A stretch of 64,000 nucleotides of DNA from a virus (IMGVR_UViG_3300046656_000199:4-64003), one strand, 5' to 3'. Positions 1 through 64,000 are shown, numbered from the stretch's first letter. A program made the numbers and translations. The notes: a model not told the origin generated them from the letters alone.

Positions 1-1
1 C

Positions 2-475
2 TCGGCCAAATCGCAACGGGAATCCGCCAAGCGCCAGAAGGTCACGGCCTTCTGCGAGGCGATGGCCAAGCCCAACGCTCGCGGCGAGGTTCACGTCCTG
101 CCGCGCGACCTGCTCGCCGACAACCCGGCCAACGTCATCGACCATCTCATGAGTCTTGACGACGGCGACGATCTGACCAAGGTCAGGAAGTTCAAGGAGG
201 GTGGCAAGGAGATCGCCGCGACCCAACTCGACATCGCAATGCGGCGCATCAGCGGTGGCCAGCCGTTCAAAATCGGCGAGAAGTTCCGCGACCCGAAGAC
301 GGGTGCGACCGTGGCGGACGATGAGGCCGAGCGCGTTCGCAGTCATGCCGAGGCCAACCGCGACGCCTACGCCAAGGCCGGCAAGACTCCCGAGCAGGTC
401 GTTGAGAAGTTCTCCGAACTGCGCAAGAAGCATCCGAGCCTGACGGCTGCTCAGTACGGCGTGCCCGCTGCCTGA
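2..475 (+). CDS. C-terminal (scaffold) part of the Mu-like protease/scaffold polyprotein starting at 60440
   Basis: Frame open from base 2 (SAKSQRESAKRQKVTAFCEAMAK...); in frame with 60440-64000 if the terminal CTCG is an overlap; helical charged sequence with AFCE and KFSE motifs; directly upstream of head genes. Confidence 0.8.
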   Translation, partial: SAKSQRESAKRQKVTAFCEAMAKPNARGEVHVLPRDLLADNPANVIDHLMSLDDGDDLTKVRKFKEGGKEIAATQLDIAMRRISGGQPFKIGEKFRDPKTGATVADDEAERVRSHAEANRDAYAKAGKTPEQVVEKFSELRKKHPSLTAAQYGVPAA

Positions 476-543
476 GCCGCAGAACCAAGCAACCACGATG
501 TTACGACCCGTAACCCGCCCCTGAACCATCTGGAGAAATAGCC

Positions 544-1347
544 GTGGCCAACGCAACCGCACGGGTCGCACGAGCAAGCGTTTCCGTCGTCAACGAGAAC
601 ACGACTCACTCCTACGGGACGCTGTCCTCGCCGCTTCAGCTCTACGCCGGCGCCATGGTCGGGTTGAACGCGGGCTATCTCGCCAAGTTCGACGACACGG
701 CGTCGCTGAAGTTCTTCGGGATCATTCTCGAAAAGGATGGCAACCCGAAACTTCCGAACAACGGGGCCGCGAGCGGCACGGCGGGGGACGGCACGCTCGA
801 TCTGGACGTGAAGCAACCGAAGCTCATCGAACTGGCCGTTGCCAGCATCGCCATCACGGACATCGGCCGGCGCGTCTATGCCGTGGACGACCAGACCGGC
901 ACGCTCGACCCAAGTGCCACGACCTACGCCAACCTGATCGGTGTCGTTGCCGATTTGGTGTATGCCGCGAGTGCCGCCTCGCCCGTGGCCGGCTACTGTC
1001 GGGTGCGTCCGATCTACGACGCGCCCAACGGCGACCAGATTCAGGTTGCGGCCAACTCCGGCGCGGTGCTCATCAAGGCCAGCACGGTCTTCATCACGAA
1101 GTCCAGCGCCGCCGCCCTGACCATTGCCGACCCGACCACCGGCGTTCACGACGGCATGACGATGTCGTTCATCTCGACCACGGCCCAGACGCACAGCCTG
1201 TCGAACGCGGCGGGGAGCGGCTTCAACAATGGCGGCGCCGGCACGGACGTCGGCACGTTCGGCGGGGCCATCGGCGACAACATCACCATCCGCGCCTACG
1301 GCGGCAAGTGGCTGGTAGATCGCAAGACCAACGTCACGCTTGGCTAA
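544..1347 (+). CDS. Capsid cement/decoration protein
   Basis: GGAG RBS + GTG; N-terminal YAGAMVGL...FFGI...DIGRRVYAVDDQT...IG pattern of cement proteins found between scaffold and capsid; G/T/S-rich C-terminal domain. Confidence 0.65.
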   Translation: MANATARVARASVSVVNENTTHSYGTLSSPLQLYAGAMVGLNAGYLAKFDDTASLKFFGIILEKDGNPKLPNNGAASGTAGDGTLDLDVKQPKLIELAVASIAITDIGRRVYAVDDQTGTLDPSATTYANLIGVVADLVYAASAASPVAGYCRVRPIYDAPNGDQIQVAANSGAVLIKASTVFITKSSAAALTIADPTTGVHDGMTMSFISTTAQTHSLSNAAGSGFNNGGAGTDVGTFGGAIGDNITIRAYGGKWLVDRKTNVTLG

Positions 1348-1385
1348 TCGGTGAATGCAGCGAACGAGCAACCAGAGGCACCGTG

Positions 1386-1880
1386 ATGTTCCGCATCAAG
1401 AGACTGAAGAGGCCGCCGCAGGAACGCATGCCGGACGGCACCCTGTCGCCGCAGATGCCGGCCGCCGTCGCCTACGCCGCCAGTGCCGCCCCGGAGGGCA
1501 ACGTCACCGGCTGGACGAAGGACGTTGCCAAAGCCGGCGCCTTCACCGCGGAGATGATGGCGGACATCCGGGCGCATTACGCGAACCGCGCCAACACCGG
1601 CACGCTGGAGATTGAAGGCGTTGACGCCTCCGTCGCGGTTCCACCGACCGGGCACGAAGCCGAGATGAGCAAGGCGAAGGCGGCAATGGCCTCGGCGTCC
1701 GCGCGGATCGGCGAGCTGGAAACCCTGCTGGCGACCCGTGCCAACGCCGAGGAGCAACTGGCCGCCTCTGTGCGGCGCAACGGCGAACTGGCCGCCCGCG
1801 TCGCCGAACTGGAACAGCGCCTCGCCCCGACGGAAGAGCCGAAGGACGCCCCGGCGCCTGCGCCCGCCAAGAAGAAGTGA
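1386..1880 (+). CDS. Hypothetical protein with C-terminal coiled coil
   Basis: GAGG RBS, fits between head genes. Confidence 0.6.
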   Translation: MFRIKRLKRPPQERMPDGTLSPQMPAAVAYAASAAPEGNVTGWTKDVAKAGAFTAEMMADIRAHYANRANTGTLEIEGVDASVAVPPTGHEAEMSKAKAAMASASARIGELETLLATRANAEEQLAASVRRNGELAARVAELEQRLAPTEEPKDAPAPAPAKKK

Positions 1881-1933
1881 ACGCGACCTCAAGGCCCACC
1901 AAGGCCCGAGACGCCTAACACCGGAGAGAGACA

Positions 1934-2902
1934 ATGGGCATTGACGTCAGTGCATTCACGCCGATGGCGAAGCAGGAGTTCCAGAACCAGCTCCTCGAAG
2001 CCTACGCCCGGCCGATCCCGGCGGACATCGACGAACTGGTAGACGAGTATCCCTCGACGTCCGCCGTCGAAACCTACCCGTACATGACGAACATTCCTCG
2101 TCTGCGGGTGTTCCGGCGAGACTCGCCCGCCGTGCAGTTGGCGGCTGACAAGTGGCAGGTGGCCAACGTCACCTATCGCGCTGGTCCCATCGTCGTGCAA
2201 AAGGAAACACTCGACGACGATCAGGTCGGCGGCCACCTGAAGGCCATCGCCGCGCTGCCCAAGGGTGCGCAAAAGGACATCAAGTACAAGGTGCTGGCGA
2301 CGCTGGCCGGTGGATCTTCGACCACCTGCTTTGACGGCACGTCGATGTTCGCCTCGTCGCACACGGTCGGCACGGGCAACAACCTGATGACCGACAACAA
2401 CGCCAGCAACGACGGCGTCACGCACAAGATCATTGCCGTCATCACCGAAGGACCGGCCAAGCCCGTCCTCTTTCAGAACCGCGAACCGCTGAAGAACTTG
2501 CAGGACAATATCAGCCCGCAGGCGATGGAGCAGCGCGAGTATCGCTACTGGGCCGATACTCGCTTCGGTGTGACCTGCGCGGCCTGGTTCACGGCGGTCC
2601 TCGACACGATCACCGACACGCCGACGCTGCCGGAACTGACCACGATCATCCTGGGCATGTTCAACCGGCTGCGGACGTTCTACTTGCCCAAAGGCAACGA
2701 CGTCGACGACCCGATCTACTTCCACGAGGGGTGGACGCCGGCGAGCAACAACTGCACGCTCCTGTGCAACCTGCAACTGGCGACCCTGCTGGAAACGATC
2801 CGCGATTCGGCCCTGATCGCCAGTGGCACCGGCGGCGGGGTAATTACTAATTATCTTCAAAATAAATTTAAGGTTTTGCCGACCAGTGCCCTGGGCGCGT
2901 AA
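1934..2902 (+). CDS. Mu-like major capsid protein (gpT family)
   Basis: STSAVETY, PRLRVF, TLDDDQVG, CFDGTSMFASSH, KPVLFQNRE, YRYWADTRFG motifs typical of Mu gpT-like capsids; RBS GGAGAG. Confidence 0.85.
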   Translation: MGIDVSAFTPMAKQEFQNQLLEAYARPIPADIDELVDEYPSTSAVETYPYMTNIPRLRVFRRDSPAVQLAADKWQVANVTYRAGPIVVQKETLDDDQVGGHLKAIAALPKGAQKDIKYKVLATLAGGSSTTCFDGTSMFASSHTVGTGNNLMTDNNASNDGVTHKIIAVITEGPAKPVLFQNREPLKNLQDNISPQAMEQREYRYWADTRFGVTCAAWFTAVLDTITDTPTLPELTTIILGMFNRLRTFYLPKGNDVDDPIYFHEGWTPASNNCTLLCNLQLATLLETIRDSALIASGTGGGVITNYLQNKFKVLPTSALGA

Positions 2903-2920
2903 GTCGGAAAGAAGGGCATC

Positions 2921-3097
2921 ATGGTAGAAGTCAACCCGGAGATCGGCAATCGGTTCGAGCCTGTGGCCGACGTGGACGCGATCCTGAACGGTGGCCAGCC
3001 TGGCGCGACGGTGACAGCGCTGCTCATGGCGATCCTTCTGGAACTTCGCCTACTGCGGGCGGCTGGCTGTGAACCCGATCAAGGCACGGGAGTGTAG
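2921..3097 (+). CDS. Small hypothetical protein (58 aa, not in ORF track)
   Basis: ATG after AAGGG; stop abuts next ATG (TAGATG). Confidence 0.5.
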   Translation: MVEVNPEIGNRFEPVADVDAILNGGQPGATVTALLMAILLELRLLRAAGCEPDQGTGV

Positions 3098-3313
3098 ATG
3101 GAAGAGACACTGAAGATAACCCTGACGCAACGAGCGGATGGCAAGGTCGGCATCGCCATCGAGGGGCCGCAGTCCGACACCATGACGGCTCTGCTCGGCC
3201 TGCTGGAGTTCGCCAAGCACAGCATCATGAGTCGGGGCCAGCCGAGGCAGGAGCCAGCCTCGCCCATCACGCTCGCCACGATGGTTCCGGGCATGCCCAA
3301 TGGTCGGAGGTAG
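3098..3313 (+). CDS. Hypothetical protein
   Basis: Tightly packed in operon. Confidence 0.55.
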   Translation: MEETLKITLTQRADGKVGIAIEGPQSDTMTALLGLLEFAKHSIMSRGQPRQEPASPITLATMVPGMPNGRR

Positions 3314-3316
3314 GAC

Positions 3317-3724
3317 GTGTTTGAACCAAACATCAAAAACCTGACCATCGCCGACGGCCAACTGGCCGCGACCGCCACGCAGATTGTGGCCGGACCGGGC
3401 AACCACGCCCGTCAGATCAACGTCGTGCTGAGCAACACTGGCACGCAGGACGAAACCATTGTGCTGACCTACAGCCGCAATGGTGGCACGCAGCGGCGTG
3501 TCTGGCGCTGTGTGCTGTCGGCCAACTGGCAGGCCCGCGTTTGCGGTCTGCCCATCAACGTCGCCGACGTGCTCTATGGGTCGGCCAGCGATGCCAGTGT
3601 CGTGGATTATCTCGTCTCGATCAGCGGCCCCAACGCCCCGTTGACGATGGCGATTTACGACGACAACGGTTACGAGGTAGCGACGCCGCAGATTCTCGAC
3701 CAGCTTGTCGCGGCAACGGGCTGA
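3317..3724 (+). CDS. Putative virion structural protein
   Basis: GGAGG RBS, beta-rich sequence, located in head/neck cluster. Confidence 0.55.
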   Translation: MFEPNIKNLTIADGQLAATATQIVAGPGNHARQINVVLSNTGTQDETIVLTYSRNGGTQRRVWRCVLSANWQARVCGLPINVADVLYGSASDASVVDYLVSISGPNAPLTMAIYDDNGYEVATPQILDQLVAATG

Positions 3725-3747
3725 TAGACAGAAATGAGGATACGACA

Positions 3748-4407
3748 ATGGGCCTGAATCTGACGCTCAACTGCAACGTCCGCACGACCACGCCGGAAAG
3801 TTACAACTCCGGGCAGTTTCAAGTCGACCAGAATCCGCGCGGCGACTTGCTGGTAGCGCCCTCGCTGCTGCCGAAGACCGAACTGACGCGGCTGGGGAAT
3901 TCGTGGTACTGCGTCATCGCCACCGGCAGCGCGTTCAATCTCGTGGCCGGCTACCCAGGATCGACCGGCACCCGTGCTGAACTGGCCTTTTACAACGGCT
4001 ACACCGACACGACCTGCATGGTCATCGACCAGATCTGGTTTCAGAACATCGTCACGCAGGGCGCCATCAGCGGCTACACGCTGCTCTATCAGGTGCTCTC
4101 GGTTGCTGCTCTGGCCAACGACACGGCCCAACTCATCAGCAGTCCGCTCGGCAAGGCTTACGGTGGCAGCGTGACCCGTGCCGTCGCCGTGACGACGATG
4201 GTTACGAACAAGTGGGGCGTGGCCGGCACCGGCTCCAGCAATGGTGCGTCCGTTTCCATCGGGGCCAGCGTGGTCGCCGAAATGGGCGGCAACGTCATCG
4301 TCAAGCCGGGTTTCACGATCGGCCTCAACGTGATGGCGGGCACGGTCGACACCGCTGGCGGACTGATGGGCATGTCGTGGCACGAGGTTAAGCTACCTCT
4401 CGTATGA
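3748..4407 (+). CDS. Putative virion protein, paralog A
   Basis: GAGGA RBS; colinear with 4463-5110 (MGLNLTL...QVDQNPRGDL...LLPKTELTRL...SWHEVKLP). Confidence 0.75.
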   Translation: MGLNLTLNCNVRTTTPESYNSGQFQVDQNPRGDLLVAPSLLPKTELTRLGNSWYCVIATGSAFNLVAGYPGSTGTRAELAFYNGYTDTTCMVIDQIWFQNIVTQGAISGYTLLYQVLSVAALANDTAQLISSPLGKAYGGSVTRAVAVTTMVTNKWGVAGTGSSNGASVSIGASVVAEMGGNVIVKPGFTIGLNVMAGTVDTAGGLMGMSWHEVKLPLV

Positions 4408-4462
4408 TTGATGCCGCTGATCTGAGAACAACCCGACGACGGTCAAGAAAGAGGATACTTCG

Positions 4463-5110
4463 ATGGGCCTGAACCTGACTCTGTACGCCAATGTCCGCCA
4501 GACCGCGCCGGAAACGTACTCCTCCGGACAGTCGCAGGTGGACCAGAACCCCCGCGGTGATCTGTGCATCTCGCCAGCCCTGCTCCCCAAGACGGAGCTA
4601 ACCCGTCTGGCGAACACATGGTACACAATGATCCCCACCGGTAGCGCGTTCACGAACGTCGCCGGTATGCCGACGACTCGCGCCGAACTGGCGATCTACA
4701 ACGGTTACGTCGACACGACATGCCTGGTCATTGACCAGATCTGGTTCACGTCGCTGACCTCGATCACCGCTGCGGCCAACATCACGATTATCTATCAGGT
4801 GGCGCAGGTCACAGCGCTGACCGATGCCACCACCATCCTCATCAGCAGTCCGCTCGGCAAGGTCTATTCTGGCTCCGTGACGCGGGCCGTGGCCGTCACC
4901 ACGATGACCGCGAACAAATGGGCACTGGTCGGTGCCGGCACGAGCGGTGGCGCCTCGGCGTCCATCGGTTCGGGTGCCGTGGCCGAGATGGGCGGCGGCG
5001 TCATCGTCAAGGCTGGATTTACGCTCGGCGTGAATGCGGTTGTGGGCACGGCTGCCGGTACGAGTCTCATGGGTATCTCGTGGCACGAGGTCAAACTTCC
5101 GGCGGCCTGA
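4463..5110 (+). CDS. Putative virion protein, paralog B
   Basis: GAGGA RBS; tandem paralog of 3748-4407. Confidence 0.75.
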   Translation: MGLNLTLYANVRQTAPETYSSGQSQVDQNPRGDLCISPALLPKTELTRLANTWYTMIPTGSAFTNVAGMPTTRAELAIYNGYVDTTCLVIDQIWFTSLTSITAAANITIIYQVAQVTALTDATTILISSPLGKVYSGSVTRAVAVTTMTANKWALVGAGTSGGASASIGSGAVAEMGGGVIVKAGFTLGVNAVVGTAAGTSLMGISWHEVKLPAA

Positions 5111-5196
5111 TTGCCGCAGCAACTTATTCCCACGAGCCGGCCGTCGGCCCTGTCCGGCAGTCGGCTCGTGTCAGTTCCAACGCAGCGAGGCGCAAC

Positions 5197-6114
5197 GTGG
5201 AAGCGATCACCAGCCGCAAATCGTCCCGTCATCTGCTGGCCGCCCGGCAGCGCCACCTCGAAGCCCTGCACCAGCGCGTCCGGGCCGTCGTCACCGAAAA
5301 CTATCCCGGCTTTCGCGGTCGCGGCGACGGCTGTCGACTGGAGATCCGCCGTGGCGACCGGATCGAGAAGCGTCTGCGCTGCGGCCCCAACGAGGTTCAC
5401 GCCGCCATCTTCCGCAATGATGGCTCGTGGGAAGACCTGGGCGTCAATCACAACCTGCTGACGAACATCGGCCGCGACTGGTGGAGTTCGCAGTGGGGTT
5501 TCATCCCCACTGGCATCACGACGGCCAGCCCGTCCACGGCCGTATCCTCGTCGTCCATCACGACGACCGCTACGCCGCTGACCGCCTCCAACCTGGCCTC
5601 GCCGCAACTCGGCGTTGCCGGTCTGCGCGTCTACGCCGCCCCGCACACGACCACCAATCCCGTCACCTACGGGAACATCGTCAGCAACACCACGAGCGTC
5701 ATCACCATCGACAAGTGGTGGACTGCGGCCGATGGCACGGGCACGACGCCGACCTCCGGCGACGGCTTCATCATCGCCCCCGGTGGTATGGCCGCGCTGC
5801 GATTTGTGGCGCTGAGCACGAACGCCAGCGCTGCCAGTGCGTCCGATCTGACACTCGCCAACGAGGTGACGAGCAACGGCGGCGCCCGCGTGCTGGCTCT
5901 CTATGCTCACACGTTCGGGACATCGTCGCTGACGCTCTCGAACACGTTCAGCATCGCGGGCACCATCACGGCCATCCACAAGGCCGGTCTGTTCGCCGCT
6001 CTCACCAGTGGCGGCGCCGATCTGATGGGATACGAGACAGTTTTGAATGCCGACGCCACGGTCGTGAGCGGCGACAGTCTTGCACTCACGTGGACGGTGA
6101 ATCCGTCAGGCTGA
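5197..6114 (+). CDS. Putative tail/collar-type structural protein
   Basis: GAGG + GTG start chosen (uncertain); NLLTNIG...FVALST...LANEV...AGLF...GDSLALTWTV pattern seen in phage fibre/collar proteins. Confidence 0.55.
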   Translation: MEAITSRKSSRHLLAARQRHLEALHQRVRAVVTENYPGFRGRGDGCRLEIRRGDRIEKRLRCGPNEVHAAIFRNDGSWEDLGVNHNLLTNIGRDWWSSQWGFIPTGITTASPSTAVSSSSITTTATPLTASNLASPQLGVAGLRVYAAPHTTTNPVTYGNIVSNTTSVITIDKWWTAADGTGTTPTSGDGFIIAPGGMAALRFVALSTNASAASASDLTLANEVTSNGGARVLALYAHTFGTSSLTLSNTFSIAGTITAIHKAGLFAALTSGGADLMGYETVLNADATVVSGDSLALTWTVNPSG

Positions 6115-6158
6115 CCCCATTGTCTACACGTTGCTTCATCGTCTGAGAGGACTCGATC

Positions 6159-6596
6159 ATGTACGCCTTTCGCTGCCGGCACTGCGGCCATTTGCACGAG
6201 GCCGAACACGCTGGCGAGAGTTCGCATCCGCACGCCTGCCGCGTCTGCGGTCACGGCATCGCCGCCGCCATCGGCATGGACGACACGCTGCGCCACCCGC
6301 ACGCTCAGGCCCACGCCAAGGCACTGGCCGGCATTCCGCGCGAGACGCTGGAGAAGCATCCCTCCAAGGGCGGGCGCACCTTCAACCTACCGCACGGTCT
6401 GAAGAAGGTGCTGATCTTCGAGAATTGGGAAGTCCTCGCCGACGCCACGGATGAACGTCTCGCCGAGCTGGGCCTGACGCGGGCTGAGGTGTGCCGGCAC
6501 GAACCGAAGACCAGCGAGCCGGGCCGCGATCCCCAGGTAGTCACCGTCAGCGCCACCGACGGCGTCCACACCACCGATTCCGCCAGTGCGGGGTAA
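6159..6596 (+). CDS. Zinc-ribbon hypothetical protein
   Basis: CRHC...CRVC; GAGGA RBS. Confidence 0.65.
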   Translation: MYAFRCRHCGHLHEAEHAGESSHPHACRVCGHGIAAAIGMDDTLRHPHAQAHAKALAGIPRETLEKHPSKGGRTFNLPHGLKKVLIFENWEVLADATDERLAELGLTRAEVCRHEPKTSEPGRDPQVVTVSATDGVHTTDSASAG

Positions 6597-6602
6597 GGCA
6601 TC

Positions 6603-6797
6603 ATGACGGAAGAGCGTATGGCCGAAATCAGACACGCTGTCGAGCAGAACGGCAAGGACTGTCAGTTTGGTGACGGGTATTGGGAGGCCGCCGGCGCCCA
6701 GATCGCCAAAGAACTGCTCGCGCACATCGACGAGTTGGAATCGCAACTCGATGCCATCGACCAGCAAGGCATCGAAGGAAACACGGCTGACTATTGA
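6603..6797 (+). CDS. Small hypothetical protein
   Basis: Stop overlaps TTG start of next gene. Confidence 0.5.
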   Translation: MTEERMAEIRHAVEQNGKDCQFGDGYWEAAGAQIAKELLAHIDELESQLDAIDQQGIEGNTADY

Positions 6798-8098
6798 GGT
6801 CGCATCCCCGGAGAGGGCCGCACTTGCGCATCTTCCACTACGCCCCGCTGCATTTCGAGCCGTGGGACTTCCGCACGCCGGACACGACCGGTATCGGTGG
6901 CTCGGAGACGGCCGTCGGCGAGACGGCGCGCCGTCTCGCCGAGCGCGGTCACGAGGTGACGGTGTACGCGCCGCTCGCCGACGGCTGCCCTGAGTTCGAC
7001 GGCAAGGCCCGCTGGCGGCACGTTCGCGACGCCGATTTCACGCAGCCCGGTCTGTGGATTTTGCATCGCTGCCCGTCGGCGTTAGATGAGTTCGCGGAAG
7101 AGCATCTGGGACAGACGACCTGGCTTGTGTGTCAGGACGTGTTTTACCCGCCACAACTGAGCGACGGCCTGACGCCCGAACGGTCGGCGAAACTGGATAG
7201 ATGCTTGCCGCTCTGCACGGCTCATGAGAAGTGGCTGCTAGAGAAGTCGCCGGAACTGAAGGGCAAGCTATTTCTGTCGAGCAACGGTATTCGCGGCGAC
7301 CTGATCCTCGATATCTGCGGCTATTCGTGCCCAAGCTGTCGCGATGGTGCCGCCATTTCTGAAAGCGGCTGCTTGGACTGCGGTCGGCCTGACTCGATCA
7401 GGGTCATGATGGCCGATGGCAACGGAGGCTGCTATCCGAGAATCACCCGGCGAGAGGGCATCGTCCGCGATCCCTACAAGCTCGTCTTCACGTCCTCGCC
7501 CGACCGCGGCCTTGTGCCACTCCTGAAAATCTTCAAGCGTGCCCGCGAGTGGGAGCCGCGACTGACGCTGTCGGCCGCCTACGGCTTCAACAACATTGAC
7601 CGCTGCGAGGGCAAGCACTGGAAGCAGGTCCGGGCCGAGTGCGAGAAGTGGATGGACCAGCCCGGCGTGACGTGGCTGGGCCGGATGCCGCAGGAGCAAC
7701 TCTACCGCGAGTTCCTGTCCGCCGGCCTGTGGGTCTACCCGACCACGTTCACGGAGACGAGTTGCATTTCCTGCATGGAGGCGCAGGCACTCGGCGCTAT
7801 CCCGATTACCGTGCCGCTGTGGGCGCTGGCCGACAATGTCCGCCACGGTGTATTTCTCCAGGGAGATCCGGTCAACGACCCGTTGTGTCGTGCCCGCTAT
7901 GTCGGCGAGATCCTGCGCCTGACACGCGACGTGTCGCTGCAAGAGAGCATCCGGTCGGAGATGATGCCCTACGCCCGGCAGCGCTTCGATTGGGAGCGGG
8001 TGGTGGATCAATGGGAGGGCTGGGCGCAGGAAGACGATGAGCGGGACAGGGGGGCAACGCGGTCGCTGTGCGAAATGGAGCCGGCATGTTGCTCATGA
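6794..8098 (+). CDS. Glycosyltransferase, GT-B fold (GT4-like), with inserted Cys4 segment
   Basis: GIGGSETA, RGHEVTVY, SNGI, FTSSPDRGL, YPTTFTETSCISCMEAQALG (E-x7-E motif); CPSC...CLDC insertion. Confidence 0.85.
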   Translation: MRSHPRRGPHLRIFHYAPLHFEPWDFRTPDTTGIGGSETAVGETARRLAERGHEVTVYAPLADGCPEFDGKARWRHVRDADFTQPGLWILHRCPSALDEFAEEHLGQTTWLVCQDVFYPPQLSDGLTPERSAKLDRCLPLCTAHEKWLLEKSPELKGKLFLSSNGIRGDLILDICGYSCPSCRDGAAISESGCLDCGRPDSIRVMMADGNGGCYPRITRREGIVRDPYKLVFTSSPDRGLVPLLKIFKRAREWEPRLTLSAAYGFNNIDRCEGKHWKQVRAECEKWMDQPGVTWLGRMPQEQLYREFLSAGLWVYPTTFTETSCISCMEAQALGAIPITVPLWALADNVRHGVFLQGDPVNDPLCRARYVGEILRLTRDVSLQESIRSEMMPYARQRFDWERVVDQWEGWAQEDDERDRGATRSLCEMEPACCS

Positions 8099-8769
8099 AC
8101 AAATGCGTCGGCACCATCGCGTACCTGGGCGGCATCCCCGCGCTCCTTGAGGAGTTCGTGCATTCGTGGACGCAACTCATTGCCTGGAACCACGAGTACC
8201 TGTGCGGATCCGGTGAGTACGTTCATTACGACCGGGCCAAGGTGTCGGTTCATGACGTGGCGCGCAACATCCTCGCCGAGTCGATGCGGGGCGACTGGTT
8301 GCTCCAGCTCGACACCGATCACGCCTTCGAGCCGGACATCGCCGCCCGCCTACTGAGGATTGCCGACCAGACGGGCGCCGATGTGGTGACGGGGCTGTAC
8401 CTCCAGCGCTTCGCTCCGTTCGCACCCGTGGCCTACCGGCAGACCGAGGTGGGCCTGTCCCAGATCGGTAATTGGGACCGCACGCTACCCGCCATTGAAG
8501 TGGACTCGGCCGGCGGCGGCTGTCTGCTCGTCAAGAGGGCGGTCTTCGAGCGCCTCCGCGACGAGACGGGCGAGCAGCCCTTCGAGCGCATCAAGGGGCT
8601 GGGTGAGGATCACTCCTTCTTTCTGCGCTGCAAGAAGCTGGGCATCCGCACGGTGTGCGCTACGCAGGTTGAGTGCCACCATCTGCATGTCAAGGCGCTG
8701 ACGGTGGACGATTACGACCCGGCGTCCATGTCCCTCGAAGAGCCGGTCGCCGCGGCCGGATACAGGTAA
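8086..8769 (+). CDS. Glycosyltransferase, GT-A fold (GT2-like)
   Basis: ARN, WLLQLDTDH (DxD), SAGGGCLLVKRAVFE, GEDHSFF, C-terminal His. Confidence 0.8.
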   Translation: MLLMNKCVGTIAYLGGIPALLEEFVHSWTQLIAWNHEYLCGSGEYVHYDRAKVSVHDVARNILAESMRGDWLLQLDTDHAFEPDIAARLLRIADQTGADVVTGLYLQRFAPFAPVAYRQTEVGLSQIGNWDRTLPAIEVDSAGGGCLLVKRAVFERLRDETGEQPFERIKGLGEDHSFFLRCKKLGIRTVCATQVECHHLHVKALTVDDYDPASMSLEEPVAAAGYR

Positions 8770-8781
8770 GAGAGGTGCCTT

Positions 8782-9165
8782 ATCGCCGTCGCAACTCCCG
8801 TAATCACCTGGCTGGCCACCATCCAGGCCGGCGTCGGCATCGGCCAGAGCAGTTCGTTCACGTTCACCATCCATCTGACGCAGGCGTGGCAATTGGTCTG
8901 CCCCATTCAGGTCCGATTCCCCACCAACGTCTCGGCCGGGCCGCAGATCAGTGTCTATCGTTCGCTCGACGGTGGCCTGACCTTCGACACGGTGGCGATT
9001 CAGCCGCTCGGAATTAACCGGCAGAGTGGCGGCGTGGCCACCATCTCGCTGAAGCTGGAAACGGGCCAGTACGCCGTGCAAGTCCTAAGCGGCGGCGGCT
9101 CGTCGGCGACGTGGACCATTGCGGTTTTAACGCAGCAGACGCTTACCAGCATCTCGAATATTTGA
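8782..9165 (+). CDS. Small beta-rich structural protein (possible ATC start)
   Basis: Frame open from the TAA at 8769; GAGG lies 7 nt before ATC GCC GTC; YRSLDGGLTF Asp-box; track start at TTG 8893 looks truncated. Confidence 0.55.
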   Translation: MAVATPVITWLATIQAGVGIGQSSSFTFTIHLTQAWQLVCPIQVRFPTNVSAGPQISVYRSLDGGLTFDTVAIQPLGINRQSGGVATISLKLETGQYAVQVLSGGGSSATWTIAVLTQQTLTSISNI

Positions 9166-9233
9166 ACGCTTAATTTGACTAGCGGCTAGTAATCGGTAAA
9201 ATGTCGTAATCCTGCCGTAAAAGGAGAACGACA

Positions 9234-10001
9234 ATGATGACAAGATGGCGAGAACTGTCGGAAGTCGTGGGGTACGAAACGTGCGCCGGCTATCGCGTAT
9301 CCGACACCGGTCAGATGCAGACTCGTAAGGTGCGATCGAAGGGGAAAAATCCGCCAGGACAAAGAGGGGTACGGTGGGTGATCGGAAACATTTGGCTTCC
9401 ACTGAAGGTCACAAAAAACACGCTCACAGCCTATGGGCAGGTGCAACTGCTGGTGAACGACAAGCAAAGGACCGTTCTTGTTCATCACCTTGTGATGCTC
9501 GCGTTCGGCTCTCCGAAGCCGCATCCGAAAGCATGGGTGCTGCACCGCGACGACAACAAGGACAACAACGCCATCGGCAACCTGTATTGGGGTACGCCCA
9601 AACAGAACTGCGATGATCGCGCCCGCAACGGTCACCAGATCAATCTTCGCGGAGAGGATTGCCCCTATGCCAGATTGACCGAGGATCAGGTGCGAGAAAT
9701 CATGGCCAGTCCAGAGTCATACTCTGTGATCGAATCTCGGTTCGGAGTCAGCAACAGCATGGTGAGCTTCATCAAAAGCGGCAAGCGATGGGCGCATGTC
9801 CAAGGGGAAAAGTTGCGACGTAAACAAGGGCCGCCGGTGGGAACTCCTTCTGTGAGGCGATCTCTGACCGATGCGCAAGCCGCTGATGTCCGTCGTCGAG
9901 CGTTGGCGGGCGAGAGTCAGCGGTCACTAGCCACCGAGTTCGGCATTCCGCAACAATGCGTGTCGAAGATAAAGTGCGGCCTCATTTACTCCAACGCCTG
10001 A
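9234..10001 (+). CDS. HNH homing endonuclease with C-terminal HTH repeats
   Basis: YRVSDTG, VHHLVMLAF, VLHRDDNKDNNAIGNLYWGTPKQN; lower GC than flanks; upstream TTGACT-N16-TAAAAT. Confidence 0.85.
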   Translation: MMTRWRELSEVVGYETCAGYRVSDTGQMQTRKVRSKGKNPPGQRGVRWVIGNIWLPLKVTKNTLTAYGQVQLLVNDKQRTVLVHHLVMLAFGSPKPHPKAWVLHRDDNKDNNAIGNLYWGTPKQNCDDRARNGHQINLRGEDCPYARLTEDQVREIMASPESYSVIESRFGVSNSMVSFIKSGKRWAHVQGEKLRRKQGPPVGTPSVRRSLTDAQAADVRRRALAGESQRSLATEFGIPQQCVSKIKCGLIYSNA

Positions 10002-10008
10002 GCGAGAC

Positions 10009-12276
10009 ATGGCCGGCACCAACTCCCTGCTTCAGCGCATCTTCGGCCTGACGGACACCCACAACCGGCGTCCGCAGCGGTCGGATTTCATCGGACTCAA
10101 TCAGGAGTCCGAGCAGATGCGGAATCTGGTCGCCGTCTTCCCACTTTGGGAAGGCGGGGGCACCATCTTCGACGTCGGCCCCTACGGTTTCATCGGCAGG
10201 CCGACTAATACGTTGTGGGCCTACGATCCGTACTTCGGCATCGTGTCGCAGTGGGACGGGGGATTACCGAGCGGCGCCAATAACACACCGACGCTGGCCC
10301 GCAACTACAAGGTGACTGGCAACACGGGGTACGTCAGCGGGTTCCCCGACCCGCTCGATTTTGGGCGCATCAGCGGCGGCCTGAACCCCGCCAAACTAAC
10401 CTCCAAGTCCTTCAGCATCGCTGCATGGGTCAAGGTCACGATTCCACCGGGGCAGGTGGACAAGGCGAACAACCCGCCGAACATGTACATTGTGACGTTT
10501 GATTGCCTCGATGGGGCGAGTTTCCCCGGCTACGGATTCGGCTGCTCGATGCCAAACGCTCAGGACCGCATCATCGCGGAATGGGACGTGGACGGCAGCG
10601 GCTCTCAGGCCAGCATCTTCGGCCGCGTGCCGATCAACGACGGTAACTGGCATCACATCGTTGCCGTCTATGAGAGTCCCGACGTCGGCGGCGGCACAAT
10701 GGCTACCTACGTCGACGGGCAATTCGACATGGACCAGTCGGGCGGCTCGCCCTCGGGCACGCTGGTCACGCCAGTACCTTTCCTGCTCTCAGCGGGAGAC
10801 AACGCGCCTCAGGGCATTTTCTTCATTGGTTCGGACGACGACGGCAAGGGGTCACAGTTCAACGGCCTGCTGTGCGACCTGCGCCTCTACAATCGTGCCA
10901 TCACACTGCCCGAAGTGCTGGCCATGTTCGCGCCCGATACGCGCTGGCAGCTTTACAACCCGCGCCGCAGTTACACGGCGTTCCCGAAGCCACCGCCCCC
11001 GCCGATTACCGCTGCGGATTCGCCGCTGACCACGGACAGCGTGGACCGGGTCGCCTCGGCCGCGCGCACGACCGATGATTCGCCCGCCACGACGGACAGC
11101 GTGGTGCGAGCCATCACGTTCGTCCGCACGACCAGCGATGCGCCGCAGACCACTGATAGCGTCTCGGCGGTGCGCACCCTCATTCGCGTGCCGGTCGATT
11201 TCCCCTCGACATCGGAAACACTGGCCGTTGCATCGACGCTGGTCCGGGCCATTGCGGACAGTCCGGCGACGACCGACAGTGTCAACGCGGTCAAAGCTCA
11301 GCTACGTTCGGCCACGGATGCGCCGGCGACCACCGACGCCGCCACCCGCGTTCTGACGGTGACCCGTTCGCTGACCAGCGCTCCGGCGACCACGGACAGT
11401 ATCGTTCGCATCGCATCGCTGGTGCGGACGGCGAGCGATGCACCGGCGACGACCGATGTGGCGTCTCAGCTCGTCTTCGTGACTCGCGCCTTCGCCGATG
11501 CTTCCGCCACGACGGACAGCATCGCCATCGTCAGCACGTTGGTCCGCGCTGCCAGCGATTCACCGCAGACGACGGACGCCACCGTTCGTGTCGCAGCACT
11601 GGTGCGGACGACGTCGGATTCGCCGCAGACGACGGATAGCATTGTCCTCGTCAGTACGTTGGCGCGTACGGTGAGCGATTCGCCCCTGATGACGGACAGC
11701 GCTGCGCGGGTTGGCACATTTTTCCGTTCGATCTCGGACGCCCCGGCCACGACGGAAAGCGTGGTACGGTCCTTCGTCATCATCCGAACCACCACGGATT
11801 CCCCGGCCACAGCCGAGTCGATCGCCAGCACGTCCGCGAAAATCCGCACGGTATCCGACAGCCCGACCACGACGGACGCGGCGCCGCGCGTCTTGACACT
11901 GGTGCGCGTTCTCGTCGATTCTGTGTCCACCGTAGACGTGCCGGTACGCAACGCGCTGCTGGTACGATCGGCCACGGAAACGCCGACGACGACGGATAGT
12001 GTTGTGCGTGTGCAGTCAAACAGCCGGACGGCGCACGATACGCCGTCGAGCACGGACGCCCTCGCTCGCATTCTGGCCATGGCGCGCTCGATCAGCAGTG
12101 CGCCGACGACGACGGATGCGGCAGTGGCCACGATCATTCAGCCCGTGGCGTTCGAGGCGGGCGGTACGCCGTTCGGGAGTGTTGACCCCGGACGAGGCTT
12201 CACTCTGCGGGATCAGGGCCAGAGGTTCGAGGGTTTCGATCCTGGCCGATCGTGGAAGGGAGGGCCGTCACCATGA
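10009..12276 (+). CDS. LamG/concanavalin-like domain plus 19 x 20-aa Thr/Ser-rich repeats (putative fibre/appendage)
   Basis: FSIAAWVK, DGNWHHIVAVY, YVDG, FNGLLCDLRLYNRAIT are LamG motifs; followed by R-x3-D-x-P-x-TTDS repeats. Confidence 0.8.
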   Translation: MAGTNSLLQRIFGLTDTHNRRPQRSDFIGLNQESEQMRNLVAVFPLWEGGGTIFDVGPYGFIGRPTNTLWAYDPYFGIVSQWDGGLPSGANNTPTLARNYKVTGNTGYVSGFPDPLDFGRISGGLNPAKLTSKSFSIAAWVKVTIPPGQVDKANNPPNMYIVTFDCLDGASFPGYGFGCSMPNAQDRIIAEWDVDGSGSQASIFGRVPINDGNWHHIVAVYESPDVGGGTMATYVDGQFDMDQSGGSPSGTLVTPVPFLLSAGDNAPQGIFFIGSDDDGKGSQFNGLLCDLRLYNRAITLPEVLAMFAPDTRWQLYNPRRSYTAFPKPPPPPITAADSPLTTDSVDRVASAARTTDDSPATTDSVVRAITFVRTTSDAPQTTDSVSAVRTLIRVPVDFPSTSETLAVASTLVRAIADSPATTDSVNAVKAQLRSATDAPATTDAATRVLTVTRSLTSAPATTDSIVRIASLVRTASDAPATTDVASQLVFVTRAFADASATTDSIAIVSTLVRAASDSPQTTDATVRVAALVRTTSDSPQTTDSIVLVSTLARTVSDSPLMTDSAARVGTFFRSISDAPATTESVVRSFVIIRTTTDSPATAESIASTSAKIRTVSDSPTTTDAAPRVLTLVRVLVDSVSTVDVPVRNALLVRSATETPTTTDSVVRVQSNSRTAHDTPSSTDALARILAMARSISSAPTTTDAAVATIIQPVAFEAGGTPFGSVDPGRGFTLRDQGQRFEGFDPGRSWKGGPSP
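11005..12144 (+). repeat. 19 tandem 60-bp (20-aa) coding repeats
   Basis: Units such as RTTDDSPATTDSVVRAITFV and RTTSDSPQTTDSIVLVSTLA in strict 20-aa register. Confidence 0.85.
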
Positions 12277-12566
12277 GTACGTTGATTGCGACGGTCCGCA
12301 CCAAGCGCGTTGACTGGTCGCGCGTGTACAACTTTGACTTCTCGGCGTTCGGCGAATTCTCCGAGGACTCCGAGACGATCTCGACCGCCGAGGTTACTTC
12401 GTTGCCGTCGGGTCTGACGGTCGGATCAGCGACCATTGACAACCTGCTGGTGCAGGTCCGCATCTCCGGGGGCGTGGCCGGCGTGTCCTACACGCTCGAA
12501 TGCCAGATCACCACATCGAGCGGTTCCGTACTCAAGTTGCAGGGCATCCTCAACGTCGTGGCCTGA
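12273..12566 (+). CDS. Fibre/tail adaptor-like small protein
   Basis: YNFDFS...ETISTA...VRISGGVAGVSYTLECQITTSSG pattern; ATGA overlap with previous gene. Confidence 0.65.
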   Translation: MSTLIATVRTKRVDWSRVYNFDFSAFGEFSEDSETISTAEVTSLPSGLTVGSATIDNLLVQVRISGGVAGVSYTLECQITTSSGSVLKLQGILNVVA

Positions 12567-12610
12567 TGCCGGTTTGCTCCCGCCCCGCCGCGGTCGGCAT
12601 ACTGCCGCTC

Positions 12611-13045
12611 ATGCCGACAACCATGTTTACGACTGACGAGCAGGTCAAGCAGGATCTCGCCGACGCCCTCAAGGTCGACGTGGATGACCTCGTGTCGTCG
12701 TGGTCCAACAACGTCGGGCGCTGTCACGCGCTAGCCGCGGGCGAGGTCGCAACCATTCTGCTGGCCCGAGGCTACACATCAGATCAGATTGACGCCTGGG
12801 ATGACGGGGCGGCATGGGAGAGGCAGTTATCGCTGTGGTACTTGAGCAGCATGCCACAGGGGCAGAGTGTTTTCGATAAGGTGGCGATTGACGCCTACGA
12901 CGTGCGAAAGAAACTGGCGTGCATCACGCTGCGGGTCAGCGCCAAGCTCATCAAGCCCGACAGCACCGACGGCAACGTGTCATTCGGCGCGATAACGACA
13001 TCTGACTATGACGTCTTCGGCAACCCCGACGAAATCCGGTGGTGA
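12611..13045 (+). CDS. Putative head-tail adaptor
   Basis: Size, helical character and position before the virion morphogenesis gene; start could be 12566. Confidence 0.55.
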   Translation: MPTTMFTTDEQVKQDLADALKVDVDDLVSSWSNNVGRCHALAAGEVATILLARGYTSDQIDAWDDGAAWERQLSLWYLSSMPQGQSVFDKVAIDAYDVRKKLACITLRVSAKLIKPDSTDGNVSFGAITTSDYDVFGNPDEIRW

Positions 13046-13046
13046 T

Positions 13047-13517
13047 GTGGCCGACGAGACAATCACCCTCGACAATCTTCCCTCGTGGGCCGCGGCCAAA
13101 GCCCGTGCCCTCGCCGGCGCCTCGTTTGTGCCGCTCATCAAGATTTTCCGGCTGCTCATCATCGGCGACGTTCGCCAGGCGTTCGCGAAGGAAGCCGATC
13201 CCGTCACCGGCGCAGCGTGGGCACGCTTCGCCCCGTCCACGCTGAAGAAGAAGAAACGTGGTACGTCGCCGAAACTGCTCCGCGACACGGGCATCCTCGC
13301 CGCCAGCGTGTCCGCAGCCGGGGGCGCGGGCAACATCGACGAGGTGACGGCGACCAGCCTGCGTTTCGGCTCGGCCCTGCCGCGGGCGGCGTGGCATAAC
13401 GAGGGGACGCGCAGGATCCCGCAACGGCGGTTCATCGGCGTGGGGCCGTCTCTCGTCGCCAGGATGGAGCAAGCCACGGCGGAATTCGCCGCCGGGCTGA
13501 TCGGGGGCAAGCCGTGA
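13047..13517 (+). CDS. Phage virion morphogenesis protein (Mu gpG-like)
   Basis: DPVTGAAW...PSTL, LRDTGILAAS, FGS...AAWHNEG, IPQRRFIG. Confidence 0.85.
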   Translation: MADETITLDNLPSWAAAKARALAGASFVPLIKIFRLLIIGDVRQAFAKEADPVTGAAWARFAPSTLKKKKRGTSPKLLRDTGILAASVSAAGGAGNIDEVTATSLRFGSALPRAAWHNEGTRRIPQRRFIGVGPSLVARMEQATAEFAAGLIGGKP

Positions 13518-14209
13518 CGCTCGCACTGACCGTGACGGATAACGGTGACGGCACCGGCGCGCTGGCCAGCATCACGGGCAGCGCGGGCGCGTCGAACATC
13601 GTCTACGTCCAGTCGGCAAGCGGCAACTCGCTCTCTCCCGTAGGCAGTCGCACGGGGGACGGCAACGTCCCTCTCTCGCTCAACGATGGGCACTATCTCG
13701 CACTCGTGCAGGCCAACGGCGGTGTCTTCACCTCGCTCTACCCCTTCCTCGTCACCAACAACGCCGAGGCCGTTCATGAGCGCTGCGTGCTGGCGATCAA
13801 GGCGATCATTCAGACACTCGTTCTGCCGAACCTCGACCCGTCCCGCGTGGTGGACCAGATTCTCCCCACCGACGCCAACCTCATGTATCCCGCCGTGCTC
13901 ATCACCATCGAGGGCGAGGCTGAGGAAGAAGACCTGACGATGACGAGCACGGACGACATCCTCTACCCCGTGCGTGTGTGGATCTGTGACCGCTCCGACT
14001 CCATGTCCGTCGAGAAGCGATCCCGTTACCTGCTCTGGCGACAGCGCATCCACCGGGCACTGCGGCACCGGCGCCTTCTGCCCAGCGTCACGGAAGTGAT
14101 CGACGTGCGGACGCGCCTGATGCCCGTGGTCGATTTCAAGGTGCAGGAGTTTCAGGTGGTGACGATGGGGCTTGTCGTGCTGTGTCGATCGCGCGAGCCG
14201 CGCGGGTAG
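13514..14209 (+). CDS. Putative tail terminator
   Basis: YPAVLI motif; position just before tail tube. Confidence 0.55.
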   Translation: MTLALTVTDNGDGTGALASITGSAGASNIVYVQSASGNSLSPVGSRTGDGNVPLSLNDGHYLALVQANGGVFTSLYPFLVTNNAEAVHERCVLAIKAIIQTLVLPNLDPSRVVDQILPTDANLMYPAVLITIEGEAEEEDLTMTSTDDILYPVRVWICDRSDSMSVEKRSRYLLWRQRIHRALRHRRLLPSVTEVIDVRTRLMPVVDFKVQEFQVVTMGLVVLCRSREPRG

Positions 14210-14273
14210 CCGGTTTGCCTTCACTGCTCGTCTGCGGTCACACTGTCAGCGTCATCAATTGCGGGGGTGAAGC

Positions 14274-15185
14274 ATGTCGAGTGGCGTTTACGGGTGGGCA
14301 ACCAGACTGGCCGTTGCCGCGGCCGATCCTGCCATTGCCGGCGAACGGCTCAATTTCGACGAGGCCAACGTCGTTCTCGTCGAGGACATCTTCGACGGTA
14401 ACGGCATGCGCGGTACGCGCTCCTCGTCGAAGGAGAACACGCGGCCCGGCCTGCGCCACGTTTCTGGGCCGATTCGTCTCAAGCCCACGCCAGTCGAATG
14501 GGCGGTGCTTCTGCCGTGGATCTACGGTGGCACGCCGTCAGGAACTTCGTATCCTCTTGCCGACGCTCTCGGCGAAAAGTATGTGATGATCGGCAGGGAT
14601 GACGGCACCTCGGGCAAGGTCTACGTCTACAACGGCTGCAAGGTGGACAAGGCCACGATCCGTTCCACGCGCGGCGGTGCTGTGACGCTGGACCTCGAAG
14701 TCGTCGGCAAGGATGAGACGGTAAGCAACGCGGGTACGGCTGGATCGTTCCCCGCCCTGACGTTCGACGCCACCGCCGGACCGTTCATGTTCTTCGACGC
14801 CAGCGGCGCCATTACCGTCGCCAGCACTCCCCGCGAAGTCGAGTCGTTTGAGCTGGTCATCGACAACCATCTGGATCGGGAGCGATTCGAGAACAACATC
14901 ACGCTCTCGCAAGTCAACCCGATGGACCGGACCATCACCTGCAGTATGTCGCTGCCCTACGGTGCCGCCGAAGCCGTGTACAACTCAGGGTCGGCAGGCG
15001 TGGCAACCGTGGCGACCTTCACGAACGCGAGCGTCAGCCTTGCTCTCACGATGGCGGCCCTCGTGTTCGGTCGGCGTTCTCCGACGTGGCAGGGCAAAAA
15101 CGAGGTTATGCAGTCGATCCAGGGACGCGCCTACATGAGTTCCACGACGAAGGAGCTTACGACGGTTCTTGACAGCACGTTCTGA
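14274..15185 (+). CDS. Tail tube protein
   Basis: GTRS, VSGPI, YNGCKVDKATI, FELVIDNHL, RTITCSM pattern; precedes chaperone and tape measure genes. Confidence 0.8.
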   Translation: MSSGVYGWATRLAVAAADPAIAGERLNFDEANVVLVEDIFDGNGMRGTRSSSKENTRPGLRHVSGPIRLKPTPVEWAVLLPWIYGGTPSGTSYPLADALGEKYVMIGRDDGTSGKVYVYNGCKVDKATIRSTRGGAVTLDLEVVGKDETVSNAGTAGSFPALTFDATAGPFMFFDASGAITVASTPREVESFELVIDNHLDRERFENNITLSQVNPMDRTITCSMSLPYGAAEAVYNSGSAGVATVATFTNASVSLALTMAALVFGRRSPTWQGKNEVMQSIQGRAYMSSTTKELTTVLDSTF

Positions 15186-15219
15186 CATCCTCTCGCCCAT
15201 CTCCACGAGACAAAAGACA

Positions 15220-15555
15220 ATGGCCGAACCCATCGACGACGGGCAGACCTACGACGATAAGGTCGACGAACGACCCGGCTCGAAACGGCAGATCGGTTTC
15301 ACCTACCGCCCGCTCAGCACGCGACAGACGTACCGCTACAACCACAAGCGCGTCCGGGGTACGGCGGACGAGCAACTGGACGCTGACCTCGCCATGCTGG
15401 TGGAGCAGATCATCAGCTGGGACCGAGCCGGCACCGTCGTCAGCAAGGCCACGCTCGAAGCCCTGCATCCGCAGACGCTCTCCGGCATCCTTGCCTTCGT
15501 GTGCGGCTACGTCCCACGCAGCAAGGACAGCAGCGAGGACGCGGAAAAAAACTGA
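15220..15555 (+). CDS. Tail assembly chaperone (G-like)
   Basis: Follows tube gene; IISWD motif; ends GAA AAA AAC TGA. Confidence 0.8.
   Translation: MAEPIDDGQTYDDKVDERPGSKRQIGFTYRPLSTRQTYRYNHKRVRGTADEQLDADLAMLVEQIISWDRAGTVVSKATLEALHPQTLSGILAFVCGYVPRSKDSSEDAEKN
15546..15552 (+). other. Programmed -1 frameshift slippery site A AAA AAC
   Basis: In-frame X XXY YYZ heptamer before the stop; -1 frame open to 16004. Confidence 0.8.
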
Positions 15556-16004
15556 CGCTGGATCGGCTGCGCACGGCGGCGCGGGTGCTGATTCTGCATC
15601 CCGAGGTAGCCGACCGATCCTGTGCCGATTGCCAGCGCTTCCTCTACGATGACACGCCGGACCGCATGGGGCCGCGCTCGCTGCGTCGGGACAGCACAGG
15701 CAAGAAGACGCTTCCCATGTACCGCCCTCTCAACGCCGGCACGCCCTGTCACCAGTGCCCCAAGACGCCGACGAAGCAGCGTGCCGATGCCGTGGAGATC
15801 ACGCCGCGCGTCTGGTACGCTTACCAGCACTACCGCGAATGTCTGGCCGTCGGTAATTTTCCCGACGACGCTCTTGTGCGTGAGCAGGCGGCCGTCTTCC
15901 GCGACATCGAGGACGAACGCGACCGGCTGGACAGTGCGACGCTGGCGGCGAAGATTGACGGCCTGCTGATGTTGCTGCCGAGTCTGATGCTGAGAGGACG
16001 GTGA
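15552..16004 (+). CDS. Frameshift extension of tail chaperone (GT-like), with CADC/CHQC
   Basis: -1 frame relative to 15220-15555; no good independent start. Confidence 0.7.
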   Translation: MTLDRLRTAARVLILHPEVADRSCADCQRFLYDDTPDRMGPRSLRRDSTGKKTLPMYRPLNAGTPCHQCPKTPTKQRADAVEITPRVWYAYQHYRECLAVGNFPDDALVREQAAVFRDIEDERDRLDSATLAAKIDGLLMLLPSLMLRGR

Positions 16005-16007
16005 GCC

Positions 16008-17846
16008 GTGGCCACGACAATTTCCGTGGATGTACAGTTCAACGCCAACAACCTCGCGGCAGCTGCTCAGGCAGCGCAGGCTGCGGTCGCACGGGCAGCG
16101 GCGCCGCCGACCATGCCGAGGCCGCTACCGCCCGGTCCGCCGTCGCTGCCCTTCGTTCCGCCGACCATGCCACGGGCGCCGTCGACCATGCTGGCGGGCA
16201 TCGCGGGGATTCCGACAACGCTGATAGCGCCACGACCACCGATTCCGCCGGGTGGGACGGTGCCGGGGACGCAGCCGGGGCCGGGCGGCGGCGGTCCTGT
16301 GTCCGCACTCGACGAGTTTACCAAGCGCATCAACAATGCCTCGCTCTCGCTCCAGCAGTTCGCGGAGAAGATGCGGGGCGGGGCGGGTGGCACAGGGACG
16401 GGCGGGACGCCACGATTCGGGGGGAAGGAACCGCCGGAAAAGGCTGACGCCTTCGGTGGCATCAAGGCGGCGCTGGCGGCGATCGGTCCGGTTTACGCAG
16501 TTATGCGCGGCCTTCAGTCTGGCGCAGAGTTTGGGGCCAACGCCCTGAACATCCAGCAGAACGCCAGTCTCTCCAACTTCCAGAAGGAACGGGCCACGGC
16601 GGAAGCGCTACCCATCGTCGGCGGGCTGTCGCGCTCACTGCACAACCTCGAAGACGCCATCAACGGCACGACCGAGGCCATCCGCAAGAACCGCGAACAG
16701 ATGGAGCGCGACACGGCCTACGCGACTGCGGCCATGCAATCAGGTCGGGCGATTCAGGGACAGCGCTTCCAGCAGTTCGAGGCGCAGGCCCGCGACGAGG
16801 CCAACCGCGCCATTCCCTTCACGCGACCCCGCTACAAGGGTGACATTCTCGACGAGCGGGCCATTCGGCAATTCGAGCGTGAGGCGCCGCTGGCGCTGGC
16901 GGACACGCAGGCCAAACGCGGAGTTGAGACGCAGAAGAACCTGATCGGCAAGCTCGATAGCGAACTGGTGACGCGGCAGGAGGAACTTGGCATCCGGCAG
17001 CGCGACGCGGCACGCCTCGCCTCGCAACGCCGGGCCATCGACCGCGAAGGCAAGAAAACCAGCGAGCCGGGATTCTTCGATGCCGTCGCCGGGTTCCATC
17101 AACACGCCCTCAATCCGATCAACAAGTTCATCGCCAATCGGATTGAGGGCGCCGCGACCGCTGGCGGCGTGCCCCTGCCGGGCGAGGATCGCCGCAAGGA
17201 AGCCGTCGCTGTCGTTCGCAAGGAGAATGAGGCGATCCTGGGCGTTGAACGCAACATCGCTGCGGTGCAGGCGATTCAGGAGCAGAAGAAGCAGGCGCTC
17301 GTCAATCTCGCCAGGGCCGAAGCGGAGCAGGCCAAGGCCGCACTCGAACACGACAAGGCACGCCTCGCTGGAATGCAGGAGATCGAGGGACGGTTCCGCG
17401 GTCAGGCAGCCGCGGCCGGCGGCATGAACGCGGCGGAAAAAGCGCTCGCCCTGCAAGCCTTGCGACAAGCCAAGGAAAAGGGCTTTGAATCGCTCCAGCC
17501 TGTTCAGCAGCAATGGGCGGACCGGGTGGCGCACGATTGGGTGGAACAGCAACGCATCCGCAAGGGCGAGGCCGATCCCTTCACTCGCGAAGTGCGGGAG
17601 TTGACCGGCGAGCGCAAGGAGGACATTGCCAAGGGACTGGCCGGAGTACGGCAGGAGCGGATGGAAGTTCAGGCTCGCGTTGACGTGCAACTGAACCTCA
17701 ACCAGCAGGATCTCGACGCCAAGGTCGCCAAGGCCATCGACAGAATCGGCGATTTGATTATCGACGCCATCAAGAAGAACGAAGCGGTCCAGCGGCAGAA
17801 ATTTGACCTGAGCATCTTCCTGCGGCATATTCTCGGCGGACAGTAG
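16008..17846 (+). CDS. Tape measure protein
   Basis: Long helical Ala/Gln/Glu-rich ORF after chaperones; Pro-rich N-terminal insert. Confidence 0.75.
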   Translation: MATTISVDVQFNANNLAAAAQAAQAAVARAAAPPTMPRPLPPGPPSLPFVPPTMPRAPSTMLAGIAGIPTTLIAPRPPIPPGGTVPGTQPGPGGGGPVSALDEFTKRINNASLSLQQFAEKMRGGAGGTGTGGTPRFGGKEPPEKADAFGGIKAALAAIGPVYAVMRGLQSGAEFGANALNIQQNASLSNFQKERATAEALPIVGGLSRSLHNLEDAINGTTEAIRKNREQMERDTAYATAAMQSGRAIQGQRFQQFEAQARDEANRAIPFTRPRYKGDILDERAIRQFEREAPLALADTQAKRGVETQKNLIGKLDSELVTRQEELGIRQRDAARLASQRRAIDREGKKTSEPGFFDAVAGFHQHALNPINKFIANRIEGAATAGGVPLPGEDRRKEAVAVVRKENEAILGVERNIAAVQAIQEQKKQALVNLARAEAEQAKAALEHDKARLAGMQEIEGRFRGQAAAAGGMNAAEKALALQALRQAKEKGFESLQPVQQQWADRVAHDWVEQQRIRKGEADPFTREVRELTGERKEDIAKGLAGVRQERMEVQARVDVQLNLNQQDLDAKVAKAIDRIGDLIIDAIKKNEAVQRQKFDLSIFLRHILGGQ

Positions 17847-17848
17847 CG

Positions 17849-18265
17849 CTAGAGTTCGTGGTTCACGACCATGTACATCAGCAGGACGATGTTGACAATC
17901 AGGCCGATAAAGGAGACGGTGAAGCCGAGTATGGCAATGCCTTTGCTGCGACAAAGCACCATGCCGACGACGCCGAGAACCAGCCCGGCGAGGCAAAAAA
18001 AGAACGGGAAGAAGATCACGCCGATGGCACCGAGGACTAGCGACAAAATCGAGCAGATCAACCCGCCTGGCGATTCGTCGCGCCGCCGATGCGACGGTAC
18101 GAGGTCGTTGTTGGGAGACTGGTCGAAGTCGAAGGGATCTTGGCGCGGGGACGGAACCTCGATGGGATGCCCGCAACCCGGACACGATCCCTTCGACCCT
18201 GCCCGGTTCGCGCTGGTGGTGAACGGCTGCCGACAGTTGGGACATGAAAAGCGAATGATGGACAC
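17849..18265 (-). CDS. Zinc-ribbon membrane protein (moron-like)
   Basis: GGAG + GTG; CPNC...CPGC then 2-3 hydrophobic helices; opposite strand in the gap after tape measure. Confidence 0.75.
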   Translation of the reverse strand: MSIIRFSCPNCRQPFTTSANRAGSKGSCPGCGHPIEVPSPRQDPFDFDQSPNNDLVPSHRRRDESPGGLICSILSLVLGAIGVIFFPFFFCLAGLVLGVVGMVLCRSKGIAILGFTVSFIGLIVNIVLLMYMVVNHEL

Positions 18266-18391
18266 GGCGAATCTCCAGTGATGTGAAGCCGTCGCCGATT
18301 CTCGCACGCCCCGGACCGCACCGCAAGCGCTAACCATTTTGCCTCCGTCCTCCCCGACCGCTTACCCTGAGCGGCTCGGAGGGCGCTACCG

Positions 18392-19120
18392 TTGCAGCTG
18401 GGCTTCGGCAATTTCCTGTGGGTCGCCAACGCGACCGAGGTAACGACGCACCGCGACCTCGTGTACAACCACGGCGGTCAGGTGATCGCGCAGCGCGTGG
18501 CGTGGAACTTCGGCGGTTACGTCTACGGAGATGGTCAGGCCGCCGTCTCGCTCCAGATGGAGTTAGTCGAAGCCGCCCTCATTCAGCCGTTCAAGGATCT
18601 GGTTCTCTTCACGGACACCGGCTCGCCGTCCGCGACGCTGCTGCTCAACCGTGGCAGTACAACGGGCGTCCGCATCACCAGCGGGCCGAATTGGGACCAC
18701 ACGAAGGGCGCGGCCTACGCCCTGGAGCAGCACTTCACGGCCACGGCGGAAGCCGAGTATCCACTGCCGCAGGCGCTACGGATGCTAATGGACTTTCAGG
18801 AGTCGATCAGTTTCAGCGGGGGTGGGCCGGTTCGCATTGCCCGGCGCGCCATCAACGGACCGCCGCAGATTCAGACCACCTTCCGGCAGACGGAATATCT
18901 GGCCACGCAGAGCGGCGTGATGGTCGGCTACCTGTCGCAGCCCAACCCGCTGACCATTGCGCCGCCGAAGTTCCCGGCGTTCCTGGTCGAGACGCCGACC
19001 ATCACGCCGCACGCTCCGCGGCGGATGGGGTTGAAGTATCAGGACTACCGCGTCGAATACTCGTACAAGTTCGTCTCGACATCGCCGTTGATTGCGGTGC
19101 CGACGTTGTGGGTGAGGTGA
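18392..19120 (+). CDS. Putative distal tail protein
   Basis: GGAGG + TTG; position after tape measure. Confidence 0.6.
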   Translation: MQLGFGNFLWVANATEVTTHRDLVYNHGGQVIAQRVAWNFGGYVYGDGQAAVSLQMELVEAALIQPFKDLVLFTDTGSPSATLLLNRGSTTGVRITSGPNWDHTKGAAYALEQHFTATAEAEYPLPQALRMLMDFQESISFSGGGPVRIARRAINGPPQIQTTFRQTEYLATQSGVMVGYLSQPNPLTIAPPKFPAFLVETPTITPHAPRRMGLKYQDYRVEYSYKFVSTSPLIAVPTLWVR

Positions 19121-19123
19121 CGC

Positions 19124-20356
19124 ATGGCCAACAAGTTCTTTCGTGGCGACGCGGTGGAAGTCGCGCAGGTGATGACGACGCAGATCACGGGGTATGACGC
19201 CGCGACCACCTATAAGGAAACCTTGAACGGCAAGGTCGTGTCCGTCCTCGGCGACACCAACGCCAACACCACGGCGGCGGACCTCAAAGCGGCGCTGGCC
19301 GCCTCGACAATCGCCGAGTTCGCCGAGATCACCTATTCCGTGTCGACGGACACCGTCACCCTGACGGCTACCGTGGCGGGCGTGCCGTTCACGGCAGTTT
19401 CCAGCGTCAGCGGCGGATCGGGAACGACCTCGGATACGGCGGTCACAACGTCGAGCGGCCCGAACGACTGGAACGTGGCGGCCAACTGGTCGGCGTCCGG
19501 CGTGCCCGGTAGCGATAGCGTCTACCTTTCCGACACCACCACGGACATTCTGTACGGACTCGATCAGAACGCCGTGACGCTCACCAGCCTCAATCTGCAC
19601 AGCACGTTCACGGGCGATCTGGGCCTCCCCGACATCAACGTGACGAGCGGCTACTACGAGTACCGTCAGAAGGAATTGCTGGTCGGCATCACTACGCTCA
19701 ACGTCGGCGAGGGCGGCGGGGGAGGTTCGGGACGCATCCGCATCAATGGACAGGCGATCCAGACCACGCTCAACGTCTACGCCACTGGCGCGTCCAAGGA
19801 GGCGGGCGTTCCCGCTCTGCGCTGGCGGGGCACGCACGCCTCCAACGTGGTGACGGTACGGTCCGGGGACGTGGGCATCGCCTGGGACAATACGTTCTCG
19901 GCAACGGTGGCAACGCTCAACCTCGGCTCGGAGAGCAACCCATCCTCCGACGCCGTGGTGTGGTGCGGTGCGGGTTGCACGCTCACGACCATCAATCAGA
20001 ACGGTGGCGTTCTCACGGTCAACGGGGCCGTCGGCGGAACGTGGACGATCACGAAAGGCGACGCCTACGTTCGGCTCTCGGGCACGCTGACGGCTGTCAA
20101 GATGCAATTCGGGGCCGGCACACTGTTCCACGATTCGTCAGGAACCATCACGGCCCTGACCATCGGCAAGGATTGCGTCTTCGACGCCAGCCGATCCAAG
20201 GTCGCATTCACGATCACAAACTGCACCATGTATGGCGGGGCGAAGTTGCTCGATCCGAACAAGCGGATAACCTTCAGCAATCCCATCACGCTGACGGAAT
20301 GCGGCTTTGAAGACGTCACCATTCAGCGCGGCAAGAACATCACGCCGACCATCTGA
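19124..20356 (+). CDS. Minor tail protein, probable beta-solenoid
   Basis: T/G/V-rich TLNV/TINQ rungs; WNVAANWS motif. Confidence 0.6.
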   Translation: MANKFFRGDAVEVAQVMTTQITGYDAATTYKETLNGKVVSVLGDTNANTTAADLKAALAASTIAEFAEITYSVSTDTVTLTATVAGVPFTAVSSVSGGSGTTSDTAVTTSSGPNDWNVAANWSASGVPGSDSVYLSDTTTDILYGLDQNAVTLTSLNLHSTFTGDLGLPDINVTSGYYEYRQKELLVGITTLNVGEGGGGGSGRIRINGQAIQTTLNVYATGASKEAGVPALRWRGTHASNVVTVRSGDVGIAWDNTFSATVATLNLGSESNPSSDAVVWCGAGCTLTTINQNGGVLTVNGAVGGTWTITKGDAYVRLSGTLTAVKMQFGAGTLFHDSSGTITALTIGKDCVFDASRSKVAFTITNCTMYGGAKLLDPNKRITFSNPITLTECGFEDVTIQRGKNITPTI

Positions 20357-20367
20357 GGGCCGTCAGC

Positions 20368-23300
20368 ATGGCCGGAGAAATCTACGGGACGGTTAGCTGG
20401 CCGGGCGTCGTCTCCATCCAGGGGGCGACCACGACCATGTCGCACGGCATCACGCCGAGCGTCACCGTGCTGCGATGCAATCCGCAGACGCCGGACGTCG
20501 TCGTCGCTCAGTACGGCAACCTCGTCTACACCGACGAGCAGGGCACGGCGGTCGTGCTGTATGACTGCCGGCTACGCAATGCTCGTGCCCACAAGGACGA
20601 GCAGGGCGAGTGGCTGCTGCTGGAGATTGAAGACCGTCGCTGGCGCTGGTCGCTGGGCTGGGTGGACGGCGTCTTCAATACGGTCGACCCGAGCGGCGGG
20701 TACTTCGGTCCGCTCAATCCCAACGCCGGGCCGCGACTAGCGCCGGCGAAGAAGTACCTACCGTGGAGTCTGCAACGCCCCGGCGACCTGTGCAAGATCC
20801 TGCTCGATAGGATGCAGGAAGTCGGCTACACCATCATCATTCCCAACGACGAACTACCGCCCGTGTCGTGGGATCACGCGAATCCCGCCCAGATGCTTCA
20901 GCAGCTCGCCGAGGCGTTCGGCTGCCGCATCGTCCTGCGCCACGACTCCAACACGGTGGCCATCGTCCCCGTCGGCATCGGCGACACGCTGCCGGACGGG
21001 AGCATCCAGAAGGATAGCCTCGTCCTACCCAAACTCGGACGGCCCGACTCGATCCTGTGCGTCGGCGACATCACGCGCTACCAACTCCGCATGCAGTTAC
21101 AGGCCGTCGGCGAGGATTGGGACGGGATGCTGCGGCCGATCGACAATCTGTCCTATGCGCCGCCCGGTGGCAAGGTGCGCCAGCTCGTCGAGTTCGACCC
21201 GGCGACGGTGAGCATCGGCAAGGTGTTCACGCTCATCCTCGACGGGATCGCTGTCTCGTTCACGGCCACGGCGGGCACGGTGGCCAACGTCACGGCGGGC
21301 CTGGCCGCGGCGGTTAACGCCAACGCTCAATTGGCTGCCCTCAAGATCACGGCTTTCGACGGTGCCAGCATTTTCACGGGTGTCAACGGCAACCCCAATG
21401 GCGACCCGTTCACCTACATTGCCGCGGCGACGGCGCCGGCCCGGCTGACGCCCAACTTGAAGAAGGCGCCGAAGAAAGGATCGTGGGACAACGACATCCC
21501 GCCCGTGTTCGCCAACGTGGTAGCGACCGATCGGCTGACCAGGCTGGAAGCGCTGCAACTCGCTCGAAAGAGCGTGTTCAAGTATTACCGCGTCGTGTTG
21601 CAGGATCCCACCGACGCCACCATTCCGCTGAACATTCCCGGCTTCGGACGGATTCTCCGCAAGGAACAACTGATCCTGCAATCGGAGCAGGTGTTGCAGA
21701 TCGTGCCGACGAAGCAGGACGACAACGTCATTGACCAGTTCGACGGCTCGACGTTGACGCTCGACTTTTACAACGGGTACGCCAGGAATAGGCCCGCGAA
21801 GGTTTACGGTTCCTACTTCTGGCCGACGACCGGCGTGGTCCGCGTGGCGGGCCTGGAGATCACCAAACCAAACGAAGAAGTGCGCGTGCCGTTCAGCATC
21901 GACGCAGCGCGGCATTTGGTCACATTTTCGGATCACGTCTTCAGTCTGGAAAATCCGGGCGGCACCATCTTGCAGCAGTTGGAAGCGGCGGCCACGGCAT
22001 CGACGGGCATCATCAGCGCGTCGAGCCTCGTCCTTGAAACCGCCGTGCAGGTCCGCGACCCCATCAATCATCAGGTAGTGCGTGCCGAAGAGGTCTACAT
22101 CTTCCCCGGCGCGCAGGCGGGAACGGCGCCCTTGATAATCAAACACGACGACGTGCAGGTGAATTACATCACCATCTACGACCCCACGAAGATCGCCAAG
22201 CCGCTCGCCACCGTCAACGACCTGCCGGACGCCAAGAAGCGGGCACGGTTCTATCTGCTGCTGGAGGCGTCGAAGTACGATCAGACTCGCCTAGGCCGTG
22301 AGCGGATCTACAACGGCTTGGTTCCCGTCGTCATGGACGGGGCCATTCAGCAAGTGACGTGGACGCGCGATGAAAACGGCATCGAGACGCGGGCCAGCCT
22401 GAACAGCGAACACGACCTGTACGTCCCGCAGTTCCCGTTGCGTCTGCAACTGGAGTACCTCAAGGCATTGCAGAAGGCCGCCGTGGCCACGCAGACAAAC
22501 CCCGAGGCGGCGGGCGAATCCATCGGCGACATCCTCGCTGCCGGTGGCGAGGTCAAAGGGTGGTTCGAGCGGGCACCCAAGGGCACGGCCGACCGTTCGC
22601 CGCTCTACGATGCCGTGCGCTGGATCGCCGTCCGCAACACGGGCACCGATCCGATTCCGGCCTACGGACTCGTGACCCTGACGGGACAGGACACGGACGG
22701 CGTTGCCACGGCCACGGCGCCAACGCTGGACTCGCAGCCGCGACTGTTCGTCAACGGTCCGGTCGATATTCCGGGCGGCAGTCGGGGTCAGGTTCACCGC
22801 TCCTTTCCCGCCGCGGTGCTGTACGACGTCAACGACGGCACGCCCGCCTTCGGCGCGGCGTGGGGTAGCAAGGCGGGCACGTTCACGCTGACGAAAGACA
22901 ACGGCGGCTTTCGCATCCTCGGTGCGCCGGATGCTGGCATCGTCAACGTCGAAGAGGACACGGAAGGCAGCGACACCGACGCCAGCCACACGAACAGCGG
23001 CGACGTCAACCTGTCGCATCAGTATCTCGGGGCCGGCAGCAAGGGTGTCGATGCTCTGGTGATCGGCGTTGATGACAATTCCTTCATCGACCCGCCGGGC
23101 AATCTCTGGATCAACTGCGAGGGTGTCGGAGGCATCGAGTTTGGCTCTGACTCCACGTTTGACGCCAGCGGTGCCATCCTCTACATCCCAACGACCACTA
23201 CTTCGATCGCGACCGGTGATGACATTATTGCGATTCGATCAGCCAATGACGGTACGGCATCATGGCGAACCGACACCGGCTACTCAATCTGGGTACTAAA

Positions 23301-24183
23301 CGCTAACCCCGCTTCAGCCTTCGCGGTGGTTCGCACTCTGTCTCTGTTCGTGGGCGTCGAGAAGACGCTGGCCCAGGCCATCAGCGACGGCGACGTGGTC
23401 AAGGGTGGGATCGTCGTACCGGCGACCGCCGTACCGTGGCCACCTCCTCCACCCCCACCGCCTCCCCCTCCACCGCCTCCACCGCCTCCGCCCGTTCCGC
23501 CGTCGCCTCCCCCTCCGCCACCTCCACCGCCTCCGGCTTGCAGTGTGTCGCGGACGCCTCTTGGGTCGTTCAGTAACACGGGCAGCAGCACGCTCAGCGC
23601 GACGAGTCTGAGCGTCAGCACGGGCATCGTCATCGCCGTGGTAACGGTCACGCGCAACGACGGCGGCAGCATCACCATCACCGGCGTAACCTTCGACGGC
23701 AATGCCATGACGGACGATGACAGTCGCTTGCTCGCCTCCAACTTCGACAGCGTCACGGGCTACGTCGCCATCTACTCGATGCCGGTAACGACGGCGTCGG
23801 GGAAGACCATGACGTTGACCGCCAGCACGGGGACGAACGCCACCCTTACGCTGGAAATCATCAATGTGACGGGGCTCGTCAACAACTTCCGCGACTCGGG
23901 CGGCAACGCCAGTATGACCAACAACTCGCCCGATGTGGTCATGAGTGGAGTGACGGCCGCCGACTGCGAATACGCTCAGGCCGGCTTCCTCCTGATCGGC
24001 GTCATGGGGGCGTGGACGTGGGCCTCACCGTTCACGTCTGGCGGACAGGACGTATCGCCGAGCATTCTGGTCAGCGCCACGGAAGGGTATGATGTAGCAG
24101 CGTCGGCGGGATCAACGCCGGATGCCACGCTGAGCACCGGACCGCTGGTGGCGTGGGCTGCGGTGATGAGCGTTTACGGGTGA
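20368..24183 (+). CDS. Large tail tip/hub protein with polyproline linker and C-terminal beta domain
   Basis: 1271 aa; EDRRWRW, LQQLAEAFGCRIV hub-like N-terminus; 32-aa Pro tract. Confidence 0.7.
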   Translation: MAGEIYGTVSWPGVVSIQGATTTMSHGITPSVTVLRCNPQTPDVVVAQYGNLVYTDEQGTAVVLYDCRLRNARAHKDEQGEWLLLEIEDRRWRWSLGWVDGVFNTVDPSGGYFGPLNPNAGPRLAPAKKYLPWSLQRPGDLCKILLDRMQEVGYTIIIPNDELPPVSWDHANPAQMLQQLAEAFGCRIVLRHDSNTVAIVPVGIGDTLPDGSIQKDSLVLPKLGRPDSILCVGDITRYQLRMQLQAVGEDWDGMLRPIDNLSYAPPGGKVRQLVEFDPATVSIGKVFTLILDGIAVSFTATAGTVANVTAGLAAAVNANAQLAALKITAFDGASIFTGVNGNPNGDPFTYIAAATAPARLTPNLKKAPKKGSWDNDIPPVFANVVATDRLTRLEALQLARKSVFKYYRVVLQDPTDATIPLNIPGFGRILRKEQLILQSEQVLQIVPTKQDDNVIDQFDGSTLTLDFYNGYARNRPAKVYGSYFWPTTGVVRVAGLEITKPNEEVRVPFSIDAARHLVTFSDHVFSLENPGGTILQQLEAAATASTGIISASSLVLETAVQVRDPINHQVVRAEEVYIFPGAQAGTAPLIIKHDDVQVNYITIYDPTKIAKPLATVNDLPDAKKRARFYLLLEASKYDQTRLGRERIYNGLVPVVMDGAIQQVTWTRDENGIETRASLNSEHDLYVPQFPLRLQLEYLKALQKAAVATQTNPEAAGESIGDILAAGGEVKGWFERAPKGTADRSPLYDAVRWIAVRNTGTDPIPAYGLVTLTGQDTDGVATATAPTLDSQPRLFVNGPVDIPGGSRGQVHRSFPAAVLYDVNDGTPAFGAAWGSKAGTFTLTKDNGGFRILGAPDAGIVNVEEDTEGSDTDASHTNSGDVNLSHQYLGAGSKGVDALVIGVDDNSFIDPPGNLWINCEGVGGIEFGSDSTFDASGAILYIPTTTTSIATGDDIIAIRSANDGTASWRTDTGYSIWVLNANPASAFAVVRTLSLFVGVEKTLAQAISDGDVVKGGIVVPATAVPWPPPPPPPPPPPPPPPPPPVPPSPPPPPPPPPPACSVSRTPLGSFSNTGSSTLSATSLSVSTGIVIAVVTVTRNDGGSITITGVTFDGNAMTDDDSRLLASNFDSVTGYVAIYSMPVTTASGKTMTLTASTGTNATLTLEIINVTGLVNNFRDSGGNASMTNNSPDVVMSGVTAADCEYAQAGFLLIGVMGAWTWASPFTSGGQDVSPSILVSATEGYDVAASAGSTPDATLSTGPLVAWAAVMSVYG
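23440..23535 (+). repeat. Polyproline tract P18-V-PP-S-P10
   Basis: 30 of 32 codons are CCN, all four Pro codons used. Confidence 0.95.
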
Positions 24184-24190
24184 GGTCGAC

Positions 24191-24709
24191 ATGCCGACGC
24201 CGTTGATCGTGCCCGGATTCATGAAAGCAGATGTCTGCGCCGAATTGCGGACGGTCTACGCCGCCGGCCTCGCCTCGGGAAGTATCCGGCCACGCGGCAT
24301 CACCACGACGGACATTGCCCTGACTGCGGTTCTGGCTGTGCCCACAGTGGTCGACGACGTGGCCGATCTTCTCCGCGCCCGCTTCGATTTGCCTGAACTT
24401 CGTCCCGACTATGTCGCCTACACGCGCGTCCTGGCGGGAGGCAGTCACGTTCTGCACGCCGACGGGGTTAAGCTCGACGGCACACCCAACCACACGCCGC
24501 GGCGTGTGGCGTCGGCGATGCTCTACCTTTCCGATGGCGAGACGGATTTCACGGGCGGGCTGCTGCGCTTCCCGATGCTGGGCATGGAGATCGTGCCGCA
24601 TCCGGGCTTGCTCGTCGGCTTCCTGACCACGCTGGAGCATCAGCACGAGGTCACGCTGGTGACGTCCGGCGTGCGGGACGCGATTGCGATGTGGTTCTTC
24701 CCGGCGTGA
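24191..24709 (+). CDS. 2OG-Fe(II) oxygenase, prolyl 4-hydroxylase-like
   Basis: HAD (HxD), LYLSD...FTGGLLRF, HEV...VTSGVR (distal His and 2OG-binding Arg), terminal WF. Confidence 0.85.
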   Translation: MPTPLIVPGFMKADVCAELRTVYAAGLASGSIRPRGITTTDIALTAVLAVPTVVDDVADLLRARFDLPELRPDYVAYTRVLAGGSHVLHADGVKLDGTPNHTPRRVASAMLYLSDGETDFTGGLLRFPMLGMEIVPHPGLLVGFLTTLEHQHEVTLVTSGVRDAIAMWFFPA

Positions 24710-24909
24710 GTTGATTTGTTCGCGCGCTCGATTTGTGCTAACTTCTCACTTCAGAAGCGGCAGGAGGCGGCTCACCAAGCGCAACCCGGTGAGTCGCCTC
24801 CCCTTCCTTACCGCTGCAAATCCCATCCGACGCAATGATTGTACGCTATTTGCCTCCCACGCAGAAGGGGTTCTGTGTGCTGATGCAGCGCAGGGTTGCG
24901 AGTCTCGTC

Positions 24910-25233
24910 ATGCCGCGCAAGCGATCCGCCGCAGAGCGCAGCGCCGCCAACGCTGTCCGTCTGATCGAGGCTCTGGAGAAGCGCGACCACCAACTGACGC
25001 TTGCCGAGTGGGGCGCGCTGCTGCTGCACTGGCAGCCCGAGGAGTACGCCGAGCCGGAGCGGGGCATCCCCGAGCCGGTAGCGGTCAAGTCTCACGAAGC
25101 CCTGATCCGCTTCTACATCTGGCGCGAGAGCAACGGCTACGATCTGTTCCACCCCGATGACCGCTGTCAACGTCGCCCCCGACAAATTGCGGAGTCTGAA
25201 CATGCCGCTGATGATCGAGAGACTGAGCAGTGA
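24910..25233 (+). CDS. Hypothetical protein
   Basis: Coding-like composition; start uncertain. Confidence 0.5.
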   Translation: MPRKRSAAERSAANAVRLIEALEKRDHQLTLAEWGALLLHWQPEEYAEPERGIPEPVAVKSHEALIRFYIWRESNGYDLFHPDDRCQRRPRQIAESEHAADDRETEQ

Positions 25234-25864
25234 GGAGGGCCATGAACTGGCGCACCGCGAAGGGGCCATCGAAACGGCCCTGCGGTCCTATCGTGTGGCC
25301 GGTACGCACCTGCGGGCCATCCGCGACGCTCGCCTCTACCGGCAGGATCACGTCACGTTTGAGGCGTACTGCCAGGCCCGTTGGGGCATGGAGCGGGCGC
25401 ACGGCTACCGACTGATCGAGGCGGCCCAGGCCGCGGACGACGTGTCTCCAGTTGGAGACGGCACACCGGCCCCGGCGAACGAGGCTCAGGCCCGACCGCT
25501 GACCCGGCTCGATACCGTCGAGGAGAGGCGCCGCGTCTGGTTCGGCGCCGTGGCCGTCGCGGAGGGATCGCCGACGGCGGAACTCGTCGAGCAGCTGACG
25601 AACCGGGTTCTCGCCGGGCTGCCGATCGAGGAACGCCTGAAGATCGTCAACGACCACGAGGAGCAGGCTTTCGAGCGCACCAGGCCCATCGTGGCCGAGA
25701 GCAAACAGCAGCGCGGCGAGCGCGGTTACACCCGACTTCAGCAGGCCCGGAAGCAGTTCACGAAGGCGGGCTTTGGCGAGGACAGCGACATCATCGCGGC
25801 CCTCGATGCGGCCCTGGCTCTCATGCGTCGATTTGCTCCCAAGCCCAAACGCAAGGCATCGTAG
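25157..25864 (+). CDS. Conserved phage protein, probable DNA-binding N-terminus
   Basis: GTHLRAIRDARLYR...TFEAYCQARWG...YRLIEAA motif common in phage proteins. Confidence 0.65.
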   Translation: MTAVNVAPDKLRSLNMPLMIERLSSEEGHELAHREGAIETALRSYRVAGTHLRAIRDARLYRQDHVTFEAYCQARWGMERAHGYRLIEAAQAADDVSPVGDGTPAPANEAQARPLTRLDTVEERRRVWFGAVAVAEGSPTAELVEQLTNRVLAGLPIEERLKIVNDHEEQAFERTRPIVAESKQQRGERGYTRLQQARKQFTKAGFGEDSDIIAALDAALALMRRFAPKPKRKAS

Positions 25865-25954
25865 ACGGTACGAATCAATCAGGGGTGGCGCCTGAAACGG
25901 AGGCGATGGGAACGGTTGGTGACGCAGCGATAGACCCCAACTGAGGCAGTAGCG

Positions 25955-26317
25955 GTGGAACCTCTCTCGGTCATCATTGGGGCAGTGGCGACGGCTCTGG
26001 TCGCTATTCTCGCCGCCGTGGTCAAGTTCATCCGCGACCGCAAAGCCGCAGACGTCGAGTCGCAGGAAGCCGGGCAGAAGGTGCGGCAGAGCGACCAGAG
26101 TTTCATCGCCGACCAGTACCGCAAACTGGTCCGCGACCACCAGAAGGACGCGGCTGACCTGCAAGAACAGCTGGAGAGTCTGCGGGAAGCGTCCTCCCGC
26201 GAGGCACACGCCCTGCGGGATCAGTTGCAGGCCGTGTGCATGTCGGAGGCACTGTACAAGGAACGCTGTCGGGTGCTGGAGGATCAGGTCAAGGAACTCA
26301 GGAGCAAGCCGCAATGA
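25955..26317 (+). CDS. Single-TM coiled-coil protein (holin-like position)
   Basis: N-terminal hydrophobic helix then coiled coil. Confidence 0.65.
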   Translation: MEPLSVIIGAVATALVAILAAVVKFIRDRKAADVESQEAGQKVRQSDQSFIADQYRKLVRDHQKDAADLQEQLESLREASSREAHALRDQLQAVCMSEALYKERCRVLEDQVKELRSKPQ

Positions 26318-26709
26318 AAGTGCTGCTCGTCGAGAACAAGGATGCCTGTATCGGCGCGTTGATGGCTCTGCTGACGTCGGCCGACAAGCAAGTCGAGGTG
26401 TGCCACACGCTCGAAGAGGCCGAGGTCCGGCTGACGAAAAACTCCATCGACGTGGTGATTGTCAGTCAGGAGTTGGCCGGCGAGCCTGATTTCTTCAAAC
26501 GGCTGGCCGGCATCAGCATCGTGATTGTCACCAGCGAGAACTACCTGCAAAAAGCGATGCGCTGGACGCAGGAGGCCAGCGGTGCCCGGCTCAACGAATC
26601 GGCGCAGTGGGCGTTCGAGCGCAAGGACGGATTCGAGCGGGCCGAGCGGATCGCCCGGCGCATGAAGGAGCGAACCGACGCGGCGGCATTGCTGCTGCCA
26701 GGAGCGTGA
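26314..26709 (+). CDS. Degenerate receiver (CheY-like) domain protein
   Basis: MKVLLVEN...IDVVIVS...IVIVTS; the phospho-acceptor Asp position is Ser. Confidence 0.65.
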   Translation: MKVLLVENKDACIGALMALLTSADKQVEVCHTLEEAEVRLTKNSIDVVIVSQELAGEPDFFKRLAGISIVIVTSENYLQKAMRWTQEASGARLNESAQWAFERKDGFERAERIARRMKERTDAAALLLPGA

Positions 26710-26715
26710 GACGTC

Positions 26716-27024
26716 ATGTTCCATGAAATCGTCAAGCGTCTCGATGTGATCGAGGCAACCCTGAAAGCCCTCCAACAACTGATCGGAGTCAAGATCATGG
26801 CTACGCAAGCCGAACTCGCCGTACAGATCAACACCCTGACGGCGCAGGTCCAGAAGATCGCCACGGAGTCATCGAAGACGCTCCAGATGGTGACGGACCT
26901 GCAATCCCTGATTGCGGCGGGCGGCACGGTCACGCCGGAGTTGCAGGCATCCGTGGACGCCCTGGCCGCGCAGATCAAGGTGACGGACGATCTCGTGCCG
27001 GATGCCCCGGCACCGACGCCGTGA
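26716..27024 (+). CDS. Coiled-coil hypothetical protein
   Basis: Heptad pattern, Pro-rich end. Confidence 0.6.
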   Translation: MFHEIVKRLDVIEATLKALQQLIGVKIMATQAELAVQINTLTAQVQKIATESSKTLQMVTDLQSLIAAGGTVTPELQASVDALAAQIKVTDDLVPDAPAPTP

Positions 27025-27099
27025 GTCCTTGCGGCGGCGGCCGGAGGCTTGAGAGGAGGCGCCGGCCCGCCGTCCGCAATCCCGTGGAGGAGACGTGTC

Positions 27100-27306
27100 A
27101 TGTTCGCCGACATCATGATTCGGACGCAGTGGAGCATCGGCGATCTGCTCATCGCCGTCATCATCATCGCGGCGTGCATCGGAATTGTGTACGTCGCCCT
27201 GCGCGTCTTCGGCGTGTCGATCCCCGCGTGGGCCGTGCAGATATTCTGGATCGTCGTCGTGGCCTGCGTTGCGATCTTTGCGATTCGCCTCGTGCTGAGT
27301 CTGTGA
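27100..27306 (+). CDS. Small two-TM membrane protein (holin candidate)
   Basis: GGAGG RBS; two hydrophobic helices around IP. Confidence 0.7.
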   Translation: MFADIMIRTQWSIGDLLIAVIIIAACIGIVYVALRVFGVSIPAWAVQIFWIVVVACVAIFAIRLVLSL

Positions 27307-27321
27307 GCGGAGGGATTCGCC

Positions 27322-27561
27322 GTGAAAGCGCCGCTGGTTCGGCCGATCATCCGGTCCGATACATGGGGCTACCTCGATCAGTGGTTCGTCCACGTTCGCG
27401 AGTCGATCGAGGAGAATTCAGGGTGCCAGTTCACGGAGCAAGACGCCCTCATGTTTGAATCGCTGGCCGAGCAGGTGCGGGAGAAGATCGCCTTGAGCGA
27501 GCGCGGTCGCAAGGCCGCTGAAGCATCGCTGAAACTGAAATACCAGAGGGTGAAATCGTGA
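27322..27561 (+). CDS. Hypothetical protein
   Basis: GGAGG RBS; GTGA overlap with next gene. Confidence 0.55.
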   Translation: MKAPLVRPIIRSDTWGYLDQWFVHVRESIEENSGCQFTEQDALMFESLAEQVREKIALSERGRKAAEASLKLKYQRVKS

Positions 27562-29054
27562 ATCGCATTCTCCACATCGCTCTGAGCATGGCTCTGCTGT
27601 CGCTGGCGGCCATCGTGGCGCCGGCTCCCGAGATTCAAGCGTTGCAGAAGGCGCCCGATGCCGTCGAGAAGCCGAAGGATGTCAAGGCCGACGCTCCTCC
27701 TCGTGCCACCGGTTACCGGCCCTCGACGCCCGCCGTCAAGCAAGCACTCCACGCGGAGCGGCTCGTCAAGCATAAGGGCCGCATGGCCTCGCTGGTGCGG
27801 GCCACCACGCCGCCGGCCGAGTTTGACGCGGCAGACATGGGCTGGGCCGGCGATCCCGGCGATCAGGCCGATTGTGGAAGCTGCTATCTGTACTCGACCT
27901 GCAAGACCGCCACGACCGCTTTCGTGAAGTCCGGTTACGGCAAGGTCAACGAATTCCGGTTGGCCACGCAATACGGGATGGATTGCCACAACTTCGGCGG
28001 TTGCAACGGTGGTAACGGAACCGAGGTCATTGACTGGATGGTCAAGAACGGCTGGCCCGCCGAGTCCTACGTCACGGCGGACGGCCAGCAGCACAGCGAC
28101 TATCCAGCGTATCAAGCGCGGAGCGGTCAATGTCGGCTTCCCGCGAACGCGAAAAAATGGTTCCCGAAAGACTGGCTGTTCATCACGGACGACCAGTCCG
28201 ACAAGCCGGCGCCAGTCGAGAATTACAAAGCCGCGATCATGGCCTACGGGCGTGTCAACGTCGCCCTTGATGCGGGAGGCCAGTTCAGCAACTATAGCGG
28301 CGGGGTCATCACGTCGCTAGGTCGCAGCATCGACCACGAAATCAACGTGCGGGGATGGTCGGATGCCAAGCAAGCGTTCTTGCTGGAGAACCAGTGGAGC
28401 GGCTGGGGCGGCGCCAAGGAGAAGGGCGACTCCTGCGCGTGGTTGTCGTACAAAGCCGTGGCCGCGCTGCAAGATCCATTCGTCGTCTCGGCTGTGCCGT
28501 TGCCCCCACCCCCACCGGGTCCGAATGCCCCCGTGGTAACGTCCTCGTCGGCATCGGCTCAAGTCGGGGCGCCGTTCACCTACCAGATTGTCGCCAGCAA
28601 CACACCGACCAGCTACGGCGCGTCGGGGCTTCCCACAGGGCTGACGGTGCAGGCCACGACGGGAGTGATCTCGGGATCGCCCACGGGCAGCGGCGTTTAC
28701 CCGGCCACGGTGACGGCAACCAACACGGCGGGGACGGGGACGGGCACGCTGTCGTTGACGGTTGGCACTGGTCCTCCTCCATCGCCAGTTCCGGTGGGCA
28801 CGCAGACGATTGCCCTCAGCGGCTTCGGCAAGAGTGACGGTGTGTACGAGGCCAACCCCGTAGGCACGGCGTCGACAATCATGGACATTCGCCGGCAGCT
28901 GGACGTTCTGTTCCCGCCGTTGGTGCCACCCCCGCCGTCGCCGGGCATCTCGCCAGAGCAGGCGGTCATCAACAAGCAGCAGGAAGCCATCAATCAGGCC
29001 ATCCTGAAGAACCTTGAAGCGCTGAACAAGGCCATCCTCGGACCAGGGAAGTGA
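27558..29054 (+). CDS. Secreted papain-like (C1A) cysteine peptidase with putative Ig domain
   Basis: Signal peptide; DQADCGSCY, GCNGG, DHEI, LENQW catalytic motifs; GLPTGL...TGVISGSP putative-Ig repeat. Confidence 0.85.
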   Translation: MNRILHIALSMALLSLAAIVAPAPEIQALQKAPDAVEKPKDVKADAPPRATGYRPSTPAVKQALHAERLVKHKGRMASLVRATTPPAEFDAADMGWAGDPGDQADCGSCYLYSTCKTATTAFVKSGYGKVNEFRLATQYGMDCHNFGGCNGGNGTEVIDWMVKNGWPAESYVTADGQQHSDYPAYQARSGQCRLPANAKKWFPKDWLFITDDQSDKPAPVENYKAAIMAYGRVNVALDAGGQFSNYSGGVITSLGRSIDHEINVRGWSDAKQAFLLENQWSGWGGAKEKGDSCAWLSYKAVAALQDPFVVSAVPLPPPPPGPNAPVVTSSSASAQVGAPFTYQIVASNTPTSYGASGLPTGLTVQATTGVISGSPTGSGVYPATVTATNTAGTGTGTLSLTVGTGPPPSPVPVGTQTIALSGFGKSDGVYEANPVGTASTIMDIRRQLDVLFPPLVPPPPSPGISPEQAVINKQQEAINQAILKNLEALNKAILGPGK

Positions 29055-29076
29055 AACCGTGAAAGGAAGCCGTGAC

Positions 29077-29277
29077 ATGACGTACAGCCTCGAATGGAAC
29101 GGCGAGACGCCCCTGCCCTATGGCCGTGTGCTGCTGCTCGTGTGCCCGGTGGACATGGGCGTCTACCATTTCGCCTGCAATGCCGACGACGTGGAGCGAG
29201 CCGTCAACGAGTTGCGGCCCCTGTTCGCGGGGGCGATGTTGTATCAGGCCACCGTGCTCAAGCAGGAGCAGTTCTGA
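29077..29277 (+). CDS. Hypothetical protein
   Basis: RBS and operon fit. Confidence 0.45.
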   Translation: MTYSLEWNGETPLPYGRVLLLVCPVDMGVYHFACNADDVERAVNELRPLFAGAMLYQATVLKQEQF

Positions 29278-29361
29278 TGACGCCCGAGCAAGAAGAACTG
29301 GTCATCGTCTTTACTCAGCCAGCTCGCCTATCCGACGAGCGCTTCAAGGAGATTCATCAGT

Positions 29362-29775
29362 ATGCGATTCATTTTGACCCTGACTGCCCTGTGTGCGTTC
29401 GCTGGTGCGAGCCGTGCCCAGAGCATCGTCGACAGGCTCGACGCGCTGGAGAAGCAGACGGTGCAGATCAACGCTCTCAACACCAAGGTTGATGCGTTGT
29501 CGGCCAAGGTTGACGCCCTGGCCGTGAAGATCGACAAGCTGGCATCGGCACCGACCACGCCGCCCACCGTCAAGACGCCCGTCGCCGACGCGGGCAAGGC
29601 GTGCGTGTGCAGCTCGGCCTGTACTTGCGGCTGCAACCAGGGTCAGCCGTGCGACTGCGCCACGCGGGTGGCGACGGTGCCGGCGTACTACTCGGCACCG
29701 GCCTACTACTCCGCTCCAGCGTTCGGCGGCTTCCGCTCGGCGCGTGGTTCCTGTGCGTCGGGATCCTGTCGCTAA
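29362..29775 (+). CDS. Secreted coiled-coil/Cys-rich protein
   Basis: AAGGAG RBS; signal peptide; CVCSSACTCGCNQGQPCDC; ends CASGSCR. Confidence 0.7.
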   Translation: MRFILTLTALCAFAGASRAQSIVDRLDALEKQTVQINALNTKVDALSAKVDALAVKIDKLASAPTTPPTVKTPVADAGKACVCSSACTCGCNQGQPCDCATRVATVPAYYSAPAYYSAPAFGGFRSARGSCASGSCR

Positions 29776-29813
29776 CGGTACGGCACCCGTGCGGTGCTCA
29801 CAGAGGATGGATC

Positions 29814-29987
29814 ATGACGAGTGCAACCTACGAGGATGGAGTACGCGACGCGCTCAAAGTTCTCGACGGAGTGGAGCCGCAGTATCCGGTACAGGTGCCC
29901 TACTCCCCGCCGAATTACGAGGACAAGGGCGCCCAGGCGCTGCTCGACGAGTGCCGGCAGGCGGTGGAGCGGCTGCTGAAGAAGTGA
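29814..29987 (+). CDS. Small hypothetical protein
   Basis: GAGGA RBS. Confidence 0.45.
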   Translation: MTSATYEDGVRDALKVLDGVEPQYPVQVPYSPPNYEDKGAQALLDECRQAVERLLKK

Positions 29988-30030
29988 GTGCCCACAGTGG
30001 AGACGCAGCCGATTTCTTTCAGAGGAGCAA

Positions 30031-30210
30031 ATGAACACACGCAACGTCTGGGTAGAAATCTGGAACGCCGAATTGAAGAAATGGGAGTCGCTGGCCACAT
30101 TTTCGACGGCGACGCTCGCTGACAACTGGATCAGGAAGAACGGCTACGGCACCGAAGTGCGCGTGGTGCGCGACCGCAAGAAGGCTGATGAAGCGAAGGT
30201 GAGTGCGTGA
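30031..30210 (+). CDS. Small hypothetical protein (59 aa, not in ORF track)
   Basis: GAGGAG RBS; MNTRNVWVEIW... Confidence 0.5.
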   Translation: MNTRNVWVEIWNAELKKWESLATFSTATLADNWIRKNGYGTEVRVVRDRKKADEAKVSA

Positions 30211-30251
30211 AATACATCGGCGCGGCGGTATCCACAGAGGAGACGTAGCCG

Positions 30252-30482
30252 ATGACAGCTGAAATCCTCGAAGACCTGGCGGCCATCGTCGACATCCGCC
30301 AACGGCAGTACGACCGTGCCTTGCGGCTGCGCAAGGCCGAGGTCGCGTCAGACTCGGACGTCGAGGAGGCCGAAGCCTCGCTACGACTGGCCCGCGTCGA
30401 GTGGCTGCGGGCGACCGAAGAAACCACCAAAGGAGAAAAATGCCAACCGCAACAACCAAGTCGGCAAAAGCCGAAGTCGTGA
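30252..30482 (+). CDS. Helical hypothetical protein
   Basis: GAGGAG RBS. Confidence 0.5.
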   Translation: MTAEILEDLAAIVDIRQRQYDRALRLRKAEVASDSDVEEAEASLRLARVEWLRATEETTKGEKCQPQQPSRQKPKS

Positions 30483-30850
30483 AGCTAACCGGCCTGTCGG
30501 CCGAAGCCGTGAAGCGGCTCAAGGTTCAGTCGATCATCAGCCGCGTTACCGCCGAGACGGGCCTTCAGGCCACGCCGTCCTTTATCACGATCCTGCTGCA
30601 GCTCTTGCCCCTGCTCCTGCCGCTGCTGGCCGGCTGCGGCCTGGCCTCGCCGCAGGATGTCAGCGACCGGGCACAGTCGCCGCGACCGTTCGACCATCTG
30701 CGGACGAGGCTGATGCTTCGCTCGGCATGCCGTCAGGTCGACGGGGACACGTCGTTCGTGACGAGCAATCTTGAGTCGTTCGCGTGGAGCTTCCAGGCCG
30801 AGGCTGAGGCGTCAACCGTGGAAGAGATGACGCTGGCACTGACGCCGTGA
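30440..30850 (+). CDS. Membrane/lipoprotein-like protein
   Basis: AAGGAG RBS; internal hydrophobic stretch ending in lipobox-like LAGC. Confidence 0.6.
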   Translation: MPTATTKSAKAEVVKLTGLSAEAVKRLKVQSIISRVTAETGLQATPSFITILLQLLPLLLPLLAGCGLASPQDVSDRAQSPRPFDHLRTRLMLRSACRQVDGDTSFVTSNLESFAWSFQAEAEASTVEEMTLALTP

Positions 30851-31046
30851 CAGGGGAGTAGGAGGGATGTTCGTCGTGCATTTTCTGGAGTGGACAACGC
30901 GCAACGTGAGTCGCAGGGTCGGCCTTGTGTTGCTCGTGGCCGCTCTTCCGGGCCTGCTGGCCGTTAGCATGTGCATTAACGCGGACCGTCTCTGGCATGA
31001 CGGCCGCTGGTGATACTGACTGATCCGAACCGAGGAGGGAAGAATC

Positions 31047-31217
31047 ATGAATCCCGAGACTGCCAAGGCGTTTGTTGACGAGTTCCTGACCTACCTGGAA
31101 AGCAAAACCGCGAACCCTCTCATCAAGCTGGCCATCGCGTCCGTCGACCATTTCGCCGACGGCGTGATTGACGAGTTCCTGACGTCGCCGGCCGGCAAGA
31201 AGTTTGTCACGGAGTAG
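31047..31217 (+). CDS. Small amphipathic protein (56 aa, not in ORF track)
   Basis: GAGGAGG RBS; MNPETAKAFVDEFLTYL... Confidence 0.55.
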   Translation: MNPETAKAFVDEFLTYLESKTANPLIKLAIASVDHFADGVIDEFLTSPAGKKFVTE

Positions 31218-31311
31218 TGCGCGACGGCTTCATGCGACGGCGCGCACGCCGCCCCGGTGCGTTGTGGAGAGCGGCTGGGGTGGTTTTCATTTCGCCGCAG
31301 GGAGGCTTGTC

Positions 31312-31818
31312 ATGTCCAGTCGTGCGCGCGGGGATCTGCTGTTCTGGGTCTTCATCGCCGCTCTGTTCGCCGTTGCCGTGTGGCTGTCGCAGGTCCGCGG
31401 CGCCCCTCTGCCGGCACGTCTGCCCGTCCCCGAGCCGACGCCGCAACCCGTTCCCGAGATGAAGCGCGTACCGTGGTCGGGCGATCTGGAGCGCTTCCCC
31501 GACATTGGGACCACGCGCGACGCCGTGGCCTGGGCGGATCGCCACCGGGCATGGCTGGAGTGCCAGCGTTCGCTCGATCTGGTCTACCCGGAGTTCTGGT
31601 CGGCATGGCTGCACGACGCGGACGCGGCCTCGATGCCGTGGCGCCTGCTGCTGGCCGCACAAACGCGCAGTTGGGATGGGGTCGGCGTGGTGTGGGATCG
31701 CCGGGGCAATGCCGAGGCGATCGACTTGCTGGCCGAGGTGCTCGGCGCGGAGCGGTACGCCACCGGGGACATGCCGCCGGTCACGCCGCTGGTGCGGCGC
31801 TTCCGGCGGGGCGAGTGA
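31312..31818 (+). CDS. Membrane-anchored hypothetical protein
   Basis: GGAGG RBS; N-terminal TM helix. Confidence 0.6.
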   Translation: MSSRARGDLLFWVFIAALFAVAVWLSQVRGAPLPARLPVPEPTPQPVPEMKRVPWSGDLERFPDIGTTRDAVAWADRHRAWLECQRSLDLVYPEFWSAWLHDADAASMPWRLLLAAQTRSWDGVGVVWDRRGNAEAIDLLAEVLGAERYATGDMPPVTPLVRRFRRGE

Positions 31819-32007
31819 GGGTTAGTATCCGCAGTACTCGCGATCAGCGCGGGGGCTGCGAACCAGCCGAGCGTACAGTTTGGCGTAGCGGTCGCCCTGC
31901 ACCTGATGGCGTTTGGCCCATGCCCACCATTTCTGAGATGTGCTCACTCGATAATCTCCCATGTCACGTTGCCGAGATCGGCTAAGATTGCCACCTGTAG
32001 TTGGAAA

Positions 32008-32196
32008 TTACTCGCTGTCCACCGCCTTCACCGAGTTCGCGAACTCACAGGCCGCGTCCGCCGGTGTGCCGTCGTAGGGCCACGCGGCCGAGACGAACCC
32101 GTACAGGTCGGCGCGGTTGTAGTTTAGCTCCGGGTCGATCTGGTTAATGACCACTTCGGCCTCACCAGCGAAGTCGGCAATCGTAATCTCGTTCAT
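32008..32196 (-). CDS. Small acidic hypothetical protein
   Basis: GGAG RBS on minus strand. Confidence 0.6.
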   Translation of the reverse strand: MNEITIADFAGEAEVVINQIDPELNYNRADLYGFVSAAWPYDGTPADAACEFANSVKAVDSE

Positions 32197-32238
32197 CGTC
32201 CTGTCTCCCGTTCGTGTTTTTCGTTTCGTCTTCGTCGG

Positions 32239-32592
32239 CTAGTACAGCGTGGGCGGGCGTGGGCTGGTGCGGCGCGGTTCGCTCAGCCACTTCCGCTCCT
32301 GGGCCGTGTACGCTGGGCGGCCGGACAGCGGCTCGGCGCCGGGGCCGATAATGTCCTGAAAAATCGCGGCCATGTTCGGCGACTGGAGGTAGACCACGAA
32401 ATTCTGGTAGGCGTCCCAGTCCTGCGGCGACTCCTGAAGCCCGTCTTCGGCCGCCGTGAGCAGCTCGACGAACTCGTCAAAGCAGCCCTTTTCGTAGCCG
32501 GCCGCGTCGAAGCGGCACTCGTCCACGGTCGCCGCCTTGGCGAGCAGTTCGTTCGGCGTCATCGTCATCTCCCGTTCGTGTGTTTCGTTCAT
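32239..32592 (-). CDS. Hypothetical protein
   Basis: Minus-strand operon with 32008-32196. Confidence 0.6.
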   Translation of the reverse strand: MNETHEREMTMTPNELLAKAATVDECRFDAAGYEKGCFDEFVELLTAAEDGLQESPQDWDAYQNFVVYLQSPNMAAIFQDIIGPGAEPLSGRPAYTAQERKWLSEPRRTSPRPPTLY

Positions 32593-32623
32593 CCATCCGA
32601 CATAGGTATCTTACACCCTAGTC

Positions 32624-32892
32624 AGACTATAGTCGATACTACTTTGCCTCTTTTCCTAACTTTTTTTCCGATGCCGCAAGTGATGCCACGATCATGTATT
32701 GTGTCATCGGACGTCGGTCGAGTTCGGCAGCAGCGCGGATTTTCTCGTGATCGTCTGGCTTCAGGCCGATCAGTACGGCCTTGCGCCCGGACAGTCCCAG
32801 ACGCTTGCCGCCGGACAGGAGTTTCTTCGCTTTGGCCACGGTGGATACCTCGTCGTGAGAGATGGGGCAGTCTACCAGATAGACTATAGTCG
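32624..32892. promoter_or_regulatory. Two identical palindromic operators AGACTATAGTCG (32624-32635, 32881-32892)
   Basis: GACTATAGTC is a perfect palindrome; one copy lies upstream of each minus-strand unit. Confidence 0.6.
32639..32839 (-). CDS. Ribbon-helix-helix regulator (DUF1778-like)
   Basis: GAGG + GTG; KAVLIGL..DDHEKIRAAAELDRRPMTQYMI. Confidence 0.65.
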   Translation of the reverse strand: MAKAKKLLSGGKRLGLSGRKAVLIGLKPDDHEKIRAAAELDRRPMTQYMIVASLAASEKKLGKEAK

Positions 32893-33070
32893 GTGCCATG
32901 TCAGCAGTCAACCACTTTCCTCCGTTATCGGATTTCCGATAACGGCCACCATCGCCGGATTCTCCGACACACCCATCCCCTACCGTCCTTGCCCCTGCCC
33001 GCACGTCGGGGGTACACTGATCCTGCCTCGTTCCCGTCACGGACGTCATCCTCTCACCGTGAGTCCCATC

Positions 33071-34327
33071 GTGGCCCGTCCGCGCGTGCAGCCGCATCCC
33101 GTCAGAGTCACCGTCGTCCGCTACCTCGATGCCGAGGGCCGACCCGTCCGCAAGGGCACAGAGGGCGCCCGGCACGTCGTCACACAGTCGGACAGCTACT
33201 ACGCCGTCCTCTACACGGGCGGCGTCAAGCGACGGGTACCGCTCAAGACCACGGACCTGAGAGGCGCCTGGGTCGCCCTGGACGCACTCCAGAAGCGTCT
33301 GGAGCGAGAGGGTGCTGGCATCGTCGACCCGACCCTTGCCGCGGCACGTCGGCCCATCGCCGAGCTGGTGGAGGAGTGGGTGCGCTCCGTGCGGAACAGC
33401 GGGGTCGCGGAGAAGCGCGTCACCGATCTGAGGTCGCGGGTTCTGCGGCTGGTGACGCTGGCCGGCTGGAGGAGGGTCACGGACATGACGGCGGATTCGC
33501 TCAGGCAAGCGCTGGCGGCCCTGGCAACCGTGATGGACAGGCACGGACCATCCAGCCGAGGACGGGGCAGGGGGCCGAAGACGCGCAACCACTACCTCTC
33601 GCACGCCCGCCAGTTTGCCGAGTGGTGCGTCGAGGGGGACAGGCTGTTGCGCAATCCGTTTCGCAGTGTGCGGCCGGTGTCGACCGAGGAGGACATCCGC
33701 CACGCCCGACGGGAGCCGACCGACGACGAGGTGCGGAGGCTGTTCGACTACCTGCCCACCGCGCCCGTGCGGATCGGCACCAGCGGCCCGCAACGGCTAC
33801 TAGCCTACCAATTAGCGATGAGTACCGGCTTCCGGGCAGGGGAGTTGCGTCGGCTGGTACGGGCGTCGTTCGCGCTTGACGGCGTGCCCACCGTGACCGT
33901 GGCGGCCAGCTTCAGCCGGAAGAAAAAGCGTTCAGCCACGCAGCAGCTTCCCGCCTGGCTCGCCGACGAGTTGCGTGCGTGGCTCGCCAAGGGCGGCGGC
34001 CTGTGGACCTCGTGGACGCGAACGGGATCGCCGGGGCTGTGCCTGCGGGCGGACCTCGAAGCGGCTGGCGTGGAGCGGACGAAGCCCGCGGCGGACGGGG
34101 TGACGCCGCTGCACCTCGATTTTCACTCGCTGCGTGGGTGGTATATTTCACGACTTGCCGATCAGCCCGATATCAGCCCGAAGACACTGCTGGAACTGGC
34201 CCGGCACTCCGACAGCAACCTGACACTCAGGATCTACGCCAAGCGGTCGGAATCTGGCATCGGCCACGCCGTTGACTCGCTGCCTCGACCAGGAGCAATC
34301 AAACCAACGAAAGGGGGGAAGGAATGA
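33071..34327 (+). CDS. int: Tyrosine recombinase/integrase
   Basis: TGFRAGEL (R), FHSLR (HxxR), ARHS (H), IYAK (Y); start uncertain. Confidence 0.92.
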   Translation: MARPRVQPHPVRVTVVRYLDAEGRPVRKGTEGARHVVTQSDSYYAVLYTGGVKRRVPLKTTDLRGAWVALDALQKRLEREGAGIVDPTLAAARRPIAELVEEWVRSVRNSGVAEKRVTDLRSRVLRLVTLAGWRRVTDMTADSLRQALAALATVMDRHGPSSRGRGRGPKTRNHYLSHARQFAEWCVEGDRLLRNPFRSVRPVSTEEDIRHARREPTDDEVRRLFDYLPTAPVRIGTSGPQRLLAYQLAMSTGFRAGELRRLVRASFALDGVPTVTVAASFSRKKKRSATQQLPAWLADELRAWLAKGGGLWTSWTRTGSPGLCLRADLEAAGVERTKPAADGVTPLHLDFHSLRGWYISRLADQPDISPKTLLELARHSDSNLTLRIYAKRSESGIGHAVDSLPRPGAIKPTKGGKE

Positions 34328-34710
34328 TCGACCTGACGAACGATACTCGCAGGAAAACACAAACGGCAAGTGACGAATCACCCGCCGTTTGCTGTTTCGC
34401 CCTTCACCTAGTCCGCGTTGTGGTGTCCAGGTCGCCAAACTCAGTCACCACGGCACGGATCGCAGCGAAAGGAGGCGGTCCTGATGGACCCGATAACGGC
34501 CTGACGCACCCGTACGGGTGCCGTCCGTTGCTTTCCGTATTATCGGCAACTTCCCCGGCGCAATCAAGAGCTTTATCGCGAAACGAGTCGACGCAGGAGT
34601 TCCTAGCGGCTCTCGCAGACGAAACCGGAATTCCGGTTTCGGTTCTTGTCGACTCGCGGCCGGGAACAATCAAACCAACGAAGGAGACAGAATGATCGAC
34701 CTGACGAACC
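34295..34710 (+). repeat. Imperfect direct repeat CAATCAAACCAACGAA..GAATGATCGACCTGACGAAC flanking a ~370-bp insert
   Basis: Copies near 34295-34341 and 34667-34709. Confidence 0.8.
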
Positions 34711-35066
34711 TGACGCCGGCACCGTGGTTCAATTTGAGTTTCGGCACGAAGGGAGATTTCGGCCTGTTCTACGGCGATCCGAAGGACGCCAGCGAGATAT
34801 TCGACCTCATCGAGTCGAACAAGCCGGGTGACATGGAATTCATCGCCCTGGCGCGCAACGCCTTCGACATCATGCTGAGGCGAGGCTGGCACGCACAGAA
34901 GACCGAGGAAGGAACGCTGTGGGTGGTCCTGCAATCGCAACCGTCTTATTTCCCGCTCGAACTGTTTCAGGACTGGACCGATCACGCCTACCACTCCGAT
35001 CCCTTCACCGCTCTCGTCGAGGCCGACCGTTGGTATCGGGAGCATGTCGAGACGCCGAAACCGTAG
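34692..35066 (+). CDS. Hypothetical protein
   Basis: AAGGAG RBS; TPAPW and FIALARNA motifs common in phage proteins. Confidence 0.65.
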   Translation: MIDLTNLTPAPWFNLSFGTKGDFGLFYGDPKDASEIFDLIESNKPGDMEFIALARNAFDIMLRRGWHAQKTEEGTLWVVLQSQPSYFPLELFQDWTDHAYHSDPFTALVEADRWYREHVETPKP

Positions 35067-35317
35067 GATTATGCGCTTTCTAACCCCTGACTTACCAGCG
35101 GTATGCGCTCGGTATGCGCGGCGCGCCGCGCATATGCGCCGGGGATGGATAGAGGACGCCTCGCCCCGGATTGTAACGGTTGCGCGATTGGGTTGCCCTG
35201 AACCTTGTCCACTCGGGTCCACTCCGGTACACTAGGGTACACTGAACGCAGAGAGGCAACGGGCGGTATTCTGGGCTATACTCGCAAATGGTTCGTGAAT
35301 TGCCGAGAAGTGCAGAC

Positions 35318-35339
35318 AGAGACGCCGGTGGGAGTCGAA
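35318..35339 (-). other. Candidate attP core: 3-prime fragment of a tRNA (T-loop to acceptor end)
   Basis: Minus strand TTCGACT-CCCAC-CGGCGTC-T; no 5-prime half; non-coding gap downstream of int with flanking short direct repeats. Confidence 0.7.
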
Positions 35340-35548
35340 GACATTTGCCGCCCGGCTGGATGTTATGCGGATGGAAAGCGTTAGGGAAAACGGCCAGTTC
35401 CGGTTGCCCGGTCGGTTGCTCGGAATGACTCGCTACTGACCTTGCAATCAGGATCGGGCCAGCTGTTAAGTGTACGCCGGTTCAGAGTCGACGGATCGTC
35501 CCGCCTCGGTCTGTCGGCATCCTGCCAGGAGAAGGGGACTCACATCTC

Positions 35549-35788
35549 ATGCAGGACTCTCCGCACCCCGCGGGGGTGGCTCAGCTCGTTACCCTCGATC
35601 AACTCGCCGTGGTGGTTGGCCTCTCGAAACGCAGTCTCGAACGGTACAAGGGCAGGGGTCTACCATCCCCCGTTCGAACAGGACGCAACGGCCGGGCGCA
35701 CCTCTGGAACTACACAGCGGTGCGGTCCTGGCTCGAAGACACTTTTGGTGTTCTGCTTCCAGAAAGATACCCCGGAATCGTCTGGTGA
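35549..35788 (+). CDS. HTH DNA-binding protein (AlpA/Xis-like)
   Basis: LVTLDQLA..VGLSKRSLERY...LPSP...W. Confidence 0.65.
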   Translation: MQDSPHPAGVAQLVTLDQLAVVVGLSKRSLERYKGRGLPSPVRTGRNGRAHLWNYTAVRSWLEDTFGVLLPERYPGIVW

Positions 35789-35924
35789 GGTGCACCCCGC
35801 AAGTGCCTCAGGGTACCCCGCAAGGATTCGAGGGTACCTGGCAACCCGCAACCTTACGCAACCGCACATGCACCGTTTATAATCGTTGGCGACACCGGCG
35901 GAACCGGAGCAAGAGGGGGCACCC

Positions 35925-36122
35925 ATGCAGGGCATCGAGATCAAACCCGACGCCTGGTACACCGAGCAGGAATTGCGTCGGTGGGGCTTCGACACGGACG
36001 AGTTGTCGCGTGGCCGATCGGCTGGCGAGTTGCGCTATCTGGATCGCGGCCGGAGCAGCATGAGGCTGTATAAGGGCGAGTGGTTGCTAAAGTGGCTCGA
36101 AGGAAAGGCGGTGCCCGCGTGA
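35925..36122 (+). CDS. Small HTH-like protein
   Basis: WYTEQEL...GEL...YKGEWLLKWL. Confidence 0.55.
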   Translation: MQGIEIKPDAWYTEQELRRWGFDTDELSRGRSAGELRYLDRGRSSMRLYKGEWLLKWLEGKAVPA

Positions 36123-36319
36123 CCCCACGTCTCGCCGTCTACACCGTGGCCGAGGTCGCCGCCCTCCTGCGTGTCTGCGAGCGGACGGTACGGCGCCTGA
36201 TCGACTCCGGCGAGCTGCGCCCCTGCCGGCGTGTGCGGGGGCGCACGGGGCAGCTCAGCCGCAGCATCCGGATCCCCGAGAGCGAGGTACGTCGGCTGCT
36301 CGATCCCGTCCCGGCGTGA
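36119..36319 (+). CDS. Excisionase-family HTH protein
   Basis: YTVAEVAALLRVCERTVRRLIDSGEL...IRIPESEV. Confidence 0.85.
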   Translation: MTPRLAVYTVAEVAALLRVCERTVRRLIDSGELRPCRRVRGRTGQLSRSIRIPESEVRRLLDPVPA

Positions 36320-36470
36320 CCTAACGTGGCCCAACATGACCTAACCATCTGCGTGCCCTGCGTCCGGGGTGCGCGCGTCGTACACGGCCCCGGTGCCGAC
36401 AGTCGCCGGGCCGTCCGCGCCATGGAAGGCGCGGTGTTCACCTTCGCCCGTCACCCGAGGAGATCAGCAA

Positions 36471-36695
36471 ATGGCCTTTGAGAAACCGACCAAGGAGCAG
36501 CTTGGCAATCGCTTCCGGCACCATGCGCCCAAGGGCGACCAAGCCGAGCGATACGCCAGGGTGCGCGAGGAAATCTTCGCCGCAGCAATGGTATGCGTCG
36601 ATCTGACGCCGTGCAGCCCCGAGCAGACGCTGGCGCTCAACGCGCTCGACGAAGCCATGATGTTCTTTGTCGCGGCGATCACACGCAACGAATGA
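36471..36695 (+). CDS. Acb2/Tad1-like helical hairpin protein (putative immune-signal sponge)
   Basis: NRFRHHAP..DQ.ERY..VR...P.S.EQTLAL..LDEAM....AAITRNE pattern; GAGGAG RBS. Confidence 0.7.
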   Translation: MAFEKPTKEQLGNRFRHHAPKGDQAERYARVREEIFAAAMVCVDLTPCSPEQTLALNALDEAMMFFVAAITRNE

Positions 36696-36725
36696 CGGAA
36701 TGACCACGCACGGAGGACACGCAGG

Positions 36726-36935
36726 ATGGACCCCGAGACGCTGGCCCGGATCGACGATCAGATCGAGAAGCTGGAAGACGAGCTGATCGCCCTCCAGCGG
36801 TCCGGCAGTGTACTGGACGTGACGCGGGTAGCCATTCTGCGGCGTTGGCTGCGCTGGCTGGAGGGGCTGCGGCAGGAGGCCACGGGAGGCGACGAGGCTG
36901 GCGTACACGAACACGACCTGGGCGGGGAGGGCTGA
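36726..36935 (+). CDS. Hypothetical protein
   Basis: GGAGG RBS. Confidence 0.5.
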   Translation: MDPETLARIDDQIEKLEDELIALQRSGSVLDVTRVAILRRWLRWLEGLRQEATGGDEAGVHEHDLGGEG

Positions 36936-36967
36936 GGCGCGCCGGCGAGTCTGCGGCGCGCGGGGCG

Positions 36968-37159
36968 TCAGGAGGATTTCGGCGATGATGGGTCGGCGTT
37001 CTCAGCCTTGAGATGTCGGCGGATGGCACGGAGCAGTTCGGCCGTCAACGTGCGGTCCTCACGCTCAGCGAGAGCGAGCATAAGGTCCAACTCGTGATTG
37101 GGCAAACGCAGGGTGATCCGACGTGCCTTGTGCCGATCGCTTTTCTTTTTCGGAGACAT
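36968..37159 (-). CDS. Arc/RHH-type repressor
   Basis: ITLRLP....DLMLALAEREDRTLTAELLRAI; divergent from the early operon. Confidence 0.75.
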   Translation of the reverse strand: MSPKKKSDRHKARRITLRLPNHELDLMLALAEREDRTLTAELLRAIRRHLKAENADPSSPKSS

Positions 37160-37266
37160 GATGAGCATAGTAGCCGTCCTCTGACATGGAATCAACGACG
37201 CATGACATTATAAGGCGTCCACTTGCGTCTACATACATCAATCTGAGAAAAATGTGCATATTGGGG

Positions 37267-37295
37267 TTGCATGTGGACGTCCACATGATTAAGAT
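37267..37295 (+). promoter_or_regulatory. Sigma70-type promoter overlapped by an 18-bp palindromic operator
   Basis: TTGCAT-N17-TAAGAT; CATGTGGACGTCCACATG at 37270-37287; half sites GCGTCCAC and GCGTCTAC upstream. Confidence 0.75.
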
Positions 37296-37352
37296 ACCTC
37301 TGTTGGGTTGACGTTCGCACTTCGCGGCGGACCCGACGAGAGGATTACGGCG

Positions 37353-37688
37353 ATGACGACGACAGCAACAGCAACGCGGCAGGGTGGCGTTCGGGTTCTC
37401 GGCAAGCTGAGCAACGGCGAGTTGCTGGTGCAGATCAGGACCGAATGCCGCAAGGGTAGCGTGGTCGGCAATTACACCGTGGCCCGCATCCCGAGCGATT
37501 TTGGTGATGCGTTTGCCGTGGTCAAGGTTCCCGACGCCGGAGCGGGCACGAGCGACGACGAGACGGTGTACCACGTCAACCTCGACGATTCCGGTAGTTC
37601 GTGCTCGTGCCCGGATCACGTTTATCGTTCGTCGAAATGTCGCCACATCAGCGCCTGCATGGCGTTGAGTGACGCGCGGAGAATCTAA
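37353..37688 (+). CDS. SWIM zinc-finger protein
   Basis: YHVNL...CSCPD...CRH; paralog of 41870-42271 (shared IPSDFG.AF). Confidence 0.8.
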   Translation: MTTTATATRQGGVRVLGKLSNGELLVQIRTECRKGSVVGNYTVARIPSDFGDAFAVVKVPDAGAGTSDDETVYHVNLDDSGSSCSCPDHVYRSSKCRHISACMALSDARRI

Positions 37689-37698
37689 CCCGACTGCC

Positions 37699-37722
37699 AG
37701 AGAGACAGGGAAGTCTCTTTTT
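37699..37722 (+). terminator. Hairpin plus T-run before the pentamer array
   Basis: AGAGAC-AGGGAA-GTCTCT-TTTT. Confidence 0.45.
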
Positions 37723-37733
37723 GATCTTTGCAG

Positions 37734-37948
37734 GGCAGGTCGAGGAAGGGCCAGGAATGGCCAGGCTGGGAACGGCGAGTCCCGGCGCGGCCTGGACCGG
37801 CATGGCCAGGAACGGAGCGGCATGGCAAGGACTGGCATGGGGTGGCGAGGAGCGGCGGGGCCGGTCCGCGCGGGGCTCGGCACGGTGGGGCACGGCGAGG
37901 CACGTCCAGGCGTGGACTTGCTAGGCTCGGCCGGGAAAGGCAAGGCTA
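37734..37948 (+). repeat. 43-unit GGC-NN pentamer array (candidate non-coding RNA)
   Basis: Unbroken 5-nt register; every unit is within one mismatch of GGC; last two bases variable. Confidence 0.9.
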
Positions 37949-38126
37949 CCCGTTTTCCGTCCACGGCCACGCCATTGGCCGCTAACGGCACCCTACCAAT
38001 GTGCCGAGTGGTTGCCCTAGCCGTGGAGTGGGCACCCTGTCGTCTGGGACTAACCGCGGCCGTCTGAGTGAACCTCCATTACGCCTCCGCTCGGGACCGC
38101 CACCGAGCGGAGGAGGAGAACCCGAC

Positions 38127-38426
38127 ATGAAACCGCAAGATGCACACGATATCGCCGTGATAGCCCGCAACACTGACAAGGGATTAAACTCGTCGGCGTT
38201 GACGCTGCTCAATGCCATCTGGCACGGTCGCAATCAGGCCCATCCGCCAAGCGTTCGCGAACTGATGGACCTGACCGGAATCGACAGCACGAACGGCATT
38301 GCTTTCCATCTCAATCGCCTGCGCAAACTCGGCCTGATCGAGTGGGACGTGGCCAAGGGTCGCACGCTGTCGCCGCGCTGCCGGTTCATCCCGGCGGACG
38401 AACTGGCCGCGCTGCCGTTGTCCTGA
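38127..38426 (+). CDS. LexA-like winged-helix DNA-binding protein (no peptidase domain)
   Basis: PPSVRELM..TGIDSTNG...HLNRLRKLGLI...RTL; GGAGGAG RBS. Confidence 0.8.
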   Translation: MKPQDAHDIAVIARNTDKGLNSSALTLLNAIWHGRNQAHPPSVRELMDLTGIDSTNGIAFHLNRLRKLGLIEWDVAKGRTLSPRCRFIPADELAALPLS

Positions 38427-38634
38427 CCGTACACGGCGGACCGCGGCCCCGATCGACTCTCCATCCCGAGCGAGGAGTCCTGACGGCCTGTCGCGGTCGG
38501 CCACCTAGTTGCGAGGATGAACGATGCGCCGCTGTCACCGATTCGCCCTGTACCGCCGCGGTGTGCCCCGCACTATGCCGGCCTTCGCCCTGCGCGATCT
38601 GGGTATCGACCGACTCGGCCTCACAGGAGACATC

Positions 38635-38904
38635 ATGTTTGACGGGCTGGAACGCGGCATGATCATCGCCGTGGACACGATCAGCTTCCCCTTCGTGGGC
38701 GAGGTGGACGGCTTCGGCGAAACCTTCATCCGCCTGAAGAACGCCGTCAAGATCCTGTGGGACGGCAGGCATGGCGAGTACGCGGCGGGCAAACCTCCGA
38801 CCACAGCCGAGATCGAGAAAACCTACCCGCTGTACACGATCTCGGCCGACGCAATCATCGGCTGGGGTCGCTACCCCGGCGGGAAAATTCCGGAGCCTCG
38901 CTGA
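38635..38904 (+). CDS. Small beta-barrel (Sm-like) phage protein
   Basis: AGGAG RBS; IIAVDT..F.FVGEV......IRLKNA..I.W pattern. Confidence 0.65.
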   Translation: MFDGLERGMIIAVDTISFPFVGEVDGFGETFIRLKNAVKILWDGRHGEYAAGKPPTTAEIEKTYPLYTISADAIIGWGRYPGGKIPEPR

Positions 38905-39236
38905 TGCGAAAAACGACGTCGCAGAAATACGAGTCGAACTACTACGAGAGCGGCGGTCGGAGCGTCGGTCTGAGCGGCGGTCTGAACGGCGGTCGGAGCG
39001 GCGGTCGGAGCGTCGGTCGGAGCGGCGGTCTGAACGGCGGTCTGAGCGGCGGTCTGAGCGTCGGTCGGAGCGTCGGTCGGAGCGACGGTCGGATCGGCGG
39101 TCGGATCGGCGGTCGGAGCGGCGGTCGGAGCGGCGGTCTGAGCGTCGGTCGGAGCGGCGGTCTGAGCGACGGTCGGAGCGACGGTCGGATCGGCGGTCGG
39201 ATCGGCGGTCGGAGCGGCGGTCGGAGCGGCGGCTAA
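38904..39236 (+). CDS. Gly/Ser/Arg tetrapeptide-repeat protein (110 aa)
   Basis: TGATG coupling; 15-aa leader then ([SNI][GVD]G[RL]) x23. Confidence 0.55.
   Translation: MRKTTSQKYESNYYESGGRSVGLSGGLNGGRSGGRSVGRSGGLNGGLSGGLSVGRSVGRSDGRIGGRIGGRSGGRSGGLSVGRSGGLSDGRSDGRIGGRIGGRSGGRSGG
38949..39233 (+). repeat. About 24 tandem copies of a 12-bp unit AGCGGCGGTCGG
   Basis: Read directly; variation only at unit positions 2, 5 and 11. Confidence 0.95.
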
Positions 39237-39470
39237 TCGAACGGTGAGCCGCATCACCTGAATGCGGCTGGCGTGAGCAGGCACGGCGATGACGGTGCCT
39301 GCATCGCTCCCCGGATACAGGGGATAGCCACGCACGCGGCGAATTGGCGTGATACGGAGTCGGCGCGGAAGCCAGCCGACACGACGACGGTTCGGTCGAT
39401 CCCACGCGAGCGCTGCGAATCGGGGCGTTGCTGTCCCGAGTGGGACTGGAGTCACTTACACGAGGTAACG

Positions 39471-39833
39471 ATGGCACTAGATTGCGAAGTCATGATTGAG
39501 CAGGCCATCCGAGACGGTCTTCGTCAGGGCGTGGCCGAGAAACTGCGTTACTTCACGCAGTTCAACGAGTTGCTGGCTCAAGCCTTTGAGACGCAGAAGC
39601 CCAAACTTCGCCGCATCATCGACGAGGTTTTTAACTCCTGCCTCGACGACCCGCAGTTTCGCGCCGACCTTGCCGAAGAGCTGCGGCACAAACTGTCCAA
39701 GACACTTGTCCAGCGCTTCGGCGGCGAGATGGAGAAACAGGTCAACGTCCTGAAATCTGACCCTCTGACGCGAGCGCGAATCACACTGGCCATCGAGCAG
39801 ATTGTCAAGGAGCGGTCGGTAGCGACTGCTTAA
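39471..39833 (+). CDS. Helical hypothetical protein
   Basis: GAGGT RBS. Confidence 0.65.
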   Translation: MALDCEVMIEQAIRDGLRQGVAEKLRYFTQFNELLAQAFETQKPKLRRIIDEVFNSCLDDPQFRADLAEELRHKLSKTLVQRFGGEMEKQVNVLKSDPLTRARITLAIEQIVKERSVATA

Positions 39834-40002
39834 GCGTGCTCCCACCCCTCTTCGGTACGGCGAGACGGGGCCGCTGGCTACGGCCGGTGGAGTATGGGCG
39901 TTTGAGCGAAGTCGTACCAGGCCGAACGCGGGCGGGACAAGCCGATTGCAAGCGGCAGCGTGACAGCCGGGAGAGACCGGCAAATACATCCGAGGACGGA
40001 TT

Positions 40003-40284
40003 ATGCCGGAACCCACTGTCAACCCGCTCTACACCGACGAGACGCGCTGTCTGGTCCTGAGCGAGCGCGGCCTGACGATTCGCGCCCACATGGCGGCGAT
40101 GATGTTGGCGGGAATCGTGTCACGCCAGCAGAACGGTCCTGTGTACATGCCCGCTCTGGCCCGTATTGCCGTCGACTACGCCGACGCCCTGATCGCCGCC
40201 CTCAATCCGCCGCCTGCGCCGCCCACGCCGGTCGACGACGCAAGCGATTGGATGCCCGAGGACGTGCTGAGGAACGAAGGATGA
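40003..40284 (+). CDS. Conserved phage hypothetical protein
   Basis: GLTIR..MAA..LAG...A..AVDYADALIAAL motif widespread in phages. Confidence 0.7.
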   Translation: MPEPTVNPLYTDETRCLVLSERGLTIRAHMAAMMLAGIVSRQQNGPVYMPALARIAVDYADALIAALNPPPAPPTPVDDASDWMPEDVLRNEG

Positions 40285-40532
40285 AGACCAAGCCGACCAC
40301 GATCGCCGACGACTGGACGCGGTTCGCTGCGTCCGTGTTGCCGCCCAACGTCTCGGACATCCAGCGTTCAGAAATGCGTCGTGCCTTCTACGGGGGCGTG
40401 GCAGTCATGTTCGATCACGCCTATCGGCTTGGCGATCCCGACGGCAGCGAGGCCGATGCTGTTGCCATGCTGGAGCGGATTCGCGCCGAGATACAGTTGT
40501 TCTCTCGCCTCGTCGCGGAGGGCCGCGCATGA
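40281..40532 (+). CDS. Conserved phage hypothetical protein
   Basis: IQRSEMRRAFYGG motif; ATGA coupling. Confidence 0.65.
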   Translation: MKTKPTTIADDWTRFAASVLPPNVSDIQRSEMRRAFYGGVAVMFDHAYRLGDPDGSEADAVAMLERIRAEIQLFSRLVAEGRA

Positions 40533-40717
40533 ACACCTTCCCCCCGCAACCGTCCGTCCCCGAACGCATCGACAAGACCTGTTGCGTCTGTGGCGTGGCC
40601 TTCACCGCCGTCGGCTACCGCCATCGCCGACAGAAGACGTGCGGCCAGACGCAGTGCGTCAAGGCGGCCCGGTCGCGGGGCAACCTCGTTCCGCGTCCCC
40701 GGAGAGATCACGAGTGA
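40529..40717 (+). CDS. Small Cys-rich protein
   Basis: CCVCG..F...QKTC...C. Confidence 0.5.
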   Translation: MNTFPPQPSVPERIDKTCCVCGVAFTAVGYRHRRQKTCGQTQCVKAARSRGNLVPRPRRDHE

Positions 40718-40911
40718 ATATCAGCATGAATGATGTGGATGACCTGCGTCTGCAACTCGCACAGTGCGAGCAGGACGCCTCAGAGTTGTGCAAGGAAAAC
40801 GCCGCGCTTCGGGAAACCCTCGTCGCGGTCGAGGCATGGCTCGACCTGAACGGCCGCAAGGGTTCCGTCATTTACCCAAAAGTGCGCGAGGCACTGCAAA
40901 AGACCAAGTGA
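40714..40911 (+). CDS. Small coiled-coil protein
   Basis: GTGA coupling. Confidence 0.45.
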   Translation: MNISMNDVDDLRLQLAQCEQDASELCKENAALRETLVAVEAWLDLNGRKGSVIYPKVREALQKTK

Positions 40912-41041
40912 GTCCAGCGGCGCCGGGGCGAGGCTCGCTTGTGGCGAGTCGTCCTGATTGCGGAGCGGTGGGTTTCGATTACTGGCCTGCCGCCCGCATT
41001 AGTCCCGGCGCCGCCCAAACCAACGAACGCAGGGAGAGCGA

Positions 41042-41218
41042 ATGTTAATCCTGAACAGAAAGCGCGACGAAACCATCGTCATCGGCGACATCGTCATCCA
41101 CGTCATCGAGATCCAGCGCGGCCGGATCCGCCTCGGCATCCAGGCACCCGCCGACGTGCTGGTGCTGCGGGGCGAACTGCTGGAGCGGGTGCGGCCGGCA
41201 GAGGAAGAGCCGAAGTGA
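41042..41218 (+). CDS. csrA: Carbon storage regulator CsrA/RsmA (58 aa, not in ORF track)
   Basis: MLILNRKRDETIVIGDIVIHVIEIQRGRIRLGIQAPADVLVLRGEL; GGGAG RBS. Confidence 0.92.
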   Translation: MLILNRKRDETIVIGDIVIHVIEIQRGRIRLGIQAPADVLVLRGELLERVRPAEEEPK

Positions 41219-41222
41219 GGAT

Positions 41223-41448
41223 GCTTCCGGGGCGGGCACGGCGACCCGCGCTGACTGAGAGGAGCGGCGAGAACCAAGCTCTGGCGTCGGCTGGTAACAG
41301 TCGAGGATACCAGCCAGAGACGAGACTGCGAAGTCCCTGGGTCCGGGGGTAACAGTTCTCGGTCGTGAGGTTTCTCAGAAAGTCGGGGCGGGATGTGCGG
41401 CCCCGAGGATGTACCGCCGCAAGCCGGTTCGACTCCGGCCGGAAGCCA
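41223..41448 (+). ncRNA. tRNA-like RNA with a 126-nt structured insert replacing the anticodon loop
   Basis: Acceptor GCTTCCG/CGGAAGC; D arm GCGGG/CCCGC; anticodon stem CTGAC/GTCGG; long variable arm GGCGG/CCGCC; T arm GCCGG-TTCGACT-CCGGC. Confidence 0.65.
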
Positions 41449-41603
41449 TCATGAGAACCGCGTGGTTCGCGGGTAGCGGGTGGAGTCATCACCCGTTGCT
41501 CGCGGACTGCGTGTTATTCGGGCGATTCGTCTGACATGAGGCCACGAGCGATGAGCGCTTCTTCAACCAGAATGGCCAGCAACGTCACACAGAGGACGCA
41601 GCG

Positions 41604-41873
41604 ATGATTGAAGCCGAAGCCGACGCCCTGCTCGACCACTTCGACCGGCTCAGCCGTTCGGAGCGAAACCGAATGTTGATGGCGGCCGTGTTCCGCGAAC
41701 GTCGCGAACTGCTGGCCGCGTGCAAGAGATTGCTTCACGCCGCGGGCATCGGTTCCGGCGCGGCACAGGCGTTTGCGACCGGATCGGCTGGATTCATCGC
41801 CCACGCCGATCAGATCGTGGAAGCGTGGAAGGAAGTCAAGGCGGCTGTGGAGCACGCGGAGAAAGCGCCATGA
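41604..41873 (+). CDS. Hypothetical protein
   Basis: GAGGA RBS; ELLAACK motif. Confidence 0.55.
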   Translation: MIEAEADALLDHFDRLSRSERNRMLMAAVFRERRELLAACKRLLHAAGIGSGAAQAFATGSAGFIAHADQIVEAWKEVKAAVEHAEKAP

Positions 41874-42271
41874 GCCTGAACCTGTGCAGCACCGACGGCG
41901 AGATTAACCACACCATCGCCGAACCGCTCCGCTTCGCCGGCGCTCGTACCGGCTTCGTCGAGGTTGAGCCGGAACTGACGCCCGACGGCAACCTCGTCGT
42001 GGTGATCGTGTCGTTCGGCAAGGGCAAGCCCGTTCACAAGCGCTTCGCCGTGCGGGAGATACCGAGCGACTTCGGCCGCGCGTTCCGCATCGACAAGCAG
42101 GACGCGCTCAAGAAGAACGAGGAGCCGGGCTACGACGTGAATCTCGACGGGCAGACGTCGGCTTGTTCATGTTTCGATGCTGGACACGGTCAGTGCAAAC
42201 ACCAACTCGCCCTGCAAACGCTTCTCCACGCCGGGTACTTTCGCATCAAGGACGCATCGAAGATTGGATAG
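41870..42271 (+). CDS. SWIM zinc-finger protein, second paralog
   Basis: IPSDFGRAF...YDVNL...CSCFD...CKH. Confidence 0.75.
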   Translation: MSLNLCSTDGEINHTIAEPLRFAGARTGFVEVEPELTPDGNLVVVIVSFGKGKPVHKRFAVREIPSDFGRAFRIDKQDALKKNEEPGYDVNLDGQTSACSCFDAGHGQCKHQLALQTLLHAGYFRIKDASKIG

Positions 42272-42275
42272 CGAC

Positions 42276-44357
42276 ATGGTTGTTGACTCCGTGGCCGCAA
42301 CTGCGGCTGAGACTCTCGTTGATTATCACCACACCGCCAGCGCTGCCGGGGCCGAGTGCCTGACGGCGGCCCTGGATTATCTGGCCCTCGGCTGGTCCGT
42401 GCTGTGCCTGTGCCCACCCGATCACGTCGGCGTCGGCAAGTCGCACCGCGGCTGCGGCAGTCCGGGCAAACGCCCCCTGGCCGATGACGGCAGGTGGAAG
42501 GACTGGCAGAGCGAACGGGCAAGCCCGGAGCGTGTGCGTCAGTGGTGGGACCACCACCCCAACGCCAACGTGGGGATAGCCCTCGGTCCGGTGTCAGGAC
42601 TCGTGCGTCTCGACACCGAAGGCGAGGCCGGCGAGGCGCGATTGCTGGAAGTGTCGGGCGGGGATCTTCCCCCTACGCTGGAGTTCGCCAGCGGCGGTGG
42701 CGGCCGGGGCAGGTTGTACGCGCTTCCGCCCGGCGTGGAGGCTCAGACCTCGGTCGACGGGCTGCGCGACGACGAGATGCGGATTCAGGGACTCGGGGCA
42801 CAGACCGTGTTGCCGCCGTCCCGCCACGCCTCGGGCGGACGGTACGAGTGGTTGGAGGGACGCGGGCCGACCGATCTGCCGGCGACCATGGCGCCGGCAT
42901 GGCTGCTGGCCCGGCTGAGCGCGGGCCGGTCGGCATCGACACCGATCGACCCCCTGTCCGACGGGGAGGTGATCGCGGCCGGAAACATTGACAGGATTCT
43001 TGCGTCAATGGCCGGTTCCATGCGGCGCCGGGGCTTCTCCGAAGAGGCCATGCGCGCCGCCCTCGAAATAGAGATCGCGAGCGGCAGATGCGAAAAGGAA
43101 GAAGGCAAACGGGCATACGACGCTACTGATGCGGAACGAATCGCACGGAGCATCGCCAGGTATGAGCCGGACGCTTACGCCAACGTCACGATAAAGCTAA
43201 ACGGTCAGGCTCAGGCCGCCAACGGCGAGAAGCTCGACTACATGGGCCTGAAGTTGACCGTAATGTCCGACCTCTACCCGCAGCCGTTACGCTGGCTGGT
43301 GCCCGGCTACCTGCCTCTGGGCAAGTTGGTCCTGCTGGCCGGCGACGGAGGGCACGGCAAGTCAGCCGTCACGCTCGACGTCGCGGCCAAGCTGTCGCGC
43401 GGTCGTATACCGTTCGGTCTTCCTGGCCTCGTCGACCAGTCGTCCGCCCTGCTGGTGTCCTGCGAGGACGATTGGGAGGACACGATCCTTCCACGCCTCA
43501 TGTCGGCAGACGCAGATCTGACCAGAGTCTACCGAGTTGATGGCGTCGAACTGGCGGACGGAAAGAAGGCGCAATTCAGCCTCATCCATTACGAAGCGAT
43601 CGAGGCTGAACTCGAGCGCCGTCCCGAAGTCAAGTTGGTCGTGATCGACCCGGCCGGAGCGTTCATCGGCCGATCGGGAATCGACGACCACAAGGATAGC
43701 GAGCTGCGGGCATTGCTCGGGCCGCTGACGGAACTGGCCGCACGTCGCGCCGTGACCATGATCCTTGTCAAGCATCTGAACAAGGGCGCGTCAGCGAAGG
43801 CGATTCACAAGGTAGGCGGATCGACTGGCTACGTCAACGCGGTGCGCGCCGCCATGCTGATTGCTCCGACCCCGGACGACGACAAGCAAAAACTGTTCAT
43901 GCCGCTCAAATTCAATCTGGGTCCGAAGCCGTCCGCGCTGGCCTACCGATTGTCAGCCCTGAGTCCGACCGAGCAGGCGGCCATTATCAACGACCCGCGT
44001 TGCTCGAAACTGAACGTCAGCGACAAGAAATCTCTCGCCCTGCAACTGTTCCGCGTCGAGTGGCTCGGAGACGCAGACGTGGACGTGGACGAGGTAATGG
44101 CCGCTCGAAAAGACGGCGGCGAGAAGTGTCAGGATGCGTCTGAATGGCTTCTCGGCTATCTGTCCGGCGGCCCGGTTCCGTCCAAGCAACTTATCGCAGA
44201 AGGATGCAAGGCAGGGCACGCGGAGCGGACCATCTGGCGCGCGAAAAAGGATCTGGGGAAGCGTGTCACCGCCAGCAAAACAACCGAGGACGGCGTCGAC
44301 CGATGGGTATGGAAGCTGTGTGTCGATGAGGAAAAAACGCCCGAGTTGCAGAGTTGA
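42276..44357 (+). CDS. Bifunctional DNA primase/polymerase fused to RecA-like AAA helicase
   Basis: PGKRP, WW...PNANVGI, LDTE, PPSRHASG..YEW; Walker A GDGGHGKS; Walker B LVVIDP; HLNK. Confidence 0.9.
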   Translation: MVVDSVAATAAETLVDYHHTASAAGAECLTAALDYLALGWSVLCLCPPDHVGVGKSHRGCGSPGKRPLADDGRWKDWQSERASPERVRQWWDHHPNANVGIALGPVSGLVRLDTEGEAGEARLLEVSGGDLPPTLEFASGGGGRGRLYALPPGVEAQTSVDGLRDDEMRIQGLGAQTVLPPSRHASGGRYEWLEGRGPTDLPATMAPAWLLARLSAGRSASTPIDPLSDGEVIAAGNIDRILASMAGSMRRRGFSEEAMRAALEIEIASGRCEKEEGKRAYDATDAERIARSIARYEPDAYANVTIKLNGQAQAANGEKLDYMGLKLTVMSDLYPQPLRWLVPGYLPLGKLVLLAGDGGHGKSAVTLDVAAKLSRGRIPFGLPGLVDQSSALLVSCEDDWEDTILPRLMSADADLTRVYRVDGVELADGKKAQFSLIHYEAIEAELERRPEVKLVVIDPAGAFIGRSGIDDHKDSELRALLGPLTELAARRAVTMILVKHLNKGASAKAIHKVGGSTGYVNAVRAAMLIAPTPDDDKQKLFMPLKFNLGPKPSALAYRLSALSPTEQAAIINDPRCSKLNVSDKKSLALQLFRVEWLGDADVDVDEVMAARKDGGEKCQDASEWLLGYLSGGPVPSKQLIAEGCKAGHAERTIWRAKKDLGKRVTASKTTEDGVDRWVWKLCVDEEKTPELQS

Positions 44358-44362
44358 AACAG

Positions 44363-44434
44363 TTGGCAGAGTGGCAGACTTGGCAGAGTTGACTGTCAAC
44401 TAACGCAAGGCTGCCAAGATTGCCACACTGCCAA
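44363..44434. other. Putative replication origin: inverted arrays of TGGCA(G) repeats
   Basis: 24-bp arms (21/24 complementary), each with three repeats, around the palindrome AGTTGAC-T-GTCAACT, directly after the primase-helicase gene. Confidence 0.7.
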
Positions 44435-44463
44435 GTGTGTTGAGTTCCGAACATTAGGCAGAC

Positions 44464-44859
44464 ATGACCATGAATCGGCGTCTAAGCGTGTACAACCGTT
44501 ACGAAGGCGAGACGTTCCGAAGCCTGCTGGAGTCCAGTTGGGCGAAGGCGTTCGACGCGGCTGGGATTGCCTGGTCCTACGAACCGACCCGTCTCGTGGT
44601 CGGCAATCGGACCTATCTGCCAGACTTCTATCTCGACGGCATCGGCTACCTCGAAATGAAACCGGTGGTACCGACTCTGCCGCAGTTCTTCCTTGCCGCT
44701 CGCTTCGCCGAGTTCGACGGCGGCCCGTTCTATTTCTTCGTCGGCTACCCGGACTGTCGAAACGGCGAGCCAACGTTCTTCACCGCGAAGCGCATCCTGG
44801 CCGCGCGCGGCGTTCGCGTTGCCTTTGTGTCATGCTCCTCGCCGGTGAGGTGGCAATGA
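44464..44859 (+). CDS. PD-(D/E)xK nuclease
   Basis: FRSLLE..WA..FD...WSYEP...YLPDF...YLEMK. Confidence 0.8.
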   Translation: MTMNRRLSVYNRYEGETFRSLLESSWAKAFDAAGIAWSYEPTRLVVGNRTYLPDFYLDGIGYLEMKPVVPTLPQFFLAARFAEFDGGPFYFFVGYPDCRNGEPTFFTAKRILAARGVRVAFVSCSSPVRWQ

Positions 44860-45038
44860 TCCCGCCGCCCCCACCCCGTCCCCGCTTCGTCGCCTGGCGA
44901 CGCTACAAGGGCGGACGCTGGCAGCCGATCGGGGCCGCAGTCACGCGGAAGGCGGCGTGGAAGCTGGTGTACGAACTGATCCGGACGGATCACCGCAGCG
45001 GCGAGTCGCTGGTGCTGCCGTCCGGCAAGAAGCCCTGA
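44856..45038 (+). CDS. Small basic protein
   Basis: ATGA coupling. Confidence 0.5.
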   Translation: MIPPPPPRPRFVAWRRYKGGRWQPIGAAVTRKAAWKLVYELIRTDHRSGESLVLPSGKKP

Positions 45039-45106
45039 CCACGTCGGATGTTCCGACAGGTCATCTCTGTCCGGCCCCATCGGGGCCATCCCGTAGGAGT
45101 CTGTTC

Positions 45107-45751
45107 ATGTTGCTCCGCAAGACTGAATCGAAGTTCGGTGCCCCCGCCGATGTGTACGTCGGCAAGTTCAAAGGCGTCAGCCAGATGAAGGACGAAGGCA
45201 AGCCGCGTCTCGGCAAGGACGGCAACCCGATGGAGCCGGGGATCGAGTGGCAGTGGGAGATTACCGAAGGGGAGTTCCGCGGCCAGCTCGTCGGTCGCAT
45301 CACAGGATCCACGCCCACCACCAAGAACGCCTGCGGGACGCTGCTGGACGGCGTGCTCGACCGCAAGGCCAACATCGGCGAGGACACCGACCCGAACAGC
45401 ATGATCGGCAAGCTGTATCGCGTCGTCGTCAGTCCGTCCAAGGATAACCCAGAGCGGACCAACGTCACGCAGGTCAAGCTAATGTCCGCCGGCACGGCGC
45501 CGGCCCCCGCATCCCGTCCCGCACGCCCCACACCTGCCCCCAAGCCCTCCGCGGCCAACGGCTACGCGGCCTCGACGTTCTACGTCGCTCATGAGGCCGT
45601 TGCTGAGGACGCCGTACTCGACCGCCAGGGCGTGCAGGCGGCCATCAACCAGCACAACATTAGCGCCGACGAACTGCAGCTCTGCCCCTTCGGGGAGCAG
45701 ACGTGGCGGTCGGCGAAGTCGTTCGGCTTCGAGGATGGTATCCCGATCTGA
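45107..45751 (+). CDS. Putative ssDNA-binding (OB-fold) protein with C-terminal GYF_2-like domain
   Basis: AGGAG RBS; beta-rich N-domain, Pro/Ala linker, acidic-hydrophobic tail EDGIPI. Confidence 0.55.
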   Translation: MLLRKTESKFGAPADVYVGKFKGVSQMKDEGKPRLGKDGNPMEPGIEWQWEITEGEFRGQLVGRITGSTPTTKNACGTLLDGVLDRKANIGEDTDPNSMIGKLYRVVVSPSKDNPERTNVTQVKLMSAGTAPAPASRPARPTPAPKPSAANGYAASTFYVAHEAVAEDAVLDRQGVQAAINQHNISADELQLCPFGEQTWRSAKSFGFEDGIPI

Positions 45752-45804
45752 CCATCGACTCTACGGGGCCACGGACGGCCCCGCATTCCGTCAGGAGTAT
45801 CCCC

Positions 45805-46044
45805 ATGAGCACCGACATGCCCGACCGCTCCGACCTGCCGACCCTCGGCAAGCGCACGAAGGTTATCGTCGACCCCGACGGCTCGATTCGCCTGCCGCGA
45901 TACGGCATCACCCTCGACGCCAGCGACGCCCTGGAGCTGGCCCGCAACCTGCTCTGTGGCGTGGAGTTCGTCAAGGACAAGACGTTGGCCGATCTGCCGA
46001 AGGTGCAGGCTGGCGCCACGGGATGCACGGGAAAGGGGTACTGA
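45805..46044 (+). CDS. Hypothetical protein
   Basis: AGGAG RBS. Confidence 0.5.
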   Translation: MSTDMPDRSDLPTLGKRTKVIVDPDGSIRLPRYGITLDASDALELARNLLCGVEFVKDKTLADLPKVQAGATGCTGKGY

Positions 46045-46233
46045 GATGCGAGAGGACACCATCACGCCGACCGCCCAGGCCACCCGGCCCGGACGCCTCG
46101 CCGAGCGTGCCCACGGCGCCCGACGCTGCGTCCTGCCGCCCGCCCAGGATGACCTGGCTGCCCGCATCGCCGCCCACACCCTGCGCGTGCAAGCGGAACT
46201 GGCGCGGCTCAATCGCAAACCGACGGAGGGGAA

Positions 46234-46701
46234 GTGATGTGTTTCACGCAAGACTGCGATTGGACAGCCGAGATCAACGAATCGTCTGACGTCATTGCCG
46301 AGAAGCCAACACGCTGCGACGAATGCCTTGCCACGATTGCCGTAGGCGCGTTCGTCCACCACATCCACCAGCAGGAGCATGAGGAGTGCCAGGACTGCTA
46401 CGCGGGCGAGTGCGCATGCGAGAAGAATCGGTGCTGTCAGTGCGAGAGTCCGTCTTACGGCGAGACGTTCGACTACGACCGTTGCGAGGACTGCCACAAA
46501 TTCCTTCAGGCGATCCACGATGTCGAGATTGAGGCGGGCTGCCGGGAGTGGGAATCGCAACCTCTCCTGCTCAGCATGGTCGAGTCAGTTCAGGAAGGCG
46601 ACAAGGATCAAGCGAAGAAGTACGTCCGCAAGGCAATCCAGATGTTCCCCGAGTTGAAGGTGACCGGATACATCACCCGGATTGCGAAACGGATTTTTTA
46701 A
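46234..46701 (+). CDS. Cys-rich zinc-binding protein
   Basis: Multiple CxxC; GGAGG RBS. Confidence 0.65.
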   Translation: MMCFTQDCDWTAEINESSDVIAEKPTRCDECLATIAVGAFVHHIHQQEHEECQDCYAGECACEKNRCCQCESPSYGETFDYDRCEDCHKFLQAIHDVEIEAGCREWESQPLLLSMVESVQEGDKDQAKKYVRKAIQMFPELKVTGYITRIAKRIF

Positions 46702-46712
46702 GGAGCAACCCC

Positions 46713-46919
46713 ATGCCGAAGGAAACCCCCGCTACCCCGCCCCGTGTCCGCGCCCGCCAGGCCGACCCCGGCGACGCCATGAGCGCGCTGGCGGCCATCT
46801 GCAAGAGACTGCGGTATCTGACGCCCGAGGCGCGGCGGAAGACGTTAAAGATGCTGGCGATCGAGTTCGACGAGGCGATACCGTGCGACATCAAGCCGGG
46901 CGGCGATGTGGCACCGTGA
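46713..46919 (+). CDS. Hypothetical protein
   Basis: AAGGAG RBS. Confidence 0.5.
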   Translation: MPKETPATPPRVRARQADPGDAMSALAAICKRLRYLTPEARRKTLKMLAIEFDEAIPCDIKPGGDVAP

Positions 46920-47261
46920 CGGAATGTGGCCGTGCCGCATCGAGGGCAACGCCGTCGTGTCGCTGGCGGGCGAGGTATCGCGGGCCGTGCGGCTGGTGAT
47001 CGGCACGGACGATGCGCTGAAGAGTCTTCAGGTGCGCCTGCTGAAGATGGGATACTACAAGGTCGAGACGCGGGAAGGAATTCGGAGCAACCGAGATGGA
47101 CAACCCGATGCGATCTGATAAATTGAGCGTGCCCGAACAGGTGCTATCAACACCTGACGGGCACTACACAACAACCCTGGTAAGAGGGTGCGTCATGTCT
47201 CAACAGTCTACCAATCCGCTTTCCGTCCGCAAGCCCGCACTCCTCGCCAAGAGGAGTACCC

Positions 47262-47480
47262 ATGTTCTTTGAATCGTTCAAGTGGGCTACCGCCGTCCTG
47301 TCCCTCGTCGGCGTGGTCCTCAATATCCATCGCAAGCGTGCGTGCTTCCTCGTCTGGGCGTTCACGAATTCGGCGTGGACCGCCATCGACGTCTATCACG
47401 GCGTATGGGCACAGGCTGCCCTGCAAGCGGTGTACGTCGGGCTGGCGATCTACGGATTGCGGAAGTGGAGGGTGGCATGA
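47262..47480 (+). CDS. Small 3-TM membrane protein (PnuC-like phage family)
   Basis: SLVGVVLN..KR.CF.VW...N..W...AIYGL.KW. Confidence 0.7.
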   Translation: MFFESFKWATAVLSLVGVVLNIHRKRACFLVWAFTNSAWTAIDVYHGVWAQAALQAVYVGLAIYGLRKWRVA

Positions 47481-48958
47481 TCGTCAACCTCGACACAGAC
47501 CGCCTCGAGGACTATCGGATCTTCCTGCGCATCAAGGCGCTGCCACGCTACCGCTTTATCGGCCACACGGCCGAGTTCCCCGACGAGTACGCCAGCCTCG
47601 TGGGAATGGATGCGCCGGCGACAGCGGACGGAGCCTACAGGCCGATTCAACGCCTGTTCGACTACCAGTCAGCCGTCTCAAAGCTGGCCATCCGCAAGCG
47701 CAAGTTTGCGGCCTTCATCGAGCCGGGGTATGGCAAGACGCTCATCGGCGCCGAGTTCGCCCGCCACTCGCTCGACGTCTTGCCGCGCAACCGCTGCGCC
47801 CTGTGGCTGTCTCCGCTCATGGTGGTACGCCAGACGATTGCCGAACTGCGCCGGTTCTACGACGAGGATCTGCCCATCGTACAGGTGCCGTCGAAGGACT
47901 TGCAACGGTGGCTGGACAGCGGCGATGAGCGTTTCGGCATCACCAACTACGAGGCACTGACCGAGGATATTCGGCCGGGACGTCTCGGCTCCATCGTGGC
48001 CGACGAATCGAGCATCATGAAGTCGTCCTACGGCGTCTGGGGTCAGAACCTCATCGAGTTGGGACGCGGCATTCCCTGGAAACTGTGCCTGACCGGAACG
48101 CCGGCACCGAATGACCGCATCGAGTACGCCAGCCATGCCGTGTTCCTCGATCAGTACCCCACGACGAACGCTTTCCTCGCTCGCTTTTTCGTCAACCGTG
48201 GCCAGACGAACGAGCGATGGGAGTTGAAGTCTCACGCTTTGCGGCCGTTCTATACCAGTCTGTCCCACTGGTGCTTCTTCATGACCAACCCGTCCACCTA
48301 CGGCTTCAAGGACAACGCCGGCACCATCCCGCCGATTCACGTCCACATTCACGATGTTGACCTGACCGAAGAGCAACGCGAGCGCGTGTGCGAGGCAGGA
48401 GGGAATATGTTCGGCCTGCCCGGAGGCATCACGTCGCGCGGCAAGCTGTCGCAACTGGCCAAGGGGCGATATCAGGGAAAGGCGGTGGCGACCAACAAGC
48501 CGGAATACATCCGCGCTCTGGTTCATTCGTGGCCCGACGAATCAACGCTGGTGTGGTGCATCTACAACCCGGAACAGGAGTCGATGGAACGAATGTTTCC
48601 CGAGGCGGGTAGCATCAGCGGCGACACGCCCTACGACGAACGAGAACGCATCATCGAGGACTTTCAGGCCGCCCGCACCCGCACGCTCATCAGCAAGGCC
48701 AAGGTTCTCGGCTTCGGACTCAATCTTCAGGTGGCGACTCGGCAAGTGTTCTCCGGACTCGTGGACAGCTACGAATCCTACTTCCAGTGCGTGAAGCGCA
48801 GCAACCGCGTCGGCTCGACGAAGCCTCTTAACGTCCATCTATCAGTTACCCCGATCGAACACGCCATGATCGACACGGTGCTGGCCAAGGCTAACCGCGT
48901 CGAGGCAGATACCCGCGAACAAGAGCGCATCTTCAAGGAGGTGGGCATTGGCTTCTGA
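47477..48958 (+). CDS. SNF2-like superfamily 2 helicase
   Basis: FDYQ, GYGKT, DESS, TGTPAPND, GFGLNLQ, RSNRVG. Confidence 0.88.
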   Translation: MIVNLDTDRLEDYRIFLRIKALPRYRFIGHTAEFPDEYASLVGMDAPATADGAYRPIQRLFDYQSAVSKLAIRKRKFAAFIEPGYGKTLIGAEFARHSLDVLPRNRCALWLSPLMVVRQTIAELRRFYDEDLPIVQVPSKDLQRWLDSGDERFGITNYEALTEDIRPGRLGSIVADESSIMKSSYGVWGQNLIELGRGIPWKLCLTGTPAPNDRIEYASHAVFLDQYPTTNAFLARFFVNRGQTNERWELKSHALRPFYTSLSHWCFFMTNPSTYGFKDNAGTIPPIHVHIHDVDLTEEQRERVCEAGGNMFGLPGGITSRGKLSQLAKGRYQGKAVATNKPEYIRALVHSWPDESTLVWCIYNPEQESMERMFPEAGSISGDTPYDERERIIEDFQAARTRTLISKAKVLGFGLNLQVATRQVFSGLVDSYESYFQCVKRSNRVGSTKPLNVHLSVTPIEHAMIDTVLAKANRVEADTREQERIFKEVGIGF

Positions 48959-49886
48959 ACTGTTCAGCATTGCACGTTCCCTGATCGGCGACAAGAACTA
49001 CGAACTGGTTCACGGCGACTGTATCGAACACATGGCGACCATGCCGACGCAATCCGTTGACCTGGCGGTATTCTCGCCTCCGTTCCCGGCCCTGTACGCA
49101 TACACATCTGACAATGCGGACATCGGCAACAGCGAGGACTTGCAGGCCGAGGCGCCGCTGCATCTGGGATTCTTCTACTCCCAGATTGCCCGTATCTTGA
49201 AGCCCGGTCGCGTCATGGTCGTTCACGTCGCGCAGATCCCGCGCATGGCCCGTGCCGGTGGCCGCGGCCTGCACGACTTCCGCGGCCTCAACATTCGCCT
49301 CGGCGAACGGGCTGGCCTGACGTTCGAGTACGATTGGGTGATCCGCAAGAACCCCCAGGCCCAGGCCATTCGCGGCAAGGCGTGGGAGTTGAAGTTCCAG
49401 GGCGTCGAGACGGATCGTTCCATGAGTCGCGGTGCCCTGCCCGATTACCTGCTCAAGTTCCGGGCGCCGGGAGAGAACACGGTCCCTGTCGACTCCGAGG
49501 GGGAAGTGTCGCGCAACGACTGGATCAGGTGGGCCGAGTGTTGCTGGTCGGACATCAAAGAAACCGAAACACTCAACGGCGAGCGGGGCAAGAAAGCGGC
49601 CCGCGGCGACGACGACACCAAGCACATTTGCCCGCTGCAGCTTGAGGTCATCCGGCGCATCGTTCTGCTCTACACCAACCCCGGCGAACTGGTGTTCTCG
49701 CCCTTCGCCGGGATTGCCAGCGAGGGGTATGTGTCGATCCGGCATGGTCGCCAGTTCTACGGCATCGAGTTGAAGAAGGAGTATCACGACGAGGCATTGC
49801 GGAACCTGAAGCGAGCCGTGCGAGATTATCAGGAGTCGCAGCGAAGTCTGTTCTCGGCGCTCAACGGAAAGGGGGTGAATCCATGA
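48948..49886 (+). CDS. Amino-DNA methyltransferase (beta class, N4-C/N6-A)
   Basis: GDC, FSPPF catalytic motif, HICPL, FSPFAGIASEG SAM-binding motif; no cognate restriction gene evident. Confidence 0.9.
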   Translation: MASELFSIARSLIGDKNYELVHGDCIEHMATMPTQSVDLAVFSPPFPALYAYTSDNADIGNSEDLQAEAPLHLGFFYSQIARILKPGRVMVVHVAQIPRMARAGGRGLHDFRGLNIRLGERAGLTFEYDWVIRKNPQAQAIRGKAWELKFQGVETDRSMSRGALPDYLLKFRAPGENTVPVDSEGEVSRNDWIRWAECCWSDIKETETLNGERGKKAARGDDDTKHICPLQLEVIRRIVLLYTNPGELVFSPFAGIASEGYVSIRHGRQFYGIELKKEYHDEALRNLKRAVRDYQESQRSLFSALNGKGVNP

Positions 49887-50143
49887 GGACGGCACGCTAC
49901 CGACCACTGACCGCCGCTCCGCAATCGTGGCTGGACGCCATCGGTCGACGCATCGAGGACGAACGCCGTCGCCTGCGTCTGTCGCAGTGTGGCCTTGCCG
50001 AGCGAGTGGGTTGCTGTGCGGCCTTCGTCATGCGAATGGAGATGGGTCGGCAACAGCCGTCCGCCCACATGCTGATGCGCGTAGCGAAGGCTCTCGGCGT
50101 GTCGGCGGACTACCTGCTCGGCATTGTCCTGACGGAGTCGTGA
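49883..50143 (+). CDS. XRE-family HTH protein
   Basis: LSQ..LAERVG....V.RME.G...PS...L..VAKALGVSADYLLG. Confidence 0.85.
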   Translation: MRTARYRPLTAAPQSWLDAIGRRIEDERRRLRLSQCGLAERVGCCAAFVMRMEMGRQQPSAHMLMRVAKALGVSADYLLGIVLTES

Positions 50144-50144
50144 C

Positions 50145-50531
50145 ATGATCCTCGACCCGGACACCACGCGCAAATGCCTCGCCCTGGCCGGCGCCCCACC
50201 GTTCCCGGCCCCGCCGCTGGACTGCTCCGAGCGGGAGTTCATGGCTGCCGTGATTGCGTTGGCACGGTCGTGCGGCTGGGTTGTCGCGCATTTCAGGCCA
50301 GCACGGACGGCTACCGGCTGGCGGACGCCCGTAGCCGCCAATGGCAAGGGCTTCGTCGATCTGGTGCTGGCCCGCTACTGCCTCCTGTACGTCGAGCTGA
50401 AGACGGAGAAGGGTACGCTGAGCAAGGATCAAAAGAAGTGGCGGGATGCCATCCTGTACGCCGGTGGCGACTGGCGGTTGTGGCGGCCGCGGGACTGGAG
50501 CGATATCGAGCGAACCCTGAGAGGAGAGTGA
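50145..50531 (+). CDS. VRR-NUC-like nuclease
   Basis: SEREF, GFVDLVL, VELKTEKG.LS.DQ..W, WRPRDW. Confidence 0.8.
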   Translation: MILDPDTTRKCLALAGAPPFPAPPLDCSEREFMAAVIALARSCGWVVAHFRPARTATGWRTPVAANGKGFVDLVLARYCLLYVELKTEKGTLSKDQKKWRDAILYAGGDWRLWRPRDWSDIERTLRGE

Positions 50532-50534
50532 GCG

Positions 50535-50786
50535 ATGAGTTGCCCGACGTGTGGACACACCATGCACGGCATCGGCGACGTACCAGCCGTGGGTGGTCGA
50601 CCTACTTTCTGGTGTCCGCGATGCGGAACCATTCAGACCGCCAACGATCTACCCGAGGCGCCCAAGCTCGTGGAGCGCTGTCGGCTGTTCGCCTTGGCCG
50701 GCGCCAATGGTGGGGCGAACCGAGACATTTGGCAACGCCTCGGTATCGCCGAAGCCATCTATCCGCACGAGGATCGCAAGACGTGA
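50535..50786 (+). CDS. Zinc-ribbon protein
   Basis: CPTC...CPRC. Confidence 0.6.
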   Translation: MSCPTCGHTMHGIGDVPAVGGRPTFWCPRCGTIQTANDLPEAPKLVERCRLFALAGANGGANRDIWQRLGIAEAIYPHEDRKT

Positions 50787-50952
50787 GCGCCCTCTTCAAC
50801 GCCATCTGCTCACACTGCGGTCAGCAACGCCCCCGCTGTGCCACGGTTACGCTTATCCGCGATCACCGGTCGATCCGGGCGGTGCTGTGCGAGGTCTGCC
50901 GCAAGGTGCTGGCAGGGGAATACCGGCTAGTCACCGAACACAAGGGGAAGAA

Positions 50953-51198
50953 ATGATCTGCCGCGTCAAGCCTCTGGAGTGGAACAAGGTCGCCAACCGT
51001 AACTGGTGGACAGCCCCCACGATCTTCGGCGATATTAGCGTCGAGATGGATGATGAAGTCTGTCACTGGCGTTACTGCTTCGACGAATTCTACGACGAAG
51101 CCAGCCACGAGTGCGAATCCATCGAGGCCGGCAAGGAAGAGGCCGAGAAGTTCTATCTGAGCAGACTGTTACCTGCTCTGGAAGTGCAAAGTCCGTGA
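50953..51198 (+). CDS. Conserved phage hypothetical protein
   Basis: VKPLEW motif. Confidence 0.6.
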   Translation: MICRVKPLEWNKVANRNWWTAPTIFGDISVEMDDEVCHWRYCFDEFYDEASHECESIEAGKEEAEKFYLSRLLPALEVQSP

Positions 51199-51449
51199 TC
51201 CGAAACTGTCCAGGGAGGGGCGACACATGCGACGTACCAAAACCGGCAAGCCGATCAAGCCCCGGCCGCCGACGCTACGCAGCCGAATGCTCGACGTGGT
51301 GCTGACGCTCGGCTCGGCGATGGGCCTGCTGCGGACGATGTACGCCGAGGCGCTGGCGGGCAAGGCCGTCTCGCCGGACCTGCTGATCCTGTGGCAACGG
51401 CAACTGCTGGTCCTCGACCGACGGGCGAACGAGGTGACGGGAGAGTGAT

Positions 51450-51986
51450 GTGGGCAAGACCATCCCTGTATCCGCACTACGTCTGAGATACCGCAAGGAC
51501 ATTCAGGACGCCCTTGATGCGCTTCCGAACGGTTCTACCTTGCAGGCGATGGCCGATGCGTGCCGCAAGCTGATGCCGCGCAGAACGTACTGGAACAGCA
51601 CGATCGAGATAGATGACACGACGTTCTCCAAGGAACGCCTGAACGCCTGGCGCGCTGAGCGTGAGCGTGCGTTGCGACAATTCCGTGCCGGCAGGTACAG
51701 CGAAGCGAAGATCGTCCTTGATTATCGTCGCTGGTGGTTGCAAGTGGCGTGCGGATTCTGCGACCAAAAGAGTAGCCGTCAGGGTCATACCATCGGCTGC
51801 ATCCTGTGCTGTCACCTGACCGAACGCATCAAGGATCTCGTCGCCACGTCCGCGTGGCAGGAGATCCGGAAACATCTGCGCGAAGGAATGCCACCGGCCA
51901 TCGCTGCGGATCGGCTGGAGGAGATTGTGCCGTCCGAGGTGTACGACACGGCCAATAAAGTGGCTGATTTATTGAGGGCGATCTGA
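51450..51986 (+). CDS. Hypothetical protein
   Basis: Operon fit, CGFC/CILC. Confidence 0.55.
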   Translation: MGKTIPVSALRLRYRKDIQDALDALPNGSTLQAMADACRKLMPRRTYWNSTIEIDDTTFSKERLNAWRAERERALRQFRAGRYSEAKIVLDYRRWWLQVACGFCDQKSSRQGHTIGCILCCHLTERIKDLVATSAWQEIRKHLREGMPPAIAADRLEEIVPSEVYDTANKVADLLRAI

Positions 51987-52465
51987 TGGAATTCCACGCT
52001 GAACTGCTCGATCACGGTCTGATCGACCCGGCCTGGGAATACTGGATGCCCGATCCAGATATTGCGGAATTGATCGAAGAGTCTTCGGGAACGAAGGCGG
52101 ACCAGGCCGACGAACTGTTCAGGCATTCGGTCGGCATCCACTTCGGGAACGGCAACCCCAACCGAGGGCAGCGAACAAGGCTTGCCGCCAGCAAGCCGGT
52201 CAAAGACTCGCCGCCTGAACGTGGGCCTGCCAACTGCAATGGCTGTCACAAAGTTTTCATGCCCAAACGATCCGAGCAGGTCTACTGCTGCTCAGCCTGC
52301 CAACCGCGCGCCGGAAGGCCGAGGACGAGGATTGACGGAAGGTTGCCACAAGCGAAGGTATGCCCGGAGTGCGCGGGCGAATTCTTTCCGTGGCGTCCGC
52401 AACAGGTTTGCTGCGGCAAGCGATGCAGCGCGAAGAGAGGGCGCCGAATTAAGGGGAAGGCATGA
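51986..52465 (+). CDS. Protein with two treble-clef-like Cys clusters
   Basis: CNGC.K.F...YCCSAC; CPEC.GEF...CCGKRC. Confidence 0.6.
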   Translation: MEFHAELLDHGLIDPAWEYWMPDPDIAELIEESSGTKADQADELFRHSVGIHFGNGNPNRGQRTRLAASKPVKDSPPERGPANCNGCHKVFMPKRSEQVYCCSACQPRAGRPRTRIDGRLPQAKVCPECAGEFFPWRPQQVCCGKRCSAKRGRRIKGKA

Positions 52466-53106
52466 CTGAAGCTGAGTGGTTGGCGGCTGCGGACCCGTTG
52501 CCGATGATGCGGCATCTCCGAACGTCGGAGCATGAGGACCGCTGGCATTCCCGCTGTACCAAGTGGAAACTGCGCTGCTTCGCCGAGGCATTGCTGGGGC
52601 TGATACGCTGTGGGGCATACGGAAAACACGTCGGCCCAGACCTTGAAGAGTGCGTCTGGCATCTCATCAAAGACTGCACCGGCTTCAACGGTTTCAACGG
52701 TTTCACGCAGCACCCCAAGCCCGCCGCTGCCGCCCTCCTGCGTGACATCGTAGGCAACCCATGGGCGCCGCTGCGACTGCCTAACGGATCACCGATCCCG
52801 TGCAGACGATGCGAAGGTGACGGGTGGGTGTGCCTCGACGACGGTTGGGGGGCAAGAGGCACCTGTAAAGTGTGCAACGGCAAAGGGCATCTCAATATGT
52901 TTCTGCCGTGCCCGTGGCTCACACCGCAAGTCCTCGCCATCGCTCAGTCGATCTACGAGCAACGGACGTTCGGCGACACGCCGATCCTCGCGGATGCTCT
53001 GGAGGACGCGGGGGCTGATACTGCTGATTTGCTCGACCATCTACGAAGCGACAGGATTCATGTCAGAGGATGTTGGGCAATCGACCTGATTCTCGGAAAA
53101 TCCTAG
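52462..53106 (+). CDS. Gemmataceae-type expanded-family protein with DnaJ-like Zn insertion
   Basis: MTEAEWLA..DP, LLRDIVGNP, WLTP.V, PILADALEDAG, HVRGCWAIDLILGK; CRRCEGDG/CKVCNGKG insert. Confidence 0.8.
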   Translation: MTEAEWLAAADPLPMMRHLRTSEHEDRWHSRCTKWKLRCFAEALLGLIRCGAYGKHVGPDLEECVWHLIKDCTGFNGFNGFTQHPKPAAAALLRDIVGNPWAPLRLPNGSPIPCRRCEGDGWVCLDDGWGARGTCKVCNGKGHLNMFLPCPWLTPQVLAIAQSIYEQRTFGDTPILADALEDAGADTADLLDHLRSDRIHVRGCWAIDLILGKS

Positions 53107-53229
53107 ATTTCAGGATGATTTTGTGGAATCTATCCGATGGTTGCGCATCTAACATACAGCGGGTCGGAAGGTGCTGATAACACCATTCCGACCCTGACCA
53201 CAACCAACTCCTTGATAGAGGAGCAAGTC

Positions 53230-53757
53230 ATGGCTGCTGAACAGGATAATCGCCGGCTGCCGTTCTTTCAACCTCTCGCTGAAAACGACACCCTTCAGAC
53301 CGCATTCCTTCTTTATCGGCTCGCGGACAAGGTGGAAGTTTCGGATGATGGCTGCTGGATCTGGACTGGTTTCCGCAATGCGGACGGCTACGGATCGGCT
53401 TCAAACGGGCATTCGAGAACCGAAAATGTGCATCGGATAATCTATCGGATGTGCGTCGGTCCCACACGTCCTGGGGATGAGGTCTGTCACACCTGCGACA
53501 ACCCTCCATGTGTCAATCCGAAACATCTCTTTATCGGCACCCACGCCGATAACATGCGGGACGCTGCCCGCAAGGGCAGAATCAAGTCGCGAGACAGTAG
53601 CGGAGAAAAGAACCCATCGGCCAAACTGGACACGTTAAAGGTCAAGGCGATTCGAGAGCGTCACGCAAGCGGAGAACGGTCGATCGTTCTCGCGACAGAG
53701 TTCGGCGTCAGTCAGGCAACGATCTGCCGTATTCTTCGAGGGGCTACTTGGAGATGA
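53230..53757 (+). CDS. HNH endonuclease
   Basis: GCWIWTG...GYG...VHR...VCHTCDNPPCVNPKHL..GTHADN. Confidence 0.88.
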   Translation: MAAEQDNRRLPFFQPLAENDTLQTAFLLYRLADKVEVSDDGCWIWTGFRNADGYGSASNGHSRTENVHRIIYRMCVGPTRPGDEVCHTCDNPPCVNPKHLFIGTHADNMRDAARKGRIKSRDSSGEKNPSAKLDTLKVKAIRERHASGERSIVLATEFGVSQATICRILRGATWR

Positions 53758-53845
53758 CCAATCTAACGCCCCCGGCTGGCGTTCGCGTACCGTCCAGTGC
53801 TGCCGAGGCTGTCACATTTTCGACGCCCTGTTGAACAAGGAGTGA

Positions 53846-54148
53846 GTGATGCTCTCTGCGTTCCTCGCTGGAGTCATCTATGCGGCACCGTTGCCGCCTC
53901 GTCAAGTCGAGAGCATGGTCTACGTCAAGACCACAGCCAACGACGAGGGATGGGAGGTTTCGATAGCCAGCGTCGTACTACCCGTGAGTGGTAAGGTGTG
54001 GCTCGACGGAAACCCAGGAAAGGGTATCCTCTGGTCCGAGGCACGCACAAACGTCGGTGAATGGACGCACATGTACATGGCGAAGGCTCTGATCCAAAAT
54101 GGCGTAGTGGTGGAGCTGTACCTGGAGTCGAAGAAGGAGCAGCCATGA
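53846..54148 (+). CDS. Hypothetical protein
   Basis: AAGGAG RBS; hydrophobic N-terminus. Confidence 0.5.
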   Translation: MMLSAFLAGVIYAAPLPPRQVESMVYVKTTANDEGWEVSIASVVLPVSGKVWLDGNPGKGILWSEARTNVGEWTHMYMAKALIQNGVVVELYLESKKEQP

Positions 54149-54281
54149 CCCCCTACGAAGCCACCTGTGCCGCACTGCTCGCCGACATCTGCCAGCACCC
54201 GGCGGACATCGGACGTGCGTTCGCCACGCGCGAACGGTATCATGAGGCTTGATTCTTGAAATCATTCAAGTGGAATCAAGC

Positions 54282-54644
54282 ATGGCGCACGGTGGCAAGA
54301 GGAACGGAGCCGGACGAAAACCAAGTTCCGCCACGAAGAAGACGCGGGTGGTCGCTGACAAGATCGCCACCGACGGTATCACACCGCTGGAGGTGATGAT
54401 TGACGCCATGCGCAAGCACTACGATGGTGAGGAGTGGGACGCGGCCGCGGCCATTGCCAAGGATGCGGCGCCTTACGTTCACCCCAAACTGTCGGCCGTT
54501 GATTTCAAAGGGACTGTGACCAGCCGCCATGAACTCGACCTCTCGAAACTCACGGACGACCAGCTCGCCACCCTCGCCGCCATCGTTGCCCTCGCCGACC
54601 CTGGTGGAGATCGAGGTGGAGCAGTGCCGGCGCTCCCTGGCTAG
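54282..54644 (+). CDS. Terminase small subunit
   Basis: GGKRNGAGRK, TPLEVM, AKDAAPYVHPKLS; overlaps large subunit. Confidence 0.75.
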   Translation: MAHGGKRNGAGRKPSSATKKTRVVADKIATDGITPLEVMIDAMRKHYDGEEWDAAAAIAKDAAPYVHPKLSAVDFKGTVTSRHELDLSKLTDDQLATLAAIVALADPGGDRGGAVPALPG

Positions 54645-56091
54645 GTTCGTGCGCTCGGCCTGGCACGTTATCGAACCGACAACGCCGCTGGTGTGGGGCT
54701 GGCATCTGGACGCGATCTGCGAGCATCTGGAGGCCATCAGCAGTCGGCGCCTGCGCGGTCTGCTCATCGAGGTGCCACCCCGTTCGTCGAAGTCGACGAT
54801 TGTCTCAGTTCTGTGGCCGGCGTGGGAATGGGCCTGTCGTCCCCAGACGAGACTTCTGACTGCGTCCTACGCGCTGAACCTCGCCATTCGCGACGCCCTG
54901 CGCTCGCGGCGGGTGATCGAGTCGCCGTGGTATCGCCAGCGCTGGGGTGGCCTGTTCACCCTGTCGGGCGATCAGAACGTCAAGTCGCGCTATGAGAACG
55001 ACCGAACTGGATACCGCATTGCCATCTCGGTCGATTCGGCCACTACGGGCGAGGGTGGCGATATCACGCTCATCGACGATCCGCACAACGTCGTTGAGGC
55101 CGAATCGGACGCTACGCGACAGGCAACCCTGCGCTGGCACGACGAGGCGTTCTACAACCGTCTCAACGATGCCAAGACCGGGGCGCGCATCATCATCGGC
55201 CAGCGTGTCCACACGGGCGACCTGATCGGCCACCTGCTGCCAAGCAACGAGTTTGAGGAGCTGCGCATCCCCGAGGAGTTCGAGGCATCCCAGCGCTGCG
55301 CGACGGCGATGGGATGGTCCGACCCGCGCCAGAACGATGGCGATCTGCTCCGTCCCGAGCGATTCGGTCCTGTCGAGGTTGCCAAGGCGAAGTCACGTCT
55401 CGGCGCCTACGGCTACGCCTCGCAGTACCAGCAGCGTCCCGTGCCTCGTGCCGGCGGCCTGTTCAAGCGTGAGTGGTTCCGCAGCGTGGAGAGCATCGCC
55501 GGTTCCGTCGCGGCCCGCGTGCGCTTCTGGGATCTGGCCGCGTCTAAAACGGGGGACTACACAGTCGGCGCCCTGATCGCGCGCACGTCGGAGAACAGGT
55601 TTTACATCGAACATGTCGTGCGCGGTCGCTGGTCGCCGCGCGAACGCGACGCCGTCCTGCTCCAGACGGCCCGGCAGGACGGTTGCGAGGTTCGCATCTG
55701 GATCGAGCAGGAGCCAGGCAGCGCCGGGCTGAGCCTCGTCGATTCACTGGTGCGTCTGCTCATCGGTTTCCCCGTCCAGGGAGAACGGCCGACCGGCGAC
55801 AAGATCGTGCGGGCATCGCCGCTGTCGTCGCAATTCGAGGTCGGCAACGTGCTGCTCGTGGCGGGCGAATGGAACAAGGACTTCGTCGATGAGTTCTGCC
55901 TGTTCCCGACCGGCCCCCATGACGATCAGGTCGACGCCGCCGCTGGAGCGTTCAACAAGGCGGCCGCGCTGTTCGGCGGCGACTGGACCTACAACCCGCA
56001 TCCCGACTCGCTGAGCCTCGTCGAGAAAGCCCCCGCCGGGGTATTTCTTCCGGACGTGGGCGGGGATATGTACGCACCGAGGGATGACTAA
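54529..56091 (+). CDS. Terminase large subunit
   Basis: PPRSSKS Walker A, LIDDPH Walker B, QYQQRP, FWDLAA, HDDQVDA. Confidence 0.93.
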   Translation: MNSTSRNSRTTSSPPSPPSLPSPTLVEIEVEQCRRSLARFVRSAWHVIEPTTPLVWGWHLDAICEHLEAISSRRLRGLLIEVPPRSSKSTIVSVLWPAWEWACRPQTRLLTASYALNLAIRDALRSRRVIESPWYRQRWGGLFTLSGDQNVKSRYENDRTGYRIAISVDSATTGEGGDITLIDDPHNVVEAESDATRQATLRWHDEAFYNRLNDAKTGARIIIGQRVHTGDLIGHLLPSNEFEELRIPEEFEASQRCATAMGWSDPRQNDGDLLRPERFGPVEVAKAKSRLGAYGYASQYQQRPVPRAGGLFKREWFRSVESIAGSVAARVRFWDLAASKTGDYTVGALIARTSENRFYIEHVVRGRWSPRERDAVLLQTARQDGCEVRIWIEQEPGSAGLSLVDSLVRLLIGFPVQGERPTGDKIVRASPLSSQFEVGNVLLVAGEWNKDFVDEFCLFPTGPHDDQVDAAAGAFNKAAALFGGDWTYNPHPDSLSLVEKAPAGVFLPDVGGDMYAPRDD

Positions 56092-56133
56092 CCGTTTTGC
56101 CCATCCTGTTCGCCCCGTGCTACCCTGCCCCGC

Positions 56134-57624
56134 ATGGCGCCGGCTCCCTCACCACCGTTCCGCTACCGTGTCGCAGGAGACTCGTTCCCCGGCTCGGCCC
56201 CTGCCGCCGGCAACGTCGCCCTGCCGTCGCTCGGCCATGCTCAGCATGTGCAGGACATGGAGCGGCAGGAGGACCGCTACGGCGAGCAGATCCGCAGCGG
56301 GCCGTCGATCAAGCTGCCCGCCTTCCTGCCCTACTTCGACGATCAGACCGGCGAGACGCAGCAGGCACGCCTCGCCTACCGGCGGATGATCGCCGACCCC
56401 AATTGCAAGGCCGCCCTCCTCGGCCAGATCCTCGACGTGGCCGCCCTGGATCTGCAAGTCAACCCCGCCGACAAGAAGAACGAACGCGATCAGGAGGTTG
56501 CCAAGTTCGTCAAGTGGAACCTCTTCCAGCGCCTCGGCGGGGGCGTCCCCGAGCTGTGCTGGTCCATCCTCAGCGGTGGTTGCATCGACGGCTTCTCCGT
56601 GTGCGAGAAGGTGCTCGCCCAGGAGGAGCGCGGCCGCTACAAGGGCAAGTTGGTGATCGACCGCCTGAAGGCCAAGGATGTGTTGAACGATATCGTGCTG
56701 GAGCAGGATGAGTACCGCAACATCGTCGGTATCCGTGGTCTTCGCTGGAACGCGGGCGCGTATTTCGACCCGAACGATTTCTTGATCTACCGGCACCTGC
56801 CGCTGTACGAATCGCCGACGGGCATGTCCGCGTACCGGGCCGTGTACTCCCGCTACTGGATGCTCGACACGATCCTGAAGCTCCGCGCCCGCATGCTGGA
56901 GACGAAGACCATCCCGATTGTGTGGGGCACCTACCAGACCCCGAGTCAGCAGACCGCTCTCGAATCCATGCTGGCCAACCTCAAGAGCCGCAATTGGGTC
57001 AGCGTCCCCGAGGGTGTGCAGATCGATGTACTGAGCCTCGCCGGGGCTGCCGACGATGTGTTCCAGAAGGCCATCGACTCGCTCAAGCATGACATCTTCC
57101 TCGGCGTGCAGTTCGCCACCCTCCAGAGTCTCGAAGGCATCACGCACGACGCCGCGGGCAACTCGCAGGTGCATCGCTCGACGGCGGACCTCGGCGTGTG
57201 GTATCTGGCCGCGACCGTGACCGCCCTGCTCAACGACCGCCAGCATGGACTCATCAAGGGACTGGTCGACCTGAACTACGTCGTCGAGGAGTATCCGCAG
57301 GCCACCCTGTCCGCCGCTGACGTCAACGAACTGGCGCAGGAGTGGCAGATCGACCAGGGCTTGCACGGTGCCGGCGTGGATCTGTCGAAGGAGGAGTTGT
57401 ACGAGCGCTACAATCGCCGCCCGCCCATCGACGAAGGCGACCGGCTGGCAGGGCAGAGCGGCGCGTCTCCAACTGGAGACAAGGGCCAGCAGCCCGGTGG
57501 CGGTCTGCCGTTCGCCGACGTGGACGCGACCACGACAGTGAACGGCAAGGAGGAGGTGCAGGCTCCGGCCGCGCCCTTTCGCGGATTCTCCGAAAGCGGA
57601 TGGGCTGCCTACCTCAACGGCTGA
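56134..57624 (+). CDS. Portal protein (Mu gp29/DUF935-like)
   Basis: Follows terminase; GFSVCEKV, VPEGVQIDVL, GNSQVH, LVDLNY motifs. Confidence 0.85.
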   Translation: MAPAPSPPFRYRVAGDSFPGSAPAAGNVALPSLGHAQHVQDMERQEDRYGEQIRSGPSIKLPAFLPYFDDQTGETQQARLAYRRMIADPNCKAALLGQILDVAALDLQVNPADKKNERDQEVAKFVKWNLFQRLGGGVPELCWSILSGGCIDGFSVCEKVLAQEERGRYKGKLVIDRLKAKDVLNDIVLEQDEYRNIVGIRGLRWNAGAYFDPNDFLIYRHLPLYESPTGMSAYRAVYSRYWMLDTILKLRARMLETKTIPIVWGTYQTPSQQTALESMLANLKSRNWVSVPEGVQIDVLSLAGAADDVFQKAIDSLKHDIFLGVQFATLQSLEGITHDAAGNSQVHRSTADLGVWYLAATVTALLNDRQHGLIKGLVDLNYVVEEYPQATLSAADVNELAQEWQIDQGLHGAGVDLSKEELYERYNRRPPIDEGDRLAGQSGASPTGDKGQQPGGGLPFADVDATTTVNGKEEVQAPAAPFRGFSESGWAAYLNG

Positions 57625-57625
57625 C

Positions 57626-58957
57626 GTGGCTCCGGCGGGACCGGACGGCGCGAAGATCGCCGAACTACTCCGCACGTCGCTGCGCGTCGGCACGGCCACG
57701 CTCGGCGAACTGACGGGCGCGGCGGTCAAGCGATTGCTGGAGAAGGGCAACGCGGGCAAGGCGAAGCGGCTGTTCGACGATGCGGAGCGAAAGCAATTAG
57801 CTCGTTTAATCGGGGCCACCAATGCGGCGGGCGAATTGTTGGGCCGTTCGCGGGTTCGTCTCCGCATGGAGAAGGTGCAAAAGCACGACGAGCAGTTCAG
57901 CGTCTTCGACGATGCCAGCCCCATTCATCCCATGGCGCCGATCGAGGCTCTCAGTTACTTCAAGAGGCTGGTGCCAACGCTCAACCTTGATCCGCAGGAC
58001 TTTGCCACCGACATCGGCCAAAGTGCCTTCACCATTGCGGGTATCACCGAGGAGTCGTTGCTCGAACGTATTCAGGAGATCATCGCGAACGCGCTGGCGA
58101 CGGGAGGCGACAAGGCTGTCGTTCCGAGCGTTGACGAGATTCTCAACGAGGCCGGTCTGAGTCCCCGCAATCCGCAGCGGGCAGAAATGATCGTGCGAAC
58201 GAACATGATGAAAGCCGTTTCGGAAGGCGTCACTCGCGAGATGCAAGACCCCGATGTCGCCGACTACTTCCCGGCCTGGATGTACAGCGGAGTTCGTGAC
58301 GGTCGACAGGGCAAGGACCACGAACAGCACTTCGACAAGTATTTCCCGAACAGCGTCACGTTCGACGAGGTGCGCGGGCCGCGCGTGTTCAACTGCCGCT
58401 GCGTGCAAATTCCCATCGACAAGCACACCTGGGCCGACCTGCAAGCGCGGGGCACGCGATTCGCGTCGTTCGCCGAGGCGCCCGTCCCCGCCGTCGAGCA
58501 GAATCGCCCGTGGACGTGTGGCCCTGCCGCCCTCGTCGCCGTGCTGAGCCGCTACGATCGCACCGTGGACGAGGCCGATGTCAGCCGCACGCTGGGCACG
58601 ACGGAGGAAGCCGGCACGTCACCCGAGCAGATGGAAGCCGGGGCGCGCTCGCTCGGTCTCGACGTGGAGGCGTTGCACGGCATGACCACGCCGCAACTGG
58701 AGCGGGCCATCATCATGGGTCAACCGGTGATCGCCTGCGTCCAGATGCACGGGGACGCGGCAGCAATGGCCGACGAGGAAGCAGGGCACTGGATAATCTT
58801 CACAGGTAGGCATCGCGGTACGCTCGACTGCATGGATCCGGCCACGGGTGAGACGGCGGAGATCGCGAAGGCCGACCTGCCACGGGTGTGGCGCGACCGG
58901 GACGCGGAGGGGATGCCGTTCAGGAGATACGGGTTGGTGGTGAGGGGCACGTCATGA
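57626..58957 (+). CDS. MuF minor head protein fused to a C39-like cysteine peptidase
   Basis: AFTIAG, IVRTN, MYSGVRDGR...H, FNCRC (MuF); Q-x4-TCGPAAL, GTS, GHWI, DPATG (C39 triad). Confidence 0.85.
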   Translation: MAPAGPDGAKIAELLRTSLRVGTATLGELTGAAVKRLLEKGNAGKAKRLFDDAERKQLARLIGATNAAGELLGRSRVRLRMEKVQKHDEQFSVFDDASPIHPMAPIEALSYFKRLVPTLNLDPQDFATDIGQSAFTIAGITEESLLERIQEIIANALATGGDKAVVPSVDEILNEAGLSPRNPQRAEMIVRTNMMKAVSEGVTREMQDPDVADYFPAWMYSGVRDGRQGKDHEQHFDKYFPNSVTFDEVRGPRVFNCRCVQIPIDKHTWADLQARGTRFASFAEAPVPAVEQNRPWTCGPAALVAVLSRYDRTVDEADVSRTLGTTEEAGTSPEQMEAGARSLGLDVEALHGMTTPQLERAIIMGQPVIACVQMHGDAAAMADEEAGHWIIFTGRHRGTLDCMDPATGETAEIAKADLPRVWRDRDAEGMPFRRYGLVVRGTS

Positions 58958-59871
58958 ACAAGCCGCAGGCACGCGCCGTCATGATGAGCGAGGGCTGGAC
59001 TGCCTACCTCGAACGCTTCTGCGGCGGGGCGGGTAGCAAACGCCCCGGCCCGTGTCCCAAGGGCGTACACAATGCCCACATCGCCAGCGGGGCGCGGCTG
59101 AACGCCGCCAAACACAATCTCGGCAGAGCGCAGGCACGCCACGAGCAGCACGGCACCGAGGCGACGAGCCTCGCCCTGTCGCGTGCTCGCTTGCTGCACA
59201 CGGCTCAGCAGCGGGCGCACGCCGTGGCCACGAAGCAGGCGCAGGCAGCCGGGGCGAAGCCGCCCATCGCCGCGGGGCATCTGCCGAAGGCGAAGCGGGC
59301 GAGCCGGGCACTGCTGACGCCGGAGAAGCGGAAGGAGATCCGGGCGAAGTTGGCGGCAACAAATCTGAATAAAAAGACAAATGATAGTAAAACAGACTTG
59401 ACTACTACTGCGAAGAATGATACGATACCTCCGGTGGCAACGAAACCCGAACCGGAGGCGAAGAAAGTGGAAACCACAAAGATCGGTCTTGAACCGGCGG
59501 CACGATCCAAGGACGCCAATCAATGGCTGAATGACATGGAACTTCCGGCTGGTGTCCTGCAAACGAAGCCGACAAATCTGATCGGCGAACGTATCCATCT
59601 GGACGACGGCAGTTCGTTCGTCATCGCTCCCGATGGGGCGGTCTGGAAGTTCTGGCCGGGGGCTGGCCCGAAGGATGAACAGGTCGTCGATATGGACGGG
59701 GTAAAGGGTCGCGCCGTCCGATCAGAGTCGACCGATGGGCACCGCAACCACCTCCGCGAACTGGCGTCGAAGGCACCGAAGCCGCCGAAGCAGAAACCGG
59801 CAAAGGGCAACTCAGGCTACCGTGGCAATGCTCACCCGGAGTCGATCCCTGGCATGGGAAAGGATGACTGA
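58954..59871 (+). CDS. Protein with N-terminal GW..Y.E.FC..RPGPCP tag and unknown C-terminal domain
   Basis: ATGA coupling to MuF; tag shared with the 60440 polyprotein. Confidence 0.75.
   Translation: MNKPQARAVMMSEGWTAYLERFCGGAGSKRPGPCPKGVHNAHIASGARLNAAKHNLGRAQARHEQHGTEATSLALSRARLLHTAQQRAHAVATKQAQAAGAKPPIAAGHLPKAKRASRALLTPEKRKEIRAKLAATNLNKKTNDSKTDLTTTAKNDTIPPVATKPEPEAKKVETTKIGLEPAARSKDANQWLNDMELPAGVLQTKPTNLIGERIHLDDGSSFVIAPDGAVWKFWPGAGPKDEQVVDMDGVKGRAVRSESTDGHRNHLRELASKAPKPPKQKPAKGNSGYRGNAHPESIPGMGKDD
59398..59426 (+). promoter_or_regulatory. Sigma70 promoter embedded in coding sequence
   Basis: TTGACT-N17-TACGAT with extended -10 TG and A-rich upstream element; downstream GGAGG + in-frame GTG at 59467. 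Confidence 0.65.
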
Positions 59872-60145
59872 AATGGACGCCTTTCTCCTCGCCATGCTCG
59901 ACGCTCCCGATGATGCGACGCCGCGATGTGTGCTGACCGACTGGTTGGAAGAGCGCGACCAGTCCGACCTCGCCCGATGCTTGCGCAGCAATTGCGATCT
60001 CATCGTTGAGCCGCGCGGCCGCGGCGTGTTCGTCGGCTTCGCTTTCCCTGATGGTGCCGAGCAAGACGTTCGGCACTGTCCCGGCTATGCGGAGCTGACG
60101 GCGCAACTGGCCCATCTGGAAATGAGGCGCCGCCTTGCCGCCTAA
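59864..60145 (+). CDS. TIGR02996-like domain protein
   Basis: AFLLAMLDAPDDATPR.V.TDWLEER. Confidence 0.75.
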   Translation: MTEMDAFLLAMLDAPDDATPRCVLTDWLEERDQSDLARCLRSNCDLIVEPRGRGVFVGFAFPDGAEQDVRHCPGYAELTAQLAHLEMRRRLAA

Positions 60146-60347
60146 ACGATCCTTCGCCTCTGCCCTTCGCGCCGTCCTGAACGCAGAGGGCATCAGCGTC
60201 TATGAACTGGCTCAGCGCTGCGGCGTGTCGCGTCAACTGCTCGGCTCGTACCTCAATGACGGCGCCGCCCCATCCTTCGCCAACGTGCTGAAGATCGCCG
60301 AAGCACTCGGCGTGACGGCGAACGATCTGGCCTATCGGCCGGAATGA
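60135..60347 (+). CDS. XRE-family HTH protein
   Basis: GISVYELAQRCGVSRQ.L..Y.N...PSF..VLKIAEALGV. Confidence 0.85.
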   Translation: MPPKRSFASALRAVLNAEGISVYELAQRCGVSRQLLGSYLNDGAAPSFANVLKIAEALGVTANDLAYRPE

Positions 60348-60439
60348 GCCGACGGCAATCACTTCTCAGGCTGGCGGGGCAACTCGCCGGCCTTCCTCCA
60401 TTTTGACGCCCCCCGCGTCCGCGTGGCATCGTGGCGGCC

Positions 60440-63400
60440 ATGCCACTCGACACGGGGACAAGCCGGGACGCTGTAAGCAGCAACATCCGCACAGAAGTTG
60501 CTGCGGGAAAGCCGCAGAAGCAAGCGGTGGCAATCGCCCTGTCGAAAGCGGGGCTGTCCAAGGCCGCCGAACGCCGCGCTTACCTGATGGAGCACGGGTG
60601 GGGCAAGTACGTCGAGAAATTCTGCCAGGAAGGGACAAACAAGGGCAAGCCTGGCCCGTGTCCGAAAACAGGTGGAGCAACGCCAGGAAAACCGGCTGAC
60701 AGTGCAACCAGGCCGGCAGCGAAGAAAACCGCCGCCCGCCGCAAGCCGAAGGCCACGCCGGATAGCGTTCACGCCTCGATCGCACACGTCCTGTCCAATC
60801 CGAGCGCGATCACGCCCGAGGCAACGACGTCGGTTGTGTCGGACCTGTCCTCGCTCACCATTCCGCAGATGAAAGACATTCATGCGCGTCTTGGAGGCGT
60901 CGGCAAGTTGACGGGCAAAAAGGCGGAACTGGCCCAGAAGATCGCAGATGCGGCTATCACTTCCGTCAAGGCTGGATCGAAGACGTCGGCAGCGCCCGAG
61001 TCAGTTGCTGATACACGAAAACGACTCGGCTATGATACGGGTACGCCGCCAGCCTCAACGTCATCGACATCAACCCGCACTGTTAAGCGTGGCGGCGAAC
61101 CGCCGCAAACTGCGGGAGGATTCTCGCTCGACTCGTCGCGGGGCTTTCTCTTCAACACGATGACGTCTCTCCTCAAGGGCTTTGACGAACATCCTAACGA
61201 GGTCGAGGGGCGCGAAGCCATCATTCACGCCGCTCTGCAACTCGCGGCGATGGGCGACGCAGGCAAACCGGCGCTCGACGTGCTGGCGCAGGTACTCCAG
61301 CGGCAACCCGAACAGAACGTCGATCAGCATTGCGAACCGGGAACGCCGCAAGCAAAACCGGGGCCGTGTGCAACGTCGGGACAGGCCATTGAGAGCATCG
61401 CCGCCAAATTCCCCGGCAGCGAGAGCATGGGCAAGGACGAAGTAGTCATACCAAACGGTGACGGCCGATACATCTCTCTTGAATCGTCCCAGAAATATGG
61501 CGGACCAGCGAATGGCGTGCACATTGGTTTCTTTCAAGAAACCCCCGGAGGCGATCAGGACTTCGACAAAAACAACAAGAAACTTCAGCCCGGCACCATT
61601 GACCTGATGCGCAAACTATCCGGTGTTCTCGGCGAACTGGAAACGGCAAAGACGCCGGCGTCCTACAAGGCCGAGCCGAAGCGAGCCGCTTTGTACGAGA
61701 AGATTTTCCGCCGTCGTGGTTGGACGCTAACGACATCCAAACGCGGCAACGATAAGACGTTCGCCGTCTGGCAACCACCTGCTTATCCATCGTCCCACGC
61801 TGAACGCAGCGCCTACATGATGGAGCACGGCTGGGGCAAGTACGTCGAGCGGTACTGCGACCACGGGCCGAACGCTCACAAGCCGGGACCGTGCCCGGAC
61901 GAGGGTGGGGGATCTTTCGAGACAGTCCCCGGCGGACACAAGGGCACCGAGAGAGCGAATACTGCAACAAGGGCAGCGGTGGAAGCCAGTGCCAAAGCGA
62001 ACGCTTCTGGATCTGCCGCCGATCACCGGATGGCTGCCAGGCGCCATCGGGCGGCACAGGAAGCCCACTGGAAAGAAGGCGACGAAGCCGGCGTCCATTA
62101 CACGAAGACGATGGGGCGCAAGGATCCCGAGACGGTAGCCCTGGCTGCCGATCTTCTTCGCCGCACGAACGCCCACGACGCATTGCACAAAGCACATCAG
62201 AACGCCTACGAGACGCACAAGGCGGCGATGCGTGCCGCACTGAAAAGCGAAGGTGGCCAGCACGCCGAACAACGCTACTGCGACCACGGGCCGAACGAGC
62301 ACAAGCCGGGGCCGTGCCCGGATGAGGGGAGCGGATCGACGCCGACTCCGACGCCGGCCGCAACCTCTGCCACGCCTGCCGCTGGCCCGAAGGAGTTACC
62401 GAAGGGGACGCTTTTCGAGCATTCCAAGAACGCTGTCGACCAGCAGCACCAGAATATGTCGGTACTGCTGGCCAAGATGGTCAAGGGCGAGTACGTCCCC
62501 GAAGACGTCGTCAGCGACGCCAAACACTACACGAACAACGCACTCGCTCGCAATGACAAGGGCTGGAACGGACGCTTTAGCGCCTACGCCGCCAACGCCA
62601 AACACTACTTCCCGCCCGAGGCATTTCAATCCGAGGAGTGGGGCAAGGTCAAGCAGGCGTTTCGCGATGCCCGCGACGCCAACGCTCAGCACATCAGCGA
62701 TCTCGGCGAACACGTCGCCCATCTCGGCGAGTATGCCCAGAAGAGCGGCAATACCAAGATCAAGCAGAACAGCGATGACGCGCAGTTTCTCGGACGTGAA
62801 AAAACGGCAGCCTACGCCACCGCCGTGAAGGAACAGGAGAAAATCTACGCCGCCCTGAACGCACTCGAAAAGAAGTTTCCACGCAGCAAGCCAACCGGTC
62901 GGCACCTGTACGCCGAACGCTTCTCCGAAGGCAGCAGCCAACTCCGCGATGTCGAGGTCTTCCCCGAGGGCACCCACCGCGGCAAGCCATATTCCCTCGC
63001 CGACCTGCACGACATGGCCATCAACTTCAACCGCTACTCGGCGGGCAAAAAGCCGTGGGTGCGCGTGCCTGCCGTGCTCGGTCATGAGGAGACGCAGGAA
63101 TATCTCGAGCGCTCCGACCTGCCCGCCGCGGCCTGGGGCGCGAAAGCCTACGTTGGCAAGGGCACCGATCCCGACGGCAAGCCGATCAATGTCCTCAAGA
63201 TGAATTTCACGGACGTGCCGCAGAAGGTGGCGAGGCTCATCAAGGGCCGCCGCTACCGTACCGTTTCCGCCGAAGTCTACGACGACATCCCCGAGGGTCT
63301 ACCAGGCGCCGGCACAAAAACGAAGATGCTTCGGCGCGTGGCATTTCTGGGCGGCGACATTCCGCAATGCAAGTCGATCGACGAATTGCCCATGCCCGAA

Positions 63401-64000
63401 CCGCACAGCGAATTTGACTCGAAATATACGGTCGTGGTTTCCTCGCTCGTGCCATCAACGGCAGCGCAGTTCAGCGAGCCGCGCAGCGTGCAGGGGGCGA
63501 CGTGGTGCTTTTCCGAGCAAAAGGCGAGATCAATGAACCGCGACGAAATGATTCAGCAGCTCGGCGACCTGGGCGTTGACACGAGTGTTTGCACGCCGGA
63601 GATGCCGGACCCCGCGATTGCCGAATGGCTGCGGTCGCTGACGGACGAGGGCGAGACGCCGGCCGAAGAGACGCCCGCCGAACCGAAGCCCGGCGACACG
63701 AACAACCTCGACGATATGCCGCCCGAAGAGCCGACGCCCGGCAGCGCTGCCCCGGCCTACGACGAGGACGCCAAGCCCGAAGACCCCGAGAAGATGGGTG
63801 AGTGGGCCAAGCGGATGCACGACAAATATTGCTCGCAAGACAACGCCCGGCCGATGGCTGACGCCCCGGCCCCTGGGAGTCCCACCATGCCGACCGCGCC
63901 GAAGAAGATCACCACGACGGAGCACTACAGCGAACTGAAGAAGAAGGCCGACGCCGCTCTTGCTTCGCTGACTGCGGCGACCAAGGCTGCGGAGGACTCG
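60440..64000 (+). CDS. Giant modular head protein: tagged N-terminal modules + Mu-like prohead protease + scaffold (runs off the window end, continues at 5-475)
   Basis: Hand translation shows no stop in 1187 codons; protease domain ~62942-63400 (VEVFPEGTH, PAVLGH, PAAAW, YRTVSAEVY, LRRVAFLGGDIP); possible internal scaffold start ATG 63533. Confidence 0.85.
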   Translation, partial: MPLDTGTSRDAVSSNIRTEVAAGKPQKQAVAIALSKAGLSKAAERRAYLMEHGWGKYVEKFCQEGTNKGKPGPCPKTGGATPGKPADSATRPAAKKTAARRKPKATPDSVHASIAHVLSNPSAITPEATTSVVSDLSSLTIPQMKDIHARLGGVGKLTGKKAELAQKIADAAITSVKAGSKTSAAPESVADTRKRLGYDTGTPPASTSSTSTRTVKRGGEPPQTAGGFSLDSSRGFLFNTMTSLLKGFDEHPNEVEGREAIIHAALQLAAMGDAGKPALDVLAQVLQRQPEQNVDQHCEPGTPQAKPGPCATSGQAIESIAAKFPGSESMGKDEVVIPNGDGRYISLESSQKYGGPANGVHIGFFQETPGGDQDFDKNNKKLQPGTIDLMRKLSGVLGELETAKTPASYKAEPKRAALYEKIFRRRGWTLTTSKRGNDKTFAVWQPPAYPSSHAERSAYMMEHGWGKYVERYCDHGPNAHKPGPCPDEGGGSFETVPGGHKGTERANTATRAAVEASAKANASGSAADHRMAARRHRAAQEAHWKEGDEAGVHYTKTMGRKDPETVALAADLLRRTNAHDALHKAHQNAYETHKAAMRAALKSEGGQHAEQRYCDHGPNEHKPGPCPDEGSGSTPTPTPAATSATPAAGPKELPKGTLFEHSKNAVDQQHQNMSVLLAKMVKGEYVPEDVVSDAKHYTNNALARNDKGWNGRFSAYAANAKHYFPPEAFQSEEWGKVKQAFRDARDANAQHISDLGEHVAHLGEYAQKSGNTKIKQNSDDAQFLGREKTAAYATAVKEQEKIYAALNALEKKFPRSKPTGRHLYAERFSEGSSQLRDVEVFPEGTHRGKPYSLADLHDMAINFNRYSAGKKPWVRVPAVLGHEETQEYLERSDLPAAAWGAKAYVGKGTDPDGKPINVLKMNFTDVPQKVARLIKGRRYRTVSAEVYDDIPEGLPGAGTKTKMLRRVAFLGGDIPQCKSIDELPMPEPHSEFDSKYTVVVSSLVPSTAAQFSEPRSVQGATWCFSEQKARSMNRDEMIQQLGDLGVDTSVCTPEMPDPAIAEWLRSLTDEGETPAEETPAEPKPGDTNNLDDMPPEEPTPGSAAPAYDEDAKPEDPEKMGEWAKRMHDKYCSQDNARPMADAPAPGSPTMPTAPKKITTTEHYSELKKKADAALASLTAATKAAEDS

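What the first reader, a model, noticed from the sequence alone, without database searches (positions are those of the whole stretch)
60440..64000. Giant protease polyprotein with repeated PGPC tags: candidate capsid cargo-loading system
Seen: about 830 aa precede the Mu-like protease, divided into unrelated modules each opened by a Cys-pair tag: EHGWGKYVEKFCQEGTNKGKPGPCP (~60590), QHCEPGTPQAKPGPCA (~61325), EHGWGKYVERYCDHGPNAHKPGPCP (~61823), QRYCDHGPNEHKPGPCP (~62270). The same tag starts the 58954 gene (SEGWTAYLERFCGGAGSKRPGPCP) and the portal ends FSESGWAAYLNG. [FYH]-[SAC]-E motifs recur at boundaries (HAE twice, YAERFSE just before the protease, HSE, FSE, YSE, FCE in the scaffold, FAE in MuF). 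Known: Mu-type proteases are fused to scaffolds and process head proteins. Inference: the protease cuts at these motifs to free several tagged effector proteins inside the head for delivery on infection, with tag DNA acting as recombination points for module exchange. The ORF track misses this gene entirely.
Basis: partly seen in the sequence, partly recalled or inferred. Interest (0 to 1): 0.85.

Follow-up and report, generated by a model that had tools for sequence, protein, structure and literature searches.

The report
Phage head cargo polyprotein with two-cysteine tags
A phage gene fuses a string of unrelated protein modules, each opened by the same short two-cysteine tag, to the enzyme and scaffold that build the virus head; the same tag marks add-on modules on other head proteins in many phages, so it looks like a portable joint for loading passenger proteins into capsids.

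Summary
A 1343-aa gene (window 60440-64000, continuing at 5-475 because the record is circularly permuted) has four unrelated N-terminal modules. Each is opened by a [FY]-C-x9-11-(K/R)PGPC-P tag. Then come a prohead serine protease core, an acidic linker and a scaffold domain. The gene at 58954 starts with the same tag, and the portal ends in a half-tag.

The protease is not a sequence member of the Mu gpI family. It matches PHROG 976 and the fold of prohead proteases, and sits between MuF and a Mu-type major head gene.

A tag profile finds only 72 cluster representatives among 1.84 billion proteins. Half of them carry a portal, MuF or this protease. The tag lies between such a carrier and variable modules (ADP-ribosyltransferase, topoisomerase IB, 2H, Nudix). 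The same modules recur behind tags on different carriers, and in viral contigs the tag follows portals of three further Pfam families.

[FYHW][SAC]E is enriched 5.5-fold in the variable regions. It flanks modules and the protease core and is absent from the shell proteins.

Best reading: a polyvalent head-cargo polyprotein cut after Glu by its own protease. What the cysteine loop does is unresolved, and cleavage and packaging are inferred.

The parts
60440..64000 (+). Polyprotein gene, first 1187 codons (N-terminal modules, tags, protease core, acidic linker, start of scaffold)
   Evidence: Open frame to the window end; identical to P0006 residues 1-1187
5..475 (+). Polyprotein gene, last 156 codons plus stop (scaffold C-terminal domain); the record is circularly permuted
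   Evidence: Translation equals the C-terminus of P0006; 4-nt end overlap; scaffold HMM match at window 2-457
60440..60568 (+). N-terminal small module N0 (phrog_2423, function unknown)
   Evidence: PHROG hit 4.3e-16 on residues 4-47 of P0001; the same module heads P0033, P0043 and the L004 polyprotein
60569..60679 (+). Tag 1 (EHGWGKYVEKFCQEGTNKGKPGPCP)
   Evidence: (59 bits)
60680..61276 (+). Module A; part resembles a short helical segment shared with P0010, P0037 and P0104
   Evidence: BLAST within the collected set; no Pfam hit
61277..61387 (+). Tag 2 (QHCEPGTPQAKPGPCA), the most divergent copy
   Evidence: 41 bits
61388..61801 (+). Module B, an orphan; ends in HAE (nt 61796)
   Evidence: No homologue of 75-242 aa; Atlas score 0.89, a lead only
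61802..61912 (+). Tag 3 (EHGWGKYVERYCDHGPNAHKPGPCP); DNA mosaic of tag 1 (first half) and tag 4 (second half)
   Evidence: 32/34 nt identical to tag 1 and 50/56 nt identical to tag 4
61913..62224 (+). Module C, an orphan rich in His and Ala
   Evidence: No hit in the collected set or in Pfam
62225..62335 (+). Tag 4 (HAEQRYCDHGPNEHKPGPCP), with HAE five residues before the first Cys
62336..62905 (+). Module D; one relative, placed right behind a tag in the carrier-less protein P0071
   Evidence: BLAST 1.8e-11; Atlas gave no usable hit
62906..63439 (+). Prohead serine protease core, preceded by YAERFSE; invariant His at 63083-63085 and Ser at 63266-63268
   Evidence: phrog_976 head maturation protease 2.9e-16; AF2 model with core pLDDT > 90; 45 BFVD fold hits at E <= 0.001, many named prohead or maturation protease; invariant H and S in 27 sequences
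63872..63889 (+). GGGAG followed 7 nt later by an in-frame ATG (Met-Pro conserved in relatives): possible nested start for a separate scaffold protein, as in Mu gene Z
   Evidence: Sequence; P1151 nearly invariant in A5; Mu Z annotation. The start itself is inferred
58954..59871 (+). Stand-alone tagged gene (305 aa; tag at 58966-59073); its start overlaps the MuF-C39 stop
   Evidence: it is the cluster representative P0075
57626..58957 (+). MuF fused to a C39-type cysteine peptidase; FAE lies at the junction (nt 58469-58477)
   Evidence: Pfam Phage_Mu_F, Peptidase_C39 and C39_2; invariant Gln, Cys, His, Asp; fold closest to ComA, LahT150 and PCAT1, also to PeiR
56134..57624 (+). Mu-type portal; its last 12 residues (57586-57621, FSESGWAAYLNG) are a half-tag without the cysteine loop
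   Evidence: Portal_Mu 3.5e-40; similar portal ends in L014, L016 and P0067
1934..2902 (+). Mu gpT-type major head protein, with no [FYHW][SAC]E motif
   Evidence: PF10124 2e-24; phrog_371; motif scan

Best explanation
The gene encodes a head-interior 'polyvalent' cargo polyprotein. Its C-terminal half is a prohead serine protease followed by an acidic linker and a scaffold domain. This half should take the whole chain into the procapsid, as protease-scaffold fusions do in Mu-like heads. Its N-terminal 820 residues are four unrelated passenger modules plus a small N-terminal module.

Each module starts with a conserved junction cassette: an amphipathic stretch that usually contains hydrophobic-x-Glu (often [FYH]-[SA]-E), then [FY]-Cys, a 9-11 residue Gly/Asn/Lys loop, and KPGP-Cys-Pro.

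After assembly the protease most likely cuts after Glu at these motifs and at the conserved FSE, HSE and YSE sites around its own core and in the scaffold. This would free the modules, each keeping the cysteine loop at its new N-terminus, so that they stay in the head and leave with the DNA. The scaffold would be degraded.

The cassette is a portable joint. The same cassette links cargo to portals, to MuF and to the protease, and heads small stand-alone proteins such as the 58954 gene. Recombination within it shuffles modules between carriers.

Shown: the anatomy, the conservation and head-carrier association of the tag, module sharing, and motif enrichment and placement. Inferred: cleavage, packaging, ejection, and the function of the cysteine loop. 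My guess for the loop is a metal- or disulfide-stabilised cap or handle on each cargo unit rather than a protease site.
For: Anatomy.

Protease:
- phrog_976 at 2.9e-16.
- Confident AF2 core.
- 45 BFVD fold hits at E <= 0.001, including named prohead or maturation proteases.
- Invariant His and Ser in 27 sequences.

Mu-type neighbours: portal, MuF and gpT.

Tag:
- Invariant C, G, G, C in 22 copies.
- Logo from 135 distinct copies: F/Y before Cys1 in 115, Pro after Cys2 in 119, Glu at -7..-2 in 105.
- Only 72 representatives with E <= 0.001 among 1.84 billion proteins.
- Of those 72, 17 carry this protease, 7 a Mu portal, 9 MuF (3 with C39), 2 portal plus MuF, 1 C39 only, and 36 no carrier (19 of them < 350 aa, 2 look like low-complexity false hits).
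- A DNA pattern scan gave 70 loci, of which I judged 11 to hold tag cassettes. These lie behind lambda-type (L057, L077, L092) and PF04860 (L069) portals, in DUF2213 (L025) and Nudix-MuF (L027) proteins, and in two small ORFs beside a PF06381 portal whose own C-terminal extension has a degenerate copy (L060).

Cargo:
- Relatives carry ADP-ribosyltransferase, topoisomerase IB, 2H and Nudix domains.
- Module clusters span carriers, for example 11 proteins (4 protease, 5 MuF, 1 portal, 1 none) and 10 proteins (4, 3, 1, 2).

Motif:
- 195 [FYHW][SAC]E in 35,788 variable residues against 35.1 +/- 5.8 in 500 shuffles, maximum 60.
- 12 in this 1343-aa protein against 13 in about 14,440 aa of the other putative genes. 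I summed that from the listing. Two of those 13 lie at the portal tail and the MuF-C39 junction.
- None in the major head protein or its two neighbours.
- The five copies flanking the protease core fall at or within 2 residues of the low-pLDDT segments of the model (1-13, 174-195, 204-211).
- F1024/E1026 and E1165 are nearly invariant.

Precedent: prohead proteases that cut after Glu, and T4's 10-residue capsid targeting sequence (PMC9026906, PMC10052503, passages read); polyvalent proteins with a C-terminal assemblin-like peptidase (PMC5512222, section 8 read).
Against: - There are no protein-level data: no virion proteome and no cleavage map.
- None of the window's own modules has a recognisable function.
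- Only 51 of 135 tags have a strict [FYHW][SAC]E within 14 residues upstream, and 82 of 135 have hydrophobic-x-E within 10. Tag 1 and the 58954 gene have only LME/YVE and MSE/YLE.
- The enrichment counts include homologous modules, so they are not independent events.
- The tag also occurs in phages with three further portal families in viral contigs, whose protease was not examined. A site specific to this protease family therefore cannot be its general role.
- Foldseek found no solved structure like the protease core.
- The protease is not in the Mu gpI family.
Confidence: 0.55

Rival explanations
1. The tag is the substrate site of the C39-type cysteine peptidase fused to MuF. The upstream half mimics a double-glycine leader (Glu -8, Leu -7, aromatic -4, Gly-Gly), and the peptidase cuts after C-G-G to release modules. 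The prohead protease only degrades the scaffold.
For: The MuF C-terminal domain passes both Pfam C39 models. It keeps Gln, Cys, His and Asp in 6 of 6 sequences. Its model is closest to double-glycine peptidases: ComA, LahT150 with leader peptide, and PCAT1 (TM 0.6-0.7). Relative to a cut after C-G-G, the tag logo puts E at -8, L/V at -7 and F/Y at -4. The leader consensus itself is recalled, not from a call. In relatives, tags and modules are inserted exactly between MuF and the C39 domain.
Against: Only 48 of 135 distinct tags have the short loops of 9-10 residues that begin C-G-G. 85 of 135 have the long form (C-Q-E-G, C-D-H-G) with no Gly-Gly after the Cys, and these include all four tags of this gene. 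Tags occur without a detectable C39 domain in L004, L016 and L092. C39-bearing proteins carry both tag forms. The domain is equally close to the phage lytic endoisopeptidase PeiR by sequence (9.8e-6) and fold, so it may itself be a wall-cutting cargo.
Confidence: 0.13
2. The cysteine loop is a capsid-loading or retention tag in its own right, comparable to the T4 capsid targeting sequence or an encapsulin cargo peptide. It binds a head-interior receptor or other tags (for example through shared metal or disulfides). This is how carrier-less tagged proteins such as the 58954 product enter the head.
For: The tag is the only element shared by 36 of 72 representatives that lack any carrier domain. 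The window's stand-alone tagged gene sits inside the head module. Several small proteins begin with about 10 residues ending in FAE just before the loop, like the 10-residue T4 signal (PMC9026906, passage read). The loop works with four portal families, so it is carrier-independent.
Against: No partner is known. Internal tags on chains already fused to scaffold, portal or MuF need no targeting. Many carrier-less hits are short and may be fragments of larger fusions (19 of 36 are under 350 aa). Nothing like the loop is in the PDB by sequence.
Confidence: 0.22
3. The chain is not cut into free effectors. The N-terminal modules stay attached as an enlarged scaffold or inner-core protein that organises the head interior, and the tags are merely conserved flexible hinges kept by descent.
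For: The window's modules are orphans, partly low-complexity and helical, with no enzymatic signature. The tags are followed by basic Pro/Ala/Lys-rich stretches.
Against: Hinges do not normally keep invariant Cys, Gly and Pro over very divergent phages. Relatives place clear enzymes behind the same tags. The Glu motifs concentrate at module edges.
Confidence: 0.08

Closest known systems
Polyvalent proteins of phages (Iyer, Burroughs, Anand, de Souza, Aravind 2017, PMC5512222; also PMC9503650)
   Same: Many unrelated domains sit in one polypeptide encoded among virion genes. Fusions to MuF, to the portal and to a capsid-processing (assemblin-like) serine peptidase at the C-terminal end are described. 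Cargo includes ADP-ribosyltransferase, 2H, Nudix and zincin-type domains, with predicted packaging, processing and injection (sections and passages read).
   Different: A conserved two-cysteine junction cassette is not mentioned. The words 'cysteine' and 'linker' do not occur in the main text of PMC5512222. Supplementary files could not be seen and might show it in alignments. Here the peptidase is followed by a scaffold domain. The window's own modules match no known effector family.
T4 internal proteins with the capsid targeting sequence, cut by gp21
   Same: A short N-terminal peptide ends in hydrophobic-x-Glu and is removed by the prohead protease. The cargo behind a constant signal is variable and fast-evolving, is packaged in the head and is delivered on infection (PMC9026906, passages read).
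   Different: In T4 the cargo genes are separate, the signal is about 10 residues and it has no cysteines. Here the cassettes are mostly internal to polyproteins fused to head carriers and carry a conserved Cys loop. No homology was tested because the signals are too short.
phiKZ / SPN3US head maturation (gp175, gp245)
   Same: Many head-interior and ejection proteins are processed after Glu at a three-residue motif (S/A-X-E, A-X-E). Redundant sites occur in propeptides, and the protease cuts its own C-terminal part (PMC9026906, PMC10052503, passages read).
   Different: The small residue is at P3 there and at P2 here ([FYH]-[SA]-E). Those proteases are T4 gp21 relatives, and no fusion of cargo to the protease is described in the passages read.
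Phage Mu gene I / Z (protease with nested scaffold) and Mu head module
   Same: The gene order is portal, MuF, protease-scaffold, gpT-type major head protein. The protease is N-terminal to the scaffold in one frame. A possible internal start for the scaffold exists.
   Different: There is no sequence relationship to Mu gpI (hhalign probability 0.12; PHROG 976 against 328; no Pfam hit). Mu I has no 820-residue N-terminal extension (361 aa).
MuF polymorphic toxins of temperate phages (Jamet et al. 2017, PMC5576092)
   Same: A MuF head domain next to the portal gene is fused to variable C-terminal toxin or effector domains (passages read).
   Different: That paper describes a single C-terminal toxin per MuF. 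It has no 'motif', 'linker', 'cleav' or 'cysteine' words in the main text. Here there are several modules per chain, three kinds of carrier and a shared cassette.

Membership tests
Mu gpI-type prohead protease (InterPro IPR012106 as named in the Mu record; PHROG 328) | Sequence match to the family model or to Mu gpI itself | tested here: not met
   No Pfam family for the whole ORF, for the C-terminal 367 aa at E <= 10, or for any of 27 family members. hhalign of the 27-sequence profile against Mu gpI gave probability 0.12. Mu gpI is phrog_328 (1.5e-115), whereas this core is phrog_976.
Mu gpI-type prohead protease (InterPro IPR012106 as named in the Mu record; PHROG 328) | Position between MuF and the gpT-type major head gene, with scaffold in the same frame | tested here: met
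   Portal_Mu and Phage_Mu_F lie upstream, Mu-like_gpT downstream. The scaffold HMM matches the same ORF. A possible nested start exists.
Prohead (capsid maturation) serine protease, HK97 / assemblin-like | Fold resembling known or predicted prohead proteases | tested here: met
   BFVD: 45 hits at E <= 0.001, top 4.5e-11. The named ones include capsid maturation protease, prohead serine protease, prohead scaffold and peptidase, and HK97-family protease. In the PDB Foldseek found nothing at E <= 0.001, and a profile search of PDB sequences found nothing.
Prohead (capsid maturation) serine protease, HK97 / assemblin-like | Conserved His and Ser catalytic pair | tested here: inconclusive
   His (GHEE) and Ser (VSAEVYD) are invariant in 27 of 27 sequences. 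Their geometry in the model could not be inspected and activity was not tested.
Polyvalent proteins (Iyer et al. 2017) | Several unrelated domains in one virion-module polypeptide with a head-packaging domain | tested here: met
   Five N-terminal modules have no mutual similarity and are fused to protease-scaffold within the head gene cluster.
Polyvalent proteins (Iyer et al. 2017) | Recognisable conflict or effector domains among the modules | tested here: not met
   For the window's own protein there is no Pfam hit, the Atlas gave leads only or nothing, and module B has no homologues. The feature is met in relatives: ADPrib_exo_Tox, Topoisom_I and 2H, NUDIX.
T4-type capsid targeting sequence | Short peptide sufficient for head incorporation and removed after hydrophobic-x-Glu | not testable with these tools
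   Only the sequence pattern can be seen: hydrophobic-x-E within 10 residues upstream in 82 of 135 tags. Some small proteins start with about 10 residues ending in FAE.
C39 double-glycine peptidase with leader-type substrate | C39 fold with Gln/Cys/His/Asp | tested here: met
   Pfam C39_2 (40.5 bits against cut-off 24) and C39 (35.9 against 22). Q18, C24, H114 and D130 are invariant. Fold hits to ComA, LahT150 and PCAT1.
C39 double-glycine peptidase with leader-type substrate | Substrate with Gly-Gly at the cut, and co-occurrence of substrate and peptidase | tested here: not met
   85 of 135 tags lack Gly-Gly after the Cys. Tags occur without C39 in L004, L016 and L092.

The most novel reading that the evidence does not exclude
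The two-cysteine cassette is a universal, carrier-independent capsid cargo tag. Any protein placed behind it is taken into the head, trimmed and delivered with the DNA. It would work with at least four portal families, with MuF and with protease-scaffolds, and on stand-alone proteins. Phages would swap cargo by recombining within the cassette. That would make it a natural plug-in system for protein delivery, comparable to the T4 targeting sequence but portable across tailed phages.
Probability: 0.2. Interest if true: 0.85.

Novelty: new variant of a known kind. Interest (0 to 1): 0.62.

Why it matters
How tailed phages choose and load passenger proteins is known in detail only for T4 and a few others. 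Here a short, sharply conserved cassette marks the start of cargo units on three kinds of head carrier and across several portal families. This gives a sequence handle for finding head-delivered proteins in uncultured phages. Many of these are orphans that may be anti-defence or take-over factors. It also offers a testable candidate for engineering protein packaging into capsids. The paired Glu motif gives a predicted cleavage map that one proteomics experiment could confirm.

Tried and rejected
- Complex prediction with the major head protein, protease-scaffold (residues 823-1343 with alignment) and tag 1 (with alignment) as partner gave 'no answer', score 0.00 in both runs, and the controls were not run. 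It says nothing either way.
- Close-relative searches with the whole ORF found nothing in viral contigs or in GenBank phages by tblastn.
- Genome contigs gave only 2 loci. One of them, a Fimbriiglobus MAG, has the protease but no PGPC tag.
- Foldseek against the PDB gave nothing for the protease core. The PDB profile searches with the core and with the tag gave nothing.
- Module B and D look-ups led nowhere.
Of its 70 loci only 26 hold the peptide in frame. By eye, 12 of these are an unrelated family of about 350 aa and 3 are odd short ORFs.
- I considered self-cleavage at the X-Cys bond. I set it aside because a 15-residue loop between variable domains has no fold to catalyse it.
- I considered a single-tag zinc site. 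I set it aside because most tags have only two ligands.
- The script machine gave no answer four times. The analysis was repeated.

Full report
WHAT IS THERE

The window is bases 4-64003 of a 64,003-base viral record. On the + strand near its end lie the following genes:
- a large terminase (54529-56091);
- a Mu-type portal (56134-57624; Portal_Mu 3.5e-40);
- MuF fused to a C39-type peptidase (57626-58957);
- a 305-codon gene (58954-59871);
- two small inserted genes: a TIGR02996 domain protein and an HTH protein;
- a frame open from 60431/60440 to the last base of the window.

That frame is not cut off by a fragmentary contig. Window 2-475 encodes the rest of the protein, and the two ends overlap by four bases. 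A 1343-aa protein from another contig is 100% identical and reads across the junction. The record is therefore circularly permuted, and the gene is 60440-64000 joined to 5-475. This, together with the open 3' end, explains why an ORF list missed it.

Downstream, at the window start, lie a virion structural protein (phrog_1731), a 190-aa ORF and a Mu gpT-type major head protein (PF10124, 2e-24).

THE TAGS ARE REAL

A six-frame scan finds C-x11-C with KPGPC four times in the big gene and C-x10-C with RPGPC once at the start of the 58954 gene. The only other C-x(4-14)-PGPC in 64 kb lacks the Lys and lies in an unrelated frame. The portal ends FSESGWAAYLNG, which is the upstream half of the window's own tags (GW..Y[LV]) without the cysteine loop.

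The tags divide the N-terminal 822 residues into a 43-residue module (phrog_2423) and four modules of 104-199 residues. The modules show no similarity to one another.

THE PROTEASE

- No Pfam model matches the ORF, its C-terminal third (even at E <= 10) or any of 27 relatives.
- Taken alone, the core matches PHROG 976, 'head maturation protease' (2.9e-16).
- Mu gpI belongs to PHROG 328, and a profile of 27 relatives does not align to it (probability 0.12).
- An AlphaFold model built on 27 sequences is confident over the core (blocks > 90).
- Foldseek finds nothing like it in the PDB. It finds 45 predicted viral structures at E <= 0.001, and the named ones are mostly capsid maturation or prohead serine proteases and protease-scaffold fusions.
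- One His (GHEE, nt 63083) and one Ser (VSAEVYD, nt 63266) are invariant.

So this is a prohead serine protease of a family of its own. It sits in the place and has the architecture of Mu I/Z: protease, acidic linker, scaffold. A GGGAG lies 7 nt before a conserved in-frame Met-Pro at 63887. This could be a nested scaffold start like Mu Z (inferred).

THE TAG IN OTHER PROTEINS

Thirty proteins share the protease-scaffold part. Their N-terminal parts differ, and many carry the tag.

I aligned 22 tags (C, G, G, C invariant) and searched with the profile.
- The word-indexed search gave 51 proteins.
- The exhaustive search of 1.84 billion cluster representatives gave 72 with E <= 0.001. The element is therefore rare.
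- With local HMMs for the carriers, those 72 comprise 17 with this protease, 7 with a Mu portal, 9 with MuF (3 also with C39), 2 with portal plus MuF, 1 with C39 only and 36 with none.
- Of the 36 with no carrier, 19 are under 350 aa and 2 look like low-complexity false hits.
- Nine of the larger carrier-less proteins were scanned with Pfam. Two have topoisomerase IB, one has a 2H phosphoesterase and six have nothing.

The tag always lies at a junction: after the portal, between MuF and C39 or ahead of MuF, before the protease or between protease and scaffold, or at the start of a small protein.

A degenerate DNA pattern for G-K-P-G-P-C-P matched 70 viral loci, and 26 of them hold the peptide in frame. 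By inspection, 11 of these are tag cassettes, 12 belong to an unrelated family of about 350 aa and 3 are odd ORFs.

The 11 include cassettes in the following settings:
- behind lambda-family portals (L057, L077, L092);
- behind a PF04860 portal (L069);
- in a DUF2213 protein (L025);
- in a Nudix-MuF fusion (L027);
- at the start of two small ORFs lying between the terminase and a PF06381 portal (L060). That portal's own C-terminal extension also carries a degenerate copy.

The cassette is thus not tied to Mu-like heads or to this protease family.

THE MODULES BEHIND IT

I cut 206 inter-element segments out of the collected proteins. I dropped P0002-P0005, which are the window's own proteins or duplicates, and the two false hits. 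I then clustered the segments by BLAST. Several clusters span carriers:
- one of 11 proteins (4 protease, 5 MuF, 1 portal, 1 none);
- one of 10 proteins (4 protease, 3 MuF, 1 portal, 2 none);
- an ADP-ribosyltransferase cluster (1 protease, 3 portal).

For the window's own modules:
- D has one relative, right behind a tag in a carrier-less protein;
- A shares a short segment with three proteins;
- B and C have none.

The Atlas and a dedicated homologue search added nothing. 'Effector' is therefore justified for relatives, not for this gene's modules.

THE GLU MOTIF

In 35,788 residues outside the carrier domains, [FYHW][SAC]E occurs 195 times against 35.1 +/- 5.8 in 500 shuffles (maximum 60). 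Homologous modules inflate this count.

Within the window, the polyprotein has 12 copies in 1343 residues. The other putative genes have 13 in about 14,440 residues, a figure I summed. Two of those 13 lie at the portal tail and at the MuF-C39 junction. The major head protein and its neighbours have none.

In the polyprotein the motif ends modules B and C (HAE 453, HAE 608). It precedes the protease (YAERFSE), follows it three times (HSE, FSE, FSE), opens the scaffold (YSE) and recurs within it. The five copies around the core fall at or within 2 residues of the model's low-confidence segments. Several are nearly invariant across 27 sequences.

Among 135 distinct tags, 105 have Glu 2-7 residues before the first Cys. 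82 have hydrophobic-x-E within 10 residues, and 51 have the strict motif within 14. Tags at the very N-terminus of a protein can start directly at [KR]-F-C. This fits an upstream half that is needed only where something has to be cut off.

HOW IT PROBABLY WORKS

T4 gp21, phiKZ gp175 and SPN3US gp245 all cut head-interior proteins after Glu in a three-residue motif, with redundant sites and self-trimming. T4 loads variable internal proteins through a 10-residue N-terminal signal that is then removed (PMC9026906 and PMC10052503, passages read).

Fusions of effectors to MuF, portal and an assemblin-like peptidase are described as polyvalent proteins that are packaged and injected (PMC5512222, section 8 and passages; PMC9503650, passages).

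By these analogies the chain enters the procapsid through its scaffold end and is cut after Glu at module edges, and the freed modules travel with the DNA.

What the cysteine loop does is open. Its independence of carrier and protease family argues against a site for this protease. The C39 domain is a tempting partner, because its fold is closest to double-glycine peptidases and the short-loop tags read like a Gly-Gly leader. However, 85 of 135 tags, including all four here, lack Gly-Gly. Tags also occur without C39, and the domain is as close to the lytic endoisopeptidase PeiR. A loading or retention role remains possible and is the most interesting reading.

RECOMBINATION

At the DNA level, tag 3 matches tag 1 over its first half (32 of 34 nt, against 18 of 34 with tag 4). 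It matches tag 4 over its second half (50 of 56 nt, against 33 of 56 with tag 1). The flanks are unrelated. Together with module sharing across carriers, this fits exchange within the cassette, but it is a single case.

NOVELTY

The literal motifs are not in the searched library. 'KPGPCP' gave 0 papers. In the search with four strings, the top-ranked papers each held only one string, 'pgpcp', apparently as nucleotide notation. A paper holding the peptide would have held two strings and ranked first. The two key papers do not contain 'cysteine' or 'linker', but their supplements could not be read.

I file this as a new variant of a known kind. It is a polyvalent head-cargo protein, with a previously undescribed conserved junction cassette and a paired Glu motif.

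Noticed in passing
window 1-4 and 63997-64000: The record's two ends overlap ('ctcg') and a single gene reads across them, so the 'linear, 67% complete' record behaves as a circularly permuted or circular sequence.
   Followed up: yes
window 63872-63889: GGGAG lies 7 nt before an in-frame ATG, and the Met-Pro is conserved in relatives just ahead of the scaffold domain. This is a possible nested scaffold gene like Mu Z inside I.
   Followed up: partly
window 57586-57621; L014 about 4490-4529; L016 about 5780-5883; P0067 C-terminus: Portal ORFs end in a conserved W-x-x-Y-[LIV] tail (SGWAAYLNG, EWQGYLTGRR, ERWAGYIARR, EEWERYVNG). In L016 the cysteine loop follows at once in another frame, at the head of the MuF ORF. 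In P0064 and P0094, portal, tag and MuF are one ORF. This may be a frameshift-dependent or recently split portal-MuF fusion.
   Followed up: partly
L003 1442-8791: A Fimbriiglobus MAG prophage with the same protease family has no PGPC tag. It has a 2449-aa giant ORF that, by eye, contains an N6-adenine methyltransferase-like NPPF motif and helicase-like motifs (DarB-like; my reading, not tested). A different motif, EAF.W.DW...W.SPGGRVLSD, is repeated three times, each near an SE site. This is possibly another lineage's module-opening tag.
   Followed up: no
L062 7991-9043 and 11 further viral loci (L034, L042, L049, L051, L055, L061, L064, L073, L075, L079, L088): A conserved protein of about 350 aa, encoded directly upstream of a large portal-sized ORF in L062 (the only one of the 12 loci whose neighbours were looked at), contains RWYYRELWPSKVCYEW.QGILHGKPGPCPQD, that is, a longer Cys...GKPGPCP loop inside another protein that sits beside that ORF. 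No Pfam or PHROG hit.
   Followed up: partly
window 59735-60347: Two small genes are inserted between the tagged gene and the polyprotein: a TIGR02996 domain protein (35.9 bits, cut-off 29.05) and an HTH_3 protein. As I recall, TIGR02996 is typical of Gemmata-type planctomycetes, which suggests the host. One of the two genome hits is a Fimbriiglobus MAG.
   Followed up: partly
P0034; P0016, P0019, P0025, L002 2413-4764, L004 8225-11632: There are variants of the protease core. In P0034 its two halves appear in swapped order, as in a circular permutation. Several members have a CxxCxGxG zinc-ribbon insertion (one reaches Pfam DnaJ_CXXCXGXG at 0.0062).
   Followed up: no
P0012, P0013, P0027, P0031 N-termini; window 60440-60568: Two alternative small N-terminal modules head these polyproteins: MPL..G.S...VS.NI...GKP.KQAVAIALS (phrog_2423) and MPI..C..NGK.G.RWG..GKCY.G...A..QA.A..ANGYEGH. 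Both are of unknown function.
   Followed up: no
L060 6282-7341: In a lower-GC phage, two small ORFs between the terminase and a PF06381 portal both begin MA.FV.VE.VG..NG.P.LNCGGKGGKPGPCP. The portal itself carries a degenerate tag before a C-terminal P-loop module.
   Followed up: partly
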